Below, one piece after another: positions 1 to 64,000 of a stretch of DNA of 64,000 nt. This DNA comes from Betaproteobacteria bacterium. GTDB taxonomy: Bacteria; Pseudomonadota; Gammaproteobacteria; Burkholderiales; SG8-39. A program made the translations under genes and the position numbers. The stretch lies in assembly GCA_947482825.1 (NCBI GenBank), contig CANKMT010000002.1:5166-69165 (forward strand). The letters are read 5' to 3'. Each line of letters begins with the position of its first letter. Position 1 is the stretch's first letter. Under the pieces are notes generated by a model that was not told the DNA's origin, searched no databases, and saw nothing but the letters and a program-made list of their open reading frames with translations.

Positions 1-2
1 GC

Positions 3-302
3 GACCGCAACCCGCTGCATGCCGATCCGGCCCTCGCCAAGCGCGTCGGGTTCCCTGCACCGATCCTGCACGGCCTTTGCACCTACGGCACCGCCTGCCG
101 CGCCCTGCTCGCCGAGGTCGCGAAGTACGACCACACCCGCATCACCGGGTTCGACGTGAGGTTTTCCTCGCCGGTGTACCCGGGCGAATCGATTGCCACC
201 GACTACTGGGTCGACGAGACCGTGGTCTCCTTCCGGTGCCGGATCCCGGAGCGCGGCGACGCGGTGGTGATCAACAACGGCCGCTGCCAACTCGCGTCCT
301 GA
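3..302 (+). CDS. MaoC-like hot-dog (R)-specific enoyl-CoA hydratase/dehydratase, C-terminal part (5' end outside window)
   Basis: Frame 3 is open from the window edge to TGA at 300-302. The translation DRNPLHADPALAKRVGFPAPILHGLCTYG...SSPVYPGESI matches the conserved MaoC dehydratase core. Confidence 0.8.
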   Translation, partial: DRNPLHADPALAKRVGFPAPILHGLCTYGTACRALLAEVAKYDHTRITGFDVRFSSPVYPGESIATDYWVDETVVSFRCRIPERGDAVVINNGRCQLAS

Positions 303-360
303 AGGAAGCGGCGCCATCGCCTTCACGCACGACTTCCGCCTCGTCAGCCATCGGGTCCGC

Positions 361-1524
361 GTGTACAGCGGCAGGCAGGCTCTGAATCACCTGCCCGCCG
401 AAATCCGCCGGCAGGGCGCGAAGCGCGCTTTCATCCTCAGCGGCCGCACCGTCTCGCGCAGCACGCCGCTCATCGCGCGAGTGCGCGAGTTGCTCGGCGA
501 ATCGTTCGCCGGCCTGTACGACGAAATCGGCAAGGACACTCCTTCGGCCGACGTGATCGCCGCAAGCGACAAGGCGCGCGAAGCCGGGGCCGACCTTCTG
601 ATCGCCGTCGGCGCCGGCAGCGTGATCCAGGGCGCGCGCATCGTCGCAATCCTGCTCGCGGAGAAAATGCCGATCGAGGAACTGATCACCCGGTACCCGC
701 CGGGCAAACCCGCGGTCAGCCCGAAACTCCTGGCGTCGAAACTGCCGATCATCAACATCCTGACCGCGGGCACGTCGGCGCAGAATCGCGCCGGCTCGCC
801 GATGAAGGCCGAAGGACGCGACGGGCGCATGGAATTCTTCGACCCGAAGACGCGCCCGGTGGCGATCTTCTGGGACCACGACGCCCTGCTGACTGCCCCG
901 GTCTCGATGACTTGTGCCAGCGGCGCGGCGATCTACTGGCGCGCGGTGATGAACATGGGCTACACGCGCGCAACGCCGCTCGCGGACGCCAACCGCAGGC
1001 AGGTGTTCGAGACGGCGCGGAACGCGCTGCCCCGGCTGCAGGATCCGCACGATGCGGCCGCGCGCACGGACCTGTGCATCGCGAGTTTCCTGCAGAACCG
1101 CGAGGTGGACGACGGCGCCGAGCCGGTGCGCCACTGGGTGAGCCGCGTCGTGTATGCGTTCGCCACCGGCCTGTTCAATCTGCACGGCGAAGTCTCGCAG
1201 GGCGCGGCGCATTGCGCGTTCACGCCTGCCGTGATGCGCCGGCTCGGTTTGCGCAACCCGATGGAGATGGGTGCGCTCGCAAGCGCGTTGGGCATCTGGA
1301 AAGACGGCGACCCGGTCGAGGAAGCGCCTGATCGGGCGGCCTCCGAACTGGAGCGGGTCTTCGCTTCCATCGGAATGCCGGCAAACCTTTCACAGCTCGG
1401 TATCCCGAAGACCTCCGCTACGAAGATCCTCGCGAATGCGCTGCGCAATTTCAACGCCGATCCGGCACAGGAATTCGCAAAGGAAGAGCCGCTGCTGCGC
1501 GAGGTGCTTGAAGCGGCCTGGTAG
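361..1524 (+). CDS. Iron-containing (group III) alcohol dehydrogenase / maleylacetate-reductase-like oxidoreductase
   Basis: 387-aa ORF with GAKRAFILSGRT...DLLIAVGAGSVIQGARIVA, typical of Fe-ADH. Family-like sequence continues upstream of the GTG at 361 (see finding on start codon). Confidence 0.85.
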   Translation: MYSGRQALNHLPAEIRRQGAKRAFILSGRTVSRSTPLIARVRELLGESFAGLYDEIGKDTPSADVIAASDKAREAGADLLIAVGAGSVIQGARIVAILLAEKMPIEELITRYPPGKPAVSPKLLASKLPIINILTAGTSAQNRAGSPMKAEGRDGRMEFFDPKTRPVAIFWDHDALLTAPVSMTCASGAAIYWRAVMNMGYTRATPLADANRRQVFETARNALPRLQDPHDAAARTDLCIASFLQNREVDDGAEPVRHWVSRVVYAFATGLFNLHGEVSQGAAHCAFTPAVMRRLGLRNPMEMGALASALGIWKDGDPVEEAPDRAASELERVFASIGMPANLSQLGIPKTSATKILANALRNFNADPAQEFAKEEPLLREVLEAAW

Positions 1525-1612
1525 GGCGCCGCCGTTTCAAGGATTCCTCAAAAGACCACCGCGTGGTCCCGTCGTTGTTCATCGCGTCGCTCCTCGATTG
1601 ACGGCCAGTTCG

Positions 1613-1933
1613 CTACTCGCGCCCCGCGCCTTGCAGCCAGAGCACCCCGAGCCCGCCGACCAACAGCGCCAGGAATCCCAGGATCACCACCAGAGCCGCA
1701 TTGCACAGCAACGTCAGGCGCGCGTCGCCGAGCCTCGCGTATTCGCGCCGCAGCAGGAACCGCAGCAGGCGTTGGTTGTTGGCGTGCGCCACGAGCAGGT
1801 TGCCTTCGCGCTCGTGAGGCACCAGGCTGCGGTGGACTTCGCGATGATGGCTCTTGAGGCGTAGTTCGAGCGCGATGCGCAGTGCGGCCACCGCGAGCAG
1901 GACCGCGAACAGGGCAACGGAGGTCACCTGCAT
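1613..1933 (-). CDS. Small membrane protein with two hydrophobic segments (possibly DUF2721-like)
   Basis: 106-aa ORF with high third-position GC. AAGGAGG lies 6 nt upstream of the ATG. It has N- and C-terminal hydrophobic helices. Confidence 0.45.
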   Translation of the reverse strand: MQVTSVALFAVLLAVAALRIALELRLKSHHREVHRSLVPHEREGNLLVAHANNQRLLRFLLRREYARLGDARLTLLCNAALVVILGFLALLVGGLGVLWLQGAGRE

Positions 1934-2172
1934 GCCCGGCCTCCTTGGCGTCGATCGCCCGCACCGGCCGCCGTTGCCTCAGGCAGCACTCGCGGTCCCT
2001 GGCGAAGCGAGGGTCGTCGGGTCGCCCAGCGACGCGACATAGGCTTCCGGGTCCTGCGCTGGTACCGACTTCTTCATTGGCCTCCGGCTAGCGCCGCTCA
2101 CAGCAATGCGGAAACCATGCCAATCAATTGCCAAAGCACGATCGCGACAACGATCCCGCTTGCAACCTGCCA

Positions 2173-2355
2173 TCATGTCATCGATCGGGCAAAACTCGTG
2201 GCAACCGGCCGTTGGTCGAGAACCAGTCGCTCCTCCTTCGTCGCCTCGTCGTACGTTTTGGCAAGAGCTCGCGATTTGCGCGTAACAAGAACTGCCACGA
2301 TCCCTGCGCCAACGGCCACTATTGCCACCACGATGGAAAGGACGTTCTCGTCCAT
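2173..2355 (-). CDS. Hypothetical small single-pass membrane protein
   Basis: 60-aa ORF in a lower-GC intergenic stretch with one hydrophobic helix (LSIVVAIVAVGAGIVAVLV). The ribosome-binding site is weak. Confidence 0.25.
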   Translation of the reverse strand: MDENVLSIVVAIVAVGAGIVAVLVTRKSRALAKTYDEATKEERLVLDQRPVATSFARSMT

Positions 2356-2449
2356 GGACTGCCTACCGGTTGATATTTTTCCGGAACCGGAAATCCGATT
2401 GTCATTAGAGCCGCACGGATATTAGGTCCGACAGAATAAATGTTTAACT

Positions 2450-3886
2450 TTATTGCCCACCCTGCCGCGCCACCAGGTGCACCGGCAACGAGCTCGGCGT
2501 CATCGTGAAAGTGAAGAGCTCCCGCACTTCTGCCGGGTTCTTGTCGAGTCCCACGCGAAAGTTCTTCGCCACCATCGACACCGCCATCTTGATCTCGGCC
2601 ATCGCGAGGTAACGACCCGGGCAGAAGCGCGGGCCGCCGCCGAAAGGAAACAGCTTCCTCGCCGGGTCGTCGTTTACCGGAGGCTTCGCACCCAGCCAGC
2701 GCTCGGGCCGGAACTCACCCGGCTCCGGAAAATCCGCCGGGTTCATGCCCGCAAGGCGAAGCATGACGATGATCGGCGTGCGCGGCGGCACCAGCACCCC
2801 GCCAACGACCTGCTCCTTGTTGGTTTCGAGCCCGAGGAAAGGCGCCACCGGTTTGATGCGCATTGCCTCGTTGACCGCAGCGTCGAGGTAAGTGAAGCGC
2901 TCCAGGGACGCGAACTCGTTCAGCACCGGGTTCGCGCCGAGGATCGCGTCGGATTCCTCCGCCAGCTTGCCGGCGACGCTCGGGTTGCGCGCGAGGAAGT
3001 CGAGCAGCCACGCGATCGTGTTGGACGTGGTGTCCTCGCCTGCGAAGACCATGGTGATCGCGTTGCCGATCACGTGCGTATCGGTGAAGCCGGAATCCGC
3101 CTCGTCCCGCGCGGCCACGAAGGCCTCGAGCAGGTTTGTCGGCTTGGCGCGCAGCGCCGGGTTCGCCTCCATGCGTGCGCGCACCTGTGCGACGAACTCT
3201 GTGGCCGCTTCCTTGATGCGGGCCGAGGCGGCATCGGCTTCGCGGTCGGCCGGCAGCTTGAAGTAGCGCCAGTACGAGATCGGCGCGGTGAGCCTGCGCG
3301 CGACGCGGTTGAAGATGGTCTCGATATCGCGCTGGAGCGGATTGGCGTCGTGTTCCAGCGTATTGATGTCCTGCCCCATCGCGAGCCAGATCGTCACGTC
3401 GAGCGTCCACGCCTTGAGGTCGCGCAGCACGTTGACCTTGCGCCCGGCCGCGGAAGCCGCCTGCCAGCGCGTGAGCAGCCGCTCGGTGAGCAGCTTCAGC
3501 GTGGGGAAGAAGTTGCGGATCACCTCGGGCGTGAGAGCGCGCATGACGAGCTTGCGCTGCCGCCGCCACTCGTCGCCCTCGGCGCTGAAGACACCGGTCG
3601 TCCCGAGTTCCTTCAGCACACGCTCGGAGCGCACGGTGCGGCGGAAGGCGTCCGGGCGGTCGCGCAGCATCGTCCCGATGAGCGTGGGGTCCGAAACCAC
3701 CATCAGCTTCCTCGGCCCGCCCTGGAACCGGTACATCGAACCGAATTGCCTCGCCCAGTTCTCCAACGTGACGTGGAACTGCAGCGAGTCGATCTGCAGC
3801 GCGTTGCCGAACCAGGGAATGCCCCTGGGTGCCGGCAGGTCGTCGAAGGACCGGGTGGCCGTGGTTTCGGGAAGCATTGCGCCCAT
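2450..3886 (-). CDS. Cytochrome P450 monooxygenase
   Basis: 478 aa. Heme-thiolate loop FPFGGGPRFCPGRYLAMAEI (FxxGxRxCxG). AGGAGA ribosome-binding site before the ATG. Confidence 0.93.
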   Translation of the reverse strand: MGAMLPETTATRSFDDLPAPRGIPWFGNALQIDSLQFHVTLENWARQFGSMYRFQGGPRKLMVVSDPTLIGTMLRDRPDAFRRTVRSERVLKELGTTGVFSAEGDEWRRQRKLVMRALTPEVIRNFFPTLKLLTERLLTRWQAASAAGRKVNVLRDLKAWTLDVTIWLAMGQDINTLEHDANPLQRDIETIFNRVARRLTAPISYWRYFKLPADREADAASARIKEAATEFVAQVRARMEANPALRAKPTNLLEAFVAARDEADSGFTDTHVIGNAITMVFAGEDTTSNTIAWLLDFLARNPSVAGKLAEESDAILGANPVLNEFASLERFTYLDAAVNEAMRIKPVAPFLGLETNKEQVVGGVLVPPRTPIIVMLRLAGMNPADFPEPGEFRPERWLGAKPPVNDDPARKLFPFGGGPRFCPGRYLAMAEIKMAVSMVAKNFRVGLDKNPAEVRELFTFTMTPSSLPVHLVARQGGQ

Positions 3887-3917
3887 CGTTTCTCCTGGTG
3901 GACCTAATCGACCGCGG

Positions 3918-5336
3918 TCAGGCCCAGCGCTTCAGCATCGCGATCATCTTCGCGGTGCGCTCGCCGTAGGGTGGATTGAACATCGAAACGCCGTTGAAGC
4001 GCGACTGCCGGAACACCGGTTTCATCTTCGAAAACGTGAGGAACCCCTCGTAGCCATGGTACTGCCCCATCCCGCTGGGGCCCACGCCGCCGAAGGGCAA
4101 CGACTCCTGCGCAATATGCAACAGCGTGTCGTTGATCGTGACCCCGCCGGCGGTCGTGCGCGCGAGCACGCTGTCGATTCGCGCGTTGTCGTTGTCGAAC
4201 AGGTACAGCGCGAGCGGCCGGGGCCGGGCGTTCACGTACTCGATGGCGACGTCGATGCCTTCATAGGGCACGATCGGCAGCAGCGGACCGAAGATCTCTT
4301 CCTGCATCACGCGCATGCCGTCCGCCACGCGGGTCAGCGCGATCGGCGGAATGCGCCGTGCGGCCGCGTTCGGCAGCTCGCCGTTGGCCGCGAGGCTCTG
4401 CGCGACGGCGCCCTGCCCGGTTGCGTCATCGAGATAGCCGGTGATTCGCTGATAGTGGCGCTCCGACACGATGCTCGAATAGTCGGGCGTCCTGAGAATG
4501 TCGGGATACATCTTTCGCACACACGTCCGGGCCGCCGCGATAAAGGCATCCTCGGTGCCCCGAGGTACCAGCACGTAGTCCGGCGCGATGCAGGTCTGGC
4601 CCGCATTGAGGCACTTGCCGAGCAGGATCCTGCGTGCCGCGTGCTTCATCGGGTAGCCGGGTGCGACGATGGCCGGCGACTTGCCGCCGAGTTCGAGCGT
4701 GACCGGGGTGAGGTTCTCGGCGGCGGCACGCATGACGTGGCGTCCGACCGCAGTCGAGCCGGTGAACAGCAGGTGGTCGAACGGCAGGCGGGAGAATTCG
4801 GCGGCGATCGCGGCATCGCCGTTGACGACCGCCACCTCCTCGGCGGCGAAGGCCTTGCCGCACAAGCCCTCGAACAGGGCGCCGAACGCGGGCGTGAACT
4901 CCGAGAGCTTCAACATCGCCCGGTTGCCGGCCGTCAGCGCGGCGGCAAGCGGCCCGATCGCAAGGTACAGCGGGTAGTTCCAGGGCACGATGATGCCGGC
5001 CACGCCGAGCGGCTGCGGAATCACGCGCGAGCGGCCCGGCAGGAACCACTTGCCGGTCGGGCGGCGCTGGCCGCGCATCCATTTCTCGCCGTGCGCAAGG
5101 CAATGAACGATGCCCGACAGGCTGGGGAACACTTCGAGGAGATCGGTCTCGTGCGCCGAGCGATGGCCGAAGTCCCGGTTGATCGCTTCGGCGAAGCAGC
5201 CGGCGTTCTCGTCCACGAGTCGCCTGAGGCGTTGCAGGCGGTCGGCCCGCAGCGTCCAGGGAACCTCGGGCGCAGCGAGATGCGCGCTCCTCTGGGATTC
5301 GAATGTCAATCGCAAGGGGTGGGGTTTCGCATCCAT
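3918..5336 (-). CDS. NAD(P)-dependent aldehyde dehydrogenase (coniferyl/fatty aldehyde dehydrogenase-like)
   Basis: Internal ATG (MDAKPHP...) of the 813-aa ORF. ALDH motifs VTLELGGKSP and CLNAGQTCIAPDY (catalytic Cys) and EEIFGPLLPI. The upstream part of the long ORF is an out-of-frame read through the GMC gene. Confidence 0.92.
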   Translation of the reverse strand: MDAKPHPLRLTFESQRSAHLAAPEVPWTLRADRLQRLRRLVDENAGCFAEAINRDFGHRSAHETDLLEVFPSLSGIVHCLAHGEKWMRGQRRPTGKWFLPGRSRVIPQPLGVAGIIVPWNYPLYLAIGPLAAALTAGNRAMLKLSEFTPAFGALFEGLCGKAFAAEEVAVVNGDAAIAAEFSRLPFDHLLFTGSTAVGRHVMRAAAENLTPVTLELGGKSPAIVAPGYPMKHAARRILLGKCLNAGQTCIAPDYVLVPRGTEDAFIAAARTCVRKMYPDILRTPDYSSIVSERHYQRITGYLDDATGQGAVAQSLAANGELPNAAARRIPPIALTRVADGMRVMQEEIFGPLLPIVPYEGIDVAIEYVNARPRPLALYLFDNDNARIDSVLARTTAGGVTINDTLLHIAQESLPFGGVGPSGMGQYHGYEGFLTFSKMKPVFRQSRFNGVSMFNPPYGERTAKMIAMLKRWA

Positions 5337-5347
5337 GGCAGTCCCTC

Positions 5348-6955
5348 TCAGGCCGCGGCCCGGATCAGGTCGGCCGCCTTCTCGCCGATCATGATTGCGG
5401 GCGCGTTGGTGTTGCCGCCGATCAGCGTCGGCATGACCGAGCAGTCTACGACACGCAGGGCCTCGACGCCGCGCACGCGCAACTGCGGGTCGAGCACCGA
5501 CTGTGCATCCGACCCCATGCGGCAGGTGCCCACCGGGTGGTAAATGGTGTCGGCGCGCTCGCGGATCGCGGCTTCGATCTCGACGTCCGTCTTCACGCCG
5601 GCAGTGTAGAGCTCCCTCGCATTGAACTGCGCGAAGGCAGGCGCATCGAGGATGCGGCGCACGAGCTTGAAGCCACGCTTCATGCCTTCCATGTCTTCCG
5701 CGGCCGAGAGGAACTTCGGGTCGATCACCGGCGGTGAGCGCATGTCCGGCCCCGAAACCCGCACGGTGCCGCGGCTCTTCGGGCGCAGCACGCAGGAGTG
5801 CAGCGAAAGGCCGTGGCCCAGGTGCCGCGAGCGGCCGTGGTTGTCGACCATGCCGATTACGAAGTGCAGTTGCAGGTCGGCGCGCGCGAGGCCCGGCTCG
5901 CTCTTCACGAAGGCGCCGGATTCGGCCAGGTTCGAAGCCACCACGCCGCGCCGTTCGCTTCGCCAGCGCAGGATCTCGCGCAGAAGATGGATCCCACCGC
6001 CGGCCGAAAGGCCGAGCAGGTCGGTCGAACCGATCCTGCGGTTGACGATGTAGTCGAGGTGGTCCTGCAGGTTGCCTCCCACTTCGGGCGAATCGCAGAC
6101 GATGCCGATGCCGCGCTCGCGCAAATGATCGGCGGGTCCGATGCCGGAGCACATCAGGAGCTGGGGCGACTGGAAAGCGCCGGCGGCGACCAGCACCTCG
6201 CGCGCAGCGCGCAGCGTTTCGGTCTTCCCGGCGCGCTCGATCTCGACGCCCGTAGCCCGCTTCCCCTCGAACAGGATGCGCAGCGCATTGGACTTCGTGA
6301 GCACCGCAAGGTTCGGCAGCTGCATCGCCGGGTGCAGGTAGGCCCGCGCCGCACTCCATCGTTCGCCGTTTTTCTGCGTCACCTGGTAAAAGCCGGCGCC
6401 TTCCTGGGTCACGCCGTTGAAGTCGTCGTTCGCGGAAATGCCGGCCTGGAGCGCGGCCTCGACGAAGACTTTCGCGAACGGGTTCGGCGTGCGCACGTCG
6501 GCCACGTTCAACGGGCCGCCTACCGCGTGAAGCGGTCCTTCGTCATGCAGCGGGCCGGCGCCTCGCTCGTTGTTCTCGGCGCGCAGGAAATACGGCAGCA
6601 CGTCGTTCCAGCCCCAACCCGTCGCGCCGAGCGAAGCCCACTCGTCGTAGTCGGCGCGGTCGCCCCGCATGTAGATCATCGCGTTGATCGAGCTCGACCC
6701 GCCGAGCGCCTTGCCGCGAGGCTGGTAGCCGCGCCGCCCGTTGAGGGCCGGCTGCGGCTCGGTCCCGAATGCCCAGTTGTTGATCGGCGAAGGCACCATG
6801 ACCGCCACCCCGAGCGGCGCCTTGATGAGGATGCCGTCGTCCGGCGCACCGGCCTCGACCAGTGCCACGCGCACCGCGGGGTCCTCCGACAACCTGGCCG
6901 CGAGCACGCAGCCCGACGACCCCCCGCCAACGATTACGTAATCGAAGTCCATCAT
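5348..6955 (-). CDS. GMC-family FAD oxidoreductase (choline/alcohol dehydrogenase-like)
   Basis: 535 aa. N-terminal FAD fold DYVIVGGGSSGCVLAARLSED. C-terminal GMC signature HPVGTCRMG...MPTLIGGNTNAPAIMIGEKAADLI. Confidence 0.93.
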   Translation of the reverse strand: MMDFDYVIVGGGSSGCVLAARLSEDPAVRVALVEAGAPDDGILIKAPLGVAVMVPSPINNWAFGTEPQPALNGRRGYQPRGKALGGSSSINAMIYMRGDRADYDEWASLGATGWGWNDVLPYFLRAENNERGAGPLHDEGPLHAVGGPLNVADVRTPNPFAKVFVEAALQAGISANDDFNGVTQEGAGFYQVTQKNGERWSAARAYLHPAMQLPNLAVLTKSNALRILFEGKRATGVEIERAGKTETLRAAREVLVAAGAFQSPQLLMCSGIGPADHLRERGIGIVCDSPEVGGNLQDHLDYIVNRRIGSTDLLGLSAGGGIHLLREILRWRSERRGVVASNLAESGAFVKSEPGLARADLQLHFVIGMVDNHGRSRHLGHGLSLHSCVLRPKSRGTVRVSGPDMRSPPVIDPKFLSAAEDMEGMKRGFKLVRRILDAPAFAQFNARELYTAGVKTDVEIEAAIRERADTIYHPVGTCRMGSDAQSVLDPQLRVRGVEALRVVDCSVMPTLIGGNTNAPAIMIGEKAADLIRAAA

Positions 6956-6970
6956 CCCTCCCGCAAACGA

Positions 6971-7158
6971 AAAATGGCGTCAGAGTCCAATTGCAGGTCA
7001 AGCCGCGACCATACCGCACAGAAAATTGGACTCTGACACCATTTTCTACGCCAACGATCACATCGCGAAATTCGCGAAATTCGGGGACAGACCACGTTTT
7101 CTAACCCAGGAAAACGTGGTCTGTCCCCGTTTACGTGGTCTGTCCCCGTTTACGTTTT
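6971..7158. repeat. Composite REP-like intergenic repeat block
   Basis: Imperfect 22-nt inverted repeat AAAATGGCGTCAGAGTCCAATT (6971-6992) / AATTGGACTCTGACACCATTTT (7024-7045). Tandem TCGCGAAAT x2.3 (7063-7083). Perfect 19-bp stem GGGGACAGACCACGTTTTC (7083-7101) / GAAAACGTGGTCTGTCCCC (7110-7128) with an 8-nt loop. Tandem 19-mer ACGTGGTCTGTCCCCGTTT x2.3 (7114-7158). Confidence 0.9.
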
Positions 7159-7166
7159 CTCCGTGC

Positions 7167-8384
7167 TCATGCCGGCCCGCTCACGATTCCGCGCGCGCGT
7201 AGGTCTTCGATTTCGGCGTTGGAAAGGCCGGCCTCGGCAAGGATCTCGGCGCTGTGTTCGCCGATGCCGGGCGCCTGCCGGCGCAACCCGAAATCGTGCG
7301 CGCCCACTTCGATCGGCAGGCGCGGGATCTTCGCGCGCACGCCGTCCTTGAACGCCACGTCGAGCATCCGGCCGCCCGCGTTCAATTGCGGATCGTCGAA
7401 GAGGTCGCCAGGCTTGGCGACCGGCGCGAACGGGATGCCGATCTTGTCGAACAGCACGGTCAACTCCGCGAGCGTGTGCCGTCCGACGCACTCAGCCACC
7501 ATCGGGCGGATCTCGGCGCGCTCTTTCACGCGATGCTGGTTGTTTGCGTACCGCGGGTTTTCGAGCAGGTCCTCGCGCTCGAAATGCTGGCAGAACCGGC
7601 GCCAGTGGTTGTCGCTAGTGAGGCCGACAAAAATCAATTCGCCTTCCGAAGTCTTGAAGGTCTCGTAGATGCCCCACGCGCCTTCGCGAGCCGGCATCGG
7701 CGGCGGCGGCCGGCCGGTGACCGCCTGTCCGGCCATATGCTGCGTCATCAGGAAAGCCGTCGATTCGAACAACGCGGATTTCACGAGCTGGCCGCGGCCG
7801 GTCTTCTCGCGCTCGCGCAGCGCGGCCTGCACGCCGATCACCGCGAACATGCCGCCCATGAGGTCGATGACCGAGGAACCCGCGCGCAGCGGCTGGCCGG
7901 GTGGGCCGGTCATGTAGGCCAGGCCCGCCATGTACTGCACGACTTCGTCCAGGGCGGGGCGATGCTCGTAGGGGCCTGAGAGAAAGCCTTTGAGCGCCGC
8001 AAAGATCAGGCGTGGATTGCGTTTCGAAAGATCCTCGTAGCCGCACCCGAGCCGCTCCATGGTGCCGGGTCCGAAATTTTCGAGCACGACGTCGGTGTCG
8101 GCAACCAGCCGGTACACGAGTTCGCGCCCCTCGGCCAACTTGAGATCGATCGCGAGGCTGCGTTTGTTGCGGTTGAAAGCAAAGAAGAAGCCGCTGGCGA
8201 ATCCCTGCAGCCGACGCGTCGTGTCGCCTTCCGGCGCGGACTCGACCTTGATGACATCCGCGCCGAGGTCCGCAAGCAGCATGCCGGCGCTCGGGCCCAT
8301 GATGGTGTGGCAGAACTCGAGGACGCGAAGGCCGGACAATGGAAGCGCCTCTCGTGGAAGCGGCGCTTTCTCGCCTTCGTTCAA
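7167..8384 (-). CDS. CaiB/BaiF family (class III) CoA-transferase
   Basis: PLSGLRVLEFCHTIMGPSAGMLLADLGADVIKVE N-terminus. I place the start at the TTG that overlaps the upstream TGA (TTGA). The longer 445-aa ORF N-terminus looks non-coding. Confidence 0.88.
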   Translation of the reverse strand: MNEGEKAPLPREALPLSGLRVLEFCHTIMGPSAGMLLADLGADVIKVESAPEGDTTRRLQGFASGFFFAFNRNKRSLAIDLKLAEGRELVYRLVADTDVVLENFGPGTMERLGCGYEDLSKRNPRLIFAALKGFLSGPYEHRPALDEVVQYMAGLAYMTGPPGQPLRAGSSVIDLMGGMFAVIGVQAALREREKTGRGQLVKSALFESTAFLMTQHMAGQAVTGRPPPPMPAREGAWGIYETFKTSEGELIFVGLTSDNHWRRFCQHFEREDLLENPRYANNQHRVKERAEIRPMVAECVGRHTLAELTVLFDKIGIPFAPVAKPGDLFDDPQLNAGGRMLDVAFKDGVRAKIPRLPIEVGAHDFGLRRQAPGIGEHSAEILAEAGLSNAEIEDLRARGIVSGPA

Positions 8385-9364
8385 GCGCGCGCGCCCTCGG
8401 CGATCCCTTCGCGCACCTTCGCACGCAAGGCGCGCAGGCTGCCGCCTTTCATCACCGAGCCGGGCAACGGATGGCCGACGACGTCTTCGGCGAGCCGCCC
8501 ACACGCGGCAAGCTTTTCCAGGTCGATGCCGGTTTCAATGCCCGATTCGTCGCACATGAAGACGAGGTCTTCGGTGCAGACATTGCCGGCCGCGCCCGCG
8601 TGGCCCGCGAACGGGCAGCCGCCGAGCCCGCCGACCGACGAATCGAAACGCTTCACGCCCATCTCCATCCCGGCGTAAGCGTTGGCGATTCCCATGCCGC
8701 GCGTGTCGTGCAGGTGCAGTTCGAGTTCCAGCTGAGGATACTTCGCCTTTACGGCACCGACGACGCGCTTGATCGAATACGGCGTGGCCCAAGCCATGGT
8801 GTCGGCCAGCGACACGCGCTCGAGCTTCACGCCCTGTTCGGCCGCCAGATCGAGGAGTTGGCCGACCATTTCGACCACGCGCTCCACGGGGATATCGCCT
8901 GCGAAGTTGCAGCCGAAAGCGGCCATGACCGTGGCGCGATCGAGCGGGATGCCGCGCTGGCGGTAGGTGTCGAGCATGCCGCGCGTCACCGCGCGTTGCT
9001 GCTCCGGGGTGCGGTTCAGGTTCTTCTTCAGGAACGGCGCCGATGCAGTGATCGAAATCGAACCCTTGATCTCCAGGCGTCCGGTGCCGATGGCACGGTC
9101 CAGGCCCTGGTCGTTGAACCACAGGCCGGTGTAGGCCACGCCCGGTTCGAGCGTGAGTCCGCGCACGACATCTTCCGCATCGGCCATCGTCGGCACCGCC
9201 TTCGGGCTTACGAACGACACGATCTGGATGTGCTTGACGCCGGTTTTCGACAGCGCGTCGATGAGTTCGACCTTGCGGGCCGTCGGGATCGGCCCTTTCT
9301 CGAACTGGAACCCTTCGCGCGGGCCCTCTTCATTGATATGGACTTTCTTGGGCAGGTCGTTCAT
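8381..9364 (-). CDS. Hydroxymethylglutaryl-CoA lyase family (DRE-TIM) acyl-CoA lyase
   Basis: 327 aa from ATG MNDLPKKV. HLHDTRGMGIANAYAGMEMGVKRFDSSVGGLGGCPFA motif. Confidence 0.88.
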   Translation of the reverse strand: MNDLPKKVHINEEGPREGFQFEKGPIPTARKVELIDALSKTGVKHIQIVSFVSPKAVPTMADAEDVVRGLTLEPGVAYTGLWFNDQGLDRAIGTGRLEIKGSISITASAPFLKKNLNRTPEQQRAVTRGMLDTYRQRGIPLDRATVMAAFGCNFAGDIPVERVVEMVGQLLDLAAEQGVKLERVSLADTMAWATPYSIKRVVGAVKAKYPQLELELHLHDTRGMGIANAYAGMEMGVKRFDSSVGGLGGCPFAGHAGAAGNVCTEDLVFMCDESGIETGIDLEKLAACGRLAEDVVGHPLPGSVMKGGSLRALRAKVREGIAEGARA

Positions 9365-9375
9365 GGCGTCTCCTG

Positions 9376-10581
9376 TCAGTAGGACTTCGGCAAGCCGAGC
9401 ACGTTGTGCCCGATGTAGGCAAGGATCAGGTTGGTCGAGATCGGCGCAATGCGCTGGATGCGGGCGCCGCGCCATTTGCGCTCGATGTCGTATTCGCGGG
9501 CCATGGAATAGCCGCCGTGCGTCTGCATGCACTCCTCGCCCGAGGCCCAGGCGGCCTCCGAACTCAGGAGCCGCGCCATGTTGGCCTGTTCGCCGCACGG
9601 CAGTCCGGCATCGAACAGGGCCGCGGCGGTGCGAACCATGAGATCGGCGGCCTTGTATTGCGCGTAGGCGCGCGCGATCGGGAACTGGATCCCCTGGTTC
9701 TTGCCGATCGGATGGCCGAACACCACGCGGTCGTTGGCGTATTTGACGGCCTTGTCGATGAAGTAGCGGCAGTCCCCGAGGGACTCGTGCGCGACCAGGA
9801 TGCGCTCGGAATTCATCCCGTCGAGGATGATCCGGAACCCCTTGTTTTCCACCCCGATCAGGTTCTCGACCGGCACGCGCAGGTTGTCGTAGAAGATCTC
9901 GTTGGTCTGGTGGTTGACCATCGTCTCGATCGGCCGGATGGTCATGCCCTTGCCGACCGAATCGCGGATGTCCACCAGCAGCACCGACAGCCCGTCGGTG
10001 CGCTGTGCGCGTTCGTTGACCGGTGTCGTGCGCACCAGCAGCGTCATGAGGTCTGAATTGAGCGCGCGCGAAGTCCAGATCTTCTGCCCGTTCACGACGT
10101 AGTGGTCGCCGTCGCGCACCGCTCGCGTCTTCAGGTTGAGGGTGTCCGAGCCGGTGGTCGGCTCGGTCACGCCGAACGACTGGAACCGCAGCTTGCCCGA
10201 GGAAATACCGGGCAGGTACTTGTCCTTCTGCGCCTGGGTGCCGTGCTTGATCAGCATCTTCATCATGTACATCTGCGCCCGGATGTTGCTCGCGCTGCAG
10301 CCGGCCGCGCTGATCTCCTCGAAGATCACGCCGCCCGCGCGCAAGGGCAGTCCCGCGCCGCCGTACTCTTCGGGAATCAGCGCGGAGAGATAGCCCGATT
10401 CGGTCATGGCGGCGGTGAATTCGGCCGCATGCTCCTTGCGCGACTCCTGGTCGCGCCAGTACTCGCCGGGGAAATCCTTGCAGATCGCCTGGATCGAACG
10501 GCGGATCTCTGGATAGTCCTCGCCGTAGGGGACCGTCGGCAGGCTGACTTCGTCGCCCGCATTGCTGGCTGCTTCGCTCAT
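9376..10581 (-). CDS. Acyl-CoA dehydrogenase
   Basis: 401 aa. FGVTEPTTGSD and the conserved C-terminal helical domain. The start overlaps the upstream gene's stop. Confidence 0.93.
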   Translation of the reverse strand: MSEAASNAGDEVSLPTVPYGEDYPEIRRSIQAICKDFPGEYWRDQESRKEHAAEFTAAMTESGYLSALIPEEYGGAGLPLRAGGVIFEEISAAGCSASNIRAQMYMMKMLIKHGTQAQKDKYLPGISSGKLRFQSFGVTEPTTGSDTLNLKTRAVRDGDHYVVNGQKIWTSRALNSDLMTLLVRTTPVNERAQRTDGLSVLLVDIRDSVGKGMTIRPIETMVNHQTNEIFYDNLRVPVENLIGVENKGFRIILDGMNSERILVAHESLGDCRYFIDKAVKYANDRVVFGHPIGKNQGIQFPIARAYAQYKAADLMVRTAAALFDAGLPCGEQANMARLLSSEAAWASGEECMQTHGGYSMAREYDIERKWRGARIQRIAPISTNLILAYIGHNVLGLPKSY

Positions 10582-11753
10582 TTCTGCTGCGCCCTCCCGG
10601 TTCCAATCACCATTGCGTTGTCTGCGCCGAGCGCGGGTGGCTTCATGCGCAGCGGCGGCCGCGCGCCGTCAAACGAGACCGGCAGCCCGAGCAGCGACAT
10701 GCTGCCATCGGGCGAGCGCTGCAGCATTTCGAGCGCCTTGGTCTGCGGATGATCCATGACCTGGTCGAGCGTTTGCAGCGGCGCGCAAGGCACACCCACG
10801 GCTTCCAGCGCGGCGATCCATTCGGCCCGCGTGCGCGTGCCGACCGCTTCCTGTACCGCCGCGTTGACCAGTTCGCGATTGCGCACCCGCTCGGGGTTGG
10901 TCGCAAACCGCGGATCGTCCAGCCATTGCGGTTGCCCGAGCGCCTGGGCAAGGCGGCGGAAAAGGTTGTCGTTCCCGGCCGCGATCATCATGGGCTCGTC
11001 CGAGGCCATGAAGACCTTGTACGGCGTAAGGGACGGGTTCTCGGTGCCGCGCTTGCCGGGCACATTTCCGGTCACCTCGTACGCGGCGATATGCGACTGC
11101 ATCCAGGAAAGGCTGGTCTCGAAAAGCGAGGTGTCGATCTCGCAGCCTTCCCCGGTTTCACTGCGCCTGCGAAGCGCGGAAAGGATGCCGATCACCGCCC
11201 ACATGCCGGTGCCCACATCCACGAGCGAAGGCCCCACACGCACCGGTCCACCGCCGGGCTCGCCCGTCACGCTCATGATGCCGCCGAAGGCTTGCATGAG
11301 CGGGTCGTAACCCGGACGGTCCACCAGCGGGCCGCGGGCACCGAAGGCATGCATGTTGCAATAGACGAGATCGGGCCGGGCGCCGCGCAGGCTCGCGGCG
11401 TCCAGGCCGAGCTTGGCGATCAGGCCGGGCCGCATGTTCTGGAACACGATGTCGGCGTGCCCGAGGATGTATTCGCGCAGCGCACCGCGCTTTTCGGCAT
11501 CCTTGAGGTCGATCGCAACCGAGTGCTTGTTGCGGTTGAGTGCGTTGAACGTGCACGCCGTGCCGTTCAGGAAGGGCGGGCCCCACGAGCGTGTGTCGTC
11601 ACCGTGCTCCGGGTTCTCGACCTTGACCAGCGTCGCGCCGAGATCGCCCAGCACATGGCCCGCGAAGGGCGCCGCAACGCTGTGGCCGATCTCGACCACG
11701 ACGAGTCCCGCGAGCGGCTGGCTCGCTTCGATCGAAGGCGCGGGCTTGGTCAA
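10578..11753 (-). CDS. CaiB/BaiF family (class III) CoA-transferase
   Basis: 391 aa. LAGLVVVEIGHSVAAPFAGHVLGDLGATLVKVE. TTG start with no strong ribosome-binding site. Confidence 0.86.
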   Translation of the reverse strand: MTKPAPSIEASQPLAGLVVVEIGHSVAAPFAGHVLGDLGATLVKVENPEHGDDTRSWGPPFLNGTACTFNALNRNKHSVAIDLKDAEKRGALREYILGHADIVFQNMRPGLIAKLGLDAASLRGARPDLVYCNMHAFGARGPLVDRPGYDPLMQAFGGIMSVTGEPGGGPVRVGPSLVDVGTGMWAVIGILSALRRRSETGEGCEIDTSLFETSLSWMQSHIAAYEVTGNVPGKRGTENPSLTPYKVFMASDEPMMIAAGNDNLFRRLAQALGQPQWLDDPRFATNPERVRNRELVNAAVQEAVGTRTRAEWIAALEAVGVPCAPLQTLDQVMDHPQTKALEMLQRSPDGSMSLLGLPVSFDGARPPLRMKPPALGADNAMVIGTGRAQQK

Positions 11754-11873
11754 CGTACGATGGGATTCGGGTGGAATTCGCAGTGCATCCGGCGGCGCGG
11801 CGCACGTTCCCTGCCGCGCGCCGGATTCGAAAATGATCCTAACATGGCCCCCATCTTCCCGGCCGCCGCTGTT

Positions 11874-12659
11874 TCACCGCCCCTGCCAGACCGGGTCGCG
11901 CTTTTCGAGAAACGCGCGCGCGCCTTCCTTGCGGTCTTCCGATGCGTACGGATCGGGACCCACATCCAGCCGAAGTGCCGAAAGCAACGTCATCCCGAGC
12001 GTCTTTCGATAGGTCAGTTTCATGCGGTGCAACGACAGCGGCGCGGAGGCCGTGACTTCGGCTGCCAGCGCCATCGCCGTCTCCATGAGTTTTTCGGCTG
12101 GCGCGACCCGGTTGACCAAACCCCAGCGAACGGCTTCCTCGAGCGGCACCCGCCGGCCGGTATACAACCACTCCATGGCGATCCCCGGCGGGATGATCTG
12201 GTGCAGCACTACGGACGCGAAGTGCGCTCCCATGCCGCGCCGCGCTTCGGGCAGGCAGAACCAGGCGGTGTCGACCGCCACGCGCAGGTCGCAGGCGAGC
12301 GCCAGCTCGAAGCCGCCCGCGGTGGCCGGGCCGTTGATGATTCCCAGGATCGGCTTTCTCGACTCGATGAGGACTTCGAACGCAGTGCGGTCGGGTTGGT
12401 GCAAGGGGCCGCGATAGCGCTCGCCGCCGGCGTCCATGGCGCGAGCGTCCTTGAGGTCGGCGCCGGCACAGAAGGTCGTGCCGGCGCCGGTGATCGCGAT
12501 CAGCGAGACCGCCGGATTCACATCGGCGGCGAGGACGGCCTTGCGGATCTCGGCGTTCATTTGCTGGGAAAGCGCATTGCGCCGCTCGGGCCGGTTCAAG
12601 GTCAGCAGGCAGACCTTGTTCTCGATCGAAACCTGCAGGACTTCTTGCTCGTCATTCAT
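11874..12659 (-). CDS. Enoyl-CoA hydratase/isomerase (crotonase family)
   Basis: 261 aa. LTLNRPERRNAL...ITGAGTTFCAGADLKD crotonase signature. Confidence 0.9.
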   Translation of the reverse strand: MNDEQEVLQVSIENKVCLLTLNRPERRNALSQQMNAEIRKAVLAADVNPAVSLIAITGAGTTFCAGADLKDARAMDAGGERYRGPLHQPDRTAFEVLIESRKPILGIINGPATAGGFELALACDLRVAVDTAWFCLPEARRGMGAHFASVVLHQIIPPGIAMEWLYTGRRVPLEEAVRWGLVNRVAPAEKLMETAMALAAEVTASAPLSLHRMKLTYRKTLGMTLLSALRLDVGPDPYASEDRKEGARAFLEKRDPVWQGR

Positions 12660-12686
12660 GTTTTCTCCTCGCTGTATGATGGGCCC

Positions 12687-13661
12687 ATGCTAAGCAAATG
12701 GATTGCGGCGCCGGTGCTGGCGGCCACCTTGTTCGGCCTGCCTTGTGCTGCGTTCGCGCAGGCCTATCCTTCCAAGCCGATCCGCATGATCGCGCCCTAC
12801 CCGCCCGGGGCGTCCATGGACATCGTGGCGCGCACGCTCGCGCAGAAGATGGCCGAGTCGATGGGCCAGGCCTTCGTCGTCGAGAACAAAGCGGGCGCAA
12901 GCGGCGCGATCGGCTCGGATCTCCTCGCGCGCGCGGCGCCCGACGGCTACACGATCGGCTTCGGCAATCCCTCCACCCACGTGCTCCCGGTCGCCCTGAA
13001 GAGGAAGATGACCTACGATGCGGTGAAAGACTTCACCCCGGTGGGCGTGATCGCGAAGAACATCCTGGCGATCGTGGTTCAACCTTCGCTCGGGATCACG
13101 ACGGTGCGGGAGCTGGTCGACTACGCGCGCAGCAATCCCGGCAAGATTGCCTACGGCACGCCGGGTAACGGGACTTCGCACCACATGATCGGCGAGATGC
13201 TGAACGAAGTCGCCAAGGTGGATCTGCTGCACGTCCCTTACAAAGGCGGCGGACCGGCCATCGCCGACCTGCTCTCGGGCCAGATCCCGATGAACATCGC
13301 CAGCTTCACCACCGTCGTGCCTTACGTGAAGAGCGGCCGGGCGCGCGTGATCGCAATCCTCGACGACCGGCGATATGCGGATATGCCCGAAATCCAGACC
13401 GGCATCGAGTCTTACCCCGGATTCGAAGCCCGCGCCTCGTGGATCGGCATGTTCGGTCCGGCGGGAATTCCTCCGGAAATCGTCACCAGGGTCCACACCG
13501 AACTGAGAAAGGCGCTCGAGGACCCGGAAGTAAGAAAACGCCTTGAGGCCAACGGCTTCGAGATCATCGGCGGCTCGCCGGCGGAATTCCGTACTTTCCT
13601 CGCCGCGGACATCGCACTCTGGAGCCGGGTGGCCAATGCCCGCAAGATCAAGGTCGATTGA
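12687..13661 (+). CDS. Bug/TctC-family tripartite tricarboxylate transporter substrate-binding protein
   Basis: Internal ATG of the 970-aa ORF. Signal peptide then AQAYPSKPIRMIAPYPPGASMDIVAR, the Bug-family N-terminal hallmark. Confidence 0.9.
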   Translation: MLSKWIAAPVLAATLFGLPCAAFAQAYPSKPIRMIAPYPPGASMDIVARTLAQKMAESMGQAFVVENKAGASGAIGSDLLARAAPDGYTIGFGNPSTHVLPVALKRKMTYDAVKDFTPVGVIAKNILAIVVQPSLGITTVRELVDYARSNPGKIAYGTPGNGTSHHMIGEMLNEVAKVDLLHVPYKGGGPAIADLLSGQIPMNIASFTTVVPYVKSGRARVIAILDDRRYADMPEIQTGIESYPGFEARASWIGMFGPAGIPPEIVTRVHTELRKALEDPEVRKRLEANGFEIIGGSPAEFRTFLAADIALWSRVANARKIKVD

Positions 13662-13703
13662 GTTGGGTGCGAAACCTCGCAAGATAGGCGCGCCCGTTCC
13701 GGG

Positions 13704-14651
13704 TTAACCGATCTTGACGCCGGACCGGACCACCTGGGTCCAGCGCTCGATATCGTCGCGCACCAATTTTCCCAGGGCCTCGGGGCTCGAATGCGTGGCC
13801 ACCAGTCCGGCGGCGTTCATCGTGCGACGGGTTTCGGCCAGCTTGAGCGCTCTCCCGATCTCGGCGTTCAATCGGGAAATCACCGCCGCGCTCGTGCCGG
13901 CCGGGGCGAACACGCCGCTCCAGCCCGAGACATCGAAGCCGGGAAACGACTCCGCAAGCGTGGCGACTTCGGGGATCTCCTCGTAGCGCGCGGAGTCCGT
14001 GATCGCCAACAGCCGCACGCGCCCGGCGCGCATGAACGGCAGAACCGCGGCGAGGCTCGCAACCGAAACGGGAATCTGGCCACTCACCAGGTCGGCCACC
14101 GCGGGTCCGCCGCCTTTGTAGGGAATATGCAGCATGTCGATTCCGGCGCGCTGATTGAGCAGCTCGCCCGCGAGTTGGTGCGGCGTGCCCATCCCGGGCG
14201 TGCCGAACGACAGGGTTCCGGGCCTGGCCCTCGCGTGCAGGAGAAATTCTTCCAGAGTCCTGGCCGGCAGGGACGGGTGAATCGCGATCGAGAGCACATT
14301 GCGGTGAATCAGTGAGACCGGCGCGAAATCGGTCAACGGGTCATAGGACAGTTTCGGGAACACCACGCGATTCGAGGCCTGGTTCGCGGTGTTGAACAGC
14401 AGCGTATGGCCGTCGGGCGCGGCGCGCGCCACCGCTTCGGCGCCGACGATGCCGCTCGCACCCGGCCGATTGTCGACCACAAAAGCATGGCCCAGCGATT
14501 CGGCAAGTTTTTGGGCGAGCAGGCGAGCGCTCGTATCGGCCGACGACCCCGGCGGCCACGCCACGATCAGGCGCACGGGCTTCGAGGGATAAGGTTCGCT
14601 CGCCCACGCAGCGCCCTTGCCTAGAAGCAGCGCGGCACCGAAGCCGGCCAA
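13704..14651 (-). CDS. Bug/TctC-family substrate-binding protein
   Basis: EPYPSKPVRLIVAWPPGSSADTSARLLAQ. TTG start with a short signal peptide, so the true N-terminus is uncertain. Confidence 0.86.
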   Translation of the reverse strand: MAGFGAALLLGKGAAWASEPYPSKPVRLIVAWPPGSSADTSARLLAQKLAESLGHAFVVDNRPGASGIVGAEAVARAAPDGHTLLFNTANQASNRVVFPKLSYDPLTDFAPVSLIHRNVLSIAIHPSLPARTLEEFLLHARARPGTLSFGTPGMGTPHQLAGELLNQRAGIDMLHIPYKGGGPAVADLVSGQIPVSVASLAAVLPFMRAGRVRLLAITDSARYEEIPEVATLAESFPGFDVSGWSGVFAPAGTSAAVISRLNAEIGRALKLAETRRTMNAAGLVATHSSPEALGKLVRDDIERWTQVVRSGVKIG

Positions 14652-14671
14652 AACCGACCTGCGCGACGTTC

Positions 14672-15172
14672 TTATGCGCCGCCCGGCCCTGCGGCCTGTT
14701 GCTTGAGCAGCTGCATCATGCCGCCGGCGGTAACAATGCGCACGAGTTCCGGTGCCAGCGGCGTGCCGCGGATTTCGGTGCCGCGCGTCTTGTTCCTGAC
14801 GAGCGACTGCGCGAAATCGAGCTCGAGTTCTTCGCCTTCCTCGAACTCAGCCGTGACGCCTTTGCAGATCAGCACCGGAAAAGCGATCGCGATGCTGTTA
14901 CGCAAAAAGATCCGGCCGAACGATTCGGCCACCACGCAGCCGACTTCGAGGCGCTTGAGGTTCGCCGGCGCCGCCTCGCGCGAAGAGCCGCAGCCGAAAT
15001 TCTCGCCGGCGACGATCACGTCGCCGGGCTTGAAGCCCGATGTGAATCCGGGATGGATATGGAGGATCGCTTTCTTCACGAGTTCCCAAGGCTGGTTCTT
15101 CACGAATCCCGGCGCCATGTAGTCGGTGTTGATGTCGTCGCCGAATTTCCACACGCGGCCGCGGATGTTCAT
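14672..15172 (-). CDS. Aconitase-family dehydratase small subunit (LeuD-like)
   Basis: 166 aa from ATG MNIRGRVWKFGDDINTDYM...GENFGCGSSREAA. ATGA overlap with the large subunit. Confidence 0.88.
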   Translation of the reverse strand: MNIRGRVWKFGDDINTDYMAPGFVKNQPWELVKKAILHIHPGFTSGFKPGDVIVAGENFGCGSSREAAPANLKRLEVGCVVAESFGRIFLRNSIAIAFPVLICKGVTAEFEEGEELELDFAQSLVRNKTRGTEIRGTPLAPELVRIVTAGGMMQLLKQQAAGPGGA

Positions 15173-16437
15173 TGCGGGCCCTTGGGCAGATATTTGCGAG
15201 GATCGGCGATCCGGCCTTCGATCGCCGAAGCCGCCACCGTTTCGGGCGAGGCGAGGTAGAGGAAGCTTTCGGCGCTGCCGCCGCGGCCCTTGAAGTTGCG
15301 GTTGGTGCTCGCGATGCCGGTCTCCCCCGGACCGAGCACCCCCGTGGAGCCGCCGGCGCACGGCCCGCAACCGGGCGTGCCGACCATCGCGCCGGCTTCG
15401 ACCAGCGTTGCGAGCGACCCGTTCTTCATCGCCTCCACCATCACTTCGTGCGAAGCCGGTATCACCAAGAAGCGCGTGCCAGGCGCCACCTTGCGGCCCT
15501 TCATGATCAATGCGGCGCGTTGAAGGTCCTCGGCGTGCGCGTTGGTGCAGGAACCGATGAAAGCCTGGTCGACGCGAATTTCCGACAGTTCGGACACGTT
15601 CTTCACGTTGTCCGGCTTGTGCGGGATCGCGACCTGCGGCTCGATCTTCGAGCAGTCGATCGTGTGCACCGCCTCGTAGTCCGCATCCTCGTCCGGCCCG
15701 AAAGCCCGCACCGGAACATTGGTGCGCGCGCGCAGGTATTCGACCGTGGTTGCGTCTGCGGCGAACAGCGCGAACTTCGCGCCCATCTCGGACGAGATGT
15801 TCGCAAGCGTGAGCCGGCCCTCCATGCTCATCGACTCCGCCGCCGGGCCGGCGAACTCGACCGACTTGTATTGCCCGGCCTGCGTCGTGAACTTGCCAAG
15901 CAGCGCGAGCATGAGATCCTTGGGCGCGACGCCATGCCCAAGCCTGCCGGTGAGGTTGAACTTGATCGACGGCGGCACCTGGAACCAGAGCTTGCCGGTG
16001 TACATCACATAGGCGAGTTCGGTAAGGCCGATGCCGGTCGAGGCTGCCCCGAGCGCGCCGTAGGTGGTCGAATGCGAATCGCTGCCGACGATGAGCTGGC
16101 CGGGCAGCGCATGGCCCTTTTCCGGGATCACTTTGTGCTCGATGCCCACGCCCGCATCGTAGAAATGCCGGATGCCGAGTTCCTTCACGGTCGCGCGGAT
16201 GCCGCGATGCATCTCGGCCACCATCGGCGTGTTGGCCGGCACCCAGTGGTCGATGACCACGACGATTTTTTCGGGGTCGAAGACGCGCTTCAGGCCAATG
16301 TCTTCCAGCGCTTTGCACGACTGCGGGAACTGCGCGTCGTTGGCCATCACGAGGTCGACGGCGGCGGTGAGGAACTCGCCCGGGCGGACACGTGCTCGGC
16401 CGCTTGCGCGAGCGAGGATCTTCTCCGCCATGGTCAT
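15169..16437 (-). CDS. Aconitase-family dehydratase large subunit (LeuC/HacA-like)
   Basis: MTMAEKILARAS start. GSDSHSTTYGALGA and GSCTNAH, PGCGPCAG Fe-S cluster ligand motifs. Confidence 0.9.
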   Translation of the reverse strand: MTMAEKILARASGRARVRPGEFLTAAVDLVMANDAQFPQSCKALEDIGLKRVFDPEKIVVVIDHWVPANTPMVAEMHRGIRATVKELGIRHFYDAGVGIEHKVIPEKGHALPGQLIVGSDSHSTTYGALGAASTGIGLTELAYVMYTGKLWFQVPPSIKFNLTGRLGHGVAPKDLMLALLGKFTTQAGQYKSVEFAGPAAESMSMEGRLTLANISSEMGAKFALFAADATTVEYLRARTNVPVRAFGPDEDADYEAVHTIDCSKIEPQVAIPHKPDNVKNVSELSEIRVDQAFIGSCTNAHAEDLQRAALIMKGRKVAPGTRFLVIPASHEVMVEAMKNGSLATLVEAGAMVGTPGCGPCAGGSTGVLGPGETGIASTNRNFKGRGGSAESFLYLASPETVAASAIEGRIADPRKYLPKGPQ

Positions 16438-16506
16438 GCCGTGCATGCGACCCATTAGATGCGCAGCCCGACCGCAACACAAGGGTGGCTTGCGAAACGC
16501 CGCGCT

Positions 16507-17397
16507 TCAGCGCTTCTTAAGCGGCGACTCGAGATGGCGGTAGATCTCTGTATGGTCGGCGCCCGCGCGAAGACTTTTCTCGGCCGCATCCCACAGCTGG
16601 CGCGTGCGGCGGGCGAGCGGCGCACCCCTGCCGACCGAACGGGCAAGGGAATCGGCAATTCGCACGTCCTTGGCCATCAGCGCGAGTGCGAATCCAGAGC
16701 CGAACGCGCCGGAGAGCACATGCTGCCTTACCTTGTTCTCGGTGGTGCTGTTTCGGCTGGCCGAGGCGTTAAAAATGTCGGTCATCAGCGCGGGATCGAG
16801 GCCGAACGCGCGGCCCACGATCACGGCCTCGAATGCGGCGATCGTGCCGGCCGCCGCGATGTAGTTGTTGAGCGCCTTGACCGCGTGGCCGGCGCCCAGC
16901 GGCCCGGCGTGGAAGATCCGCTGGCCAAGCACTTCGAGCAGCGGACGCATTTTCCTGAACGTAACAGCGTTGCCGCCCGCCATGATAGTAAGAGTCCCGC
17001 TCCGCGCGCCTTCAACGCGACCGGACACCGGCGCATCGATCAAGCGGACGCCGCGCCCGGCGAGTTCCGCGCCCAGCCCGCGGGTCGCCACCGGGTCGGA
17101 GGAACTCATGTCGATCACGACGGCGCCTGCCGCGAGTACGCTTGCAGCGCCCTTGCGCCCGAGCAGCGTGGAGCGCACCGCGTGGCCGTCAGGCAACATG
17201 GTGACCAGCACTTGGGCGCCGGCCGCCGCTTCGGCCGGCGAGGCGCAAGCCTCGGCGCCGCGCACGCGCGCGCCGGGCGCCTTGTCGTAGACGCGCAACG
17301 GATAGCCCGCGGCGGCGAGGCGCGCGGCCATCGGCCGGCCCATGCGGCCGAGGCCGATGAAGGCAATGGTCCATTTCGGGGCGCTGCGGGTCTTCAT
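16507..17397 (-). CDS. NAD(P)-dependent 3-hydroxyisobutyrate dehydrogenase-family oxidoreductase
   Basis: Internal ATG MKTRSAPKWTIAFIGLGRMGRPMAARL (Rossmann GxGxxG) and HIBADH-type C-terminal domain. Confidence 0.88.
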   Translation of the reverse strand: MKTRSAPKWTIAFIGLGRMGRPMAARLAAAGYPLRVYDKAPGARVRGAEACASPAEAAAGAQVLVTMLPDGHAVRSTLLGRKGAASVLAAGAVVIDMSSSDPVATRGLGAELAGRGVRLIDAPVSGRVEGARSGTLTIMAGGNAVTFRKMRPLLEVLGQRIFHAGPLGAGHAVKALNNYIAAAGTIAAFEAVIVGRAFGLDPALMTDIFNASASRNSTTENKVRQHVLSGAFGSGFALALMAKDVRIADSLARSVGRGAPLARRTRQLWDAAEKSLRAGADHTEIYRHLESPLKKR

Positions 17398-17519
17398 GAC
17401 GGGCACTTTGCCTGATTCCCCGCTCTCGCGGAGCGTGTTGCCGGCCGGCCTTCCCCTGATACACTCACGATCCGGGGCACCGCACACCACCTACAGACCC
17501 CTTGAATTCCGGAGGAGAG

Positions 17520-18557
17520 ATGAAAGCCATGCACAAGACCGTACTCGCGGCGCTCGCCGCTTTTGCGACGGGCAGCCTGCTCGTCCCGCAAGCCGCCAAC
17601 GCGCAGACCACGCTCACGATGTCTTCGTGGGTTTCGCCGGCGCACCACCTCACGCACACGGTGTTGCAGGGGTGGGCCAACGACGTCGAAAAAGCCACCG
17701 GCGGCCGGGTCAAGTTCCAGATGCTGCCCAAGCACCCCTCGGCCCCGCCGGGAACCTTCGACGCGGTGCGCGACGGACTCATGGACCTTTCCTACGTCAC
17801 GGCGAGCTACACGCCGGCCCGGCACACGATGCCGTTGATGCCGGAACTGCCGGGCGCGGGCAATACCGCTGAGGTCAACTCGGTTGCCTTCTCGCGCATC
17901 CACTGGAAGCACTTCGACAAGCTCGGCGAATACAAGGGCGTCAAGCTCCTTGGCGTGTTCACGCACGGCCCGGGCCAGATGTTCACCAAGAAGCCGGTCG
18001 CCACCATCGGCGACCTGCAGGGCCTCAAGATCCGTACCGGCGGCGGCGTGGCTGAGTCGGTGGCCAAGGCGCTGGGCACTTCCGCCTTCGTGAAGCCCGC
18101 GCCGGAATCCTACGAACTGCTCAATTCGGGCGTCGCCGACGGAGTGTTCTTCCCGCTCGAATCGATCGCCTCGTTCAAGCTCGAGACGGTGATCCAGCAG
18201 GCCACGCTGTTCCCGGGCGGGATGTACAGCTCGGCGTTCGGGTTCTTCATGAACGAAGACAAGTGGAACAAGCTGCCCAAGGCCGACCAGGACGCGATCC
18301 TGAAGTTGTCCGGTGAGCACATTGCGCGCTTTGCGGGCAAGTCGTGGGACAAGGCCGACGAGGCCGGGTTGGCGGCGCTGAAGAAGAACAACGTGAAGAT
18401 CGTCAATGCAGACGCGGCCCTCGTCAAGGAAGTCCAGAGCCGCTCGGCGCCGATCATCGACGACTGGGTCAAGAAGGCCAGCGCCAAGGGCATCGACGGC
18501 GCCAAAGTGCTTGCCGAGTTCCGCGAGGAACTGAAAAAGGTCGCCGCCGGCCAATGA
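17520..18557 (+). CDS. dctP: TRAP transporter substrate-binding protein (DctP family)
   Basis: GGAGGAGA ribosome-binding site then ATG MKAMHKTVLAALAAF signal peptide. DctP-like body, followed by Q and M subunits. Confidence 0.88.
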   Translation: MKAMHKTVLAALAAFATGSLLVPQAANAQTTLTMSSWVSPAHHLTHTVLQGWANDVEKATGGRVKFQMLPKHPSAPPGTFDAVRDGLMDLSYVTASYTPARHTMPLMPELPGAGNTAEVNSVAFSRIHWKHFDKLGEYKGVKLLGVFTHGPGQMFTKKPVATIGDLQGLKIRTGGGVAESVAKALGTSAFVKPAPESYELLNSGVADGVFFPLESIASFKLETVIQQATLFPGGMYSSAFGFFMNEDKWNKLPKADQDAILKLSGEHIARFAGKSWDKADEAGLAALKKNNVKIVNADAALVKEVQSRSAPIIDDWVKKASAKGIDGAKVLAEFREELKKVAAGQ

Positions 18558-18582
18558 CCGTTCGGCAGGCGCCGGACTGCCG

Positions 18583-19092
18583 ATGAGCCCCGTCCCGGCC
18601 ACCGCCTGGGAGCGCCGCTTCGACGCGGCGCTCGGCTTTGCCGCATCGGTGATCCTGTTCTCGATGATGCTGATCACGTTCGTCGACGTGATCGGGCGCT
18701 ACGTCTTCAACCGCCCGATGCGCGGCGCGTTCGAGATCACCGAGCTCATGCTGCTCGTGCTGATCTTCGCCGGCCTGCCCCTGGTCTCGCACGCCGACGA
18801 GCACGTGACCATGGATTTCATCGACAACCTCTTCGGCTCGTTCGGCCGCAGGGTCGTGATCGCGATCGCGCATCTCGTCTGCGCGGCAACGATGCTCGGA
18901 CTTGCCTGGCTGATCTGGGTCAAGGCCGGCAAGATCGCGAGCTACGGCGACACCACCGACGTGCTGCGCATCACCATCGGCCCCTTCGTGTACTTCATGG
19001 CGGCAATGATCGCGCTTTCCGGATTGATCCACACATGGAAGATCTTCGCGCCGGGCAATCCCGCTTCCACTTCCGGCGCGCCGACAACCTGA
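18583..19092 (+). CDS. dctQ: TRAP transporter small permease (DctQ family)
   Basis: 169 aa with four hydrophobic segments, positioned between the P and M subunits. Confidence 0.85.
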   Translation: MSPVPATAWERRFDAALGFAASVILFSMMLITFVDVIGRYVFNRPMRGAFEITELMLLVLIFAGLPLVSHADEHVTMDFIDNLFGSFGRRVVIAIAHLVCAATMLGLAWLIWVKAGKIASYGDTTDVLRITIGPFVYFMAAMIALSGLIHTWKIFAPGNPASTSGAPTT

Positions 19093-19105
19093 TGGCGGCA
19101 CGCCG

Positions 19106-20404
19106 GTGATCGAGGCGCTGATCGGGCTGGCGGCCATGATGGTGCTCGCGTTCCTGCGCATCCCCATGGCTCTCGCGATGGGCATCGTCGGGATCGTCGG
19201 CTATGCCTACATGCGCGATTGGAACTGGGCGGTGGCGTTCGCGACCGCGCAGACCAAGGTCTATGAAACCGGCCGCAACTACACGCTCTCGGTGGTGCCC
19301 CTGTTCATCCTCATGGGCAGTTTCGTGACCCGCGCGGGCATGTCGCAGGAACTGTTCCGCGCCGCGTACGCTTTCATCGGCCACCTGAAGGGCGGCCTCG
19401 CCATGGCCACCGTCATGGCGTGCGCCGGCTTCGGCGCGATCTGCGGCTCGTCGATCGCGACGGCCGCCACGATGGCCAAGGTCGCCTACCCGTCGATGAA
19501 AAAGCTGGGCTATTCGGACGCGCTGTCCACAGGCTCCATTGCCGCCGGTGGCACGCTCGGAATCCTGATCCCGCCCTCCACCATCATGGTGATCTACGGG
19601 ATCATCACGCAGACCAACATCGGCAAGCTGTTCGCCGCCGGCATCCTGCCCGGCATCCTCGCGACCTTCCTGCTCTGCCTCGCGGTCGCGTACTCCACCT
19701 GGCGCGACCCGAAAGCCGGCCCGCGCGGCGAGCGCTCCAGCTGGGCCGAGCGCTGGACGGCATTCAAGGGGGTGTGGGCGGTAGTCGCGCTGTTTGCGCT
19801 GGTGATGGGTGGCATCTACTTCGGCGTCTTCACCGCGACCGAGGGCGCGGCCATGGGCGCGGTAGGCGCGATGGTCTTCGCCTTCGCGCGCAAGGTGCTC
19901 ACCTGGAAATCGCTTTACGCCTCGCTCGTCGAGAGCGCCCGCACGACCTCGATGCTGTTCATGATCCTGATCGGCGCGCTGATGTTCGCGGAGTTCGTCA
20001 ACATCACCAGCATGCCCGGCGACCTCACCAAGTTCGTGTCGCGTTTCGAGCTGCACCCGATCGTGGTGGTCGCCGCGATCATGGTGATCTACGTGATCCT
20101 CGGCACGGCGATGGAAGAGCTTTCGATGATCCTGCTGACCCTGCCGGTGTTCTTCCCGATCATCGTGCACCTCGGGTTCGACCCGATCTGGTTCGGCATC
20201 CTCATCGTGGTCGTGGTCGAGATCGGACTCATCAGCCCGCCGGTGGGCATGAACCTCTTCGTGCTTTCCACGCTGCTGCCTCAAGTCCCGACGCGCACGG
20301 TGTTTCGCGGCGTCACGCCCTTCGTGGTCATGGACATCATCCGCCTTGCGATCCTGGTCGCCTTCCCGGCGATCTCGTTGTACCTGCCGAGCCTGATGAA
20401 GTAA
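19106..20404 (+). CDS. dctM: TRAP transporter large permease (DctM family)
   Basis: 432-aa polytopic membrane protein with DctM-like sequence throughout. Confidence 0.92.
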   Translation: MIEALIGLAAMMVLAFLRIPMALAMGIVGIVGYAYMRDWNWAVAFATAQTKVYETGRNYTLSVVPLFILMGSFVTRAGMSQELFRAAYAFIGHLKGGLAMATVMACAGFGAICGSSIATAATMAKVAYPSMKKLGYSDALSTGSIAAGGTLGILIPPSTIMVIYGIITQTNIGKLFAAGILPGILATFLLCLAVAYSTWRDPKAGPRGERSSWAERWTAFKGVWAVVALFALVMGGIYFGVFTATEGAAMGAVGAMVFAFARKVLTWKSLYASLVESARTTSMLFMILIGALMFAEFVNITSMPGDLTKFVSRFELHPIVVVAAIMVIYVILGTAMEELSMILLTLPVFFPIIVHLGFDPIWFGILIVVVVEIGLISPPVGMNLFVLSTLLPQVPTRTVFRGVTPFVVMDIIRLAILVAFPAISLYLPSLMK

Positions 20405-20432
20405 CCGCAGGAAGTAACCCACGGAGGTTCCC

Positions 20433-21401
20433 ATGCGTACCGCAGCAACCCTAGCCAGCGTCCTCTTCACCGCGCTTTCGCTTGCCCCGGACCTCCATGC
20501 GCAGTCCTATCCGAACCGGCCGATCAAGCTCATCGTGCCGTATTCGGCCGGCACGACCACCGACGTGCTCGGCCGGCTCTATGGGTTGAAGCTCGGTGAA
20601 GCGCTGAAGCAGCCGATCGTTATCGAGAACCGTGCGGGCGCGGGCGGAAACATCGCCGGAGAAGCGGTCGCGCGAGCGGCTGCCGACGGGTACACGATCA
20701 CGCTTTCGACCAGTGCGGTGCACTCCACCAATCCGGCGCTCTATGCCAAGCTGCCCTTCGACCCGATCAAGGATTTCAGCCACATCACCCTGCTCGCTTC
20801 GGCGCCCAACATGCTCGCCATCAGCCCATCGATTCCGGCGCGCACCATGGCCGAGCTGATCGCTTACGCGAAGGCCAATCCCGGCAAGCTCACCTACATT
20901 TCAGCCGGCTCGGGGACTTCGCCGCACATGGCCGGCGAACTGCTGAGGTCGATGGCGGGCATCGACATCGTCCATGTGCCCTACAAGAACATCACGCAGG
21001 GGTTTGCCGACCTGTTCGGCGGCCAGGTCTCGATGACTTTCTACCATGTGCCGGTGATCTACCCTCACGTGAAGGAGGGCAGGCTGCGCGCCCTCGGCGT
21101 CGCCACACGGGAACGCAGCGCGCTCGCGCCCGAGGTGCCGCCGATCGCGGAGACTCTGCCCGGCTTCGAGATCCGTCCGTGGTGGGGCGTGAGCGGACCG
21201 GCGGGCTTGCCGCAGGAGGTTGTCCAGAAGCTCTATGGCGCCACAACGTCGATCCTCCAGGACGCCGACACCCGCCAGCGCTTCACCACTGCCGGACTCG
21301 AAATCTCGTTGATGTCCGTAAAGGAGTTCAACGATTTCACCATCACAGAGCTCGCAAAGTGGTCGAAGCTCGTCAAGGATTCCGGCGCCAAGGTCGATTG
21401 A
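20433..21401 (+). CDS. Bug/TctC-family substrate-binding protein
   Basis: Signal peptide then AQSYPNRPIKLIVPYSAGTTTDVLGR. Confidence 0.9.
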   Translation: MRTAATLASVLFTALSLAPDLHAQSYPNRPIKLIVPYSAGTTTDVLGRLYGLKLGEALKQPIVIENRAGAGGNIAGEAVARAAADGYTITLSTSAVHSTNPALYAKLPFDPIKDFSHITLLASAPNMLAISPSIPARTMAELIAYAKANPGKLTYISAGSGTSPHMAGELLRSMAGIDIVHVPYKNITQGFADLFGGQVSMTFYHVPVIYPHVKEGRLRALGVATRERSALAPEVPPIAETLPGFEIRPWWGVSGPAGLPQEVVQKLYGATTSILQDADTRQRFTTAGLEISLMSVKEFNDFTITELAKWSKLVKDSGAKVD

Positions 21402-21426
21402 CGCTCGCTCAAGGAAGAGGAAGAAC

Positions 21427-22590
21427 ATGAGAAACATCACACACGCCGTCATTGCCGCCGGCGCATGCGTCGCGCTTCACTCGCCGATGGCGAATTCGCA
21501 GCAGGCACAAGGCGTCAGCAAGACCGAGATCCGCATCGGCACGATCCAGGACCTGAGCGGGCCGCTCGCGCTCTACGGAAAGAACATCCGCAACGGCCTG
21601 CAGATGCGCCTCGAGGAGGCCAACGAAGCCGGCGGGGTGCATGGGCGCAAGTTCAAGCTGCTGGTCGAGGACTCGGGCTAAGACCCAAAGAAAGGCATGC
21701 TCGCGGGAACCAAGCTCGTCTCCTCCGAAAAGGTATTTGCGGTGGTGGGCACGATCGGCACGCCGGTCATGCAGGCGACCATGCCGATGATCCTCGACAA
21801 GGGCGTGTTCCACCTGTTCCCGCTTGCCGCTGCGCGCGAATCTTTCGAGCCGCTGCACCCGCTCAAGTTCGCGTTCTTTGCGCCCTATTACGACGCCATG
21901 CGCGCGGGCGTCAAGCACATGGTGCGCGAGAAGGGTTACAAACGGGTCGGCCTCCTGGTGCAGGACGACGACTTCGGCAGCGAGCTCGCCGCCGGCGCCG
22001 AGACCGGCCTCAAGGAAATGAACATGACCGTCGCCGAAAAAGTCACCTACAAGCGGGGGGCGACCGATTTTTCTTCGCAGGTGCAGCGCCTGAAAGCGGC
22101 AAATGTGGACTTCGTGGTCCTCGGCACGGCATTGCGCGAAACGGTCGGCTCGATGGTCGAGGCGCGCAAACTCGGCTGGAACGTCGACATGATGTGCTCG
22201 CAGGCGTCCACCACTTCGATCGTGGCGCGGCTCGGCGGCAAGGCCGTCGAGGGCCTGTACGGCACGCCGCAGTTCCCGCCCGACCCGGCCAACGCCCAGT
22301 ACGCGCGCTGGGTGGAGGACTACAAGAAGCGCTTCGGCCCGGAGTTCGACACATCGGCCGTCGCCGGGTATATCGCGGGAGACCTGCTGATTCGCGGGCT
22401 GGAAAACGCCGGGCCAAACCTGACCCTCGCTTCCATGACCGCCGGCCTTGAAGGCGTCAAGACGACACGCGATTTCTTCGAGACCTCGGGCTTCCAGTTC
22501 CCGAAGACCAGCCACATCGGCAGCCGGAACGTGCGCCTCGCGCAGATCCGCGGCGGCAAGTGGACGGTGATTTCGGACTACCTCGAGTAG
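21427..22590 (+). pseudogene. LIV-type (branched-chain amino acid family) ABC substrate-binding protein interrupted by one in-frame TAA
   Basis: ORFs 21427-21681 and 21697-22590 are in the same frame. The sequence reads ...KFKLLVEDSG-TAA-DPKKGMLAGTKLV. The stop at 21679-21681 sits where this family usually has Tyr (EDSGYDPKK). Confidence 0.8.
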
Positions 22591-23570
22591 GGTTTGGGCT
22601 GGGGTGCGCTGCGCTTGCCCATCGCCTCCATCGCCGCGCCAAGGATTCCCTTGGGCATGTAGATGATGAAGAGCACCAGCATCAAACCGTACACAGTCGA
22701 ATCCAGCGCGTGATACTTGTTGCCGAATCCCAGGCGCAGCCCTTCGGCGAGCAACAGCGTAAACGCAGCCCCCACCGTGGGCCCGAGCCGCACGTACATC
22801 CCGCCGGCGATCACCCCGAACACCATCTGCAGGCTGATGCCGATGCCGGAGACTGTCTCGGGGTTCACGTAGAGCTGGTACTGTGCATAAAGCGCGCCGC
22901 CGATGCAGGTCATCAGGGCCGAAATCATCGTCACGCCGAGCTTGAGCCGGGTCACGTTGATGCCGATCGAGGCTGAAGCATCCTCCTCCTGGCTGATGGC
23001 CTCGAGGGCCAGGCGCCCCATGCTCTCATCGACCTTCTTCCAGACCCAAAGTCCGAGGAGCCAGAACACGAGGATGACGTAGAACCAAACGATCTTGTTG
23101 GAGAATTGCAGCGCCCCGAGCGACCACGAGGTCTCGGCCAGCGCCGTCTTGGGCGTGGCGCCGAGCGACCCGCCGGTCTGGTCGCGCAGCGCGACGATGA
23201 TGAGGCGCGTGACTTCCGACAACGCGAGCGTCACCAGCGCGAAATAGTGACCGACGATCTTGTACCGGAAGCACGGGTAGCCGATCAGAAAAGCGACGAT
23301 TGCGGTGAGCGCCAGCGCAATCGGCACGCCGAACCACGGCGACAGCCCATAGCTGTTCCACCCCATCACCACGACGTAGGCGCCGATGCCGAGGAACGCC
23401 CCGTGCCCGAAGCTCACCATGCCCAGGCGCCCCATGATCGACCAGCTCGTGTACACATAGCCCCACAACAGCACCATGATGAGCAGGTGCAGCGGGTAAT
23501 TGCCGATCCCCATGAGCGGCACGAGCGCAAGCACCGCCAGCGCAATAAATGGGGCCAGGCTCGATTTCAT
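22578..23570 (-). CDS. livM: Branched-chain amino acid ABC transporter permease (LivM type)
   Basis: 330-aa polytopic protein, last gene of the SBP-G-F-H-M operon. Confidence 0.9.
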   Translation of the reverse strand: MKSSLAPFIALAVLALVPLMGIGNYPLHLLIMVLLWGYVYTSWSIMGRLGMVSFGHGAFLGIGAYVVVMGWNSYGLSPWFGVPIALALTAIVAFLIGYPCFRYKIVGHYFALVTLALSEVTRLIIVALRDQTGGSLGATPKTALAETSWSLGALQFSNKIVWFYVILVFWLLGLWVWKKVDESMGRLALEAISQEEDASASIGINVTRLKLGVTMISALMTCIGGALYAQYQLYVNPETVSGIGISLQMVFGVIAGGMYVRLGPTVGAAFTLLLAEGLRLGFGNKYHALDSTVYGLMLVLFIIYMPKGILGAAMEAMGKRSAPQPKPYSR

Positions 23571-23594
23571 GGAGAACGCATCACTTTGTGCGCA

Positions 23595-24461
23595 TCATTT
23601 TGTGAAGAGCCCCTGCGGGCGCCAGAACATCATGCCGATGAAGAACAGGAACGCGATCACGTAGCCCCATTCGATCGCGAAGAAGAACCCGCCGACCGAG
23701 ATGAACTGCGCGAAGATGAACGCCGCGATGAACCCGCCGACCATGTTGCCCAGGCCCCCGAGCACGCAGATCAGGAACGTGATCGGGCCGAACGACAGGC
23801 CGATCGCCGGGTGGATGTCGTACTGCAGGACCAGCAGGCACGCGCCCAGCCCCGCCAGCCCGCCGCCGAGGGCCGAAGTGACGAGAAAGATGCGATTCGG
23901 GTTCACGCCCATGAGCGGCATGATCGTGCGGTCCTGGCTGATGGCGCGGATCGCTGTGCCGATGTAGGTGCGCGTGAGGAAGAGGTACATCCCGAGCATG
24001 CCGGCCAGCGCGGTGACGAAAGCGATCAGGCGCGGCATCGAGAACGAGATGTCGCCGACCACGATCGGCGGGAAGGTGACGCCGAGGTTCTTGAACTCGA
24101 TGCCGAACGCGAGCGTGGCCGCCGCCTGCAGGAAAAAGAGCACGCCTCCCGTGACCAGGAGTTGGTTGATCGGCTCGGCCGCAAGCACTGGCCGGATCAC
24201 AAAGTAGTGCAATGCGGCACCGGCCATGGCCACGATCAGGATGCCCATGAGCATCGCCAGCAATAGCGGCCAACCGAAGACGACGTGGAAGTAGTACACC
24301 GCGTACATCCCGACCATGATCAGCTCGGCATAGCAGATCCAGACCACGTCGATCACGCCGAAGATGAGATTGAGTCCGAGCGAAAGCAGCGCCAGCAGCC
24401 CGCCGAGCAATAGGCCGTTGAGCACCGATTCGAGCAAAAAAATATCGAAGACTTCGCTCAT
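23595..24461 (-). CDS. livH: Branched-chain amino acid ABC transporter permease (LivH type)
   Basis: Internal ATG MSEVFDIFLLESVLNGLLLGG. ATGA overlap with the upstream ATPase gene. Confidence 0.9.
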   Translation of the reverse strand: MSEVFDIFLLESVLNGLLLGGLLALLSLGLNLIFGVIDVVWICYAELIMVGMYAVYYFHVVFGWPLLLAMLMGILIVAMAGAALHYFVIRPVLAAEPINQLLVTGGVLFFLQAAATLAFGIEFKNLGVTFPPIVVGDISFSMPRLIAFVTALAGMLGMYLFLTRTYIGTAIRAISQDRTIMPLMGVNPNRIFLVTSALGGGLAGLGACLLVLQYDIHPAIGLSFGPITFLICVLGGLGNMVGGFIAAFIFAQFISVGGFFFAIEWGYVIAFLFFIGMMFWRPQGLFTK

Positions 24462-25189
24462 CAGATCCCCAAATAGGCTTTGCGGATTTCGTCGGAGGCG
24501 AGCAATTGCGCCGAAGGCCCGCTTTGCTTGATGCGCCCGGTCTCGAGCAGGTAGGCGCGGTCGACGACTTTCAGCACCTGGCGGATGTTCTGCTCGACGA
24601 TCAGCACCGTATAGCCCTCGGCACAGATGCGCTTGACCATCTCGAAGATCGACTGCACCACCACCGGCGCAAGGCCCGCGGAAGGCTCGTCCAGCAGCAG
24701 CAGCTTGGGGCCGGACATCAGCGCGCGACCGATCGCGCACATCTGCTGCTCGCCGCCGGAGAGCGTGCCGGCAAGCTGGCCGCTGCGCTCTTTCATGCGT
24801 GGAAAAAGGGAGTACACGTAGGCGAGGCGCTCGTCGTGCCTGGCTCTCGCCGACGGAAGGAACCCGCCCATCTTGAGGTTCTCGGCGACGGTGAGGCGGG
24901 GAAACAGGCGCCGGTTCTCCGGCACCTGCGCGATGCCATAGCCGATCACCTCGTGGGCCGGAACGCTCTTGAGCGAGCGACCCTCCATGGCAATGTCGCC
25001 GCCGGTGACGCCGATCAGCTTGGAGATCGCGCGCAGCAGCGTGGTCTTTCCGGCCCCGTTCGGGCCGATCACTGCGACCGATTCGCCCGCGTTCACTTCG
25101 AGGCTCACGCCGAACAGCGCCTGGAACCCGTCGTAGCCCGCGCTGACGTCCTCGACGCGGAGCATCGCATTGCCTGCTGCGTCGCTCAT
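24461..25189 (-). CDS. livF: ABC transporter ATP-binding protein (LivF type)
   Basis: Start at MSDAAGNAMLRVEDV. Walker A GPNGAGKTT, signature LSGGEQQM, Walker B LLLLDEPS. Confidence 0.92.
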   Translation of the reverse strand: MSDAAGNAMLRVEDVSAGYDGFQALFGVSLEVNAGESVAVIGPNGAGKTTLLRAISKLIGVTGGDIAMEGRSLKSVPAHEVIGYGIAQVPENRRLFPRLTVAENLKMGGFLPSARARHDERLAYVYSLFPRMKERSGQLAGTLSGGEQQMCAIGRALMSGPKLLLLDEPSAGLAPVVVQSIFEMVKRICAEGYTVLIVEQNIRQVLKVVDRAYLLETGRIKQSGPSAQLLASDEIRKAYLGI

Positions 25190-25944
25190 GCCGCCCTCCC
25201 GGCCACGGCACGCTGGACTTCGTCTGCGTCGGTGCCGAGGTACACCTCGACCACCTTGGGATCGTGCGCGACCGACTCGGGCTTGCCTTCGGCGATGACT
25301 TCGCCGTGGTCGAGCACCACGCATCGGTCCACCACGCGCATCAGCACGCCCATGATGTGCTCGACCCAGATGATGGTCACGCCGCGCTTGTCGCGGATCA
25401 TGGCGAGCATGTCGGCGGCCTGGTTCATTTCGGATTCGTCGAGGCCGCCGAGACTCTCGTCGGCGAGGAGGAGTTTCGGCTGCGTGGCAAGGGCGCGCGC
25501 GAGTTCGAGCTTCTTCAAGCCCGCTGCGCCCAGGCCATCGACGCGTGCGCTTTCTTCCGAGGGCAGGTTAACCAGCGCCAACGCCTCTTTTGCCTGAGCC
25601 CAGGCCCTCTCGCGGGTCGGCCGCTCCGCCTGACCGTAGTACGCGGCCAGCGCGACGTTTTCCATCAGCGAGAGTTTCCTGAACGGGCGCGGGATCTGGT
25701 AAGTGCGCGCTATGCCGAGGTGCGCAACTTTGCTCGCGTGCGTGCCGGCGACCTCGCGGCCGAGAAACCGGATGGACCCTTCGCTCGGCGCCAGGGCACC
25801 GGCGATCAGGTTGAAGGTCGTGCTCTTGCCCGAGCCGTTGGGCCCGATCAGGCCGAGGATCTCGCCCTCGGCCAGCTCGAACGAAATGCGGTTGACGGCG
25901 GTGAAGCCGCCGAACGTCTTGCTCAGGCCGTTGACGCTCAGCAC
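25186..25944 (-). CDS. livG: ABC transporter ATP-binding protein (LivG type)
   Basis: GPNGSGKST Walker A, LLLADESLGGLD Walker B, LivG-type C-terminal tail. Confidence 0.92.
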   Translation of the reverse strand: MLSVNGLSKTFGGFTAVNRISFELAEGEILGLIGPNGSGKSTTFNLIAGALAPSEGSIRFLGREVAGTHASKVAHLGIARTYQIPRPFRKLSLMENVALAAYYGQAERPTRERAWAQAKEALALVNLPSEESARVDGLGAAGLKKLELARALATQPKLLLADESLGGLDESEMNQAADMLAMIRDKRGVTIIWVEHIMGVLMRVVDRCVVLDHGEVIAEGKPESVAHDPKVVEVYLGTDADEVQRAVAGRAA

Positions 25945-25971
25945 CCCGTCGTCACCCTTCGGCGGCGCCGC

Positions 25972-27294
25972 TCAGCGCGCGTAGGTATGACCCTTGGGAA
26001 GGGGCAGTACCGGGTCGGCGGTCTTGATCGCTGCCGGCCAGACGATCTTGGTGTCACCGCCGATGTACTGCATGACCACCGGCGAGGAGCGCTCGTTCTG
26101 GCCGGACATCGGCGTGCCGGGCGGGAAGAACTTCACGCCATAACCCTGGATCGTGCCGCCGACCGGAATGTCGGTTTCCAAGGACGCCTTGCGCAGCGCC
26201 TCCGGGTCGATGCCGCCGTACTTCTTGATCGCGCGCGGGATCACGTCGGTAAACAGGATCCATGACTGGTTAAAACCCATCGACACGTGCGGCGGGATCT
26301 CGTCGACCTTGCGGTCCTTGATCTCGGCGGTGTAGCGCTTGATCATTTCCTTGGTGATGTCGCCCAAGCCCGGCTTGAGCGATTTCGGGTCGAGCAGCTG
26401 GGCGGCGACCGGGTCGACGTTGTAGATGAATTCGGCGTCCTTGCCGAACGCCTCGCGCAGCTTGTCGTATTGCCCGTAGCCGGCGCCGTGGCCGATCAGC
26501 GCCGACCATTTGAGACCCTGCTCCTTCGCCTGGCGCCAGAAGAGCGTGATGTCCGGGTTATAGCCGGTGTGCAGGATCACGTCGGGCTGCGCGCGGCGCA
26601 GCTTGGTGATCAGGCTCGAGAGGTCGGGCGAGGTGGCCGCGTAACCCTCCTTGAGCACCATGTTCATGCCGAGCGACTTGCACTTGGCTTCGTTGCCGCT
26701 CGCAACACCGGCACCGTACGGGCCGTCCTCGTAGATCACCGCGACCTTGAGGTCCTTGGCCTCCTTGCCGAGCTTCGCCTTGGCGTTCTCCTGCAGGAAC
26801 GTGCACGAGGCCTCGCCGAACTGGTCCGAATGCACCTGCGGGCGGAACACGTACTGGAGCTTCTTGTCCTTGAGCACCGCCGAAGCCACGCAGACGTTGG
26901 CCCAGAAGAACTTCTTCCTCGCGTCCATCTGTTGCGCCATCGGCACGCAGTGCGCCGAGGAGAACACGCCCATTACGATGTCGACCTTTTCCTGGTCGAG
27001 GAGGCGGGTCATCTCGTTGATCGCCACCTCGGCCTTGGATTGCGCATCCGCATAGGTGGCCTTGAGCTTGTAGCCTTCGATCCCGCCGCGCTCGTTGATC
27101 ATGTCGATCGCGGCCTTGGTGCCGATGCCCGCGGCCGCCGAGCCGCCGGCGGCGAACGCGCCGGTGTAGTCGTAGATCACGCCGAGCTTGATTTCCTTCT
27201 GCTGGGCGTGGGCGAACGACGCGAAGCCGACCGCTGCGATGGCCGCGACGAGTGCGCGGGCGCAAAAACGCCCGCAAGTGTCCCGATGGTTCAT
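25972..27294 (-). CDS. LIV-type ABC transporter substrate-binding protein
   Basis: Internal ATG MNHRDTCGRF... signal peptide ...FAHAQQKEIKLGVIYDYTGAFAAGGS. First gene of the operon. Confidence 0.88.
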   Translation of the reverse strand: MNHRDTCGRFCARALVAAIAAVGFASFAHAQQKEIKLGVIYDYTGAFAAGGSAAAGIGTKAAIDMINERGGIEGYKLKATYADAQSKAEVAINEMTRLLDQEKVDIVMGVFSSAHCVPMAQQMDARKKFFWANVCVASAVLKDKKLQYVFRPQVHSDQFGEASCTFLQENAKAKLGKEAKDLKVAVIYEDGPYGAGVASGNEAKCKSLGMNMVLKEGYAATSPDLSSLITKLRRAQPDVILHTGYNPDITLFWRQAKEQGLKWSALIGHGAGYGQYDKLREAFGKDAEFIYNVDPVAAQLLDPKSLKPGLGDITKEMIKRYTAEIKDRKVDEIPPHVSMGFNQSWILFTDVIPRAIKKYGGIDPEALRKASLETDIPVGGTIQGYGVKFFPPGTPMSGQNERSSPVVMQYIGGDTKIVWPAAIKTADPVLPLPKGHTYAR

Positions 27295-27381
27295 ACGATT
27301 CTCCTCTGGTGGTGCTGCTTGTGGGCCGAACGCGGTTTTCTTATTGTGCCGGCAGTGTTTCAAAGGCGGGGGCGGGTGTCA

Positions 27382-27411
27382 ACAAAGCGATGGTCCACAA
27401 AGCGATGGTCC
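27382..27411. repeat. Perfect 15-bp tandem direct repeat (ACAAAGCGATGGTCC x2) upstream of the LIV-type operon
   Basis: Read directly from the sequence. It lies about 90-115 nt upstream of the SBP start codon at 27294 (minus strand). Confidence 0.9.
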
Positions 27412-27427
27412 GCTTTCGAACGCGCAG

Positions 27428-27652
27428 TCATGCGGCTTTTTCGCTGTACTTGTATACCGGTGTCTCAACGACACGGTCCGGCTTTTGCCTGCCGAGGACC
27501 ACCTCTTGCAGACTGTCTACGGTAGAGGGGGCGAAGTACTGCTCCCCGGTCTCTTCATCGACGCGCGCAGGCACGTTCTCCACGACGAAAAAATGGCCTT
27601 CGTGCTCCAGCGTGTAGGTCACGCGTCGCTCCACCATGCGGCCTTCATTCAT
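27428..27652 (-). CDS. Hypothetical small protein resembling a YgiT/MqsA-type zinc-ribbon antitoxin domain but lacking all cysteines
   Basis: AAGGAGG lies 6 nt before ATG MNEGRMVERRVTYTLEHEGHFFVVENVPARVDEETGEQYFAPSTV. It aligns with the Cys-containing homolog at 41608-41856 (VTRSFGQGASLLVIERIPLWSCPHCGESYFTARTL). Confidence 0.5.
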   Translation of the reverse strand: MNEGRMVERRVTYTLEHEGHFFVVENVPARVDEETGEQYFAPSTVDSLQEVVLGRQKPDRVVETPVYKYSEKAA

Positions 27653-27820
27653 GTTGACCTCCTTACCTTGAAGTCGATCCATCGTTCAGGATCGGGCTCA
27701 TGGACTGCGGCGACCATTCGCACGATTCCTCCACTCCGCCTTCGCTGTCAAACCGTTGGAGCTGCTTGCCTGAATTAACAATACGTCCCAAAGCATCGAC
27801 TTGGCCGCTCGGACATCAGA

Positions 27821-29413
27821 TCAGCGGCGCGCATCCTCCAGCACCAGATCCGCCCCCTTCTCGGCAACCGCAATCGTCGCCGCATTCGTATTGCCGGAAA
27901 CCACCGAAGGCATGATCGAAGCATCGATCACACGCAGCCCGCCCAGCCCACGCACGCGCAGCGCCGGATCCACCACCGACCCCGTATCCGTCCCCATGCG
28001 GCAGGTCGAAGTGGGGTGGTACACCGTCTCTCCAGACTCGCGGCAGAACGCGAGCCAGTCGGCATCGCTTTTCACTGCCTCGCCCGGATACTCCTCTTTC
28101 ACGACGTAGGAACTCAGCGGCTTGGTGTTCACAAGGTCGCGCAAGTTCTTCAGGCCATCGACCATCATGCGGCGGTCGCCCTCGGTGTCGAGATAGTTGT
28201 ACTGGATCGCGGGCGCAGCCGCCGGGTCGGCCGAGCGGATTCGCACCCAGCCGCGCGATTCGGGCCGCAGCTGCGACAGCGAAACGGTGAACGCCGAGAA
28301 AGGATGCAGATTGCCGCCGCGCTTCTTCATAGAGAAATTGATGAAGTAGTACTGAGCGTCGGCCCTCGGCACATCAGGCCGCGTGCGAGTGAACACGCCG
28401 GCCAGTCCGGCGCTGATGGTGAGCGGCCCGCGCCGCCGCAGGAGGTAATCCAGCCCGATCCCCATCTTGCGCCAGAGGCTTTGCATGTCGTCGTTCAGCG
28501 TGATCGGCTTCGTGCAGCGCCAGAAGGTGCGTACATACAGGTGGTCCTGCATCGCGTCGCCGACGCCCGGCGCATCCAGCGTCATCGGGACCCCATGGCT
28601 CTCGAGCAACACCCGCGGCCCAACGCCCGAGAGCTGCAGCAACTGCGGCGAATTGATGGCGCCGCCGGCCAGGAGGACTTCGCGGGCGGCACGCGCCGTT
28701 TGCAACTTGCCGCCTTGCAGGAACTCGACGCCGACCGCGCGCGTGCCCTCGAACAGGACGCGTGTTGCGAGGGCCTCGGTCTCGACCCAGAGATTCCTGC
28801 GCTTGAGCGCCGGGCGAAGAAAGCCCACCGCAGTGCTGCACCGGCGTCCGTTGCGCGTCGTGGCCTGGAAATATCCAACCCCTTCCTGCGCGGCCCCGTT
28901 GAAGTCGTCGTTCTCCGGGATGCCGGACGCCTTGGCCGACGCGATGAAAGCGTCCGCGAGCTCGTTCCTGTCCGGCAGGTCGCCCACGGCCAGCGGCCCG
29001 CCTTCGCCATGCCACGGGTTCGCACCGCGCTGCTGGTCTTCGGACTTGATGAAATACGGCAGCAGGTCGTCATACTTCCAGCCGGGCACGCCCCACTCGT
29101 CGAAGTCCTCGGCCTGGCCGCGGATGTACACCAGGCCGTTGATCGAGGACGAGCCGCCGAGCACCTTGCCACGCGGCGTGAAGATCCTGCGGCCGTTGAG
29201 CCCGGGCTCGGGCTCGGACTCGTAGCTCCAGTTGGTCCGGGTCTTGGTGAAGAGCTTGCCGTAACCGAGCGGGATGTGGATCCAGGGATCGGTATCGCGC
29301 GGACCGGCCTCGAGCACCAGCACGTTGTGGCGGCCGTTGGCGGTCAGGCGGTTGGCGAGCACGCACCCTGCGGAGCCCGCGCCGACGATTACATAGTCAA
29401 AGGTAGCGTCCAT
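27821..29413 (-). CDS. GMC-family FAD oxidoreductase (second copy)
   Basis: 530 aa. FDYVIVGAGSAGCVLANRL and HPTSTCRMG...SGNTNAATIAVAEKGADLV. Confidence 0.93.
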   Translation of the reverse strand: MDATFDYVIVGAGSAGCVLANRLTANGRHNVLVLEAGPRDTDPWIHIPLGYGKLFTKTRTNWSYESEPEPGLNGRRIFTPRGKVLGGSSSINGLVYIRGQAEDFDEWGVPGWKYDDLLPYFIKSEDQQRGANPWHGEGGPLAVGDLPDRNELADAFIASAKASGIPENDDFNGAAQEGVGYFQATTRNGRRCSTAVGFLRPALKRRNLWVETEALATRVLFEGTRAVGVEFLQGGKLQTARAAREVLLAGGAINSPQLLQLSGVGPRVLLESHGVPMTLDAPGVGDAMQDHLYVRTFWRCTKPITLNDDMQSLWRKMGIGLDYLLRRRGPLTISAGLAGVFTRTRPDVPRADAQYYFINFSMKKRGGNLHPFSAFTVSLSQLRPESRGWVRIRSADPAAAPAIQYNYLDTEGDRRMMVDGLKNLRDLVNTKPLSSYVVKEEYPGEAVKSDADWLAFCRESGETVYHPTSTCRMGTDTGSVVDPALRVRGLGGLRVIDASIMPSVVSGNTNAATIAVAEKGADLVLEDARR

Positions 29414-29434
29414 GTTCCACCGGTCCGATTTCTC

Positions 29435-29854
29435 TCAGTCTACCCAAGGATTCAGCAAGGTGATGCCGCAACCTTCGAAATCGCTCACGTTGTGGGTCGC
29501 AACGGCGAAGCGGGCACTGCGTGCTATCGCGGCGATCTGCGCATCGAATTGCGAGATCGGCCGGCCGGAGAGGTGACGGTCTGCAGCGATCTGCGCATAG
29601 GTGCGCGCGGCCTCTCCGCCGAACGGCAGCACCCGGCCTCCGAAGTCCTCGTCAAACATCGATTCCGCTGCAACCTCCAGTGCACCGCGCCGCTTGCCAA
29701 CGGGCAGCAGGGCGATTCCATGCAGAACCTCCGCCTGCGAGACGCTGGTCGTGTAGAGCATCGTCGCCGGGCGACCCGCGACCCATCGCGCAACTTCGGC
29801 TGCCGGCGCCGGCTTCATCAGCTCCGATATGACGTTGGTATCGAGAACGATCAC
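29435..29854 (-). CDS. vapC: PIN-domain toxin (VapC/FitB family)
   Basis: MIVLDTNVISELMKP N-terminus, conserved acidic residues, C-terminal ATHNVSDF. Confidence 0.9.
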   Translation of the reverse strand: MIVLDTNVISELMKPAPAAEVARWVAGRPATMLYTTSVSQAEVLHGIALLPVGKRRGALEVAAESMFDEDFGGRVLPFGGEAARTYAQIAADRHLSGRPISQFDAQIAAIARSARFAVATHNVSDFEGCGITLLNPWVD

Positions 29855-30135
29855 CTGGACGTGGCCTTGCGCCTCGCCTTTACCGCGGGCCTGCCCGCAG
29901 ACGGCGGTTCACGCATCGGCTCGCGTGCGGAGAGATCGAGATCGAGCCCACCGAGCGGCCGGAATCGCGCGCCGATCGCCGCGGCAAGGTCGCGCGGCGC
30001 GGCGTCTTCCTGCGCGAGCGCCGCTCTAAGGATAGTGCGGGCCTCTTCTTCCATCGATCGCTGGCGGTGCGCCGCACGCACCCGCAGGCGGGCCTTGGTA
30101 TGCGCGTCGAGGTTGCGAATGGTGATGCTGGCCAT
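29851..30135 (-). CDS. Ribbon-helix-helix antitoxin (FitA/Arc-like plasmid-stability-type)
   Basis: Internal ATG MASITIRNLDAHTKARLRVRAAHRQRSMEEEARTILR. 4-nt overlap with the PIN gene. Confidence 0.8.
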   Translation of the reverse strand: MASITIRNLDAHTKARLRVRAAHRQRSMEEEARTILRAALAQEDAAPRDLAAAIGARFRPLGGLDLDLSAREPMREPPSAGRPAVKARRKATSR

Positions 30136-30361
30136 GGTGCGGCTCCTGGTGCCATCAATGATTGCATTGTAGGCAAAGCTGCGAACCAAGGCAATCCTGG
30201 CCACCGGTGCGACAGGATTACTTTTCTGCCGCTCGCTGATCAGCGCCAGGCAATTGCTGCCAAATATCGCCCAAAGCCCGCGTCTTTACTGGCTCTCCAG
30301 CCAAATTGCTGCCATCACCACGATCGGAACAGGGGAACCAAAGTTCCCTCGTTACCCCCTC

Positions 30362-31135
30362 CTATCTCGGCACCGCCATATGCGTGCCGCCGTCCACATA
30401 CACCAACTGGCCCGTGGTCTTGGGCGCGCCTTCGATCAGCCACACGATCGATTCGGCCACATCCTCGGGCGAACAGCTTGCGTTCAGCGGATTGTGCGAG
30501 GCATAGCGCTGGGCGTGGGCTGCGGCCTTTTCCGCGCCGTGCGCATTGACCTGCCAGGGCGTGTCGACGTAGCCGGGCAGCACCGCGTTGACGCGAACCT
30601 CCGGGCCCATGACGCGCGCCAGCGAATAGGTCATCGAGTTGAGCGCGCCCTTGGAGGCGGCATACGCGATCGACGAGCCGGTGCCCCACTGGGAGGCGAT
30701 CGACGAGACGTTCACGATCGCCCCCTTGCCGGACTTCTTCAGAGCAGCCGCGCATGCACGCGTCATCTGGAAGCTCGACACCACGTTGGTCTCGTAGATG
30801 CGCACGAAGTCCGCGCCCGACAGGTCGTCGAGCTTCGCGTGCGCCACGAACTTGGTGCTGCCGGCGTTGTTGACGAGGGCATCGATGCGGCCCCACTTGT
30901 CGAGCGCGGTCTGCGCCAGTTGCTTGCAGACCGCGTCGTCGGACACGTCGCCCTGCACTGCGACCGCCTCGGCGCCAAGCGCGACGCAGTCTGCGACCAC
31001 CTTCTCTGCCATTTCGGCGCTTTTCGAGTAATTGATGACGACATTCCATCCGCGGCGCGCAAGCTCGCGCACGGTGGAGGCGCCAATGCCGGACGAGGAG
31101 CCGGTGACGATTGCAACGCGTTTTTCTTTGGACAT
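30362..31135 (-). CDS. Short-chain dehydrogenase/reductase (SDR)
   Basis: VAIVTGSSSGIGAS (TGxxxGxG) and YAASKGAL (YxxxK). Confidence 0.92.
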   Translation of the reverse strand: MSKEKRVAIVTGSSSGIGASTVRELARRGWNVVINYSKSAEMAEKVVADCVALGAEAVAVQGDVSDDAVCKQLAQTALDKWGRIDALVNNAGSTKFVAHAKLDDLSGADFVRIYETNVVSSFQMTRACAAALKKSGKGAIVNVSSIASQWGTGSSIAYAASKGALNSMTYSLARVMGPEVRVNAVLPGYVDTPWQVNAHGAEKAAAHAQRYASHNPLNASCSPEDVAESIVWLIEGAPKTTGQLVYVDGGTHMAVPR

Positions 31136-31148
31136 GGGATTTCCTTGT

Positions 31149-32207
31149 TTATACCGTAGCCACGGCCGCCGACGGCGACCCCACCGCTCCCGGCAGCCGC
31201 AACGGCGGCGCCGTCAGCAGGAACCTGTTGCGTTTGTGGCTACGCAGCCAGTTGGCGAGTTCCGTCAAATACCACATCTCGCCCAGGTGGATGCCGTTCT
31301 TGAACAGGCAATGCTCGTGCAACGGCATCGCGGCATGCGGCCGCGGGTTGAAGATGCTGGCGGGGATGATTTCGACCGCGTAGTTGTCCGAGATGAGCAC
31401 CGCGAGGCCGGAGTCGCTCACCCACTGGAGCAGCTTTTCATCGCGGCCGTCCAGGCCCGTGCCGGTGTTGTTGAGGAGCTTTGCGTCAGGCGCCTTGGCC
31501 AGCTCGAGGATCACGTCGACGAATCCGGTGTAGATGCACACCATGTCGCCCTTCTCCACCGCCACCTTGTCGGCTTCGAGCACGCGCATGAGGTCGTCGT
31601 AGCCGATCGGTTTCCTCTCTCGGCCGTAGTGCGCATGCAGGTCGATCATGACGCCGCGCCCCTGCGCGCCGTGCTCGGCGAGGTTCTGGATGCCCAACGC
31701 CTCGGCCCTGGCGCCCTCGTACTGCGCCCAGGGCTCGACGCCTTCCTTCTTCGGGGCGGGCTTGATGTGTTCCTTCGAGCGGAACCCGTTGTAGAAGACG
31801 ATCTCCGGCGTGCCATCACCATCGGCATCGAAGAGGCTGCCCACATGCGCGAAGCTGTCCCATTGCGTGGAGTACTGCAGCGTCATCAGCACGACGTCGT
31901 CGCACACGACGTCGGTGACCTCGGGGTTGTCCTCGGCCATCGGGTAGCAGAAATTCTGCATGCCAGCGCCCTTGCCGGAGTCGCGGATCGTGGCGAACTG
32001 GCGCGGCGGCAGGCGGCGCGGATTCAGCACGCTGCCGCCAGGAAAATCGAGCGGCATCGAAAGGCAGAACGAGATCCCCTCCTTCACCTCGGCCACGCCC
32101 TGCAGCACTTTCTCGCGCGTCACGTAGTTCATGCGTCCGCGCTGGTCGTCGGGGCCGAACTCGCCCCAGTTGGATCCCGGCGGCCTTTGCTTCCAGCGTT
32201 GCACCAT
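31149..32207 (-). CDS. Cyclase-family (kynurenine-formamidase-like fold) protein
   Basis: Start at MVQRWKQRPPGSNWGEFGPDDQRGRMNYVT preceded by GGGGAGAG. Resembles long cyclase-family proteins. Called from memory of the family only. Confidence 0.7.
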   Translation of the reverse strand: MVQRWKQRPPGSNWGEFGPDDQRGRMNYVTREKVLQGVAEVKEGISFCLSMPLDFPGGSVLNPRRLPPRQFATIRDSGKGAGMQNFCYPMAEDNPEVTDVVCDDVVLMTLQYSTQWDSFAHVGSLFDADGDGTPEIVFYNGFRSKEHIKPAPKKEGVEPWAQYEGARAEALGIQNLAEHGAQGRGVMIDLHAHYGRERKPIGYDDLMRVLEADKVAVEKGDMVCIYTGFVDVILELAKAPDAKLLNNTGTGLDGRDEKLLQWVSDSGLAVLISDNYAVEIIPASIFNPRPHAAMPLHEHCLFKNGIHLGEMWYLTELANWLRSHKRNRFLLTAPPLRLPGAVGSPSAAVATV

Positions 32208-32230
32208 CTTCTCTCCCCTCATGAATAGCG

Positions 32231-32701
32231 TCAGGAATAACTGCGCGTCAGCCACTCGGCCACGAGCACCGGCTTGTCACCGCCTTCGCGTTCCACCGAC
32301 ACGTTCCATGTATTCTGCACGCCGTTGCCCGCAATGGACTCGTATTTCGCAAGGACGAACCGCGCGCGGATCCGCGAACCCGAGGGCAATGGCGCGGTGA
32401 ATCGCACCTTGTTCAGGCCATAGTTGACGCCCATCTTTCGCTCATCGAACGAAAACGTCGACTCGATCAGGTGCGAGAGCAAGGACAGCGTCAGGAACCC
32501 GTGCGCGATGGTCGTGCCGAACGGCCCCGATTTCGCCTTCTCCGGGTCGATGTGGATCCATTGCGGGTCGTCGATGGCCTTGGCAAAGAGGTCGATGCGC
32601 TCCTGTGCGACGGTGAGCCAGGGTGAAACCCCGATCTCCTCGCCTACGCGGCCGGAGAGGTCGCCTACCGCCAGTTTGCGTTCGGATAGATGCGCGCTCA
32701 T
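32231..32701 (-). CDS. MaoC-like hot-dog dehydratase
   Basis: 156 aa. DPQWIHIDPEKAKSGPFGTTIAHGFLTLSLL. Confidence 0.88.
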   Translation of the reverse strand: MSAHLSERKLAVGDLSGRVGEEIGVSPWLTVAQERIDLFAKAIDDPQWIHIDPEKAKSGPFGTTIAHGFLTLSLLSHLIESTFSFDERKMGVNYGLNKVRFTAPLPSGSRIRARFVLAKYESIAGNGVQNTWNVSVEREGGDKPVLVAEWLTRSYS

Positions 32702-33600
32702 GCTTTGCCTTTCAAAATGAATTTCCTGATTTCCGAATTCACGAGGTCGGGCTTCTCGTCCGTTACCCAGTGCGTCGCGTCCGGCACGCGCACCACCTCG
32801 ACGCCCGGCACCACTTCGTCGATCCCATCGAGGATCGAAGGCAGCAGCGCGCGGTCCTTCTCGCCCCAGATCACCAGCGTGGGCACCTTGACCACGAAAT
32901 CCTTCGCTTCGAGCTTGAGCTTACCGGCGCCCGCATCGTCCGCCGTCGGCGGATACAGGGGCGAGGCGCGATAGTAATTCAGGCTGCCGGTGAGCGCGCC
33001 GGGCTGCGACCACGCTTGGACATAGGCGGCCTTGTCGGCCTCGAGCGCCGGCCCCGGCGAGCGATCGGCAAAGCGCATCTTCAGCAACCGCTCGAAATTG
33101 TTCTCCGAGAGGACTCGCTCGGCCTTCGGGTCGCGCAGGAGCAGCATGTATTCGCTTGCCTTTTGCTGCGCCGGGCTGTTGGAGAGTTCCCGCCAAAAAA
33201 GGTAGGGATGCGGCGAATTGATGATGACAAGGTGCGACAGCAATTCCGGTTGCGTCTGGGCAAGCGTCCACGCGACCGCGCCTCCCCAGTCGTGCGCAAC
33301 CAGCACGAACTTGTCCTGCGTGAAGGTGCGCGCAAGCTGGCGGATGTCCTCGACCAACACCTTGGCGCGGTAGTCGCGCACCTCCGCCGGGCAGTCCGAC
33401 AGGTTGTAGCCACGCATGTCCGGCGCGACCGCGTGATAGTCGCGGCCGAGGTCGAGGAGCTGCTTTTCCCAGCAGCGCCAGAACTCGGGAAAGCCGTGCA
33501 GGAACAGGACGAGCCTGCCGCTGCCGGCCGACTCGTAGTGCAGGCGCACGCCATTGACCTGCGCGTAGCCGGTTTGCCGTGCGTCGTTCATTCCAGGCAC
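32698..33600 (-). CDS. Alpha/beta hydrolase (epoxide hydrolase / haloalkane dehalogenase-like)
   Basis: LVLFLHGFPEFWRCWEKQ and nucleophile elbow VAHDWGG. Confidence 0.88.
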   Translation of the reverse strand: MPGMNDARQTGYAQVNGVRLHYESAGSGRLVLFLHGFPEFWRCWEKQLLDLGRDYHAVAPDMRGYNLSDCPAEVRDYRAKVLVEDIRQLARTFTQDKFVLVAHDWGGAVAWTLAQTQPELLSHLVIINSPHPYLFWRELSNSPAQQKASEYMLLLRDPKAERVLSENNFERLLKMRFADRSPGPALEADKAAYVQAWSQPGALTGSLNYYRASPLYPPTADDAGAGKLKLEAKDFVVKVPTLVIWGEKDRALLPSILDGIDEVVPGVEVVRVPDATHWVTDEKPDLVNSEIRKFILKGKA

Positions 33601-34262
33601 CGGGTCACTCCCTGCGCGATTGCGTTCGCGATGAGGGCTTGTGTTTCGGGCCGGGCGAGCCGGGCCTCTTCATTGCGGTTGACGATCACCCCGGCCTCGA
33701 AAAGCAGCGCCGGCGTGGTTGCATGCTTCGCCACCGCGAGATTGTCGAAATAGTGCACGCCATTGGTCTCGTCGGCAAACGGCCGGGCCTCGCCCAGCAC
33801 CGGGTCGGCATGGTAGAGCGAACGCGTGAAGCCTGCCTTGAGCATCTGCGCGCCGATCGCCGAGGCGCACGCCAGACTTTTTGTGACCTGCGGGTTGGTG
33901 CGTGAAACGAAAAGAGAGAACCCGGCAAACTTGTCCGCCACCGGCAGGTATTGCTCCTGCACCGAATCGTGGTGGATCGACACGAAAAGGTCGGCGCCGC
34001 GCGCGGCCTTCACCCGCTCGTACAGGTCGGCAAAGTCGCCGCGCTCGCCGATCATGCGCACGCGAAGGCCGGCCGCCTCTAGTGTTTCACGCACCTTGAA
34101 TGCGAGGGCCTTGTTGTATTCGAACTCCGGCACGCCGGTGACCGAGATGACGCCGGGCTTTTCGAGGAAATGTCCGACGTCGAGCGCAACCTCCGGCGCG
34201 GTTGCGCCAACCGCCGCAGCCGCCGGCAGACAGGCAGCGACGAGCGCGAGCCACCGGCGCAT
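33588..34262 (-). CDS. N-acetylmuramoyl-L-alanine amidase (Amidase_3 family), secreted
   Basis: Signal peptide, then DVGHF...EFEYNKALA...DLFVSIHHDS. Confidence 0.85.
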   Translation of the reverse strand: MRRWLALVAACLPAAAAVGATAPEVALDVGHFLEKPGVISVTGVPEFEYNKALAFKVRETLEAAGLRVRMIGERGDFADLYERVKAARGADLFVSIHHDSVQEQYLPVADKFAGFSLFVSRTNPQVTKSLACASAIGAQMLKAGFTRSLYHADPVLGEARPFADETNGVHYFDNLAVAKHATTPALLFEAGVIVNRNEEARLARPETQALIANAIAQGVTRCLE

Positions 34263-34263
34263 T

Positions 34264-35031
34264 TCAGAACCGGGAGAAATCGGGCTTGCGCTTCTCGAAG
34301 AAGGCCTGCATCGCTTCCTTGGCCTCCGGGGAGCCGAGTTGCGCGCGGAATTTCTCGCCCTCGGCGGCCATGGCTTCCCTTACGGCGGAAGCGTGGCGCG
34401 ATTTCATCAGCGCCTTGGTCATGCGCACCGACGAGGGCGGCAATGCGGCGATGCCTTCGGCCACTTCGACTGCGTATTCGAGCAGGTCGCCATCGGGCAC
34501 GATCTCGGTCACGATGCCCGCAGCGAGCGCTTTCTCGGCCGTAAACGGCTTGCCGAGGAGGAGCAGCTCGGCGGCGCGTTGGTAACCGGCGAGCATCGGC
34601 AGGAGCAGGCTCGACGCGGCTTCGGGCACCAGGCCGAGGGTCACGAACGGCATCTGGAACCGGGCGTTCGGCGCGGCGTAGACGAAGTCGCAGTGCAGGA
34701 GCATCGTCGTGCCGATTCCCACCGCCGGCCCGCCAACCGCGGCGACGATCGGTTTGGTGGCGCTGGCAATCGCCTGCAAGAACTGGAACACCGGCGAGTT
34801 GTCGCCGGCCGGCGGTCGCTCGAGGAAATCCTTGAGGTCGTTGCCCGCAGTGAAGCAGTCGGGCTTGCCGTGGATGAGGACCACGCGCACCTGCGGGTCC
34901 GCCTCTGCGGCGCGCAGCGCATCGGCCATCGCCTGGTACATGTCGGCGGTGATCGCGTTCTTGCGTTCGGCGCGGTCGATCTCGATCGAGAGGACGCGGT
35001 TGCTGTTGTTGACTTTGACGTGTGTGCTCAT
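34264..35031 (-). CDS. Enoyl-CoA hydratase/isomerase (crotonase family)
   Basis: 255 aa. IEIDRAERKNAI...GKPDCFTAGNDLKD. Confidence 0.9.
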   Translation of the reverse strand: MSTHVKVNNSNRVLSIEIDRAERKNAITADMYQAMADALRAAEADPQVRVVLIHGKPDCFTAGNDLKDFLERPPAGDNSPVFQFLQAIASATKPIVAAVGGPAVGIGTTMLLHCDFVYAAPNARFQMPFVTLGLVPEAASSLLLPMLAGYQRAAELLLLGKPFTAEKALAAGIVTEIVPDGDLLEYAVEVAEGIAALPPSSVRMTKALMKSRHASAVREAMAAEGEKFRAQLGSPEAKEAMQAFFEKRKPDFSRF

Positions 35032-35034
35032 GGG

Positions 35035-36156
35035 TTACTCGAGGATGGCAATGCGGTTGCGTCCCGCGTGCTTCGCATCGTACAGCGCGGTGTCCGCGCG
35101 GTGCAGGACCTGGTCGATGGCCTCGTCCTTGCGGAACCCGGCGACGCCCATCGACACGGTCAACGAAAGGCCGGGGGCAAGAGCCCCCCAGTCGGCCGCC
35201 GCGAGCCCGGCCCGGATGCGCTCCAGCGCCGGCCCGGCATCGCCCGGCCGGGTCGCGGTGAGGATCAGCAGGAACTCCTCGCCGCCATAGCGCCCGAAAA
35301 CGTCGGTGTCGCGCATCGTCGACTGCACGGTCGAGGCGAACTTGCGCAGCACCTCGTCGCCGACGCCGTGGCCGAACGTGTCGTTGACGACCTTGAAGTG
35401 GTCGAGGTCCATCATCGCCACGCTCAAGGGGGCCCCGGTGCGCTCGGCGCGGTTGCGCTCCTGCTCGAGCCGTTCGGTGAGCGTGCGGCGGTTGTAGGCC
35501 TTGGTGAGCTCGTCGTAGTGCACCAGTTCCTGCACCTGCTCGAGCGATGCGGCCAGCTTGCGGCGCCCTTCGGCCAGGCGGGTGCGCAGTTCGTTGGCGT
35601 AGATGCTCAGAAAAAGGCACCGGCCCAGGATCGCGGTGAAGCACAGCCAGGTCACCGTGGTTTCGGCCGCATTGGATGCGGCAAACCCGGCGCTCGCGCC
35701 CACTTGCCAGAAAGTGAACCCCACCACGGCGGCGCTGGAGGCCAGGAGGATCAGCGAATTGCGCAGGCTCATCCAGAGGACGCCGAACGCGAACACCGTG
35801 AACAGGTTGATGAGGAACGGGAACGCGATGCGCGGCGCGAGGCACACCACGAGCACCTGCACGCCCACGGCCGCGAGCGCCTGCGGCAGGATCAGGTTGC
35901 GGTCGCCGAACCTGAGGTTCAATCCGCTGGCATACAGCGCATACATCGATGCGCACACAACGGCCGCGGCGGCGGCGTGGACGCCCAGCATATGCGCCGG
36001 AAGCGTTCCTGCAAGCACGAACAAGCCCACGAACAGCGAATCGAGCGCATAGGACGCGGCCGCGTAGGCGGTCCATCGGATGCGTTCCTTCTGGGCGCGC
36101 TCGCCGGCACGCGACGCCCTCAGCGCTTCCTCGAGCTTGTCCTCGCCCTCGACCAC
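35035..36156 (-). CDS. Membrane-anchored diguanylate cyclase (GGDEF domain)
   Basis: Multi-helix N-terminal hydrophobic domain and a C-terminal GGDEF domain with RYGGEEFLLIL active site. Confidence 0.88.
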   Translation of the reverse strand: MVEGEDKLEEALRASRAGERAQKERIRWTAYAAASYALDSLFVGLFVLAGTLPAHMLGVHAAAAAVVCASMYALYASGLNLRFGDRNLILPQALAAVGVQVLVVCLAPRIAFPFLINLFTVFAFGVLWMSLRNSLILLASSAAVVGFTFWQVGASAGFAASNAAETTVTWLCFTAILGRCLFLSIYANELRTRLAEGRRKLAASLEQVQELVHYDELTKAYNRRTLTERLEQERNRAERTGAPLSVAMMDLDHFKVVNDTFGHGVGDEVLRKFASTVQSTMRDTDVFGRYGGEEFLLILTATRPGDAGPALERIRAGLAAADWGALAPGLSLTVSMGVAGFRKDEAIDQVLHRADTALYDAKHAGRNRIAILE

Positions 36157-36168
36157 GCGCGGCGCCCG

Positions 36169-37791
36169 TCAGCCCGGGAGACGGTAATCCTTCATCTCGC
36201 CGCGCAAGGTGAGCTTCGAGAGCTTGCCGGTGGCGGTGTGCGGCAGCTGCTCGACGAACACGACGTCCTCCGGCATCCACCACTTGGCGATCTTGCCCTC
36301 GTAGAACTTGAGCAGCTCCTCCTTGCTGACCGTCGCCCCCGGCTTCCTGATCGCCACGACGATCGGGCGCTCGTCCCACTTGGGATGCTTGACGCCGATG
36401 ACCGCGGCTTCCTGGATGCCCGGATGCGCGACCGCGATGTTCTCGAGGTCGATCGAGCTGATCCATTCGCCGCCGGACTTGATCACGTCCTTGGACCGGT
36501 CGGTGATCTGCATGTAGCCGTCCGGGTCGATCGTGGCCACGTCGCCGGTGGGAAACCAGCCGCCGAGCAAAGGGTCGCCGCCCTCGTCCTTGAAGTACGA
36601 GGAGGTGACCCACGGGCCCTTAACGAGCAGGTCGCCGAAAGCCTTGCCATCGTTCGGCAGCGTGTTGCCGTCGGTGTCGACGATTTTCATGTCGACGCCG
36701 AAGATCACCCGGCCCTGCTTGTACTGCACGGCGTTGCGCGCTTCCTTGTCGGCCTTCGCGTGCTTGCCCTTGAAGGTCGCCACGGTGCCCAGCGGGCTCA
36801 TCTCGGTCATGCCCCAAGCGTGCAGCACCTTGACGCCGAACTCGTCCTGGAAGCTCTTGATCATCGCCGGCGGGCAGGCCGAGCCGCCGATGACGGTGGA
36901 CTTCAGGGTGGAGAACTCGAGCTTCTGCTGCTTCATGTAGTTGAGCAGCCCGAGCCACACGGTGGGCACGCCGGCGCTCATCGTGACGCCTTCGTTCTCG
37001 AACATCTCGTGCAGGCTCTTGCCGTCGAGATGCTGGCCGGGGAACACGAGCTTGGCGCCCATCAGCGCGCAGCTGTAGGGCAGGCCCCAGGCGTTGACGT
37101 GGAACATCGGCACTACGGGCAGGATCGTGTCTGCGGCCGAAAGGTTGAGCGCATCCGGCAGCGCGGCCGCATAGGCGTGCAGCATCGTGCTGCGGTGGCT
37201 GTAGAGCACACCCTTGGGGTTGCCAGTGGTGCCGGAGGTGTAGCACAGGCAGGAAGCGGTCTTCTCGTCGAAAGTCGGCCACTCGAGCTGGTCGTCGTTG
37301 GCGTCGATCAGCTCTTCGTAGCACAGCAGGTTCGCCATCGCCGACTTCGGCATGTGAGCCCTGTCGGTCATGACCACGAAATGCTTCACCGACTTCAGGC
37401 TCGGCGCGACCTTTTCCAGCAGCGGCACGAAGGTCAGGTCGACGAATAGCACCTTGTCCTCTGCGTGGTTGGCGATGTAGACCACCTGCTCCGGAAACAG
37501 GCGCGGGTTGATCGTGTGGATCACCGCGCCCGAGCCCGCCACCGCGTAGTAGATCTCGAAGTGCCGGTAGCCGTTCCAGGCCAGCGTCGCGACCCGGTCG
37601 TGCATCCCCACGCCCAGGCCCGCGAGGGCTTTGGCCAGCCGCCTGGAGCGCTTGTGGGCTTCGCGATAGTTGTAGCGGTGAAAATCCCCCTCGACGCGCT
37701 TGGACACGATTTCGGTGTCGCCATGGTGCCGGTCGGCGTGGCGAATGAGGTCGCTGATCAAGAGCGGCATGTCCATCATCAGGCCGTTCAT
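36169..37791 (-). CDS. Long/medium-chain fatty-acid--CoA ligase (AMP-binding family)
   Basis: 540 aa. AMP-binding motif [12 protein letters not shown] and [12 protein letters not shown]. Confidence 0.92.
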
Positions 37792-37867
37792 GTTTGTCTC
37801 CTTAGAACTGTTGTTTGGAGCGAGGGTAGCGGGACTGGGCGGGGGAGTAAATAGGAATGCTCGTTGC

Positions 37868-38335
37868 CTACTTGACCGTCCGTGGAGCTCGCCTTCTGGG
37901 CCGCAGCGCCCCGTGGCCGAGAAGATTCCTGAGCGGCAGGCCGGTTTTCATCCGATAGATGTCGAAGTCGCGGTCGATCGACAGGACCGCGTCCACACCC
38001 AGCCGGGCACAGGCTTCGGCAAGCGTCGCATCGGCGAAATCGAACGGCAGGTCCCGGTACTTGCGGACGATCTCTATGACGCGCCGCAGGCTTCCGGGCG
38101 CGAACTCGACGAGCGCGAGGCCACCTCGCTCCACCCATTCGAGGAAGTCGAGCTGTGCCGCGTGGCCCACGCGGGCGGCAAGCAGGGCCGTGGTTTCGGT
38201 GACTACGGCGGCGGTGGTGAGGAGCCTCACGTCGGGGTGATCGCGTAGCCAGGCCGCGACACGCAGATGGTGCGCGTCGCTCCGGTCGAACAGCGCTAGC
38301 AGCGGCCCGCTATCCGCGAGCGCGGCGTTTCGCAT
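37868..38335 (-). CDS. PIN-domain protein (putative toxin)
   Basis: 155 aa. LADSGPLLALFDRSD N-terminus and late FADATLAE...SIDRDF, consistent with PIN acidic residues. Overlaps the upstream RHH gene by 26 nt. Confidence 0.8.
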   Translation of the reverse strand: MRNAALADSGPLLALFDRSDAHHLRVAAWLRDHPDVRLLTTAAVVTETTALLAARVGHAAQLDFLEWVERGGLALVEFAPGSLRRVIEIVRKYRDLPFDFADATLAEACARLGVDAVLSIDRDFDIYRMKTGLPLRNLLGHGALRPRRRAPRTVK

Positions 38336-38558
38336 CCGTCAGGCCCGAATAGAGTTCGCGCCGGCGAGTCGAGAGATCGTCGCGGCCGCTCGCATGGCGG
38401 CCGAAAAGATCCTTGCCGAGATCGTACGGCGAGCGGACCTGCGCGAGGTAGTCACGCAATGCCGCCTGCACCAACGCGCTCTTGGTGGTGCCATCGGCGG
38501 CGCAGCGCCGCTCGAGCGCCGCCTCGAGTTCGGGGTCGAGCTTCACGGTCAGGGTCAT
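38310..38558 (-). CDS. Ribbon-helix-helix (CopG-like) antitoxin
   Basis: 82 aa. MTLTVKLDPELEAALERRCAADGTTKSALVQAALRDYL is a typical RHH N-terminus. Confidence 0.75.
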   Translation of the reverse strand: MTLTVKLDPELEAALERRCAADGTTKSALVQAALRDYLAQVRSPYDLGKDLFGRHASGRDDLSTRRRELYSGLTDAKRRARG

Positions 38559-38586
38559 GGCAGGCGTCCGGGGGTGGATGGCGCGA

Positions 38587-38608
38587 TAATACCAGAAGTA
38601 ATACCAGA
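38587..38608 (-). promoter_or_regulatory. Candidate operator/promoter of the RHH-PIN module
   Basis: On the coding strand TCTGGTATTA occurs twice 12 bp apart (TCTGGTATTAcTTCTGGTATTAT, including a TATTAT -10-like hexamer) 30-50 nt upstream of the RHH ATG. A third degenerate copy (TCCGGTATTG) is at 38627-38636. Confidence 0.35.
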
Positions 38609-38696
38609 CGCAGGCGGCCCGCCCGGCAATACCGGATAGGCCTGCGTCCGCATCGGCTTTCTCGCCGACAAGACGAGAACGACCACCGGTTCCGTG

Positions 38697-38897
38697 TCAG
38701 CGACTGCGCTTCGCACGGATCGCCCGCCGCGCTTCGGCCTTCGCGTTCGCGGCAACCGGTCCTGGCGGCGACCTGTCGCACCCGATCACCCCAAGCCGCG
38801 CGGCTATCTCGTATGAACTTGCCTCGGGCTTGCGCGCGAGATTGGTCGCGACCGCCGATTTGGCATTGCGCCGGCCTGTGGAGCGGGCGCCGCTCAT
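38697..38897 (-). CDS. Hypothetical small basic protein
   Basis: 66-aa ORF whose ATG overlaps the Uma2 stop (ATGA), which suggests translational coupling. No family recognised. Confidence 0.35.
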   Translation of the reverse strand: MSGARSTGRRNAKSAVATNLARKPEASSYEIAARLGVIGCDRSPPGPVAANAKAEARRAIRAKRSR

Positions 38898-39412
38898 ACC
38901 CGCGGAATCGACGGCGGGATCTCGACTTCGGCGACGAACGCGCTGCGGGCCAAGGCGCCTTCCGGGCCGATGAAGGACACGCCTTCGCGCGCGCGGACCA
39001 GCCAGACTTCCCGTGCCCCGGCGGCGAGAAATGCCTTCACCTTGGCATCGGTTTCCTTGATGCTGTTCGACGGCGAGAGGACCTCTACACAGATCTCAGG
39101 AGCGCGTCCAAACAGCGTATTGGCGGCCTGCTCCTGCACGAATTCAGACGAACCCCAGGCGACATCCGGCACCCGCACGCCGGCCGCCGTCAGAATGGAG
39201 CACCCCGTATAGACCAAGCCATCGCGCAGCCTCTCGCCCAGAAAATGCGCCAGGTGGGCCTGCACCGCGCCATGCCAGTTGTTGGCTGGGCGCATCTCGA
39301 TCGTCCCCTCCGCATTCAACTCGACCTTGTACGGAAGATCCCGAAGGCTTTCGTCATTGACGACCTCCGCCCAGCGTGCGACGAGCATTTCCCGTTTGCC
39401 GATGGTGCCCAT
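38894..39412 (-). CDS. Uma2-family (DUF820) PD-(D/E)xK endonuclease
   Basis: 172 aa. ...VELNAEGTIEMRPANNWHGAVQ...VPDVAW...EICVEVLSPSNSIKETDAKVKAFLAAGAREVWLV matches the Uma2 pattern. Confidence 0.8.
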   Translation of the reverse strand: MGTIGKREMLVARWAEVVNDESLRDLPYKVELNAEGTIEMRPANNWHGAVQAHLAHFLGERLRDGLVYTGCSILTAAGVRVPDVAWGSSEFVQEQAANTLFGRAPEICVEVLSPSNSIKETDAKVKAFLAAGAREVWLVRAREGVSFIGPEGALARSAFVAEVEIPPSIPRV

Positions 39413-39432
39413 GAGCCACTCTACGCCTGGCT

Positions 39433-39861
39433 CTAGCTCGGGCGCCGAGTCGCCGGCCAGTTCGTCACCTTCAGTCCCGGAACGCGCGAAAACTCGTCCA
39501 GATTGCGGGTCACCAGCCGCAATCCGGCCGCGCGCGCGTGTGCGGCGATCAAGAGGTCGTTGGCCCCGATCGGCCGACCGAGACGTTCAAGATGAGCGCG
39601 GATCTCTCCATAGTGACGGTCCGCGCCTGCTTCCAAGGGCAGCACGGCAAGTGCTTGCAGGATGCTCTCCAGTTGGTCGGTCAACCGCGGGGAGCCTTTC
39701 TTCGCCGCGCCGTAACGCAGCTCGCAGGCCACGACGATGCTCGTGCAAACCGCCTCGTCACCCGTCCGGGCAATGCGCCGCGCAACAGCGCCGCGCGGAT
39801 CGCGCACCAGATCGGACACGATATTGGTGTCCAGCAGGTATCGATGCACGGCCTTCTTCAC
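39433..39861 (-). CDS. vapC: PIN-domain toxin VapC
   Basis: YLLDTNIVSDLVRDP N-terminus, IGANDLLIAAHA, TRNLDEF. Confidence 0.9.
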   Translation of the reverse strand: MKKAVHRYLLDTNIVSDLVRDPRGAVARRIARTGDEAVCTSIVVACELRYGAAKKGSPRLTDQLESILQALAVLPLEAGADRHYGEIRAHLERLGRPIGANDLLIAAHARAAGLRLVTRNLDEFSRVPGLKVTNWPATRRPS

Positions 39862-39864
39862 GGT

Positions 39865-40095
39865 CTACAGATCGACTGGTTCGGGTGCACGGTCGCGCAC
39901 CCCGGGCATCGATTCTTCCAGCGGCCGCAGCGTTTCAAGCACCGCGAGAAGCGACCGGGGTTTTGCCGGGCGAAGGACGAGCGCGTCGCCCTCGCGGGTA
40001 AGCAGCGCTTCGCTTCCCGGCAACTCGAATTCCCGGGGAATGCGCACGGCCTGGTTGCGGCCGTTGCGGAACAGACGGACGTTGCGCGATTCCAT
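39865..40095 (-). CDS. vapB: AbrB/SpoVT-type antitoxin VapB
   Basis: VRLFRNGRNQAVRIPREFELPG motif. Its ATG overlaps the TAA of the RT ORF (TAATG). Confidence 0.85.
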   Translation of the reverse strand: MESRNVRLFRNGRNQAVRIPREFELPGSEALLTREGDALVLRPAKPRSLLAVLETLRPLEESMPGVRDRAPEPVDL

Positions 40096-41573
40096 TAAAT
40101 TTCCCAGCCTATGCCATGGCCTATGCTAACACGAAGTATCGGCTGTTCGTGTGACGACCTCGGTCCAGGGACGGCGGCGCCGCCGTTCCGTCTTCGGAAC
40201 GCAAGCGGCGCCGCGTGCCAGCGGTGCACCCGCAGCTCACCTTCTGCATGCACCGCCCTTCTCATCATGACCGGCCCTGGACGCCCTTGGCACACCCGCG
40301 CGCTCGGTGGAGTGCGCGGCTCAGGCACTTCGAGCGTACTGGCGAGACGAAAACCCGAGTTGTTGTTGCGGTTATCGGTCGTGTTCCTATTGCGCTTCGC
40401 GGAGCGCACGTTGCGCGGGTTGTTGTTCCAGGACCCGCCGCGGATCACGCGCTGAGGAGAGGGGGCCGGCCAGGCCTCCGGACAGGGGCCACCGGTCGCG
40501 GGGCCGCCATCGCCCCACGCCGGATCGAACCACCCGCCCCGGAAGATCGCGTGGCGCAGTCTGGCGTTGTCCGCGTGCCGGGCATGCGCCACCCATGAAT
40601 TGATCCGCTGTACCACTTCTCTCGTATCGACGCTACCCGCGCGCCAGCGATCGCGCAGACCGCGCAGGCGGTTGCGAAAACGCCGCACGTTGTCTGCGGG
40701 CAGCCTGCGCGCGCCGCCGGGATGGAGCACGAATCCGAGAAACTGCGCGGGGTCGCCGGTCAGCACGATCCGGGTTTTGCGCGGATGCAACATCAGGCGC
40801 CTTTGGGCGAGAAACTTTTCGATGCGCTCCCGCCAGTCGGCCAATACACCAGGATCGTCGTGAAACAACGCGAAGTCGTCCACATAGCGCACGTAGCCCT
40901 TCGTTCGCAGTACTTCCTTTGCGAAGTGATCGAGCGCGTCGAGGTACACGTTGGCGAAGAACTGGCTGGTCAGGTTGCCGATCGGCAGTCCGCGCCGGCG
41001 CTCGAACGGCGTGAACAGGTCGTCGCCCGGGAAATAGGCATTCACCGCCTCCTGCGGGTTCGAGCCGTCCACGATCCTGTCCAGCAGCGCGAGCGTGTCG
41101 CGGCAGGCGATGCGCCTTCGCAAATCGGCTTTCAGCACCGCATGGTCGATCGAGGGAAAGAACCGGTAGATGTCGCAGCGGAGTACCTGGCCGAACCGGT
41201 CGCGGTACTGCTCGAAGCGCGCCACCGCGCGGTGCGAACCCTTGCCTTGCCGGTTGGCGTAGCTGTCGGCGATGAAGCCTCGTTCGAACAGCGGCTCGAC
41301 CACCGCGCACACGGCGTGGTGCACGACGCGGTCGCGGAACGGCGCGGCCGAGATGAAGCGCTCCTTGGGGTCCTTGACCAGGAACGTGGTGTAGCCGCCG
41401 GGACGATAGCTGCCGTCGAGCAACTGCCCCTCCAGCCGCAATAGTTCCTTCTCCAGATTCGCCATGAACGCCGCGGCGCCCGGCTTCTTGCGCTTGCCCT
41501 TCACGGCTCCCTTCGCCGCCGCGTGCAGCGCGCGAAACGAGGCGATGGCCGGGAAAAGACCGTCAGCCCGCAT
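40095..41573 (-). CDS. DGR-type reverse transcriptase (ORF continues through the TR to 40095)
   Basis: FISAAPFRDRVVHHAV, LPIGNLTSQFFANVYL (the SQ motif typical of DGR RTs), catalytic YVRYVDDFALF. RT-like sequence ends near ...LRHAIFRGGWF (about 40500). The remaining roughly 130 codons are the TR plus low-complexity read-through. Confidence 0.9.
   Translation of the reverse strand: MRADGLFPAIASFRALHAAAKGAVKGKRKKPGAAAFMANLEKELLRLEGQLLDGSYRPGGYTTFLVKDPKERFISAAPFRDRVVHHAVCAVVEPLFERGFIADSYANRQGKGSHRAVARFEQYRDRFGQVLRCDIYRFFPSIDHAVLKADLRRRIACRDTLALLDRIVDGSNPQEAVNAYFPGDDLFTPFERRRGLPIGNLTSQFFANVYLDALDHFAKEVLRTKGYVRYVDDFALFHDDPGVLADWRERIEKFLAQRRLMLHPRKTRIVLTGDPAQFLGFVLHPGGARRLPADNVRRFRNRLRGLRDRWRAGSVDTREVVQRINSWVAHARHADNARLRHAIFRGGWFDPAWGDGGPATGGPCPEAWPAPSPQRVIRGGSWNNNPRNVRSAKRNRNTTDNRNNNSGFRLASTLEVPEPRTPPSARVCQGRPGPVMMRRAVHAEGELRVHRWHAAPLAFRRRNGGAAVPGPRSSHEQPILRVSIGHGIGWEI
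40296..40319 (-). other. GC-rich hairpin immediately downstream of the TR
   Basis: Coding strand CCGCGCACTC-CACC-GAGCGCGCGG: 10-bp stem with one mismatch and a 4-nt loop, about 12 nt past the end of TR homology. Confidence 0.4.
40331..40456 (-). repeat. DGR template repeat (TR)
   Basis: 126 nt homologous to 42672-42797. Contains nine AAC codons (reads QRVIRGGSWNNNPRNVRSAKRNRNTTDNRNNNSGFRLASTL in the VR frame). Confidence 0.88.
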
Positions 41574-41607
41574 GCTCCAAAGCTCGTTTCATGTGGACTT
41601 GGACCGC

Positions 41608-41856
41608 TCAAGCCGGCGGCGCCGGGAACTCGGCCACCGCGACGGCGCGATCGATGGCGACGACTTTCCGCAGCGCCTTGATCCGCTCGATCTCATGCAG
41701 GGTCCGTGCGGTGAAGTACGACTCGCCGCAATGCGGGCAAGACCACAGGGGAATGCGTTCGATCACCAGGAGCGACGCGCCCTGGCCGAAACTGCGAGTG
41801 ACTTTTCGTAGTTCGACCCCCTTCTTGGAGCATGACGCGCAAACGGTCTTAGGCAA
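41608..41856 (-). CDS. YgiT/MqsA-type zinc-ribbon protein (putative antitoxin)
   Basis: TTG start (MPKTVCASCSKKG...) overlapping the upstream stop by 8 nt. Two Cys pairs, CASC and CPHCGESYF. 82 aa. Confidence 0.72.
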   Translation of the reverse strand: MPKTVCASCSKKGVELRKVTRSFGQGASLLVIERIPLWSCPHCGESYFTARTLHEIERIKALRKVVAIDRAVAVAEFPAPPA

Positions 41857-42136
41857 GGTAGACGGTGATGACGAAAAGCGTGCCACTTTGATTGAATTTG
41901 ACGACCGCTTCGGCCGGCCTGTCGTCGCTCGTGCGCCCTTGGATAACGAGCTTGCTTTCGCGCGTTCCGGTGTCGCGCTGGCGCGCGATGATCGTGCCCG
42001 TGAGGAGGAGGGTTTCGAGATCGAGGATCGTGAGTTCGTCATCGTCGAGTTCTTCCGCGGCGTGAAGCGAAACGGCATAGTCGAGGGAGCGAACGCAATC
42101 GCGAACGTGGCTGATCGAACGCCGTGTTCCCGCCAT
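41849..42136 (-). CDS. DUF4258-like small protein (putative toxin partner)
   Basis: 95 aa. ...SLHAAEELDDDELTILDLETLLLTGTIIARQ...VVKFNQSGTLFVITVYLA resembles DUF4258 proteins, which usually precede YgiT zinc-finger genes. Confidence 0.65.
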   Translation of the reverse strand: MAGTRRSISHVRDCVRSLDYAVSLHAAEELDDDELTILDLETLLLTGTIIARQRDTGTRESKLVIQGRTSDDRPAEAVVKFNQSGTLFVITVYLA

Positions 42137-42218
42137 GTTTTGATTGTAACGTATTGCCTGTCGAGTGCCTGTTTGCGCCGCCTACGGAGCGCAAGCGGGC
42201 CCCGCTCGGCTCGATCAG

Positions 42219-42593
42219 TCAGCTCGCCGCGGCATCGTGCGCCTTCTTCCAGCCGCCGACCATGCGGCCGATTTCGTCGAGGGCTCGCGCCGCGCGCTCG
42301 TAGCGCGCGAGGTCAAGGTGGCGAAGGTCGGTTGCGAGCCGGAACTGGAACCGAAGTTTCTCGATGCCGAGATTCGCCTGCGCGAGAAGCCGCACACGCT
42401 CCTTTGTTGTGTAGGTCGCCTCGACAAATCGCTCCAACACGTCCATCGCGGTGGACTGGATACGGTCGCCGAGCAGGAATTTCTGGCTGCGCGGGAATTT
42501 TTCGACCGCCGGGACCAGCCACAGCATGAATCGGTACATGGCTTCGAGCGCGGGTCCCGTCCGCCTGGCGGCTTCGCGTTTTGGTTCCGGCAT
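42219..42593 (-). CDS. avd: DGR accessory variability determinant (Avd; four-helix-bundle, 23S-rRNA-IVS protein family)
   Basis: Start at ATG (MPEPKREAARR) 6 nt after GAAGGAG. ...YRFMLWLVPAVEKFPRSQKFLLGDRIQSTAMDVLERFVEA...LRFQFRLATDL... basic helical protein of about 124 aa between the target and the RT. Confidence 0.85.
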   Translation of the reverse strand: MPEPKREAARRTGPALEAMYRFMLWLVPAVEKFPRSQKFLLGDRIQSTAMDVLERFVEATYTTKERVRLLAQANLGIEKLRFQFRLATDLRHLDLARYERAARALDEIGRMVGGWKKAHDAAAS

Positions 42594-42606
42594 TTTCGAC
42601 TCCTTC

Positions 42607-42634
42607 AAAAAAATTCGGCCGCGCGGAGCGCGGC
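42607..42634 (-). terminator. GC hairpin plus T-run about 30 nt downstream of the VR/target stop
   Basis: Coding strand GCCGCGC-TCC-GCGCGGC followed by CGAATTTTTTT. It could act as an intrinsic terminator and/or as the hairpin that often follows DGR VRs. Confidence 0.6.
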
Positions 42635-42663
42635 AAGAGGTAAAGAGGCAAAGACCCAGGAGG

Positions 42664-43655
42664 TTACTGCTCGAGCGTCCTGGCGAGACGAAAACCCGAG
42701 TGGTCGTAGCGGAGATCGGAAGCGGACCTATTGCGCTTCGCGGAGCGCACGTAGCGCGGGTCGTAGTTCCAGGACCCGCCGCGGATCACGCGCTGAGAAC
42801 AATTCCCAGACGCGCATACGCTCCCATTGATCGGTGCGCCGTTGTAATTTCCATTCCAGCAATCCTCCGTCCATTCCCAGACATTGCCGAGCACGTCGAA
42901 GAGCCCGAATCGATTCGGCTTGAACGAACCGACCGGTGCCGGAAACCAGTGCCCGTCGTTGCAATTGTGCTTGTTGCTCCAACTACTCCGGTCATGGGTC
43001 GTTTGATCCGCCACGTTCGCGTATTCGCATGCCTGATCCGCGTCGTCGCCCCAGTACCTCGCGGCCGTCGTGCCCGCGCGCGCTGCGTACTCCCACTCCG
43101 CCTCCGTCGGAAGGCGGTACTGCTGACCGGTCTTCTTCGATAGCCATTCGACAAAGGCACGGGCGTCGTTCCAACTGACGCACACCACGGAGTGTGTGCC
43201 GGACTGTTCGTAGCCGGGCGATCGCCAACTCCGACCCGGACGCCTTTCGAACCTTCCGTCCAACTTTTCCCACGCGCGGCATCCCTGCGCGCCGGTATTC
43301 TTCTCCGCGTCCGTCTTATACCCGGTCTCGTCGGCAAACCGCCGGAACTGCGCGACCGTGACTTCTGTCCTGCCCATCACAAACGCATTCGCGATCGTCA
43401 CCCGATGCTGCGGCCCCTCGTCGTCGTGCCGCCCGGCCTCCGACGCAGGTGAACCCATCGTAAACGCCCCGCCGGAATCACCACCATGCGCTGGCAATCG
43501 GGACAATCCTGAAACACCGAGCCGGGCTTGCGCGCAGCCTGCTTCGCCTCATCGGCTTTCTTCGCGGGATCGGCCCTGGCCTTCTCATCGGCGGCCTTCT
43601 TCGCCGCGAGTTCGGCCTTCTTCTTGTCTTCGTCCTCCTTCTTCAGCGCGAGCGC
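42664..43655 (-). pseudogene. DGR target gene: FGE/SUMF1 (C-type-lectin fold) domain protein, 5'-truncated and frameshifted
   Basis: ORF 42664-43506 encodes the FGE domain (GNVWEWTEDCW ... RGGSW...GFRLARTLEQ). A different frame at 43468-43655 encodes ALALKKEDEDKKK...FQDCPDCQRMVVIPAG, which should continue as xFTMGSPASEAG. This implies a 1-nt indel near 43465-43475. That frame begins right after a TAG at 43656-43658 with no start codon. Confidence 0.8.
42672..42797 (-). repeat. DGR variable repeat (VR)
   Basis: Last 126 nt of the target gene. 112/126 identical to the TR by hand alignment, with 12 of 14 differences at TR adenines. Confidence 0.88.
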
Positions 43656-43657
43656 CT

Positions 43658-44134
43658 ATCGGCGGAATCCCGTTCTTCTTCGGCCCGGTGATCGGCGCAT
43701 TGGTGTTCGTCTTTTTCGTGGTCGCGTTGTCCGGCTTCACCAAGGCCTGGCTGCTTTACCTCGGCCTCTTTTTCCTCGCCATGGTGCTGTACGCGCCCGG
43801 GGGCCTGGCCTCGCTGCTGCTCATGCAGATCCCCGTGATCCGCGCCCGGCGCTTCGGCGAGCTGGTGGTGCCCTACTTGCTGGCCGGCGGCGCGGCGTTG
43901 GTCGCGCTCGCGGGCCTGATCGGCATCGTCGAAATGGTGTACCGGCTCTCCGAGCAGGGCGCGAGCACGGTCCTCACGGCGTTCGGCGTGTCGTTCGACG
44001 CGACCTCCGCGACGCCATGGGCCGCCTTCGGCCTGATGCTGGGCGGCGGCCTCGTGGCGCTCCGCTACGCCGCGCGTCTGGTCGGCGAGCGCTGGGGCGC
44101 GATCCAGTCCGATCTGCAGGGGCGTGCGGCATGA
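43658..44134 (+). pseudogene. 3' fragment of a LivM-type ABC permease gene
   Basis: Only the C-terminal part (about 158 aa: IGGIPFFFGPVIGALVFVFFVVALSGFTKAWLLYLG...) of ORF 43358-44134 looks like a permease. Upstream residues are antisense to the DGR target. Confidence 0.75.
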
Positions 44135-44910
44135 GCCCCTCGGCAACGGCGCCGGCGATCGAGCTGCGCGACGTGCACAAGAGCTTCGGCAGCACGCGGA
44201 TCATCCAGGGCGTCTCGTTGTCGATAGAGCAAGGCGAGCGCCACGCCATCATCGGCCCCAACGGCGCCGGCAAGTCCACGCTCTACAACCTGATTTCCGG
44301 GCGCTTCCCGGTGTCCTCCGGGTCGATCTGGCTCAACGGCGAGGACATCACCGGCCTGAAACCGTACGAGATCAATCGCAAAGGGCTGTCGCGCAGCTTC
44401 CAGGTCACCAACATCTTCCACAACATGACGGTCTACGAGAACATCCGCTGCGGCGTGCTGTGGTCGCTCGGCTACAAGTATTCGTTCTGGGACCGCATCA
44501 ACGGGCTGGCCGAAGTGCGGCGCCGCGCCGAGGAAGTCATGGAGAAGATCGGCCTGGAAAAGCGCCGCGCCCTGCTTGCGGGTGTGCTCACCTACGCCGA
44601 GCAACGCGCGCTGGAAATCGGCGTCACCATTGCCGGGGGCGCCAGCGCGATCCTGCTCGACGAGCCGACCGCGGGCATGAGCCGGTCGGAGACCGCGCGG
44701 GCGGTCGAACTGGTGCGCACGATCACCGAGGGCCGCACACTAATCATGGTCGAACATGACATGGGCGTGGTTTTCGACCTCGCCAACCGCATCAGCGTGC
44801 TGGTCTACGGCGAAATCATCGCCACCGGCAAGCCGGCGGAAATCCGCGCCAACCCGGCGGTGCAGGAAGCCTATCTTGGCGGCCTGCACAAGGATGACGC
44901 TCATGCTTGA
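44131..44910 (+). CDS. livG: ABC transporter ATP-binding protein (LivG type)
   Basis: ATG MSPSATAPAIELRDVHKSFG. GPNGAGKST, LTYAEQRALEIG, ILLDEPTAGM. Confidence 0.9.
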   Translation: MSPSATAPAIELRDVHKSFGSTRIIQGVSLSIEQGERHAIIGPNGAGKSTLYNLISGRFPVSSGSIWLNGEDITGLKPYEINRKGLSRSFQVTNIFHNMTVYENIRCGVLWSLGYKYSFWDRINGLAEVRRRAEEVMEKIGLEKRRALLAGVLTYAEQRALEIGVTIAGGASAILLDEPTAGMSRSETARAVELVRTITEGRTLIMVEHDMGVVFDLANRISVLVYGEIIATGKPAEIRANPAVQEAYLGGLHKDDAHA

Positions 44911-45598
44911 GGCCACCGATCTCCACGCGTACTACGGCAAGAGCCACATTCTGCATGGCGTCAACCTGAGGGTGGGCGAGGGCGAGATCGTCAGTCTGCT
45001 GGGCAGGAACGGCGTGGGCCGCTCGACCACGATCAAGGCGATCATGGGCATGGTGGACTGCGCCGGGTCGGTGAAATTCCGCGGCGAGGAGATGGTCGGC
45101 CTCAAGGCCTACCAGGTGGCGCACAAGGGGCTGGGCTACGTGCCGGAGAACCGCGACATCTTCCCAACGCTGACGGTGCGCCAGAACCTGCTGCTCGGGC
45201 AAAAGGGCAACCAGGAGTCCGCGCGCTGGAAGATGGAAGACATGTTCGAGCTTTTTCCCCGCCTGAAGGAACGCGCCGACACGCAGGCCGGCGTCCTCTC
45301 GGGAGGCGAACAGCAGATGCTCACTCTGTGCCGCACGCTGATGGGCGACCCGGCCCTGGTGATGATCGATGAGCCCACCGAGGGCCTGGCGCCCAAGATC
45401 GTCGAGCAGGTGGCGCGCCTGTTTGAGGAGATCCGAAAGCGCGGAGTGTCGATCCTGCTGGTGGAGCAGAAGCTGGCCATTGCGCTCGACATCTCCGAAC
45501 GACTGTACGTCATGGGCCACGGCAGCATCGTCTTCGAAGGCAAGCCGCGCGATGTGAGAGAGGATGCCGCCATGCGAAAGGAGTGGCTGGAGGTTTAG
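44894..45598 (+). CDS. livF: ABC transporter ATP-binding protein (LivF type)
   Basis: MTLMLEATDLHAYYGKSHIL (the alternative ATG at 44903 is equally possible). GRNGVGRST, LSGGEQQML, VMIDEPTEGL. Confidence 0.9.
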   Translation: MTLMLEATDLHAYYGKSHILHGVNLRVGEGEIVSLLGRNGVGRSTTIKAIMGMVDCAGSVKFRGEEMVGLKAYQVAHKGLGYVPENRDIFPTLTVRQNLLLGQKGNQESARWKMEDMFELFPRLKERADTQAGVLSGGEQQMLTLCRTLMGDPALVMIDEPTEGLAPKIVEQVARLFEEIRKRGVSILLVEQKLAIALDISERLYVMGHGSIVFEGKPRDVREDAAMRKEWLEV

Positions 45599-45680
45599 TC
45601 GCTCAGATCTCACTGTCCTGAATCGTCAGCGCGCTTTAGTCGCGGCAAGACCTTTCAAAGTCATGATTTCAGTCCGTTTC

Positions 45681-45726
45681 ATGGGAACAGAATGTTGTTC
45701 CCATTACGGGAACTTTGCGCTACAAT
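45681..45726 (+). promoter_or_regulatory. Candidate higBA operator/promoter
   Basis: Perfect 9-bp inverted repeat ATGGGAACA-N6-TGTTCCCAT (45681-45704), followed 16 nt later by TACAAT (45721-45726) and 28 nt later by the higB ATG. Confidence 0.4.
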
Positions 45727-45754
45727 TTCGGCATCATGAACCCCAAGAACACGG

Positions 45755-46045
45755 ATGCGGATCGTCGGGCGCGACAAGCTCGATGAGTTTGCAGGCGCAC
45801 ATCCAGACGCCCGCTCATGGATCGAGAACTGGCTTGCCGTTACAGAGGCAGCCCAATGGCGTACGCCCCAAGAAATCAAGGCGCTGCATTCGTCGGCGAG
45901 CTTTTTGCCGGAACGACTCGTGATCTTCAACGTAAAGGGCAATCATTACAGACTCGAAGTGCAGGTTGCCTACAACACGGGTTTGGTAATTGTCCGTTGG
46001 GCTGGGACGCACGCCGAGTACACGAAACGCAATACAGAAAAGTGA
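45755..46045 (+). CDS. higB: HigB-family type II toxin (RelE-fold mRNA interferase)
   Basis: 96 aa. MRIVGRDKLDEFAGAHPDARSWIENW...VIFNVKGNHYRLEVQVAYNTGLVIVRWAGTHAEYTKR matches the HigB_toxin family pattern. Confidence 0.88.
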   Translation: MRIVGRDKLDEFAGAHPDARSWIENWLAVTEAAQWRTPQEIKALHSSASFLPERLVIFNVKGNHYRLEVQVAYNTGLVIVRWAGTHAEYTKRNTEK

Positions 46046-46047
46046 AC

Positions 46048-47259
46048 ATGGAACTTCGACTCATCAAGAGCGACGAGCAATACCGCGCTTATCTCACCGA
46101 GGTAGACCGGCTCGCGACTGACGATCCCCTGCCGGGAACGTCTGAGGGTGATCGACTCGAACTCCTTGCGAAGCTGGTCGAAGACTACGAGAAAGAACGG
46201 TTCAGTTTCGCTCGACCCGATCCGATCGACGCCATTCTTTACCGCATGGAAGAGCAAGGGCTGCGCCAGAAGGATCTCGCTCCCATGGTGGGCGGCAAGA
46301 ACCGGGTTTCCGAAATCCTGTCACGCAAGCGCCCTCTTACGCTTTCGATGATTCGAGCATTGAGTGATTCGCTTCATATTCCCGCTGACCTGCTGATCAG
46401 GGAACCCGAGCCGCCTTCGTATGGTAGAGACGCGCTCGAAGAGACGATTGGAGACGACATTGCGCTACCTTATTTGATGAAGTCAGGGTGGTTCGGCGAT
46501 GAGGCGATATCCGAGGCAGCGATGACCGCAGTCGTGCAACGCTACCTCAGCCCCCCCGCAGGGCCCCTATATCTGCGACGCACGGTAACCTACGGTGCGA
46601 CGCCAGATACAAATAAAACGAAATTGCGATTGTGGGTCAGCAAGGTTCGCGACCTCGCCTTGAATTCACGCAAAGAGCGCGGCGTATGGAATCCAGACAC
46701 GCTGAACGAAGAATTTCTTTCCTATGTCGCGAAGCTGAGTTGGACGGAGAAAGGGCCAAAGCGCGCGCAGGAATTTCTTGCCGAGAAAGGGATCGCACTC
46801 GTCGTGTGGCCCGGGCTGCCGCAAACGAAACTCGATGGCGCCGCGATGCACGATGCGGATGGCGCGCCGATCATTGGCATCAGTATTCGCAACGATCGGC
46901 TCGACAGCTTCTGGTTCACACTTCTGCATGAGCTGGCCCACGCGTGGAAGCATCTTGCCGAACACGATATCGCGATTACCGACGAAAATCTGGAGGACGG
47001 TCAGGACGACGACTCCAAAGAAGTCGAAGCAAACCGGATTGCCAGAGACGCGTTCATCCCTCGGTCGCTCTGGAAGCGATCCGAAGCGTACTTGCGTCCT
47101 TCGCAGGAAACAGTATTCGCATTTGCCAATCAACTGCACATCAGCCCGGCGATCGTCGCGGGGCGTTTGCGCCGCGAGAAGACCGGCTACAACACCTTGA
47201 GCAAGCTCGTCGGCAATCGACAAGTGCGCAAGCTTTTCCCGGAAGTGAAGTGGGGATAA
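46048..47259 (+). CDS. HigA-like HTH antitoxin fused to an ImmA/IrrE-family zinc metallopeptidase domain
   Basis: N-terminal 125 aa resemble HigA (IKSDEQYRAYLTEVDRL...GDRLELLAKLVEDYE...GLRQKDLAPMVGGKNRVSEILSRKRPLTLSMIRAL). The C-terminal part carries HEXXH (FTLLHELAHAWKH) in an ImmA/IrrE-like context. Confidence 0.85.
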   Translation: MELRLIKSDEQYRAYLTEVDRLATDDPLPGTSEGDRLELLAKLVEDYEKERFSFARPDPIDAILYRMEEQGLRQKDLAPMVGGKNRVSEILSRKRPLTLSMIRALSDSLHIPADLLIREPEPPSYGRDALEETIGDDIALPYLMKSGWFGDEAISEAAMTAVVQRYLSPPAGPLYLRRTVTYGATPDTNKTKLRLWVSKVRDLALNSRKERGVWNPDTLNEEFLSYVAKLSWTEKGPKRAQEFLAEKGIALVVWPGLPQTKLDGAAMHDADGAPIIGISIRNDRLDSFWFTLLHELAHAWKHLAEHDIAITDENLEDGQDDDSKEVEANRIARDAFIPRSLWKRSEAYLRPSQETVFAFANQLHISPAIVAGRLRREKTGYNTLSKLVGNRQVRKLFPEVKWG

Positions 47260-47410
47260 GCCTAGTCGCCTGAAAACAAGGGAGGATGGCCTTTCCGGTA
47301 GTCCTGACGTTCATTCGGTAGCCCAGCTTTAGCGTTAAAATTGCCATCCTCGATATCGACCGCGCGCCTGCTAGAAGGCGCGGCAGAATTTTCCTCCCGG
47401 GAGACCCGTA

Positions 47411-49504
47411 ATGAGCGACGCAACAACCTATTCCGTCCATGACGGCATCGCCGTCATTGTCATGAACAACCCGCCGGTCAACGGCCTGGGCAGCGTGCTG
47501 CGCCCCGGCATCGTCGAGGGCATGAAGAAGGCGGAAGCCGATCCCGCCGTGAAGGCGCTGGTGATCATGGGTACGGCCAAGGCGTTCTCCGGCGGCGCGG
47601 ACATCCGCGAGTTCAACACGCCGAAGTCGTCGATGTCTCCCACGTTGCCCGAAATCAATGACGCGCAGGACGCATTCAAGAAACCGATGGTCGCCGCGAT
47701 CGGCGGCTTCGCGCTCGGCGGCGGCCTGGAACTCGCGCTGGGCTGCCACTACCGCGTGGCACTCCCCAAGACCTTGTTGGGACTTCCCGAGGTCAAGCTC
47801 GGCATCCTGCCCGGCTCCGGAGGCACGCAGCGCCTCCCGCGCGTGGTCGGCGCGGCCGAAGGCGTGAAGATGATGACCACCGGTAATCCCGTGCCGGCCG
47901 AGAAAGGCCTGCCGCTCGGGCTCATCGACGAGATCGTGCAGGGCGACCTGCTCGAAGGCGCGCTCGCGTTCGCGAAGAAGCTCGTTGCCGAAGGCAAGGG
48001 GCCACGACGTATCCGCGACCTCGCGGTGAAGGTGGACGGCGACCCGAAGACGTTCTTCGAGGCCGCGCGCGCCGAAGTCGGCAAGGCTTCGCGGGGTTAT
48101 CCGGCGCCGCTGGAAATCGTCGCTTGCGTCGAGGCCGCGGTGAACCTGCCGTTCGACGAAGGCCGCAAGGAAGAGCGCCGCAGGTTTGCGGGTCTGGTGG
48201 AAGGCAACGAGTCCAAGGCCCTGCGCCACATGTTCTTCGCCGAGCGCCAGACGTCCAAGATCCCCGATGTGCCCGACGACACGCCGACCCGCAAAATCGA
48301 AAAGGCAGCCGTGATCGGCGCCGGCACCATGGGCGGCGGCATCACGATGAACTTCGTAAACGTCGGCATCCCGGTCACGATCATCGAGATGAAGCAGGAC
48401 GCCCTCGACCGGGGCATGGCCACCATCAAGAAGAATTACGCGAACACCGTTTCCAAGGGCCGCCTCAAGCAGGAAGAAATGGACAAGCGCATGGCGCTGA
48501 TCACGCCGGCGCTCGACATCGCGGCCGGCAAGGACGCCGACATCGTGATCGAAGCGGTGTTCGAACGCATGGACGTCAAGCAGGAGATCTTCAAGAAGCT
48601 CGACGCCCTGATGAAACCCGGCGCGATCCTAGCCTCCAACACCTCGACGCTGGACGTGGATGCGATCGCGGCGGTGACCAAGCGCCCGCAGGACGTGATC
48701 GGCACGCACTTCTTCTCGCCGGCCAACGTGATGCGCCTGCTGGAAGTGGTGCGCGGCAAGGCCACCGGCAAGGATGTGCTGGCCACGACCATGGCGCTTG
48801 GCAAGAAGATCAAGAAAGTGCCGGTGGTCTCCGGCGTCTGCGACGGCTTCATCGGCAACCGCATGATCGAGAAGTACGGCCAGCAGTCGCTCTTCCTGCT
48901 TGATGAGGGTTGCAGCCCGCAGCAGGTCGATGCCGCCGCGCAGAAATGGGGCCTCGCGATGGGGCCGCTCGCGATGGGCGACATGGCGGGCCTGGACATC
49001 GGCTGGGAGATCCGCAAGCGCCGCTATGTCGAGCGCCCGAATTTCGTGTACTCCAAGGTCGGCGACAAGATCGCGGAACTGGGCCGCTACGGCCAGAAGA
49101 CCGGCAAGGGCTGGTACCTCTACGAAGCCGGCAACCGGAAACCGGTCCCCGACCCCGAGGTCGAGAAGATCATCGCCGACTACCGCAAGGCGAACAACAT
49201 TCAGGCGCGCCAGATATCGGACGAGGAGATCGTCGAGCGCCTGATTTACGCGCTGGTCAACGAGGCGGCCTACATCCTCGAGGAAGGCATTGCGCTGCGG
49301 GCCTCCGACATCGACATGGTGTACCTCACCGGCTACGGCTTCCCGCCGTACCGCGGCGGCCCGATGTTCTACGCCGACACCGTGGGCCTGCCCAAGGTGC
49401 TCGCCTCGATCGAGAAGTTCCAGAAAGGCTACATGGGCGAAGTCTGGAAGCCGGCGCCGCTCTTGGTGAAGCTGGCCGGGGAAGGCAAGAGGTTCAATGG
49501 ATGA
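47411..49504 (+). CDS. Multifunctional enoyl-CoA hydratase / 3-hydroxyacyl-CoA dehydrogenase (FadB/FadJ-like)
   Basis: 697 aa. N-terminal crotonase (FSGGADIREF) and NAD-binding AAVIGAGTMGGGI 3-hydroxyacyl-CoA dehydrogenase domains. Confidence 0.93.
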   Translation: MSDATTYSVHDGIAVIVMNNPPVNGLGSVLRPGIVEGMKKAEADPAVKALVIMGTAKAFSGGADIREFNTPKSSMSPTLPEINDAQDAFKKPMVAAIGGFALGGGLELALGCHYRVALPKTLLGLPEVKLGILPGSGGTQRLPRVVGAAEGVKMMTTGNPVPAEKGLPLGLIDEIVQGDLLEGALAFAKKLVAEGKGPRRIRDLAVKVDGDPKTFFEAARAEVGKASRGYPAPLEIVACVEAAVNLPFDEGRKEERRRFAGLVEGNESKALRHMFFAERQTSKIPDVPDDTPTRKIEKAAVIGAGTMGGGITMNFVNVGIPVTIIEMKQDALDRGMATIKKNYANTVSKGRLKQEEMDKRMALITPALDIAAGKDADIVIEAVFERMDVKQEIFKKLDALMKPGAILASNTSTLDVDAIAAVTKRPQDVIGTHFFSPANVMRLLEVVRGKATGKDVLATTMALGKKIKKVPVVSGVCDGFIGNRMIEKYGQQSLFLLDEGCSPQQVDAAAQKWGLAMGPLAMGDMAGLDIGWEIRKRRYVERPNFVYSKVGDKIAELGRYGQKTGKGWYLYEAGNRKPVPDPEVEKIIADYRKANNIQARQISDEEIVERLIYALVNEAAYILEEGIALRASDIDMVYLTGYGFPPYRGGPMFYADTVGLPKVLASIEKFQKGYMGEVWKPAPLLVKLAGEGKRFNG

Positions 49505-50052
49505 GAATCACTGCGACAGCATGGCTGCTCGCTTGCGCGATCGGCGCCGCCGGCGCCCTGTCGTCTCCGGCGCAGGCGCAGAAATCGGCAACCCGTGCCA
49601 CCGACGGTTCTTTCGCCCCGCGCCACAACGCCGCGTTCCCCGGTGAGACAAAGCAGAGTACCCGGGAAAGCAAGACCGCTGCGGGTCAGGCTGTCACAAC
49701 GCACCTGCGCGAGCTCAAGAGCGGCGACCGTTACTACGGCACGGCGTGGACTCCGGTCCCGTCGATGCCTCCGGAAGCCGCGGAACAAGCGAAACTGCTC
49801 GAAGTGGCCACGAACGAAGCACTCAGGACCGGCGGTCCGGGTGCAACCGTGGTTTCGAAGCAAGATGTCACAGTGAACGGCGTTCCCGGCCTGGCCTATG
49901 TGATCGACATGCCTGCATCGAACACGAGACTCCGGCAGCAGATCTTCCTGGTCACAGGCGTGCTCGTGGAGCAAACCTACACGGGTCCGGCGGGCGCCGA
50001 AACCCGGCGCGAAGCGAACCGGTTTTGCGATTCCCCCAGGCTCGTCCCCTGA
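49501..50052 (+). CDS. Hypothetical secreted protein
   Basis: ATG overlaps the fadB-like stop (ATGA). Signal peptide [26 protein letters not shown]. 183 aa, no family recognised. Confidence 0.6.
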
Positions 50053-50086
50053 AACCGCAGCCAGTATTCCTAAGAGGAGAAACACC

Positions 50087-51265
<1,179 letters not shown>

Positions 51266-51315
51266 AACGCCGGTGCGGTACATAAAAAAATAAGGGGCGT
51301 ACCGCTGCCCCCGGC

Positions 51316-51341
51316 AAAGGGCGCTTCAGAAGGCGCCCTTT
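51316..51341 (+). terminator. Probable intrinsic terminator after the thiolase gene
   Basis: AAAGGGCGC-TTCAGAAG-GCGCCCTTT: 9-bp stem ending in TTT. Confidence 0.5.
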
Positions 51342-51362
51342 CCATTCCAAGGAGACGAAGCA

Positions 51363-52331
51363 ATGAAGATCGGACTGAAATTATTGTGCGTTGCGGTTCT
51401 CGCGACACCCCTGGCGGGGCTCGCCCAGGCTTACCCGAACAAGCCCATCAGGATCATCGTGCCCTGGCCTCCTGGCCAGGCGACCGACCTCGCGGCGCGC
51501 ATCGTCGCGGAAAAGCTGGCGGTCGCGCTCGGGCAGCCTTTCGTGGTCGAGAATAAGCCCGGCGCCGGCGGCGCAATCGGCACCGAGGCGGTGGTGAAGT
51601 CCCCCCCGGACGGCTACACGCTGCTCGCGGCTTCCAGCGGGCCGATCTCCATCATGCCCAACCTGCAGAAAACGCCCTACGAGCCGCTCAAGGACCTGGC
51701 GCCCGTCAGCCTGACCGCGATGGCGCCGTTCGCGTTGGTGGGGCGGCCGAATTTTCCGGCGGCCAACGCAAGAGAACTTGTCGCGCTGGTTCGCGCCAAC
51801 CCGGACAAATACACGTTCTCCTCCTCGGGCACCGGCGCCACCGCGCACCTATTCTCGGAACTCTTCCACTCGATGGCGCAGATCAAGGCGCGCCACGTGC
51901 CGTACAAGGGCAGCGCTCCGGCGATGACCGACCTCATGGGCGGCCAGGTCGACTACACGATCGAGACGGTGGCCGCCGTGGTGGCCCACGTGAAGTCCGG
52001 CAAGCTCAAGGGCTACGGCGTGACGACCGCCAGGCGCAGCTCGGCGCTGCCCGAACTGCCGCCGCTGGCCGAAGCCGCGAACATCCCCGGTTACGACGCG
52101 GCGGCATGGATCGGCTACGCAGCCCCGGCCGGCACGCCGCGGGAGATCACCGCCCGACTCTCGGCCGAGATCCAGAAGGCGATGCTCGCGCAGGACCTCA
52201 AGGACCGCTACGTGACGCTCGGGATGGAGCCGGCGGCGAATACGCCGGAAGAGCTCGGCGCACTCATGCGGCGCGAGCAGGAGCGGTACGGGCAGATCAT
52301 CAGGACGGCGAACATCAAGATCGAACAGTAG
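51363..52331 (+). CDS. Bug/TctC-family substrate-binding protein
   Basis: AAGGAGA ribosome-binding site. Signal peptide then AQAYPNKPIRIIVPWPPGQATDLAAR. Confidence 0.9.
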   Translation: MKIGLKLLCVAVLATPLAGLAQAYPNKPIRIIVPWPPGQATDLAARIVAEKLAVALGQPFVVENKPGAGGAIGTEAVVKSPPDGYTLLAASSGPISIMPNLQKTPYEPLKDLAPVSLTAMAPFALVGRPNFPAANARELVALVRANPDKYTFSSSGTGATAHLFSELFHSMAQIKARHVPYKGSAPAMTDLMGGQVDYTIETVAAVVAHVKSGKLKGYGVTTARRSSALPELPPLAEAANIPGYDAAAWIGYAAPAGTPREITARLSAEIQKAMLAQDLKDRYVTLGMEPAANTPEELGALMRREQERYGQIIRTANIKIEQ

Positions 52332-52446
52332 GGGACAAGAGCAGGGGGCGACTCAGGTCGTCTCCCCCCGCACCCCCCACTCCACGCCCGGTGCGCGATA
52401 TTTTGACCAAACCAATTTCAGAGAATCGCGCCGTTATTGACTCTCC

Positions 52447-52484
52447 GGCTAGTTGATGTATCGACACCGATACATCAACTAGCC
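52447..52484. terminator. Perfect 17-bp inverted repeat between convergent genes (possible bidirectional terminator)
   Basis: GGCTAGTTGATGTATCG-ACAC-CGATACATCAACTAGCC. Its right end touches the stop codon of the redoxin gene. Confidence 0.45.
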
Positions 52485-53089
52485 TAGTACTTCACCGTGC
52501 AGCCGTAGGAAACCGTGCTCGAAACCATCACCGGCTTGCCCGCCATCGCATCGCCGAGCGCGGCGCGCACGTAGTTCTTCGCGCCTTTCGTTTCCTCGAG
52601 GCTGGCCGAGCGGCGGTCGTCGATCGCGCCGGCATAGATCAGCTGGCCCCTGGGATCGATCACGTACATGTGCGGGGTCGTGGTGGCGCCATAGGCCTTG
52701 CCGACCTTGCTGTCCGGGTCGAGCAGCATTGCGGCGGGCGCGGCGTTTTTCTTCTTCGTCCAGGCCGCCATCTGCTCGGGGGTCTTGAACTCCGAATGCC
52801 CGGCGCGCGTCGAGTTGATCGACAGCCACGCGACGTTCTTGCCGCCGATCTCCTTCTGCAGGTTCGGCATGTTGGCGCTGTCGTAGTGGCGCTGCACGTA
52901 CGGGCAATCCGGGTTTACCCATTCGAGCACGACATAGCGGCCCTTGAAATCGGCGAGCTTGACGGGCTTGCCGGCGACATCGCTCAGCGTGAATTGCGGC
53001 GCCGGCTGGCCGACCAGGGCCGTGGCAAAGGCCGGCATCGCCGAGAGCGACAGCGGGAGCAACAGGATCTGCAGGATGAATTTGAACAT
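52484..53089 (-). CDS. Periplasmic thioredoxin-fold redoxin (AhpC/TSA-like)
   Basis: Start at MFKFILQILLLPLSL preceded by GGAGG. FKGRYVVLEWVNPDCPYVQRHY thioredoxin-fold motif. Confidence 0.8.
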   Translation of the reverse strand: MFKFILQILLLPLSLSAMPAFATALVGQPAPQFTLSDVAGKPVKLADFKGRYVVLEWVNPDCPYVQRHYDSANMPNLQKEIGGKNVAWLSINSTRAGHSEFKTPEQMAAWTKKKNAAPAAMLLDPDSKVGKAYGATTTPHMYVIDPRGQLIYAGAIDDRRSASLEETKGAKNYVRAALGDAMAGKPVMVSSTVSYGCTVKY

Positions 53090-53115
53090 TGCGGGCCTCC
53101 ATGGGTTAGGGTTCG

Positions 53116-54993
53116 TCAAAGTCCTTCCAGCGCGGCGAGGATGGCGCCGCGGGTCAGTAGTTCAGGCAATAGTCTAGCCTCTCCGCGCGGCGGATACAGC
53201 ACGTAGACCGGCACCCCGTTACGGCCGAGCGCCGCCAGTGCGCGGGTGATTTCCGGGTCGCGCCGTGTCCAGTCGGCTCGCATCAGCGTCACGCCACGGT
53301 CGCGGAACGCCTGCTCGATGTCGGCCTGCCCGAGCACCAGCTGCTTGTTTACCTGGCAGGTCACGCACCAGGCCGCGGTAAAGTCGACGAACACCGGCCT
53401 GCCTTCGGCGCCGAGCGACGCGATGCGCGCCTCGGCGTAGGGCTCCCAGGCGCCCGCGGTCTTGACCTCGGCCCGCACCTCCTCCTGCGGCGCAACCTGC
53501 AGCGCGAAGACCCACGCCAGCCAGATCACGGTAGCGTAAAGCGGGATGGCGAGTACCTGCTTGAAGCGCACCATCCACGCGCCGGGTTTCGGCACCCACC
53601 GCAGCCAGCCCGGACGCAGGGCGAGCAGCACATACGGCGCTGCCATGCCCGCCCCCAGCGCGGTGAACACGCCCACCGCGTCAACAGCGTCTTCCGAAAG
53701 CGCGTATCCGAGCGCCGCCCCCATGAACGGCGCAGTGCAGGGCGAAGCGATCGCTACGGCGAGCACACCGGTGAAGAACGCATCCGCGTGGGCATTCTTC
53801 GGCCGGACCGAGGCGACCGACGAAGGCAGGAAGCTGCCGAACTCGAACACGCCGGACAGGTTGAGCGCCAGCACGAGGAAAAGCACTGCGAGGAAACCGA
53901 CGAACACTGGCGACTGAAGCTGGAACCCCCAGCCAACTTCATGGCCAAGCGACTTGAGAACGATCAGCGCGCCGGCGAGCAGCCAGAACGACGCCAGCAC
54001 CCCGAGCGCATAGAGCGCGCCATGGGTCCGCAGGGCGGCCGCATTCGCGCCGGCGTTCGCGCCCACATGCTTGCCCTCGATGAAGCCGAGCACCTTGATC
54101 GACAGAACCGGCAGCACGCAGGGCATCAGGTTGAGGATCAGCCCGCCGAGGAAAGCGAAGGCGAGCGCCAGCGCGAGGCCCGGCACCGCGCTATCTGAAG
54201 CGCCCCCGGTCACCGGCACGTCGATCTCGATCGGCCGCGGGCCGCCCACGAGCAGTCCCGAGACGCGGTTGAACGCGCCGGCCGGCTGTTGCGCGCGCGG
54301 GATCGAAAGCCGCGTGCCGTCGAACGCCTGTGCGCCGGCGTTGTGGATGCGCCCTTCGTCGAAAGGAAAGTAGGCTAGCTTCGCCAGCGTCGCTCCGACA
54401 GGCGGCTTCACTTCCAGGTCCACGCCATCGCGGGTGCGTGTCGCGGTGAAGAGCCACGAGGGGTCGACTTTCACTGGCAGCGCGGCGCGCACGCGGGCAA
54501 TTGCATCCGACCACTTCGAGGGCGCACTAATGCCAACCGGAAGGTCCAGCATGAAGCGTGCGTCTTCCGGCACGCACCGCTCCTCGCTGCAGACGAGCCA
54601 CTTGGCATGCGCCGTCAGCGTCGCGGTTCCCGCAGCGCCAGCGGGCACGGCGATATCGACGGGCAGGAGCACCTCGTTCTCGTAGCCGTAGTTCATCAGG
54701 TGCGCGGCGGGCAGGCGCTGCGGCGCGGGCCACAGGATACCGCCGGCCGAATAGCCGGGCGGCAGCTTCCATTCGATCTTCGTCGGCTCGCCCGAATCTC
54801 CGGGATTGCGCCAATAGGTGTGCCAGCCGGGGATCATCTTCAGGCGCAGCGCAACCGCAAGCGGCTGGCCGGGGACCGCAGCGATGCCGGCGGCCACGAG
54901 TTCCGCCTCGACGTGCTCGGTCCGCACCGGCGCGGCCGAAACGCTTGCGGCGAAGAACAGCAGGAATAGGAGACGGATCGAGGTCAAGGCCAT
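53116..54993 (-). CDS. dsbD: DsbD-family thiol:disulfide interchange protein (protein-disulfide reductase)
   Basis: 625 aa. N-terminal periplasmic domain, central polytopic domain with LNLMPCVLPVLS and ASPCTAPF, C-terminal thioredoxin domain FTAAWCVTCQ. Confidence 0.88.
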   Translation of the reverse strand: MALTSIRLLFLLFFAASVSAAPVRTEHVEAELVAAGIAAVPGQPLAVALRLKMIPGWHTYWRNPGDSGEPTKIEWKLPPGYSAGGILWPAPQRLPAAHLMNYGYENEVLLPVDIAVPAGAAGTATLTAHAKWLVCSEERCVPEDARFMLDLPVGISAPSKWSDAIARVRAALPVKVDPSWLFTATRTRDGVDLEVKPPVGATLAKLAYFPFDEGRIHNAGAQAFDGTRLSIPRAQQPAGAFNRVSGLLVGGPRPIEIDVPVTGGASDSAVPGLALALAFAFLGGLILNLMPCVLPVLSIKVLGFIEGKHVGANAGANAAALRTHGALYALGVLASFWLLAGALIVLKSLGHEVGWGFQLQSPVFVGFLAVLFLVLALNLSGVFEFGSFLPSSVASVRPKNAHADAFFTGVLAVAIASPCTAPFMGAALGYALSEDAVDAVGVFTALGAGMAAPYVLLALRPGWLRWVPKPGAWMVRFKQVLAIPLYATVIWLAWVFALQVAPQEEVRAEVKTAGAWEPYAEARIASLGAEGRPVFVDFTAAWCVTCQVNKQLVLGQADIEQAFRDRGVTLMRADWTRRDPEITRALAALGRNGVPVYVLYPPRGEARLLPELLTRGAILAALEGL

Positions 54994-55019
54994 GCCGCGA
55001 GTTTAGATAAGATTCGGGG

Positions 55020-56063
55020 ATGCGAGCATTCCTTCTGAGCCTTCTGCTGATTGCCGCTTCGGGCGCGCTGGCCCACGACAATCCTTCGACCTCGGCAGCC
55101 GCCGAGCGAATGCGCGCGGCCACCGAGCGGCTGCTCGCCTCGATGCCGCAAGCCGAACGCGCCAAGGCGCTGCGGCCCTTCGAGGATCGCGACCGCCTGG
55201 ACTGGCACTACACGCCGCGCAGCCGCAACGGCGTGTCCTTCAAGGACCTCGACGGCGGCGCTCGCGAGGTGATGCATGCCTTGCTCAAGCAGGCCCGGTC
55301 CGCGACCGGCCACGCCAAGTTGGTGAATATCATCGAGCTCGAGCTGGTGCTGAAGGAGATCGAGACTTTCGGACTCATGCGCGACCCCGTGCGCTACCAC
55401 CTCACGATCTACGGCACGCCGAATCGCACGACCGCCTGGGGCTGGCGATTCGAAGGGCATCACCTGTCGCTCAACTTCACGCTGGCCGGCGACAAGGCGG
55501 TGTCGGACACGCCGAGCTTTTTCGGCGCCAATCCGGCCCTCGTGCCGAGGGGCCTGAAGAAAGGCCTGCGCGTGCTGGCAGAGGAGGAGGACGAGGCGAG
55601 GAAACTACTCGGCTCGCTCAGCCCCGCGCAGCGCGGCACCGTTGTGTTCGAGCCGCAGACCTACGGCGAGATCGTCACCGCGAATTCGGAAAAGGTCGAC
55701 CCGATGAAACCGGTCGGGGTTGCCGCCGCCCAAATGGACGAAAAGCAGCGCGCCCAATTGCTGAAGCTGATCGAAGTCTACGTGCGCAATTTCGAGCCCG
55801 CCCTCGCGGCGGCGCGCACAGCCCGCGTACTCGAGGGCGGCATCGAGAAGATCCACTTTGGCTGGGCCGGCGCGACCGAGCGCGGCAAGCCGCACTACTA
55901 TCGTGTGCAGGGCCCGCTGTTCCTGATCGAATACGATTCATCGCAGAACGGCGGCAACCACATCCACACCGTATGGCGCGATTTCATCGGCGACTTCGGG
56001 CGCGACCTGCTTCGCGAGCACGACGAAGGCGTGAAAACTTCAGGCGGCACGCACCGCCACTAG
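55020..56063 (+). CDS. DUF3500-family secreted protein
   Basis: Signal peptide. HYYRVQGPLFLIEYDSSQNGGNHIHTVWRD matches my memory of DUF3500. Confidence 0.78.
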   Translation: MRAFLLSLLLIAASGALAHDNPSTSAAAERMRAATERLLASMPQAERAKALRPFEDRDRLDWHYTPRSRNGVSFKDLDGGAREVMHALLKQARSATGHAKLVNIIELELVLKEIETFGLMRDPVRYHLTIYGTPNRTTAWGWRFEGHHLSLNFTLAGDKAVSDTPSFFGANPALVPRGLKKGLRVLAEEEDEARKLLGSLSPAQRGTVVFEPQTYGEIVTANSEKVDPMKPVGVAAAQMDEKQRAQLLKLIEVYVRNFEPALAAARTARVLEGGIEKIHFGWAGATERGKPHYYRVQGPLFLIEYDSSQNGGNHIHTVWRDFIGDFGRDLLREHDEGVKTSGGTHRH

Positions 56064-56121
56064 CCACCGGATAGCGCTCCGATTTGCCGCCACGCCTACC
56101 CGCCGGCGGGGTTTGCGGCTC

Positions 56122-57183
56122 TCAGGAGACCGGGTGCGCCTCGAACGGCACGCCGAGCCTTTCGCCCAGTGCGCGCAGTTCACGTTCGATCGCTGGAGGT
56201 ACGTCCAGGCCCTTATCGAGGGCCGCCCTTTCGAGATCGGCGCCACGGTGCCCGGGCAGCCGCCCTTCGTCGCCGCCCGCTTCGAGGTAGGTGCCTGTCC
56301 ATTGGGACATGTAGGCGTTGAACACCTCGCGGCTGGCGAACGCCGCCGGATTCACGAACCAGAAGAACGCCGACTCTCTCCCGCCTGCGCCACCCGAAGC
56401 CATGGTCGTGGGCCCCCTCTCCAGGGACGCCGCGCTTGCGCTGAAGGCTCCCGCGAGAAGCTCGATCATCATCGACATGCCGATGCCCTTGTGCCCGCCG
56501 GTCGGCAGCAGCGGGCCGGCGAGTGCGCGTTCGGCGTCGGTCGTCGGGGCTCCGTCCGAATCCAGCGCCCAGCCCTCGGGGATCGGACGCCCTTCGCGGG
56601 CGGCAAGAAGGATGTGGCCGCGCGCCGCCACACTGCAGGCCATGTCGAAGATCAGCGGGTCGGCACCCGGAACGGGGCAACCGAAGGCGAGAGGGTTGTG
56701 CCCGATCGCCGGCCCTTTGAATCCCTGCATTGCGAGCAGGGGCGGCGTGTGCTGCCCGAGCATGCAGAACATGCCGGCCTCGGCCGCCGCAATCGCATGC
56801 ACGCCGAGCGCGCCGAGGTGCCCGATGTCGCGCACCGCCACGAACACCGCCGCCTGATGTTTGAGTTGTTCGAGCCCGAGCGCCACGACGGCGGGCGCCG
56901 CCACGTGCCCTATCGCACCATCGGCCTCGAATACGAACACGCCGGCGCGCTGAACGTGCCGCATGTCGGGGCGCGCATTGAACTCGCCGGTCTCCAGGCG
57001 CTGCACGTAGGAGGCGACTCGCGTGAGGCCATGGGTGCGCCAGCCGCGCAGGTCGCTGCGCACCAGCAGCGCGGCCGCAGTGCGGGCGTCCGATTGCGGC
57101 ACGCGGCTGCGCTCGAGGATCGCGGCGGTCCAGGATTCGAGTTCGTTAGGACGGTAGCGTGTCCCGGGAGTGGTCTGTGCCAT
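56122..57183 (-). CDS. Ldh_2 family (malate/L-lactate/ureidoglycolate dehydrogenase type 2) oxidoreductase
   Basis: 353 aa. RTHGLTRVASYVQRL, IGHNPLAFG, GGHKGIGMSMMIELLAG. Confidence 0.88.
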   Translation of the reverse strand: MAQTTPGTRYRPNELESWTAAILERSRVPQSDARTAAALLVRSDLRGWRTHGLTRVASYVQRLETGEFNARPDMRHVQRAGVFVFEADGAIGHVAAPAVVALGLEQLKHQAAVFVAVRDIGHLGALGVHAIAAAEAGMFCMLGQHTPPLLAMQGFKGPAIGHNPLAFGCPVPGADPLIFDMACSVAARGHILLAAREGRPIPEGWALDSDGAPTTDAERALAGPLLPTGGHKGIGMSMMIELLAGAFSASAASLERGPTTMASGGAGGRESAFFWFVNPAAFASREVFNAYMSQWTGTYLEAGGDEGRLPGHRGADLERAALDKGLDVPPAIERELRALGERLGVPFEAHPVS

Positions 57184-57193
57184 GGAAAACAGC

Positions 57194-58156
57194 CTACTCG
57201 GCCTTGATGTTGAGGCGCTTGAAAATTGCGGCGTAGCTCGCCGATTCGGCCTTGATCGTTTCGAGAAACGGCTGCCCGGGCTGGCCGGTCACGTCCATCC
57301 CCGCGCCGACGAGCTTCTTGACGAGTTCGGCGTCCTTCAGGACGGCGATGATCTCGGATTCAAGCTTGCCGGTGATCTCCGCGGGCGTGCCGGCCGGGGC
57401 GAAGAATGCATACCAGACCGGGAAATCAGTCAGCTCCATCCCGGTAGCTTCGGCAAACGTAGGCACGTCCGGCAATACCGCCGAGCGCCTGGGGCTCATG
57501 AGCGCGAGGGCTTGCAGCTTGCCCGAGCGGATCAGGCTCACTGCCGGCGGCAGGCCGACGACACCGAAGGTGATCGAGCCTGACATTGCATCGGCCAATA
57601 CCGGCGGCGCGCCCTTGTAGGGCACCTGCACGAGGTCGAGCCCTGCTTTCTCGCGCATCGCCTCGACCGCAATGTGCATGGCCGAACCGGTCCCTGGCGT
57701 GCCATAACTGTATTTGCCGCGCTTTTCCTTGATCAGCGCGAGCAGTTCCTTCATCGTCCGGTGGGGCGCATTGCCCGCACTCACCAGCACCGAAGGCACG
57801 GTGACCGTCCTCACCAGCGGCGCAAGATCGCGGACCGGGTCATACGGCACCTGCTGCAGGTTCGGCGTGATGGTGATTTCGATGTTCGAACTCGCGAGGA
57901 TGGTGTAGCCGTCCGCGGGAGAGCGCGCCACCGCCTGCGTGGCGATCGTGCCTGCTGCACCGGGCCGATTCTCGACGACGATCTGCTGGCCGAGTCGCAC
58001 GGACAGCGGCTGCGCTATCAGCCTTGCCATGATGTCGACACCGCCGCCCGCGGGGAGCGAGACGATCATGCGAATCGGCTTGTTCGGGTAGGGCTGCGCG
58101 GCGGCAGGCAGGGCCACGAAGGTGCAAAGGGCCAGTACGATGGTTTTGACGTTCAT
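57194..58156 (-). CDS. Bug/TctC-family substrate-binding protein
   Basis: Signal peptide then AQPYPNKPIRMIVSLPAGGGVDIMAR. Confidence 0.9.
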   Translation of the reverse strand: MNVKTIVLALCTFVALPAAAQPYPNKPIRMIVSLPAGGGVDIMARLIAQPLSVRLGQQIVVENRPGAAGTIATQAVARSPADGYTILASSNIEITITPNLQQVPYDPVRDLAPLVRTVTVPSVLVSAGNAPHRTMKELLALIKEKRGKYSYGTPGTGSAMHIAVEAMREKAGLDLVQVPYKGAPPVLADAMSGSITFGVVGLPPAVSLIRSGKLQALALMSPRRSAVLPDVPTFAEATGMELTDFPVWYAFFAPAGTPAEITGKLESEIIAVLKDAELVKKLVGAGMDVTGQPGQPFLETIKAESASYAAIFKRLNIKAE

Positions 58157-58201
58157 AGGTCTCTCCCCGGGAGTACGGCGGCTGGCGCGTCCCGGCGCAC
58201 G

Positions 58202-59170
58202 TCAGTCGGCCTTGATGTTGGCGTCGCGCACGAGCCTTCCCCAGCGCTCGACTTCGGCTGCGATGAACGCCTGCGCGCTCTCAGGGGAGCTTGCGACCAC
58301 TTCGAACCCCTGCTCGCGCACCTTCTGCGTCATTTCGGGCTGGCGCAACGCGTTCATGGACTCCGCGTGGATGCGGGCGATGATTTCCTTCGGCGTACCG
58401 GCCGGCACCATCAACCCGGTCCAGTTGGTGATCTCGAAGCCGGGTAGCCCCGCCTCGGCCACCGTCGGCACGTCGGGAATCAGCGCGTGGCGCGCGCTGG
58501 TGGTAATGGCGAGCGGGCGCAGCCTGCCGCCTTTGATGTAAGCGATGCACTCGGGCAGGTTCGATACGATGAAGTCGGTGCGTCCACCCACGAGGTCGAC
58601 GAGCGACGGTGCGCCGCCCTTGTACGGGACATGCTGGAGGTTGACCTTGGTGAGCACCCGGTAGAGTTCGAGGCCCAGGTGCGGCGGGGTGCCATTGCCG
58701 CTCGAGCCGGCCAGCAGTTGCCGGCTGCGCCCGAGCGCGGTGAGTTCGGCCAGCGACTTCACCGGCGAGTCCGGATGGACGACCACGACCAGCGGCATGG
58801 CGCCCAACACTGAAACCGCGGCGAGGTCTTTGAGGAGGCTGTACTGCGCCTGCGGGAACAGCGTCACGTTCGTCGCGTGCGTAAGCGTCATCGCGAGCCA
58901 CGTATAGCCGTCGGCCGCCGACTTGGCCGCCATGTCGGCGCCGATCATCGCGTTGCCCCCCGGGCGGTTATCGACCACCACGGACTGCTTCCAGGCCTCC
59001 GAGGTTTTCTGCGCCACATTGCGCGCCATGATGTCGGTCGCCCCGCCTGGAGGGAAAGGCACTATGTAGCGGACAGGCTTGGCAGGATAGGCTTGGGCCA
59101 GCGCCGCACACGCTGCGGCCAGGGCAGCGGCTGCGAAAGCGCCGCAAAACACTCGACGGGTGATGCTCAT
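58202..59170 (-). CDS. Bug/TctC-family substrate-binding protein
   Basis: Internal ATG MSITRRVFCGAFAAAALAAACAALAQAYPAKPVRYIVPFPPGGATDIMAR. Confidence 0.9.
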   Translation of the reverse strand: MSITRRVFCGAFAAAALAAACAALAQAYPAKPVRYIVPFPPGGATDIMARNVAQKTSEAWKQSVVVDNRPGGNAMIGADMAAKSAADGYTWLAMTLTHATNVTLFPQAQYSLLKDLAAVSVLGAMPLVVVVHPDSPVKSLAELTALGRSRQLLAGSSGNGTPPHLGLELYRVLTKVNLQHVPYKGGAPSLVDLVGGRTDFIVSNLPECIAYIKGGRLRPLAITTSARHALIPDVPTVAEAGLPGFEITNWTGLMVPAGTPKEIIARIHAESMNALRQPEMTQKVREQGFEVVASSPESAQAFIAAEVERWGRLVRDANIKAD

Positions 59171-59235
59171 GCGATTGCCTCCTTGTGTGCGCGTTTCGCC
59201 CCGTCTTTGCGCGGGGCTGCGCGCGATTGCGGATC

Positions 59236-59937
59236 CTAGCGGGTAATCGCCAGCGCCGCGCCGAACGGCCCGGCACTGACCCTTTGGTAATACAGCGGAC
59301 AGTCGCGCAGCGTGTAGCCGCGCATCTCCATTACGAAACCGGTGGCGCCGCGCGCAAGGCCCAGCCGGTCGCACGCGCGCGCCCGCAGGCTTTCGAACCT
59401 GATGAACTGATCTGCGCGCAGAGTCGGCACCGAGAACTGCTGGCTCAGCAGGTCGCGCAACGAGATCCGCTCCAGCGCCTTGGCGTCGAGCTTGCGCAGC
59501 GCCGCGAACTCCGACTCGGGCAGGAAGAACTCGCTGAACAAATCGAATTCGCCGCCCACGCTGATCATGCGTTCGATTCGGATGAACGGCCCGGCCGTGG
59601 CGAGAAACTCCGCCCACGGGCCCCGCTGGCGCACGCTCTTGACCGAAAGCACGTGAAGATAGAGCGGGAGGTCCTCGCCGAGATCGTTGCGGAACCTGAG
59701 GTAACGTACGTCGGCAGGGCCGAGCTTGCCGCCGGACACGAAGGTCCCTCGCCCATGCTCGCGCACGATCAGTCCGCGGTGCGCGAGCTGTTGAAGCGCC
59801 TTCTGTACCGTGCCGACGCTGGCCTTGAGGCTTGCCGCGAGCTGCTCCTCGGAGGGCAGTCGATCGCCCTCGCGCAGCGCCCCGGACTCGATGCGGCCAA
59901 TGACGGTGTCACAGATGCGCTCGAGCTTGGTCGTCAC
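59236..59937 (-). CDS. GntR-family transcriptional regulator (HutC/UTRA subtype)
   Basis: GTG start MTTKLERICDTVIGRIESGALREGDRLPSEEQLAASLKASVGTVQKALQQL (winged HTH) followed by a UTRA-like effector domain. Confidence 0.85.
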   Translation of the reverse strand: MTTKLERICDTVIGRIESGALREGDRLPSEEQLAASLKASVGTVQKALQQLAHRGLIVREHGRGTFVSGGKLGPADVRYLRFRNDLGEDLPLYLHVLSVKSVRQRGPWAEFLATAGPFIRIERMISVGGEFDLFSEFFLPESEFAALRKLDAKALERISLRDLLSQQFSVPTLRADQFIRFESLRARACDRLGLARGATGFVMEMRGYTLRDCPLYYQRVSAGPFGAALAITR

Positions 59938-59948
59938 GCCGCGGCGAC

Positions 59949-61103
59949 CTAGATCGTGGGGCCAAAGCGGCTGATGGCCGTCTCGCGATTGTCGAGGACT
60001 TCGCTCGTGGTGCGCGTGCCGGACGCGACCTCCATGGTGTAGTCGTAAAGGCGATCGCCGACATCCGGTACCTTGCTGCCCTTCTCGATCAACTCGGACA
60101 CGTCCACGTCGATGTTGTCCGGCATGGTACGCAGCGTATTCACGTTGCCGCTCACCTTGACCGTGGGCGACACCATGTTGCCGATCGGGTTGCCGACCCC
60201 GGTGCCGAAAAAGATCAGCTGGCAGCCGCCGGCGGCGAACGCCGTCATCGACTCGACGGCGGGCGCCGGCGTCGCCATGAAATGCATGCCTTTCCTGACC
60301 GGCGGCTCGCCGTAGTCGAGCACGCCGACGAGCGGACGCGTGCCGGCTTTCGCCATTGCGCCGAGCGCTTTCTCCTCGATCGTGGTCAGGCCGCCGCGGA
60401 TGTTGTCCGGGGTCGGGTTTGTGCCGCGGATGTCGAGGCCCATCTTCATGGCGTCCTGCTCGAAGCCGACCACCTTGTCCACGAATTCCTTGCGCACTTT
60501 GTCGTCGATGGCGCGCGCCGCGAACAAATGCTCCGCGCCGAAGAACTCCGAGGTTTCGCTGATGATGATCGTGCCGCCATCGTCCACCAGCCGGTCGGCC
60601 ATGCGGCCGATCGCGGGGTTGCACGAAAGGCCCGAAGTGGTGTCCGAGCCTCCGCACTCCACGCCGATCACGAGCGACGAAGCCGGGCACGACTGGCGCC
60701 GCAGGCCCGAGGCTTCGATCGCCAGGCGCATGGCCTTGCGGGTGCCGTTGGCCACCGCGTTGATGGTGCCGTCGGGCTGCAGGTGGATGACCTCGATGCG
60801 CTTGCCGGTCGGGCGGATTCGCCTGGCGACCTCCTCGGTGGTCATTTCCTCTAGGCCGATCAACAGCACCGAGGCGATGTTGGGGTTCGCGCCCATGCCT
60901 GCGAGCGAGTTGTAAGTGATCTCCAGGTCGCGGCCGTACTGGCCACGCACGAACAGCGTCGTGATCGGGATCGTGCCCTCGACCGCATTGCATATCGCCC
61001 GCGTGATCGGGTTGCAGTTATCCATGATCGAGAGGACCCCGACCCAGTTGCGCACCCCGATGCTGCCGTTCTTGCGCGGGTAGCCGAGAAAGGTCGCGCT
61101 CAT
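59949..61103 (-). CDS. UxaA-family sugar-acid dehydratase, large (catalytic) subunit
   Basis: 384 aa. FLGYPRKNGSIGVRNWVGVLS and a conserved UxaA/GarD C-terminal domain. Confidence 0.88.
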   Translation of the reverse strand: MSATFLGYPRKNGSIGVRNWVGVLSIMDNCNPITRAICNAVEGTIPITTLFVRGQYGRDLEITYNSLAGMGANPNIASVLLIGLEEMTTEEVARRIRPTGKRIEVIHLQPDGTINAVANGTRKAMRLAIEASGLRRQSCPASSLVIGVECGGSDTTSGLSCNPAIGRMADRLVDDGGTIIISETSEFFGAEHLFAARAIDDKVRKEFVDKVVGFEQDAMKMGLDIRGTNPTPDNIRGGLTTIEEKALGAMAKAGTRPLVGVLDYGEPPVRKGMHFMATPAPAVESMTAFAAGGCQLIFFGTGVGNPIGNMVSPTVKVSGNVNTLRTMPDNIDVDVSELIEKGSKVPDVGDRLYDYTMEVASGTRTTSEVLDNRETAISRFGPTI

Positions 61104-61396
61104 TTGGAAGTCCCTGCCTGGTCGCCGCGGCCGCGGACCGACTCGACGTTGTGGATGTGGACATGGGCGCCGGACCTGATTGCAGCGCTCGCCTTGCCGA
61201 TGATGGTGCCGTACTTGACGATCTCCTGGCCTTCAGAGGTGTCCTTGATGCACACCTTGTGGCCGAAGGGCACGTCGGCCAGCAGCTTGACGGTCCCTTT
61301 CGCCTCGCCCTGCAATGCGCAGGCGTCGCCGGCCTTGCCAGTGTCGATAAGCGTTGCCACATTGTCCGATTCGTTCAGCACCAGCGCGCGGGGCAT
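61100..61396 (-). CDS. UxaA-family dehydratase small subunit (SAF domain)
   Basis: Internal ATG MPRALVLNESDNVATLIDTGKAGD...VPFGHKVCIKD...IGKASAAIRSGAHVHIHNV. 4-nt overlap with the large subunit. Confidence 0.82.
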   Translation of the reverse strand: MPRALVLNESDNVATLIDTGKAGDACALQGEAKGTVKLLADVPFGHKVCIKDTSEGQEIVKYGTIIGKASAAIRSGAHVHIHNVESVRGRGDQAGTSK

Positions 61397-61468
61397 CACC
61401 GCCTCCTCAACAAATGGGCCCGGCACGCGCCGGACGGGAACCCAGCATACGCGGCGCCCTTTTGGCGC

Positions 61469-61494
61469 GTCAAGACCTATATAGGACTGTTGAC
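61469..61494. promoter_or_regulatory. Candidate operator in the divergent promoter region (possibly the GntR site)
   Basis: GTCAAGA-CCTATATAGG-ACTGTTGAC: a perfect 10-bp palindrome flanked by GTCAA/TTGAC. Confidence 0.3.
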
Positions 61495-61593
61495 CACGCC
61501 ATTTCCGGGCTGTATGGTGCGATCCATGAAAGCCTTCGCCTGCGTTTGGATCGCGGCCACCCTGTTTGCGGTTGCCGCACATGGTCAGCCCAA

Positions 61594-62616
61594 ATGACCT
61601 CGCAGGGCGCCGGACGCAAGCCCACTGTCGTTCTGGTCGGGGGCATTTACCATTCCGATGCGGACAAGGTGCTGAGACAACACGCTACTGTGGTGGCCCT
61701 AGAGCAACCGGCGCCCCTCGAAATTGCACAGGCGCTGACAAGAGCCGACGCAGCCATCGTGCGCTACCCGCACCTCATCAACGACGCGGTGCTCGACGGC
61801 GCCAACGCTCTGGTGATCGTCGCCTCCTCCGGGCGCGGCACGGACTCGATCGACGTGGACGCTTGCACCGCGCACGGCGTCGCGGTGGCCAACAACCCCG
61901 GGTACGGCACGGTGCCCGTTTCCGAGCACGCAATTGCCATGATGCTCGCCCTGTCCCGCAACCTCATCGGCAGCGGCAAGGCACTGCGTTCGGGGGGCGC
62001 ATGGGACAAACGAACGCAACTCGACGTGCGCGACATCAACGGCCGCACGCTCGGGATCGTCGGCCTGGGACTGATCGGCAGCGAGATGACCCGCAAATGC
62101 ATCGCGGCTTTCCGCATGAAGGTGCTGGCCTACGACCCTTACGTCCCGAAATCGAAGGCCTCCGCGCTAGGCGCGACGATGGTCGAGGACCTCGACGAGC
62201 TCCTCGCGCGCGCCGACTTCGTGTCCATGCACCCGGAACTGAACGACGCTTCGCGCGGCATGATCGGGGAGCCGCAACTGCGCCGGATGCAGCGCCACGC
62301 CTTCCTGATCAACACCTCGCGCGGCAAGATCGTGCGCCAGGACGCCCTGCACAAGGCGCTCGCAGAACACTGGATCCGCGGCGCGGCGCTCGACGTGTTC
62401 GAGGACGAGCCGCTGGCCGAGCCCAGTCCGCTGTGGGACCTCGAGAACCTGATTCTCACTCCGCATGTCGCCGGGCTGTCCGGGGACGCGCTGCGCGAAC
62501 TGGCCGAGTCGGCCGTCAGCCAGGTGCTGCAGGCGCTGAGCGGGCAGCGCCCGAAACACCTCGTCAACCCGGCCGTGTGGGACGCCGCCCGGGCGCGGCT
62601 CGCCTGTACCGCTTAG
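61594..62616 (+). CDS. D-isomer-specific 2-hydroxyacid dehydrogenase (PGDH/GyaR-like)
   Basis: Internal ATG MTSQGAGRKPTVVLVGG. GIVGLGLIGSEMTR NAD motif, LINTSRG, catalytic-region PHVAG. Confidence 0.9.
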   Translation: MTSQGAGRKPTVVLVGGIYHSDADKVLRQHATVVALEQPAPLEIAQALTRADAAIVRYPHLINDAVLDGANALVIVASSGRGTDSIDVDACTAHGVAVANNPGYGTVPVSEHAIAMMLALSRNLIGSGKALRSGGAWDKRTQLDVRDINGRTLGIVGLGLIGSEMTRKCIAAFRMKVLAYDPYVPKSKASALGATMVEDLDELLARADFVSMHPELNDASRGMIGEPQLRRMQRHAFLINTSRGKIVRQDALHKALAEHWIRGAALDVFEDEPLAEPSPLWDLENLILTPHVAGLSGDALRELAESAVSQVLQALSGQRPKHLVNPAVWDAARARLACTA

Positions 62617-62637
62617 ACATATCCCTGGAAGGCCTGC

Positions 62638-63105
62638 ATGAACATCGCATCGCACCTGGACAAGATCGACCGGTTCGAGAAACTGCGCGCGCGCCTCGAC
62701 ACGATGGGCGATTTCGAGCTCTGGTTCTGGGCCGCCATGAACGCGGGCACCAACGCCGTTAACGCCGCCCTGCATCATGCCGGCGCAACCGTCGCAGACG
62801 ACGTGTTCCCGACGCAGCCCGGCGTGTACCTCGTTCCCGGCAAGGACGGGGCGCTCGAGCCTGCCTTCCGAGCGCCGGGCGACGTCCTGCATGTGGGCCG
62901 CCCTAAGATCGAAAGCAAGCTCCCGACCGACGTGACCGAGATGATGCTGGCGATGGAAGTCATCGAGCACCACCGCGACCCCTGCATCCGCGGCGAGCGA
63001 GATGCGACGCCCGAAATTGCAGCCGAATGCGCACAGGCGCTCGCCAAGGTGCTCGCCCTGTTCAGCCAACGCATGTCCACCCCGGGGAAAGCATGGAAGC
63101 CCTAG
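62638..63105 (+). CDS. Hypothetical protein (paralog of the next gene)
   Basis: 155-aa ORF, good coding look, no recognised domain. Confidence 0.55.
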   Translation: MNIASHLDKIDRFEKLRARLDTMGDFELWFWAAMNAGTNAVNAALHHAGATVADDVFPTQPGVYLVPGKDGALEPAFRAPGDVLHVGRPKIESKLPTDVTEMMLAMEVIEHHRDPCIRGERDATPEIAAECAQALAKVLALFSQRMSTPGKAWKP

Positions 63106-63461
63106 ATCACCGCCAGCGCGCCGAACGCATTGAGCGCTCCATCGCCAAGTGCGGGGACGCGGACCACGAGATGAAGATCGAAGGCGCGATGCTCGCTGGG
63201 ACGCATTGGGTGAACTTCATCCTGCACAGAATGGGCGTCACGGGGGCGAACCTCGACGTCATGCACTCTTACATGCTGACGGTGAACGAACTGCGCAAGT
63301 ACAGCGTCGCCGATGCCGAAATGATGGCGGCAATCGCCGAGATCGAGGACATCCGCCCGGCCCATGTGCGAGGCAATGTCCCCGGCGGACCTTCGGCGGC
63401 CGATCGCGCGCTGTTGCTGCTCGCGACGCTGCGCGGCAAGGCGCAGAAACTGTTCGACTGA
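63093..63461 (+). CDS. Hypothetical protein (paralog of the previous gene)
   Basis: ATG MEALDHRQRAERIERS. 122 aa. Overlaps the previous gene by 13 nt. Confidence 0.55.
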   Translation: MEALDHRQRAERIERSIAKCGDADHEMKIEGAMLAGTHWVNFILHRMGVTGANLDVMHSYMLTVNELRKYSVADAEMMAAIAEIEDIRPAHVRGNVPGGPSAADRALLLLATLRGKAQKLFD

Positions 63462-63462
63462 C

Positions 63463-64000
63463 CTAGAAAACGATCACGCCCCGGGCGTTCTTCCCCGACT
63501 GCATGTCCTCGAAAGCCTGTGGGGCTTCGTCGATCGAGTAGCGCTTGGTGATCAACTCGTCGAGCTTCAGCTTGCCGGCCATGTAGAGCCCGAGCATGCG
63601 CGGGAAGTCGACGCGCGGGACGCAGGAGCCGAACATGCTTCCCTGCAGCGTCTTCTCCTCGAACACCATGCCCGGCTGCTTGACCGAGATCATGTCACTG
63701 CCTCGCGCGACGCCGACGATCACCGCCTTGCCGCCACGGCCGATGGCCTTGTACGCGGTTCCGGAGAGTTCGCCGTTGCCGACGCACTCGAACGCGTAAT
63801 CCGCTCCGCCGCCGGTCAGTTTCTTCAACTCCTTCACCGGGTCCTCGCCGGGCTTGAGCAGCAGCGTATGGGTGGCGCCGAAAGTCTTGGCGAACTCGAG
63901 CTTCGAGGCCACGGTATCGACAGCGATGATCTGGCGCGCGCCCGCGATTGCCGCACCCTGGATAGAGTTGAGTCCCACGCCGCCGCAGCCGAACACCACC
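63463..64000 (-). CDS. Zinc-type (MDR) alcohol dehydrogenase, C-terminal part (5' end outside window)
   Basis: VFGCGGVGLNSIQGAAIAGA Rossmann motif. The ORF is open to the window edge. Confidence 0.85.
   Translation of the reverse strand, partial: VVFGCGGVGLNSIQGAAIAGARQIIAVDTVASKLEFAKTFGATHTLLLKPGEDPVKELKKLTGGGADYAFECVGNGELSGTAYKAIGRGGKAVIVGVARGSDMISVKQPGMVFEEKTLQGSMFGSCVPRVDFPRMLGLYMAGKLKLDELITKRYSIDEAPQAFEDMQSGKNARGVIVF

Follow-up and report, generated by a model that had tools for sequence, protein, structure and literature searches.

The prototype diversity-generating retroelement (DGR) is that of Bordetella phage BPP-1, which has the order mtd-avd-TR-brt. Both Architecture B2, with the order target-avd-RT-TR, and open reading frames (ORFs) nested between DGR components (the “-X” variants) have been catalogued, with the nested ORFs lying mostly between target and core (Wu et al. 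2018, PMC5758913). An Avd-binding stem-loop has been described for Bordetella (bioRxiv 10.1101/2023.10.23.563531), and the function of a hairpin at the DGR target site has a precedent (PMC3240598). Among toxin-antitoxin modules of the RelE/ParE BECR superfamily, DUF4258-MqsA fusions are known, and the target of the DUF4258 family is given as unknown (PMC11980606).

The locus described here lies in a window of 64,000 nucleotides, which is the whole stretch of DNA that was analysed. Its target-avd-RT-TR layout is that of an ordinary Architecture B2 element, and it shares the core component order and the target class with B2 DGRs carrying FGE-sulfatase-type CLec targets, but differs from them in that its nested ORFs are a predicted toxin-antitoxin pair at the avd|RT junction itself. 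With the BPP-1 DGR it has in common Avd and a homologous reverse transcriptase (RT), an adenine-specific transfer from the template repeat (TR) to the variable repeat (VR) in the tip of the target's C-terminal C-type-lectin fold, a GC-rich hairpin past VR, and an apparent clamp duplex around TR, a stem-loop 3' of TR, and pairing of the TR 3' end with a downstream primer strand. In contrast to the avd-TR-RT order of BPP-1, the window has avd-RT-TR, which puts the RNA elements on the 3' side of the RT core, in overlap with the RT ORF. Further, the window element is chromosomal whereas BPP-1 is phage-borne, with phage RTs at most 41% identical, and its target is a truncated and frameshifted protein of the FGE-sulfatase type, in place of Mtd. 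The genes and repeats are as follows.

43724 to 44134, plus strand: LivM-type ABC permease, C-terminal stump only, head-to-head with the truncated target 5' end
43467 to 43655, minus strand: upstream remnant of the target gene, from three-frame translation and tblastn with the intact targets of relatives
43467 to 43470, minus strand: frameshift site, a G-run (GCGGGGCG) with a 1-nt deletion, from the frame switch between tblastn HSPs
42664 to 43506, minus strand: downstream part of the target, an FGE-sulfatase/C-type-lectin-fold ORF with the stop TAA at 42666-42664
42671 to 42797, minus strand: VR, the final 42 codons of the target, with the stop 5 nt further on
42219 to 42593, minus strand: avd, accessory four-helix-bundle protein of 124 aa (NF033474, Pfam bAvd)
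41849 to 42136, minus strand: DUF4258 ORF of 95 aa (Pfam PF14076, 8.6e-12)
41608 to 41856, minus strand: YgiT/MqsA-type zinc-finger ORF of 82 aa, CxxC...CxxC (TIGR03831, 44.8 bits, cut-off 20.2)
40095 to 41573, minus strand: RT ORF of 492 aa (bRT and RVT_1 matches)
40330 to 40456, minus strand: TR, with 31 adenines and nine AAC codons

A sequence-only reading of this DNA had described a four-part cassette; those parts were all present, but the cassette comprises six genes, because the toxin-antitoxin pair is nested between avd and the RT gene. The RT proposed from 41573 with LPIGNLTSQFFANVYL and YVDD was recovered, both motifs being found (IGNLTSQ and YVDD). Its best solved relative was the Bordetella phage DGR RT, bRT (8ub7; 1.3e-40 over residues 7-338), against 7e-17 for group II intron RTs and 1e-7 for retron RTs, and bRT was ahead of any group II RT in the PDB by 78 bits. 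The catalytic core takes up about the first 345 residues (41573 to about 40539); past the core, the ORF reads through TR and the 3' RNA elements, and an FGE-sulfatase match inside it (residues 372-411) is TR. The long C-terminal tail of the RT is RNA-constrained sequence rather than conserved protein. The avd gene, preceded by an RBS (GAAGGAG), was confirmed at its proposed place, as its product scored 107.5 bits against NF033474 DivGenRetAVD (cut-off 80) and 2e-18 against Pfam bAvd. Neither protein has decayed: of the columns that are invariant across the clade, the RT departs from 2 of 130 and Avd from 1 of 33, as is typical of the relatives.

TR and VR form a direct repeat of 127 nt without gaps (40330-40456 and 42671-42797; 89% identity); the pair had been placed at 40456-40331 and 42797-42672 with 126 nt, and so proved real with a slightly different extent. 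A computed alignment on the minus strand gave mismatches at 14 of 127 positions, 12 of them at an adenine in TR, exactly as had been counted by hand, and with adenines making up 31 of the 127 bases of TR (roughly 30 had been estimated) the enrichment was strong (hypergeometric P = 4.3e-7). The nine AAC codons of TR and the two peptide translations also agreed exactly with that reading. Read in frame with the FGE-domain ORF, each of the 12 TR-adenine mismatches affects the first or second base of an AAC-type codon. The other two are a G>T at VR 42721, which is synonymous at a third codon position, and T40338 in TR against G42679 in VR. TR falls within the RT ORF, which the sequence-only reading had not noted, and no further VR-like copy was found in the 64-kb window. 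The Avd model match, the RT closest to bRT and the enrichment at TR adenines therefore identify the element as a DGR, as had been claimed, and its adenine-specific divergence appears to record past mutagenic retrohoming.

We compared the locus with 80 related loci whose RTs are 60-80% identical and which have the same layout. They span Proteobacteria, Binatia, Acidobacteriota, Nitrospirales, Spirochaetia and others, and have both the layout and the RNA module in common. An adenine-biased TR/VR pair was detectable in 71 of the 80, with TR within the RT ORF in 52 of these 71. The following cis elements were delineated.

40463 to 40472, minus strand: 5' strand of a long-range duplex of 10 bp, TGGCCGGCCC, 6 nt upstream of TR, from covariation
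40332 to 40339, minus strand: helix P0 at the TR 3' end (G40339, A40337-C40332; partner 40279-40286), from RNAalifold and pair counts
40296 to 40319, minus strand: hairpin P1, CCGCGCACTC-CACC-GAGCGCGCGG, directly 3' of TR, from RNAalifold and pair counts
40278 to 40286, minus strand: 3' strand of P0, GGGCGTCC, and the nearly invariant A40278, from RNAalifold and pair counts
40261 to 40277, minus strand: 3' strand of the long-range duplex, GGGCCGGTCA (40277-40268), and a conserved TGATGAG, from covariation
40176 to 40212, minus strand: terminal hairpin of the DGR RNA, GGCGCCGC-TTG-CGTTCCG-AAGA-CGGAACG-GCGGCGCC, from alignment A2 and the minimum free energy (MFE) fold
42618 to 42634, minus strand: GC-rich hairpin GCCGCGC-TCC-GCGCGGC, beginning 36 nt past the VR end and with T7 after it

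The long-range duplex was paired in 93.0% of cells, against 76% in shuffled alignments (0 of 500 shuffles equalled it), with compensatory changes in 8 of 10 pairs, and for P0 and P1 together the corresponding values were 94.4% of cells, 15 of 17 pairs and 0 of 500 shuffles; slid controls for P0/P1 and for the duplex gave 25-52%. P1 had compensatory changes in all 10 pairs across 56 sequences. The duplex and P1 also appear in the MFE fold computed from the window sequence alone; P0 does not, and the fold as a whole had a z-score of only -1.25. The terminal hairpin keeps its position and form in alignment A2. Within P0, T40338 stays unpaired and is the base separating TR from VR; at this unpaired base TR differs from VR in 63 of 72 TR/VR pairs, whose mismatch profile showed adenine changes ending 18 nt before P0. 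The RT ORF ends at the TGA within TGATGAG in 29 of 77 relatives; in the window this TGA is out of frame. By comparison with Bordetella, the three covarying helices flanking TR appear to mirror the template:primer duplex, the Avd-binding stem-loop and the cPRT-Stop duplex: the long-range duplex would be the analogue of the last, P1 of the second and likely the Avd-binding site, and the 3' strand of P0 a putative primer strand, with A40278 as the candidate priming adenosine, after Sp47-56 and A56.

Among the relatives, 52 of 87 VRs are followed by a perfectly paired hairpin with 7 bp or more, as against 19 of 435 control segments. Its offsets cluster at 33-42 nt, and the 36 nt of the window are thus typical of the clade. 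The hairpin at 42618-42634 corresponds to the hairpin/cruciform of DGR target sites and may double as a terminator. All three helices and this hairpin are intact in the window.

The junction between avd and the RT gene is unusual, as the gap is 649 nt in the window against at most 38 nt (overlapping or near) in 72 of 79 relatives. The DUF4258 ORF, predicted to encode a toxin of the BECR/RelE superfamily, is followed by the YgiT/MqsA-type ORF, a predicted antitoxin gene whose TTG start overlaps the stop of DUF4258, as in DUF4258-MqsA-type modules; in contrast to those, the predicted antitoxin is the zinc-finger part alone (82 aa), with no HTH detected. In a tblastn search of L001-L080, the DUF4258 ORF had no match, and both ORFs are an insert outside the DGR proper.

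The target gene had been read as FGE/SUMF1-type with VR at its 3' end. The domain and the VR position held, but the gene is a 5'-truncated, frameshifted remnant, a feature absent from that reading. The downstream ORF encodes 280 aa from TTG or 264 aa from ATG and matched Pfam FGE-sulfatase at 6e-65 (profile positions 10-255 of 255). Upstream, a stalk rich in K/A/E and the conserved residues leading into the FGE domain (...KPGSVFQDCPDCQRMVVIPAG) are encoded by 43467-43655, in a different frame from the remainder of the gene; this segment starts directly 3' of a TAG (43658-43656), with no ATG, GTG or TTG start ahead of the QRM residues. The tblastn with intact targets of relatives gave two HSPs in different frames, contiguous in the query and switching at 43467-43470, where the relatives need one extra base in the G-run (P-A-G-x-F-T-M-G). 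The closest full-length homologues are the membrane-anchored stalk-FGE proteins P0007, P0010, P0012 and P0018 (479-490 aa; 60-63% identity over the FGE domain), which resemble the window copy in the DCPDCPRMVVIPAGEFTMGSPASEA entry, in a stalk rich in K/A/E and, at the C-terminus, in the VR scaffold ...RGGSW...GFRLA, but which also possess a charged N-terminus plus a single TM helix, lost from the window copy. The remnant frame aligns with the stalk of these homologues, which carry the helix N-terminally, from 'ALAL' onward; the target has lost about 150 N-terminal residues, the membrane anchor among them. Across from it, only the final ~130 aa of a 423-aa permease matched the LivM stump in tblastn, and Pfam found no domain in 43724-44134; the full-length permease belongs to an SBP-LivH-LivM-ATPase-ATPase operon. 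The abutment of the stump and the truncated target 5' end places a deletion junction between 43656 and 43724. The FGE-domain ORF (264-280 aa) itself stays open, and expression from an internal start, giving a functional target, would be possible in principle.

That the element has been active in its lineage, as the sequence-only reading held, is thus supported for the past by the adenine footprint, but not for the present. VR is 100% identical in five independent contigs from metagenomes (three ENA assemblies and two Logan runs), which are consensus assemblies, perhaps of one clonal population, at least three seemingly coming from a single study, so low-frequency VR variants could have been missed. 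A collection of 15 billion proteins held no VR variant; the 90%-identity cluster of the target was a singleton, and its next homologue was 70% identical. With VR frozen across all the copies sampled, the most likely state of the element towards the window target is idle or retired.

Several other readings were weighed. A fully working DGR now diversifying a small stand-alone cytoplasmic FGE/C-type-lectin protein, the picture implicit in the sequence-only reading, appears unlikely. The ORF is open from 43506, or from an ATG 48 nt downstream, to 42664 and covers most of the FGE-sulfatase profile, the RT, Avd, TR, RNA helices and VR hairpin are intact, and some relatives have short targets (248-325 aa); however, each of those short targets has a signal peptide or TM segment as well as the conserved DCPxCPxMVVIPAG strand, which in the window lies upstream of the ORF in another frame, the TTG start lacks a properly spaced RBS as judged from the sequence, and neither the five contigs nor the protein clusters offer a variant. 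It is also quite improbable that the avd-RT-TR core persists because it serves, in trans, an intact second target with a matching VR at another place in the genome, which would make the VR of this locus a dead copy. The undecayed RT and Avd would fit this, as would the two to four VRs per TR, some kilobases off, in several relatives (L024, L063, L069, L077), but no second VR was found in the 64-kb window or about 1 kb past each end, and the protein collection, which contains other proteins of the contig, held no target paralogue more than 70% identical.

We considered it very unlikely that the frameshift, and with it the damage to the target, stems from faulty sequencing or assembly at the G-run, the real target being longer and intact. 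The shift does sit in a homopolymer, but GGGG is just 4 bases, the independent assemblies (contigs L082 and L083) are identical there and their gene caller split the gene too, and a frame-repaired gene would still be without a start codon, the TM anchor and about 150 residues, its upstream stop adjoining the livM stump. As for a retron, group II intron or defence (Abi/DRT) RT that by chance neighbours a duplicated and diverged piece of a gene, NCBIfam lacks a model for DGR RTs, and the best match there was to the group II intron RT/maturase model at 122 bits; that model's cut-off is 300, however, and the retron and Drt matches were likewise far under their curated cut-offs. With bRT well above any PDB group II RT, no group II intron or retron RNA found by Rfam, and adenine-specific mismatches, Avd and DGR-type cis elements all in place, a non-DGR RT failed every test applied and is extremely improbable.

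We therefore favor, with good confidence, a chromosomal Architecture B2 DGR that was active in the past, whose target side has since been damaged, and which is most likely idle or retired for the window target. From the parts, their covariation and the footprint of 12 adenine-specific substitutions, priming, Avd binding and homing may be pictured after the Bordetella phage element. TR with its structured flanks would sit in the 3' part of an avd-RT transcript, where the 10-bp duplex would clamp the sequences directly upstream and downstream of it and the stem-loop straight after it would likely bind Avd. Pairing of the last ~8 nt of TR with the conserved downstream strand, ending beside the invariant adenosine, would provide the template:primer duplex for cis-primed cDNA synthesis, and an RT-Avd complex would copy TR with misincorporation opposite adenines. 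The cDNA would then replace VR at the target 3' end, guided by the shared 3' homology and the GC-rich hairpin. Later, a deletion took the ~150 target N-terminal residues with the membrane anchor, presumably the promoter, and most of the neighbouring livM, a separate 1-nt deletion split the target's entry into the FGE domain, and the DUF4258/YgiT pair was inserted at the normally overlapping avd|RT junction. Every cis element, whether RNA or DNA, is intact, as are the RT, Avd and TR, and since an undecayed RT and Avd would be unexpected in an element long useless, either the damage is recent or the element serves another target.

A repeat search of the window returned a 127-nt direct repeat, at 40330-40456 and 42671-42797, with 89% identity. 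It lies exactly where the sequence-only reading had placed the template repeat (TR) and the variable repeat (VR) of a diversity-generating retroelement (DGR); MAFFT aligned the pair without gaps, and the peptides translated from TR and VR were those given in that reading. No third copy of the repeat was found in the 64-kb window, even with adenines ignored. On the minus strand, 14 mismatches separate TR from VR, and 12 of them fall at TR adenines, of which the 127-nt TR contains 31 (hypergeometric P = 4.3e-7), so that the enrichment first counted by hand holds computationally. All 12 occupy codon position 1 or 2 in the reading frame of an FGE-sulfatase domain, the last 42 codons of whose ORF form the VR. 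Of the two non-adenine changes, G>T at VR 42721 is synonymous and of a rare kind. Thus, as demanded of a DGR, TR and VR differ almost only at TR adenines, and the VR occupies the 3' end of a coding target with the C-type lectin/FGE fold, as had been claimed for the target domain.

Genes and template repeat of the DGR cassette
43655-42664, minus strand: target gene, including the remnant upstream of the annotated ORF
42664-43506, minus strand: FGE-sulfatase domain ORF, Pfam match 6e-65
42593-42219, minus strand: avd, matching bAvd (2e-18) and NF033474 (107.5 bits)
Within the 649-nt insert between avd and RT: DUF4258 ORF of a BECR/RelE-superfamily toxin family, PF14076 45.6 bits (cut-off 25)
Within the same insert, overlapping the DUF4258 ORF by 8 nt: YgiT/MqsA-type zinc-finger ORF, TIGR03831 44.8 bits (cut-off 20.2)
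40095-41573, minus strand: reverse transcriptase (RT), RVT_1, with IGNLTSQ and YVDD motifs
40456-40330, minus strand: TR, accompanied by the 3' segment TCGGGTTTTCGTCTCGCCAGG

The accessory protein expected of an Avd-type DGR is present, since the proposed Avd-like product exceeds the 80-bit cut-off of NF033474, the NCBI curated DGR-Avd equivalog. DGR RTs are recognized by a motif 4 of the form [LIV]GxxxSQ, by YxDD and by greater nearness to bRT, the RT of the prototype Bordetella phage DGR, than to other RT classes. Among solved structures, bRT (8ub7) was the best relative of the window RT (1.3e-40, residues 7-338), compared with 7e-17 for group II intron RTs and ~1e-7 for retron RTs, and the scores of the window RT against the curated group II, retron and Drt2-5 models all stayed far short of the cut-offs. 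A retron was ruled out by a retron_St85_RT score of 45 bits (cut-off 235) and by the absence of any Rfam match to a retron RNA in the window; a group II intron was ruled out by a TIGR04416 (group II RT/maturase) score of 122 bits against 300 and by the absence of a group II RNA in Rfam. By these profile and motif comparisons, the RT is assigned to the DGR clade, as had been claimed. At gathering thresholds, no RNA family of Rfam matched anywhere in the window, nor did ARAGORN detect a tRNA or tmRNA there, so that neither search gives a clue to the integration site. A lack of adenine bias, an RT of another class or the absence of an Avd profile match had been named as grounds for rejecting the assignment. 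None of these was found, and the element is therefore a bona fide DGR of known architecture and known target class.

Scanning a single genome for each species yielded 80 related loci (L001-L080) with RTs 60-80% identical to that of the window, all in metagenome-assembled genomes (MAGs) of many phyla. An adenine-biased TR/VR pair was detectable in 71 of the 80, and 69 of these 71 share the order target(VR)-avd-RT-TR. The window has this order on one strand and belongs to Architecture B2 (avd-RT-TR), defined by Wu et al. 2018 (PMC5758913), with the target upstream. Targets in the clade vary widely, including Ser/Thr kinase-FGE, kinase-PEGA-FGE, WD40-FGE and TIR-nSTAND1-FGE proteins (L001, L009, L066 and L074), and some relatives carry 3-4 VRs per single TR (L024, L063, L069 and L077). 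Megablast of 37800-43700 matched no plasmid record, and phage records gave only distant RTs (at most 41% identical, core only), so that in known records the element is neither phage- nor plasmid-borne.

In 52/71 relatives, the RT ORF contains the entire TR. The window RT is 492 aa long, with an FGE-sulfatase match at residues 372-411, and its ORF ends at a TAA overlapping the vapB start. We considered the TR-encoded C-terminal tail as a conserved protein feature and dropped this reading, because RT stops fall before, within or after the RNA module and the invariant TCATGATGA occurs in all three frames across loci; the TGA contained in TCATGATGA serves as the RT stop in 29/77 loci, while the stop is earlier in 38 and later in 10. 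Given the unconserved stop and the three frames, the 492-aa protein is instead an RT core, and the RNA-constrained sequence after it stays open by chance. The exact product is not on record in the protein search, because metagenome contigs break before the RT stop. The TAA of the extended ORF shares one base with the vapB ATG (TAATG, 40093-40097, minus strand), the geometry of translational coupling; the overlap is probably a coincidence of a shifted frame.

When the 3' end of TR and the 170 nt beyond it were aligned for the window and 55 relatives, GCGTCCAGGGnCGGTCATGATGAG proved nearly invariant, with a hairpin ahead of it whose sequence varies. RNAalifold predicted this hairpin, here P1, and also a helix, P0, in which the final ~8 nt of TR pair with the conserved GAGCGT.C. 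In P0 and P1 together, 94.4% of cells were paired and 15/17 pairs were compensatory; none of 500 shuffles reached the observed value, and slid controls gave 33-52%. A third element, a long-range duplex here called the clamp, pairs sequence upstream of TR with sequence downstream of it.

Strands of the clamp duplex
40472-40463, minus strand: 5' strand, TGGCCGGCCC in the window, 6 nt upstream of TR
40277-40268, minus strand: 3' strand, GGGCCGGTCA, 10-bp pairing

The clamp is found at the same place clade-wide with many compensatory variants; 93.0% of cells were paired versus 76.0% in shuffled alignments, with 8/10 pairs compensatory, 0/500 shuffles reaching the observed value and slid controls at 25-47%. 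The window thus holds three cis RNA elements of the kind expected of a DGR, with covariation across 54-56 distinct sequences. The minimum free energy fold of the window sequence has the clamp, P1 and a terminal hairpin, without P0, and its single-sequence energy was not significant (z = -1.25); support for the predicted helices is comparative, not energetic. A 21-nt segment just 3' of the avd stop (42178-42198) matches the terminal hairpin (40188-40208) at 86% and may be either a chance match or a remnant of an RNA element.

In the Bordetella ribonucleoprotein (RNP), priming on a template:primer duplex (TR117-129:Sp47-56) starts at Sp A56, Avd binds a stem-loop immediately downstream of TR, and the cPRT-Stop duplex pairs TR-upstream with TR-downstream sequence; its authors predicted the RNP elements in 207/278 Avd-type DGRs (bioRxiv 10.1101/2023.10.23.563531). 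These three elements match P0, P1 and the clamp one-to-one, and, by analogy only, the functional roles of the window's elements would be those of their Bordetella counterparts. A candidate for the priming adenosine is the nearly invariant A40278, which directly follows the P0 strand on its 3' side.

The second non-adenine mismatch of the window, T40338/G42679, falls exactly at the position of an unpaired base within P0. In 72 TR/VR pairs, adenine mismatches occur throughout the repeats until they end 18 nt short of P0, and non-adenine mismatches are nearly lacking in the adenine-mismatch zone; adenine changes end 18 nt before the end of homology. We considered drift as the origin of T40338/G42679 and dropped it, as the TR-VR difference at this position is clade-wide. 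Because the same position differs in 63 of the 72 pairs, the base is a clade mark telling TR from VR, in the sense of the IMH*/IMH concept. Downstream of the VR, a perfect hairpin, rich in GC and with a stem of 7 bp or more, was present in 52/87 VRs versus 19/435 control segments, at offsets clustering at 33-42 nt. The window hairpin (42634-42618, minus strand) fits this cluster, with an offset of 36 from the VR and T7 after it, and corresponds to the target-site hairpin/cruciform needed for homing in the phage BPP-1 (PMC3240598). The window therefore has the shared 3' homology (IMH/IMH*) with a distinguishing difference, and the GC-rich hairpin downstream of VR, that are expected of a DGR.

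The target gene is damaged. Short targets in relatives start with a signal peptide or TM segment followed by ...DCPxCPxMVVIPAGxFxMGSP, and in the window KPGSVFQDCPDCQRMVVIPAG can be read in a different frame immediately before the annotated start of the target. Tblastn with intact targets of relatives gave two query-contiguous HSPs with a frame switch at the G-run 43467-43470 (net -1). The upstream frame opens right after the TAG at 43658-43656, with no ATG, GTG or TTG before the QRM residues. In the nearest full-length homologues (479-490 aa, 60-63% identical), the FGE domain comes after a charged N-terminus, a single TM helix and a long K/A/E-rich stalk; the window target aligns to them only from mid-stalk ('ALAL...'), and ~150 N-terminal residues, including the TM anchor, are missing. 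By frameshift and N-terminal loss, it is not an intact, expressible gene. The L082 and L083 metagenome assemblies have the identical sequence at the target, where the gene calls of these assemblies divide it into two genes. The truncated end faces, head-to-head, what is left of a LivM-type permease, a C-terminal stump matching by tblastn only the last ~130 aa of the 423-aa permease of an SBP-LivH-LivM-ATPase-ATPase operon; Pfam recognized no domain in the stump, and its identity comes only from tblastn to annotated plasmid operons. Intact-looking LivG and LivF ATPase genes follow (stump and ATPase genes together 43724-45598, plus strand), orphaned in an operon without the substrate-binding protein, LivH and most of LivM. 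A single deletion that took the 5' ends of both the target and livM explains the junction. This damage bears on present function, not on membership in the DGR family.

The core presents a different picture. The RT is off-consensus at 2/130 clade-invariant columns and Avd at 1/33, which is typical of relatives; judged from these columns, neither is decayed, and the enzymatic and cis-acting core looks intact. In 72/79 relatives, the end of avd overlaps the RT start or is separated from it by no more than 38 nt; in the window, 649 nt lie between them. The DUF4258/YgiT pair within this insert is a predicted type II toxin-antitoxin system (DUF4258/MqsA-type), and tblastn found no counterpart of DUF4258, vapB or vapC in the 80 relatives. 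Two loci of one alphaproteobacterial MAG carry another insert at the same junction (L005 5314-6001 and L019 5367-6001), a GIY-YIG-family gene flanked by ~100-nt repeats, and non-conserved ORFs nested between DGR components have been recorded (Wu et al. 2018, PMC5758913). Toxin-antitoxin and other small modules crowd the window (29435-30204, 37868-38558, 38894-39412, 39433-40095 and 45755-47259), comprising FitA-like RHH + PIN, PIN + RHH, Uma2 endonuclease, VapB(MazE/AbrB) + VapC(PIN) and HigB + HTH/Peptidase_M78, the HigB module in a low-GC patch (0.55-0.57). Ordinary metabolic genes also occur in the neighbourhood, where no integrase, transposase or phage genes were found, and overall GC content marks no island. 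In 37800-43650, GC3 of the DGR and toxin-antitoxin genes is 0.74-0.80 versus 0.85-0.92 for flanking metabolic genes at similar total GC, weakly suggesting that the block was horizontally acquired.

Activity of the element in its lineage, as proposed by the sequence-only reading, stands for the past, in which adenine mutagenesis left its footprint. For the present, the VR-confined polymorphism sought in related sequences was not seen. Five contigs (three ENA assemblies and two Logan runs), which are consensus assemblies possibly of one clone in which rare VR variants could go unseen, encode an identical Avd and match the window at 100% identity along 1.2-3.1 kb, with the complete VR covered, apart from a single C>T SNP at 40707 in the RT gene (L081). 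Likewise, when ~15 billion proteins are clustered at 90%, the target product forms a singleton, its next homologue being 70% identical. Ongoing VR polymorphism is thus absent from the assembled contigs and protein clusters, and the frozen VR and singleton target argue against ongoing diversification. The undecayed core means either that the damage is recent or that the core is still in use, for example on a remote target; no second VR-like sequence was found in the window or ~1.1 kb beyond each end (the source contig is 107 kb). It is conceivable, though we think it improbable, that after loss of the cis-target the core has been kept by colonising addiction modules (DUF4258/YgiT at the avd-RT junction, VapBC) or by a remote target. 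On this scheme, the vapB start overlapping the extended RT stop would couple antitoxin synthesis to RT translation, and the element, if so maintained, would be a naturally occurring case of DGR machinery that toxin-antitoxin modules stabilise or that acts in trans.

The locus itself has little discovery value, because DGRs of the same architecture and target class are already catalogued in hundreds. It carries two warnings for annotation: RT ORFs of this clade usually contain the TR, so that RT proteins gain a spurious C-terminal FGE-sulfatase match, and a TR/VR footprint is no proof of an intact target or an active element. It also offers a snapshot of DGR decay, in which the target side was lost first and the core is still pristine. 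Finally, the comparison provides a covariation-backed cis RNA map for avd-RT-TR elements, comprising the clamp, the stem-loop, the TR:primer duplex with its invariant A and the systematic mismatch base, which carries the Bordetella RNP model over to a large chromosomal clade and offers concrete sites for mutation.
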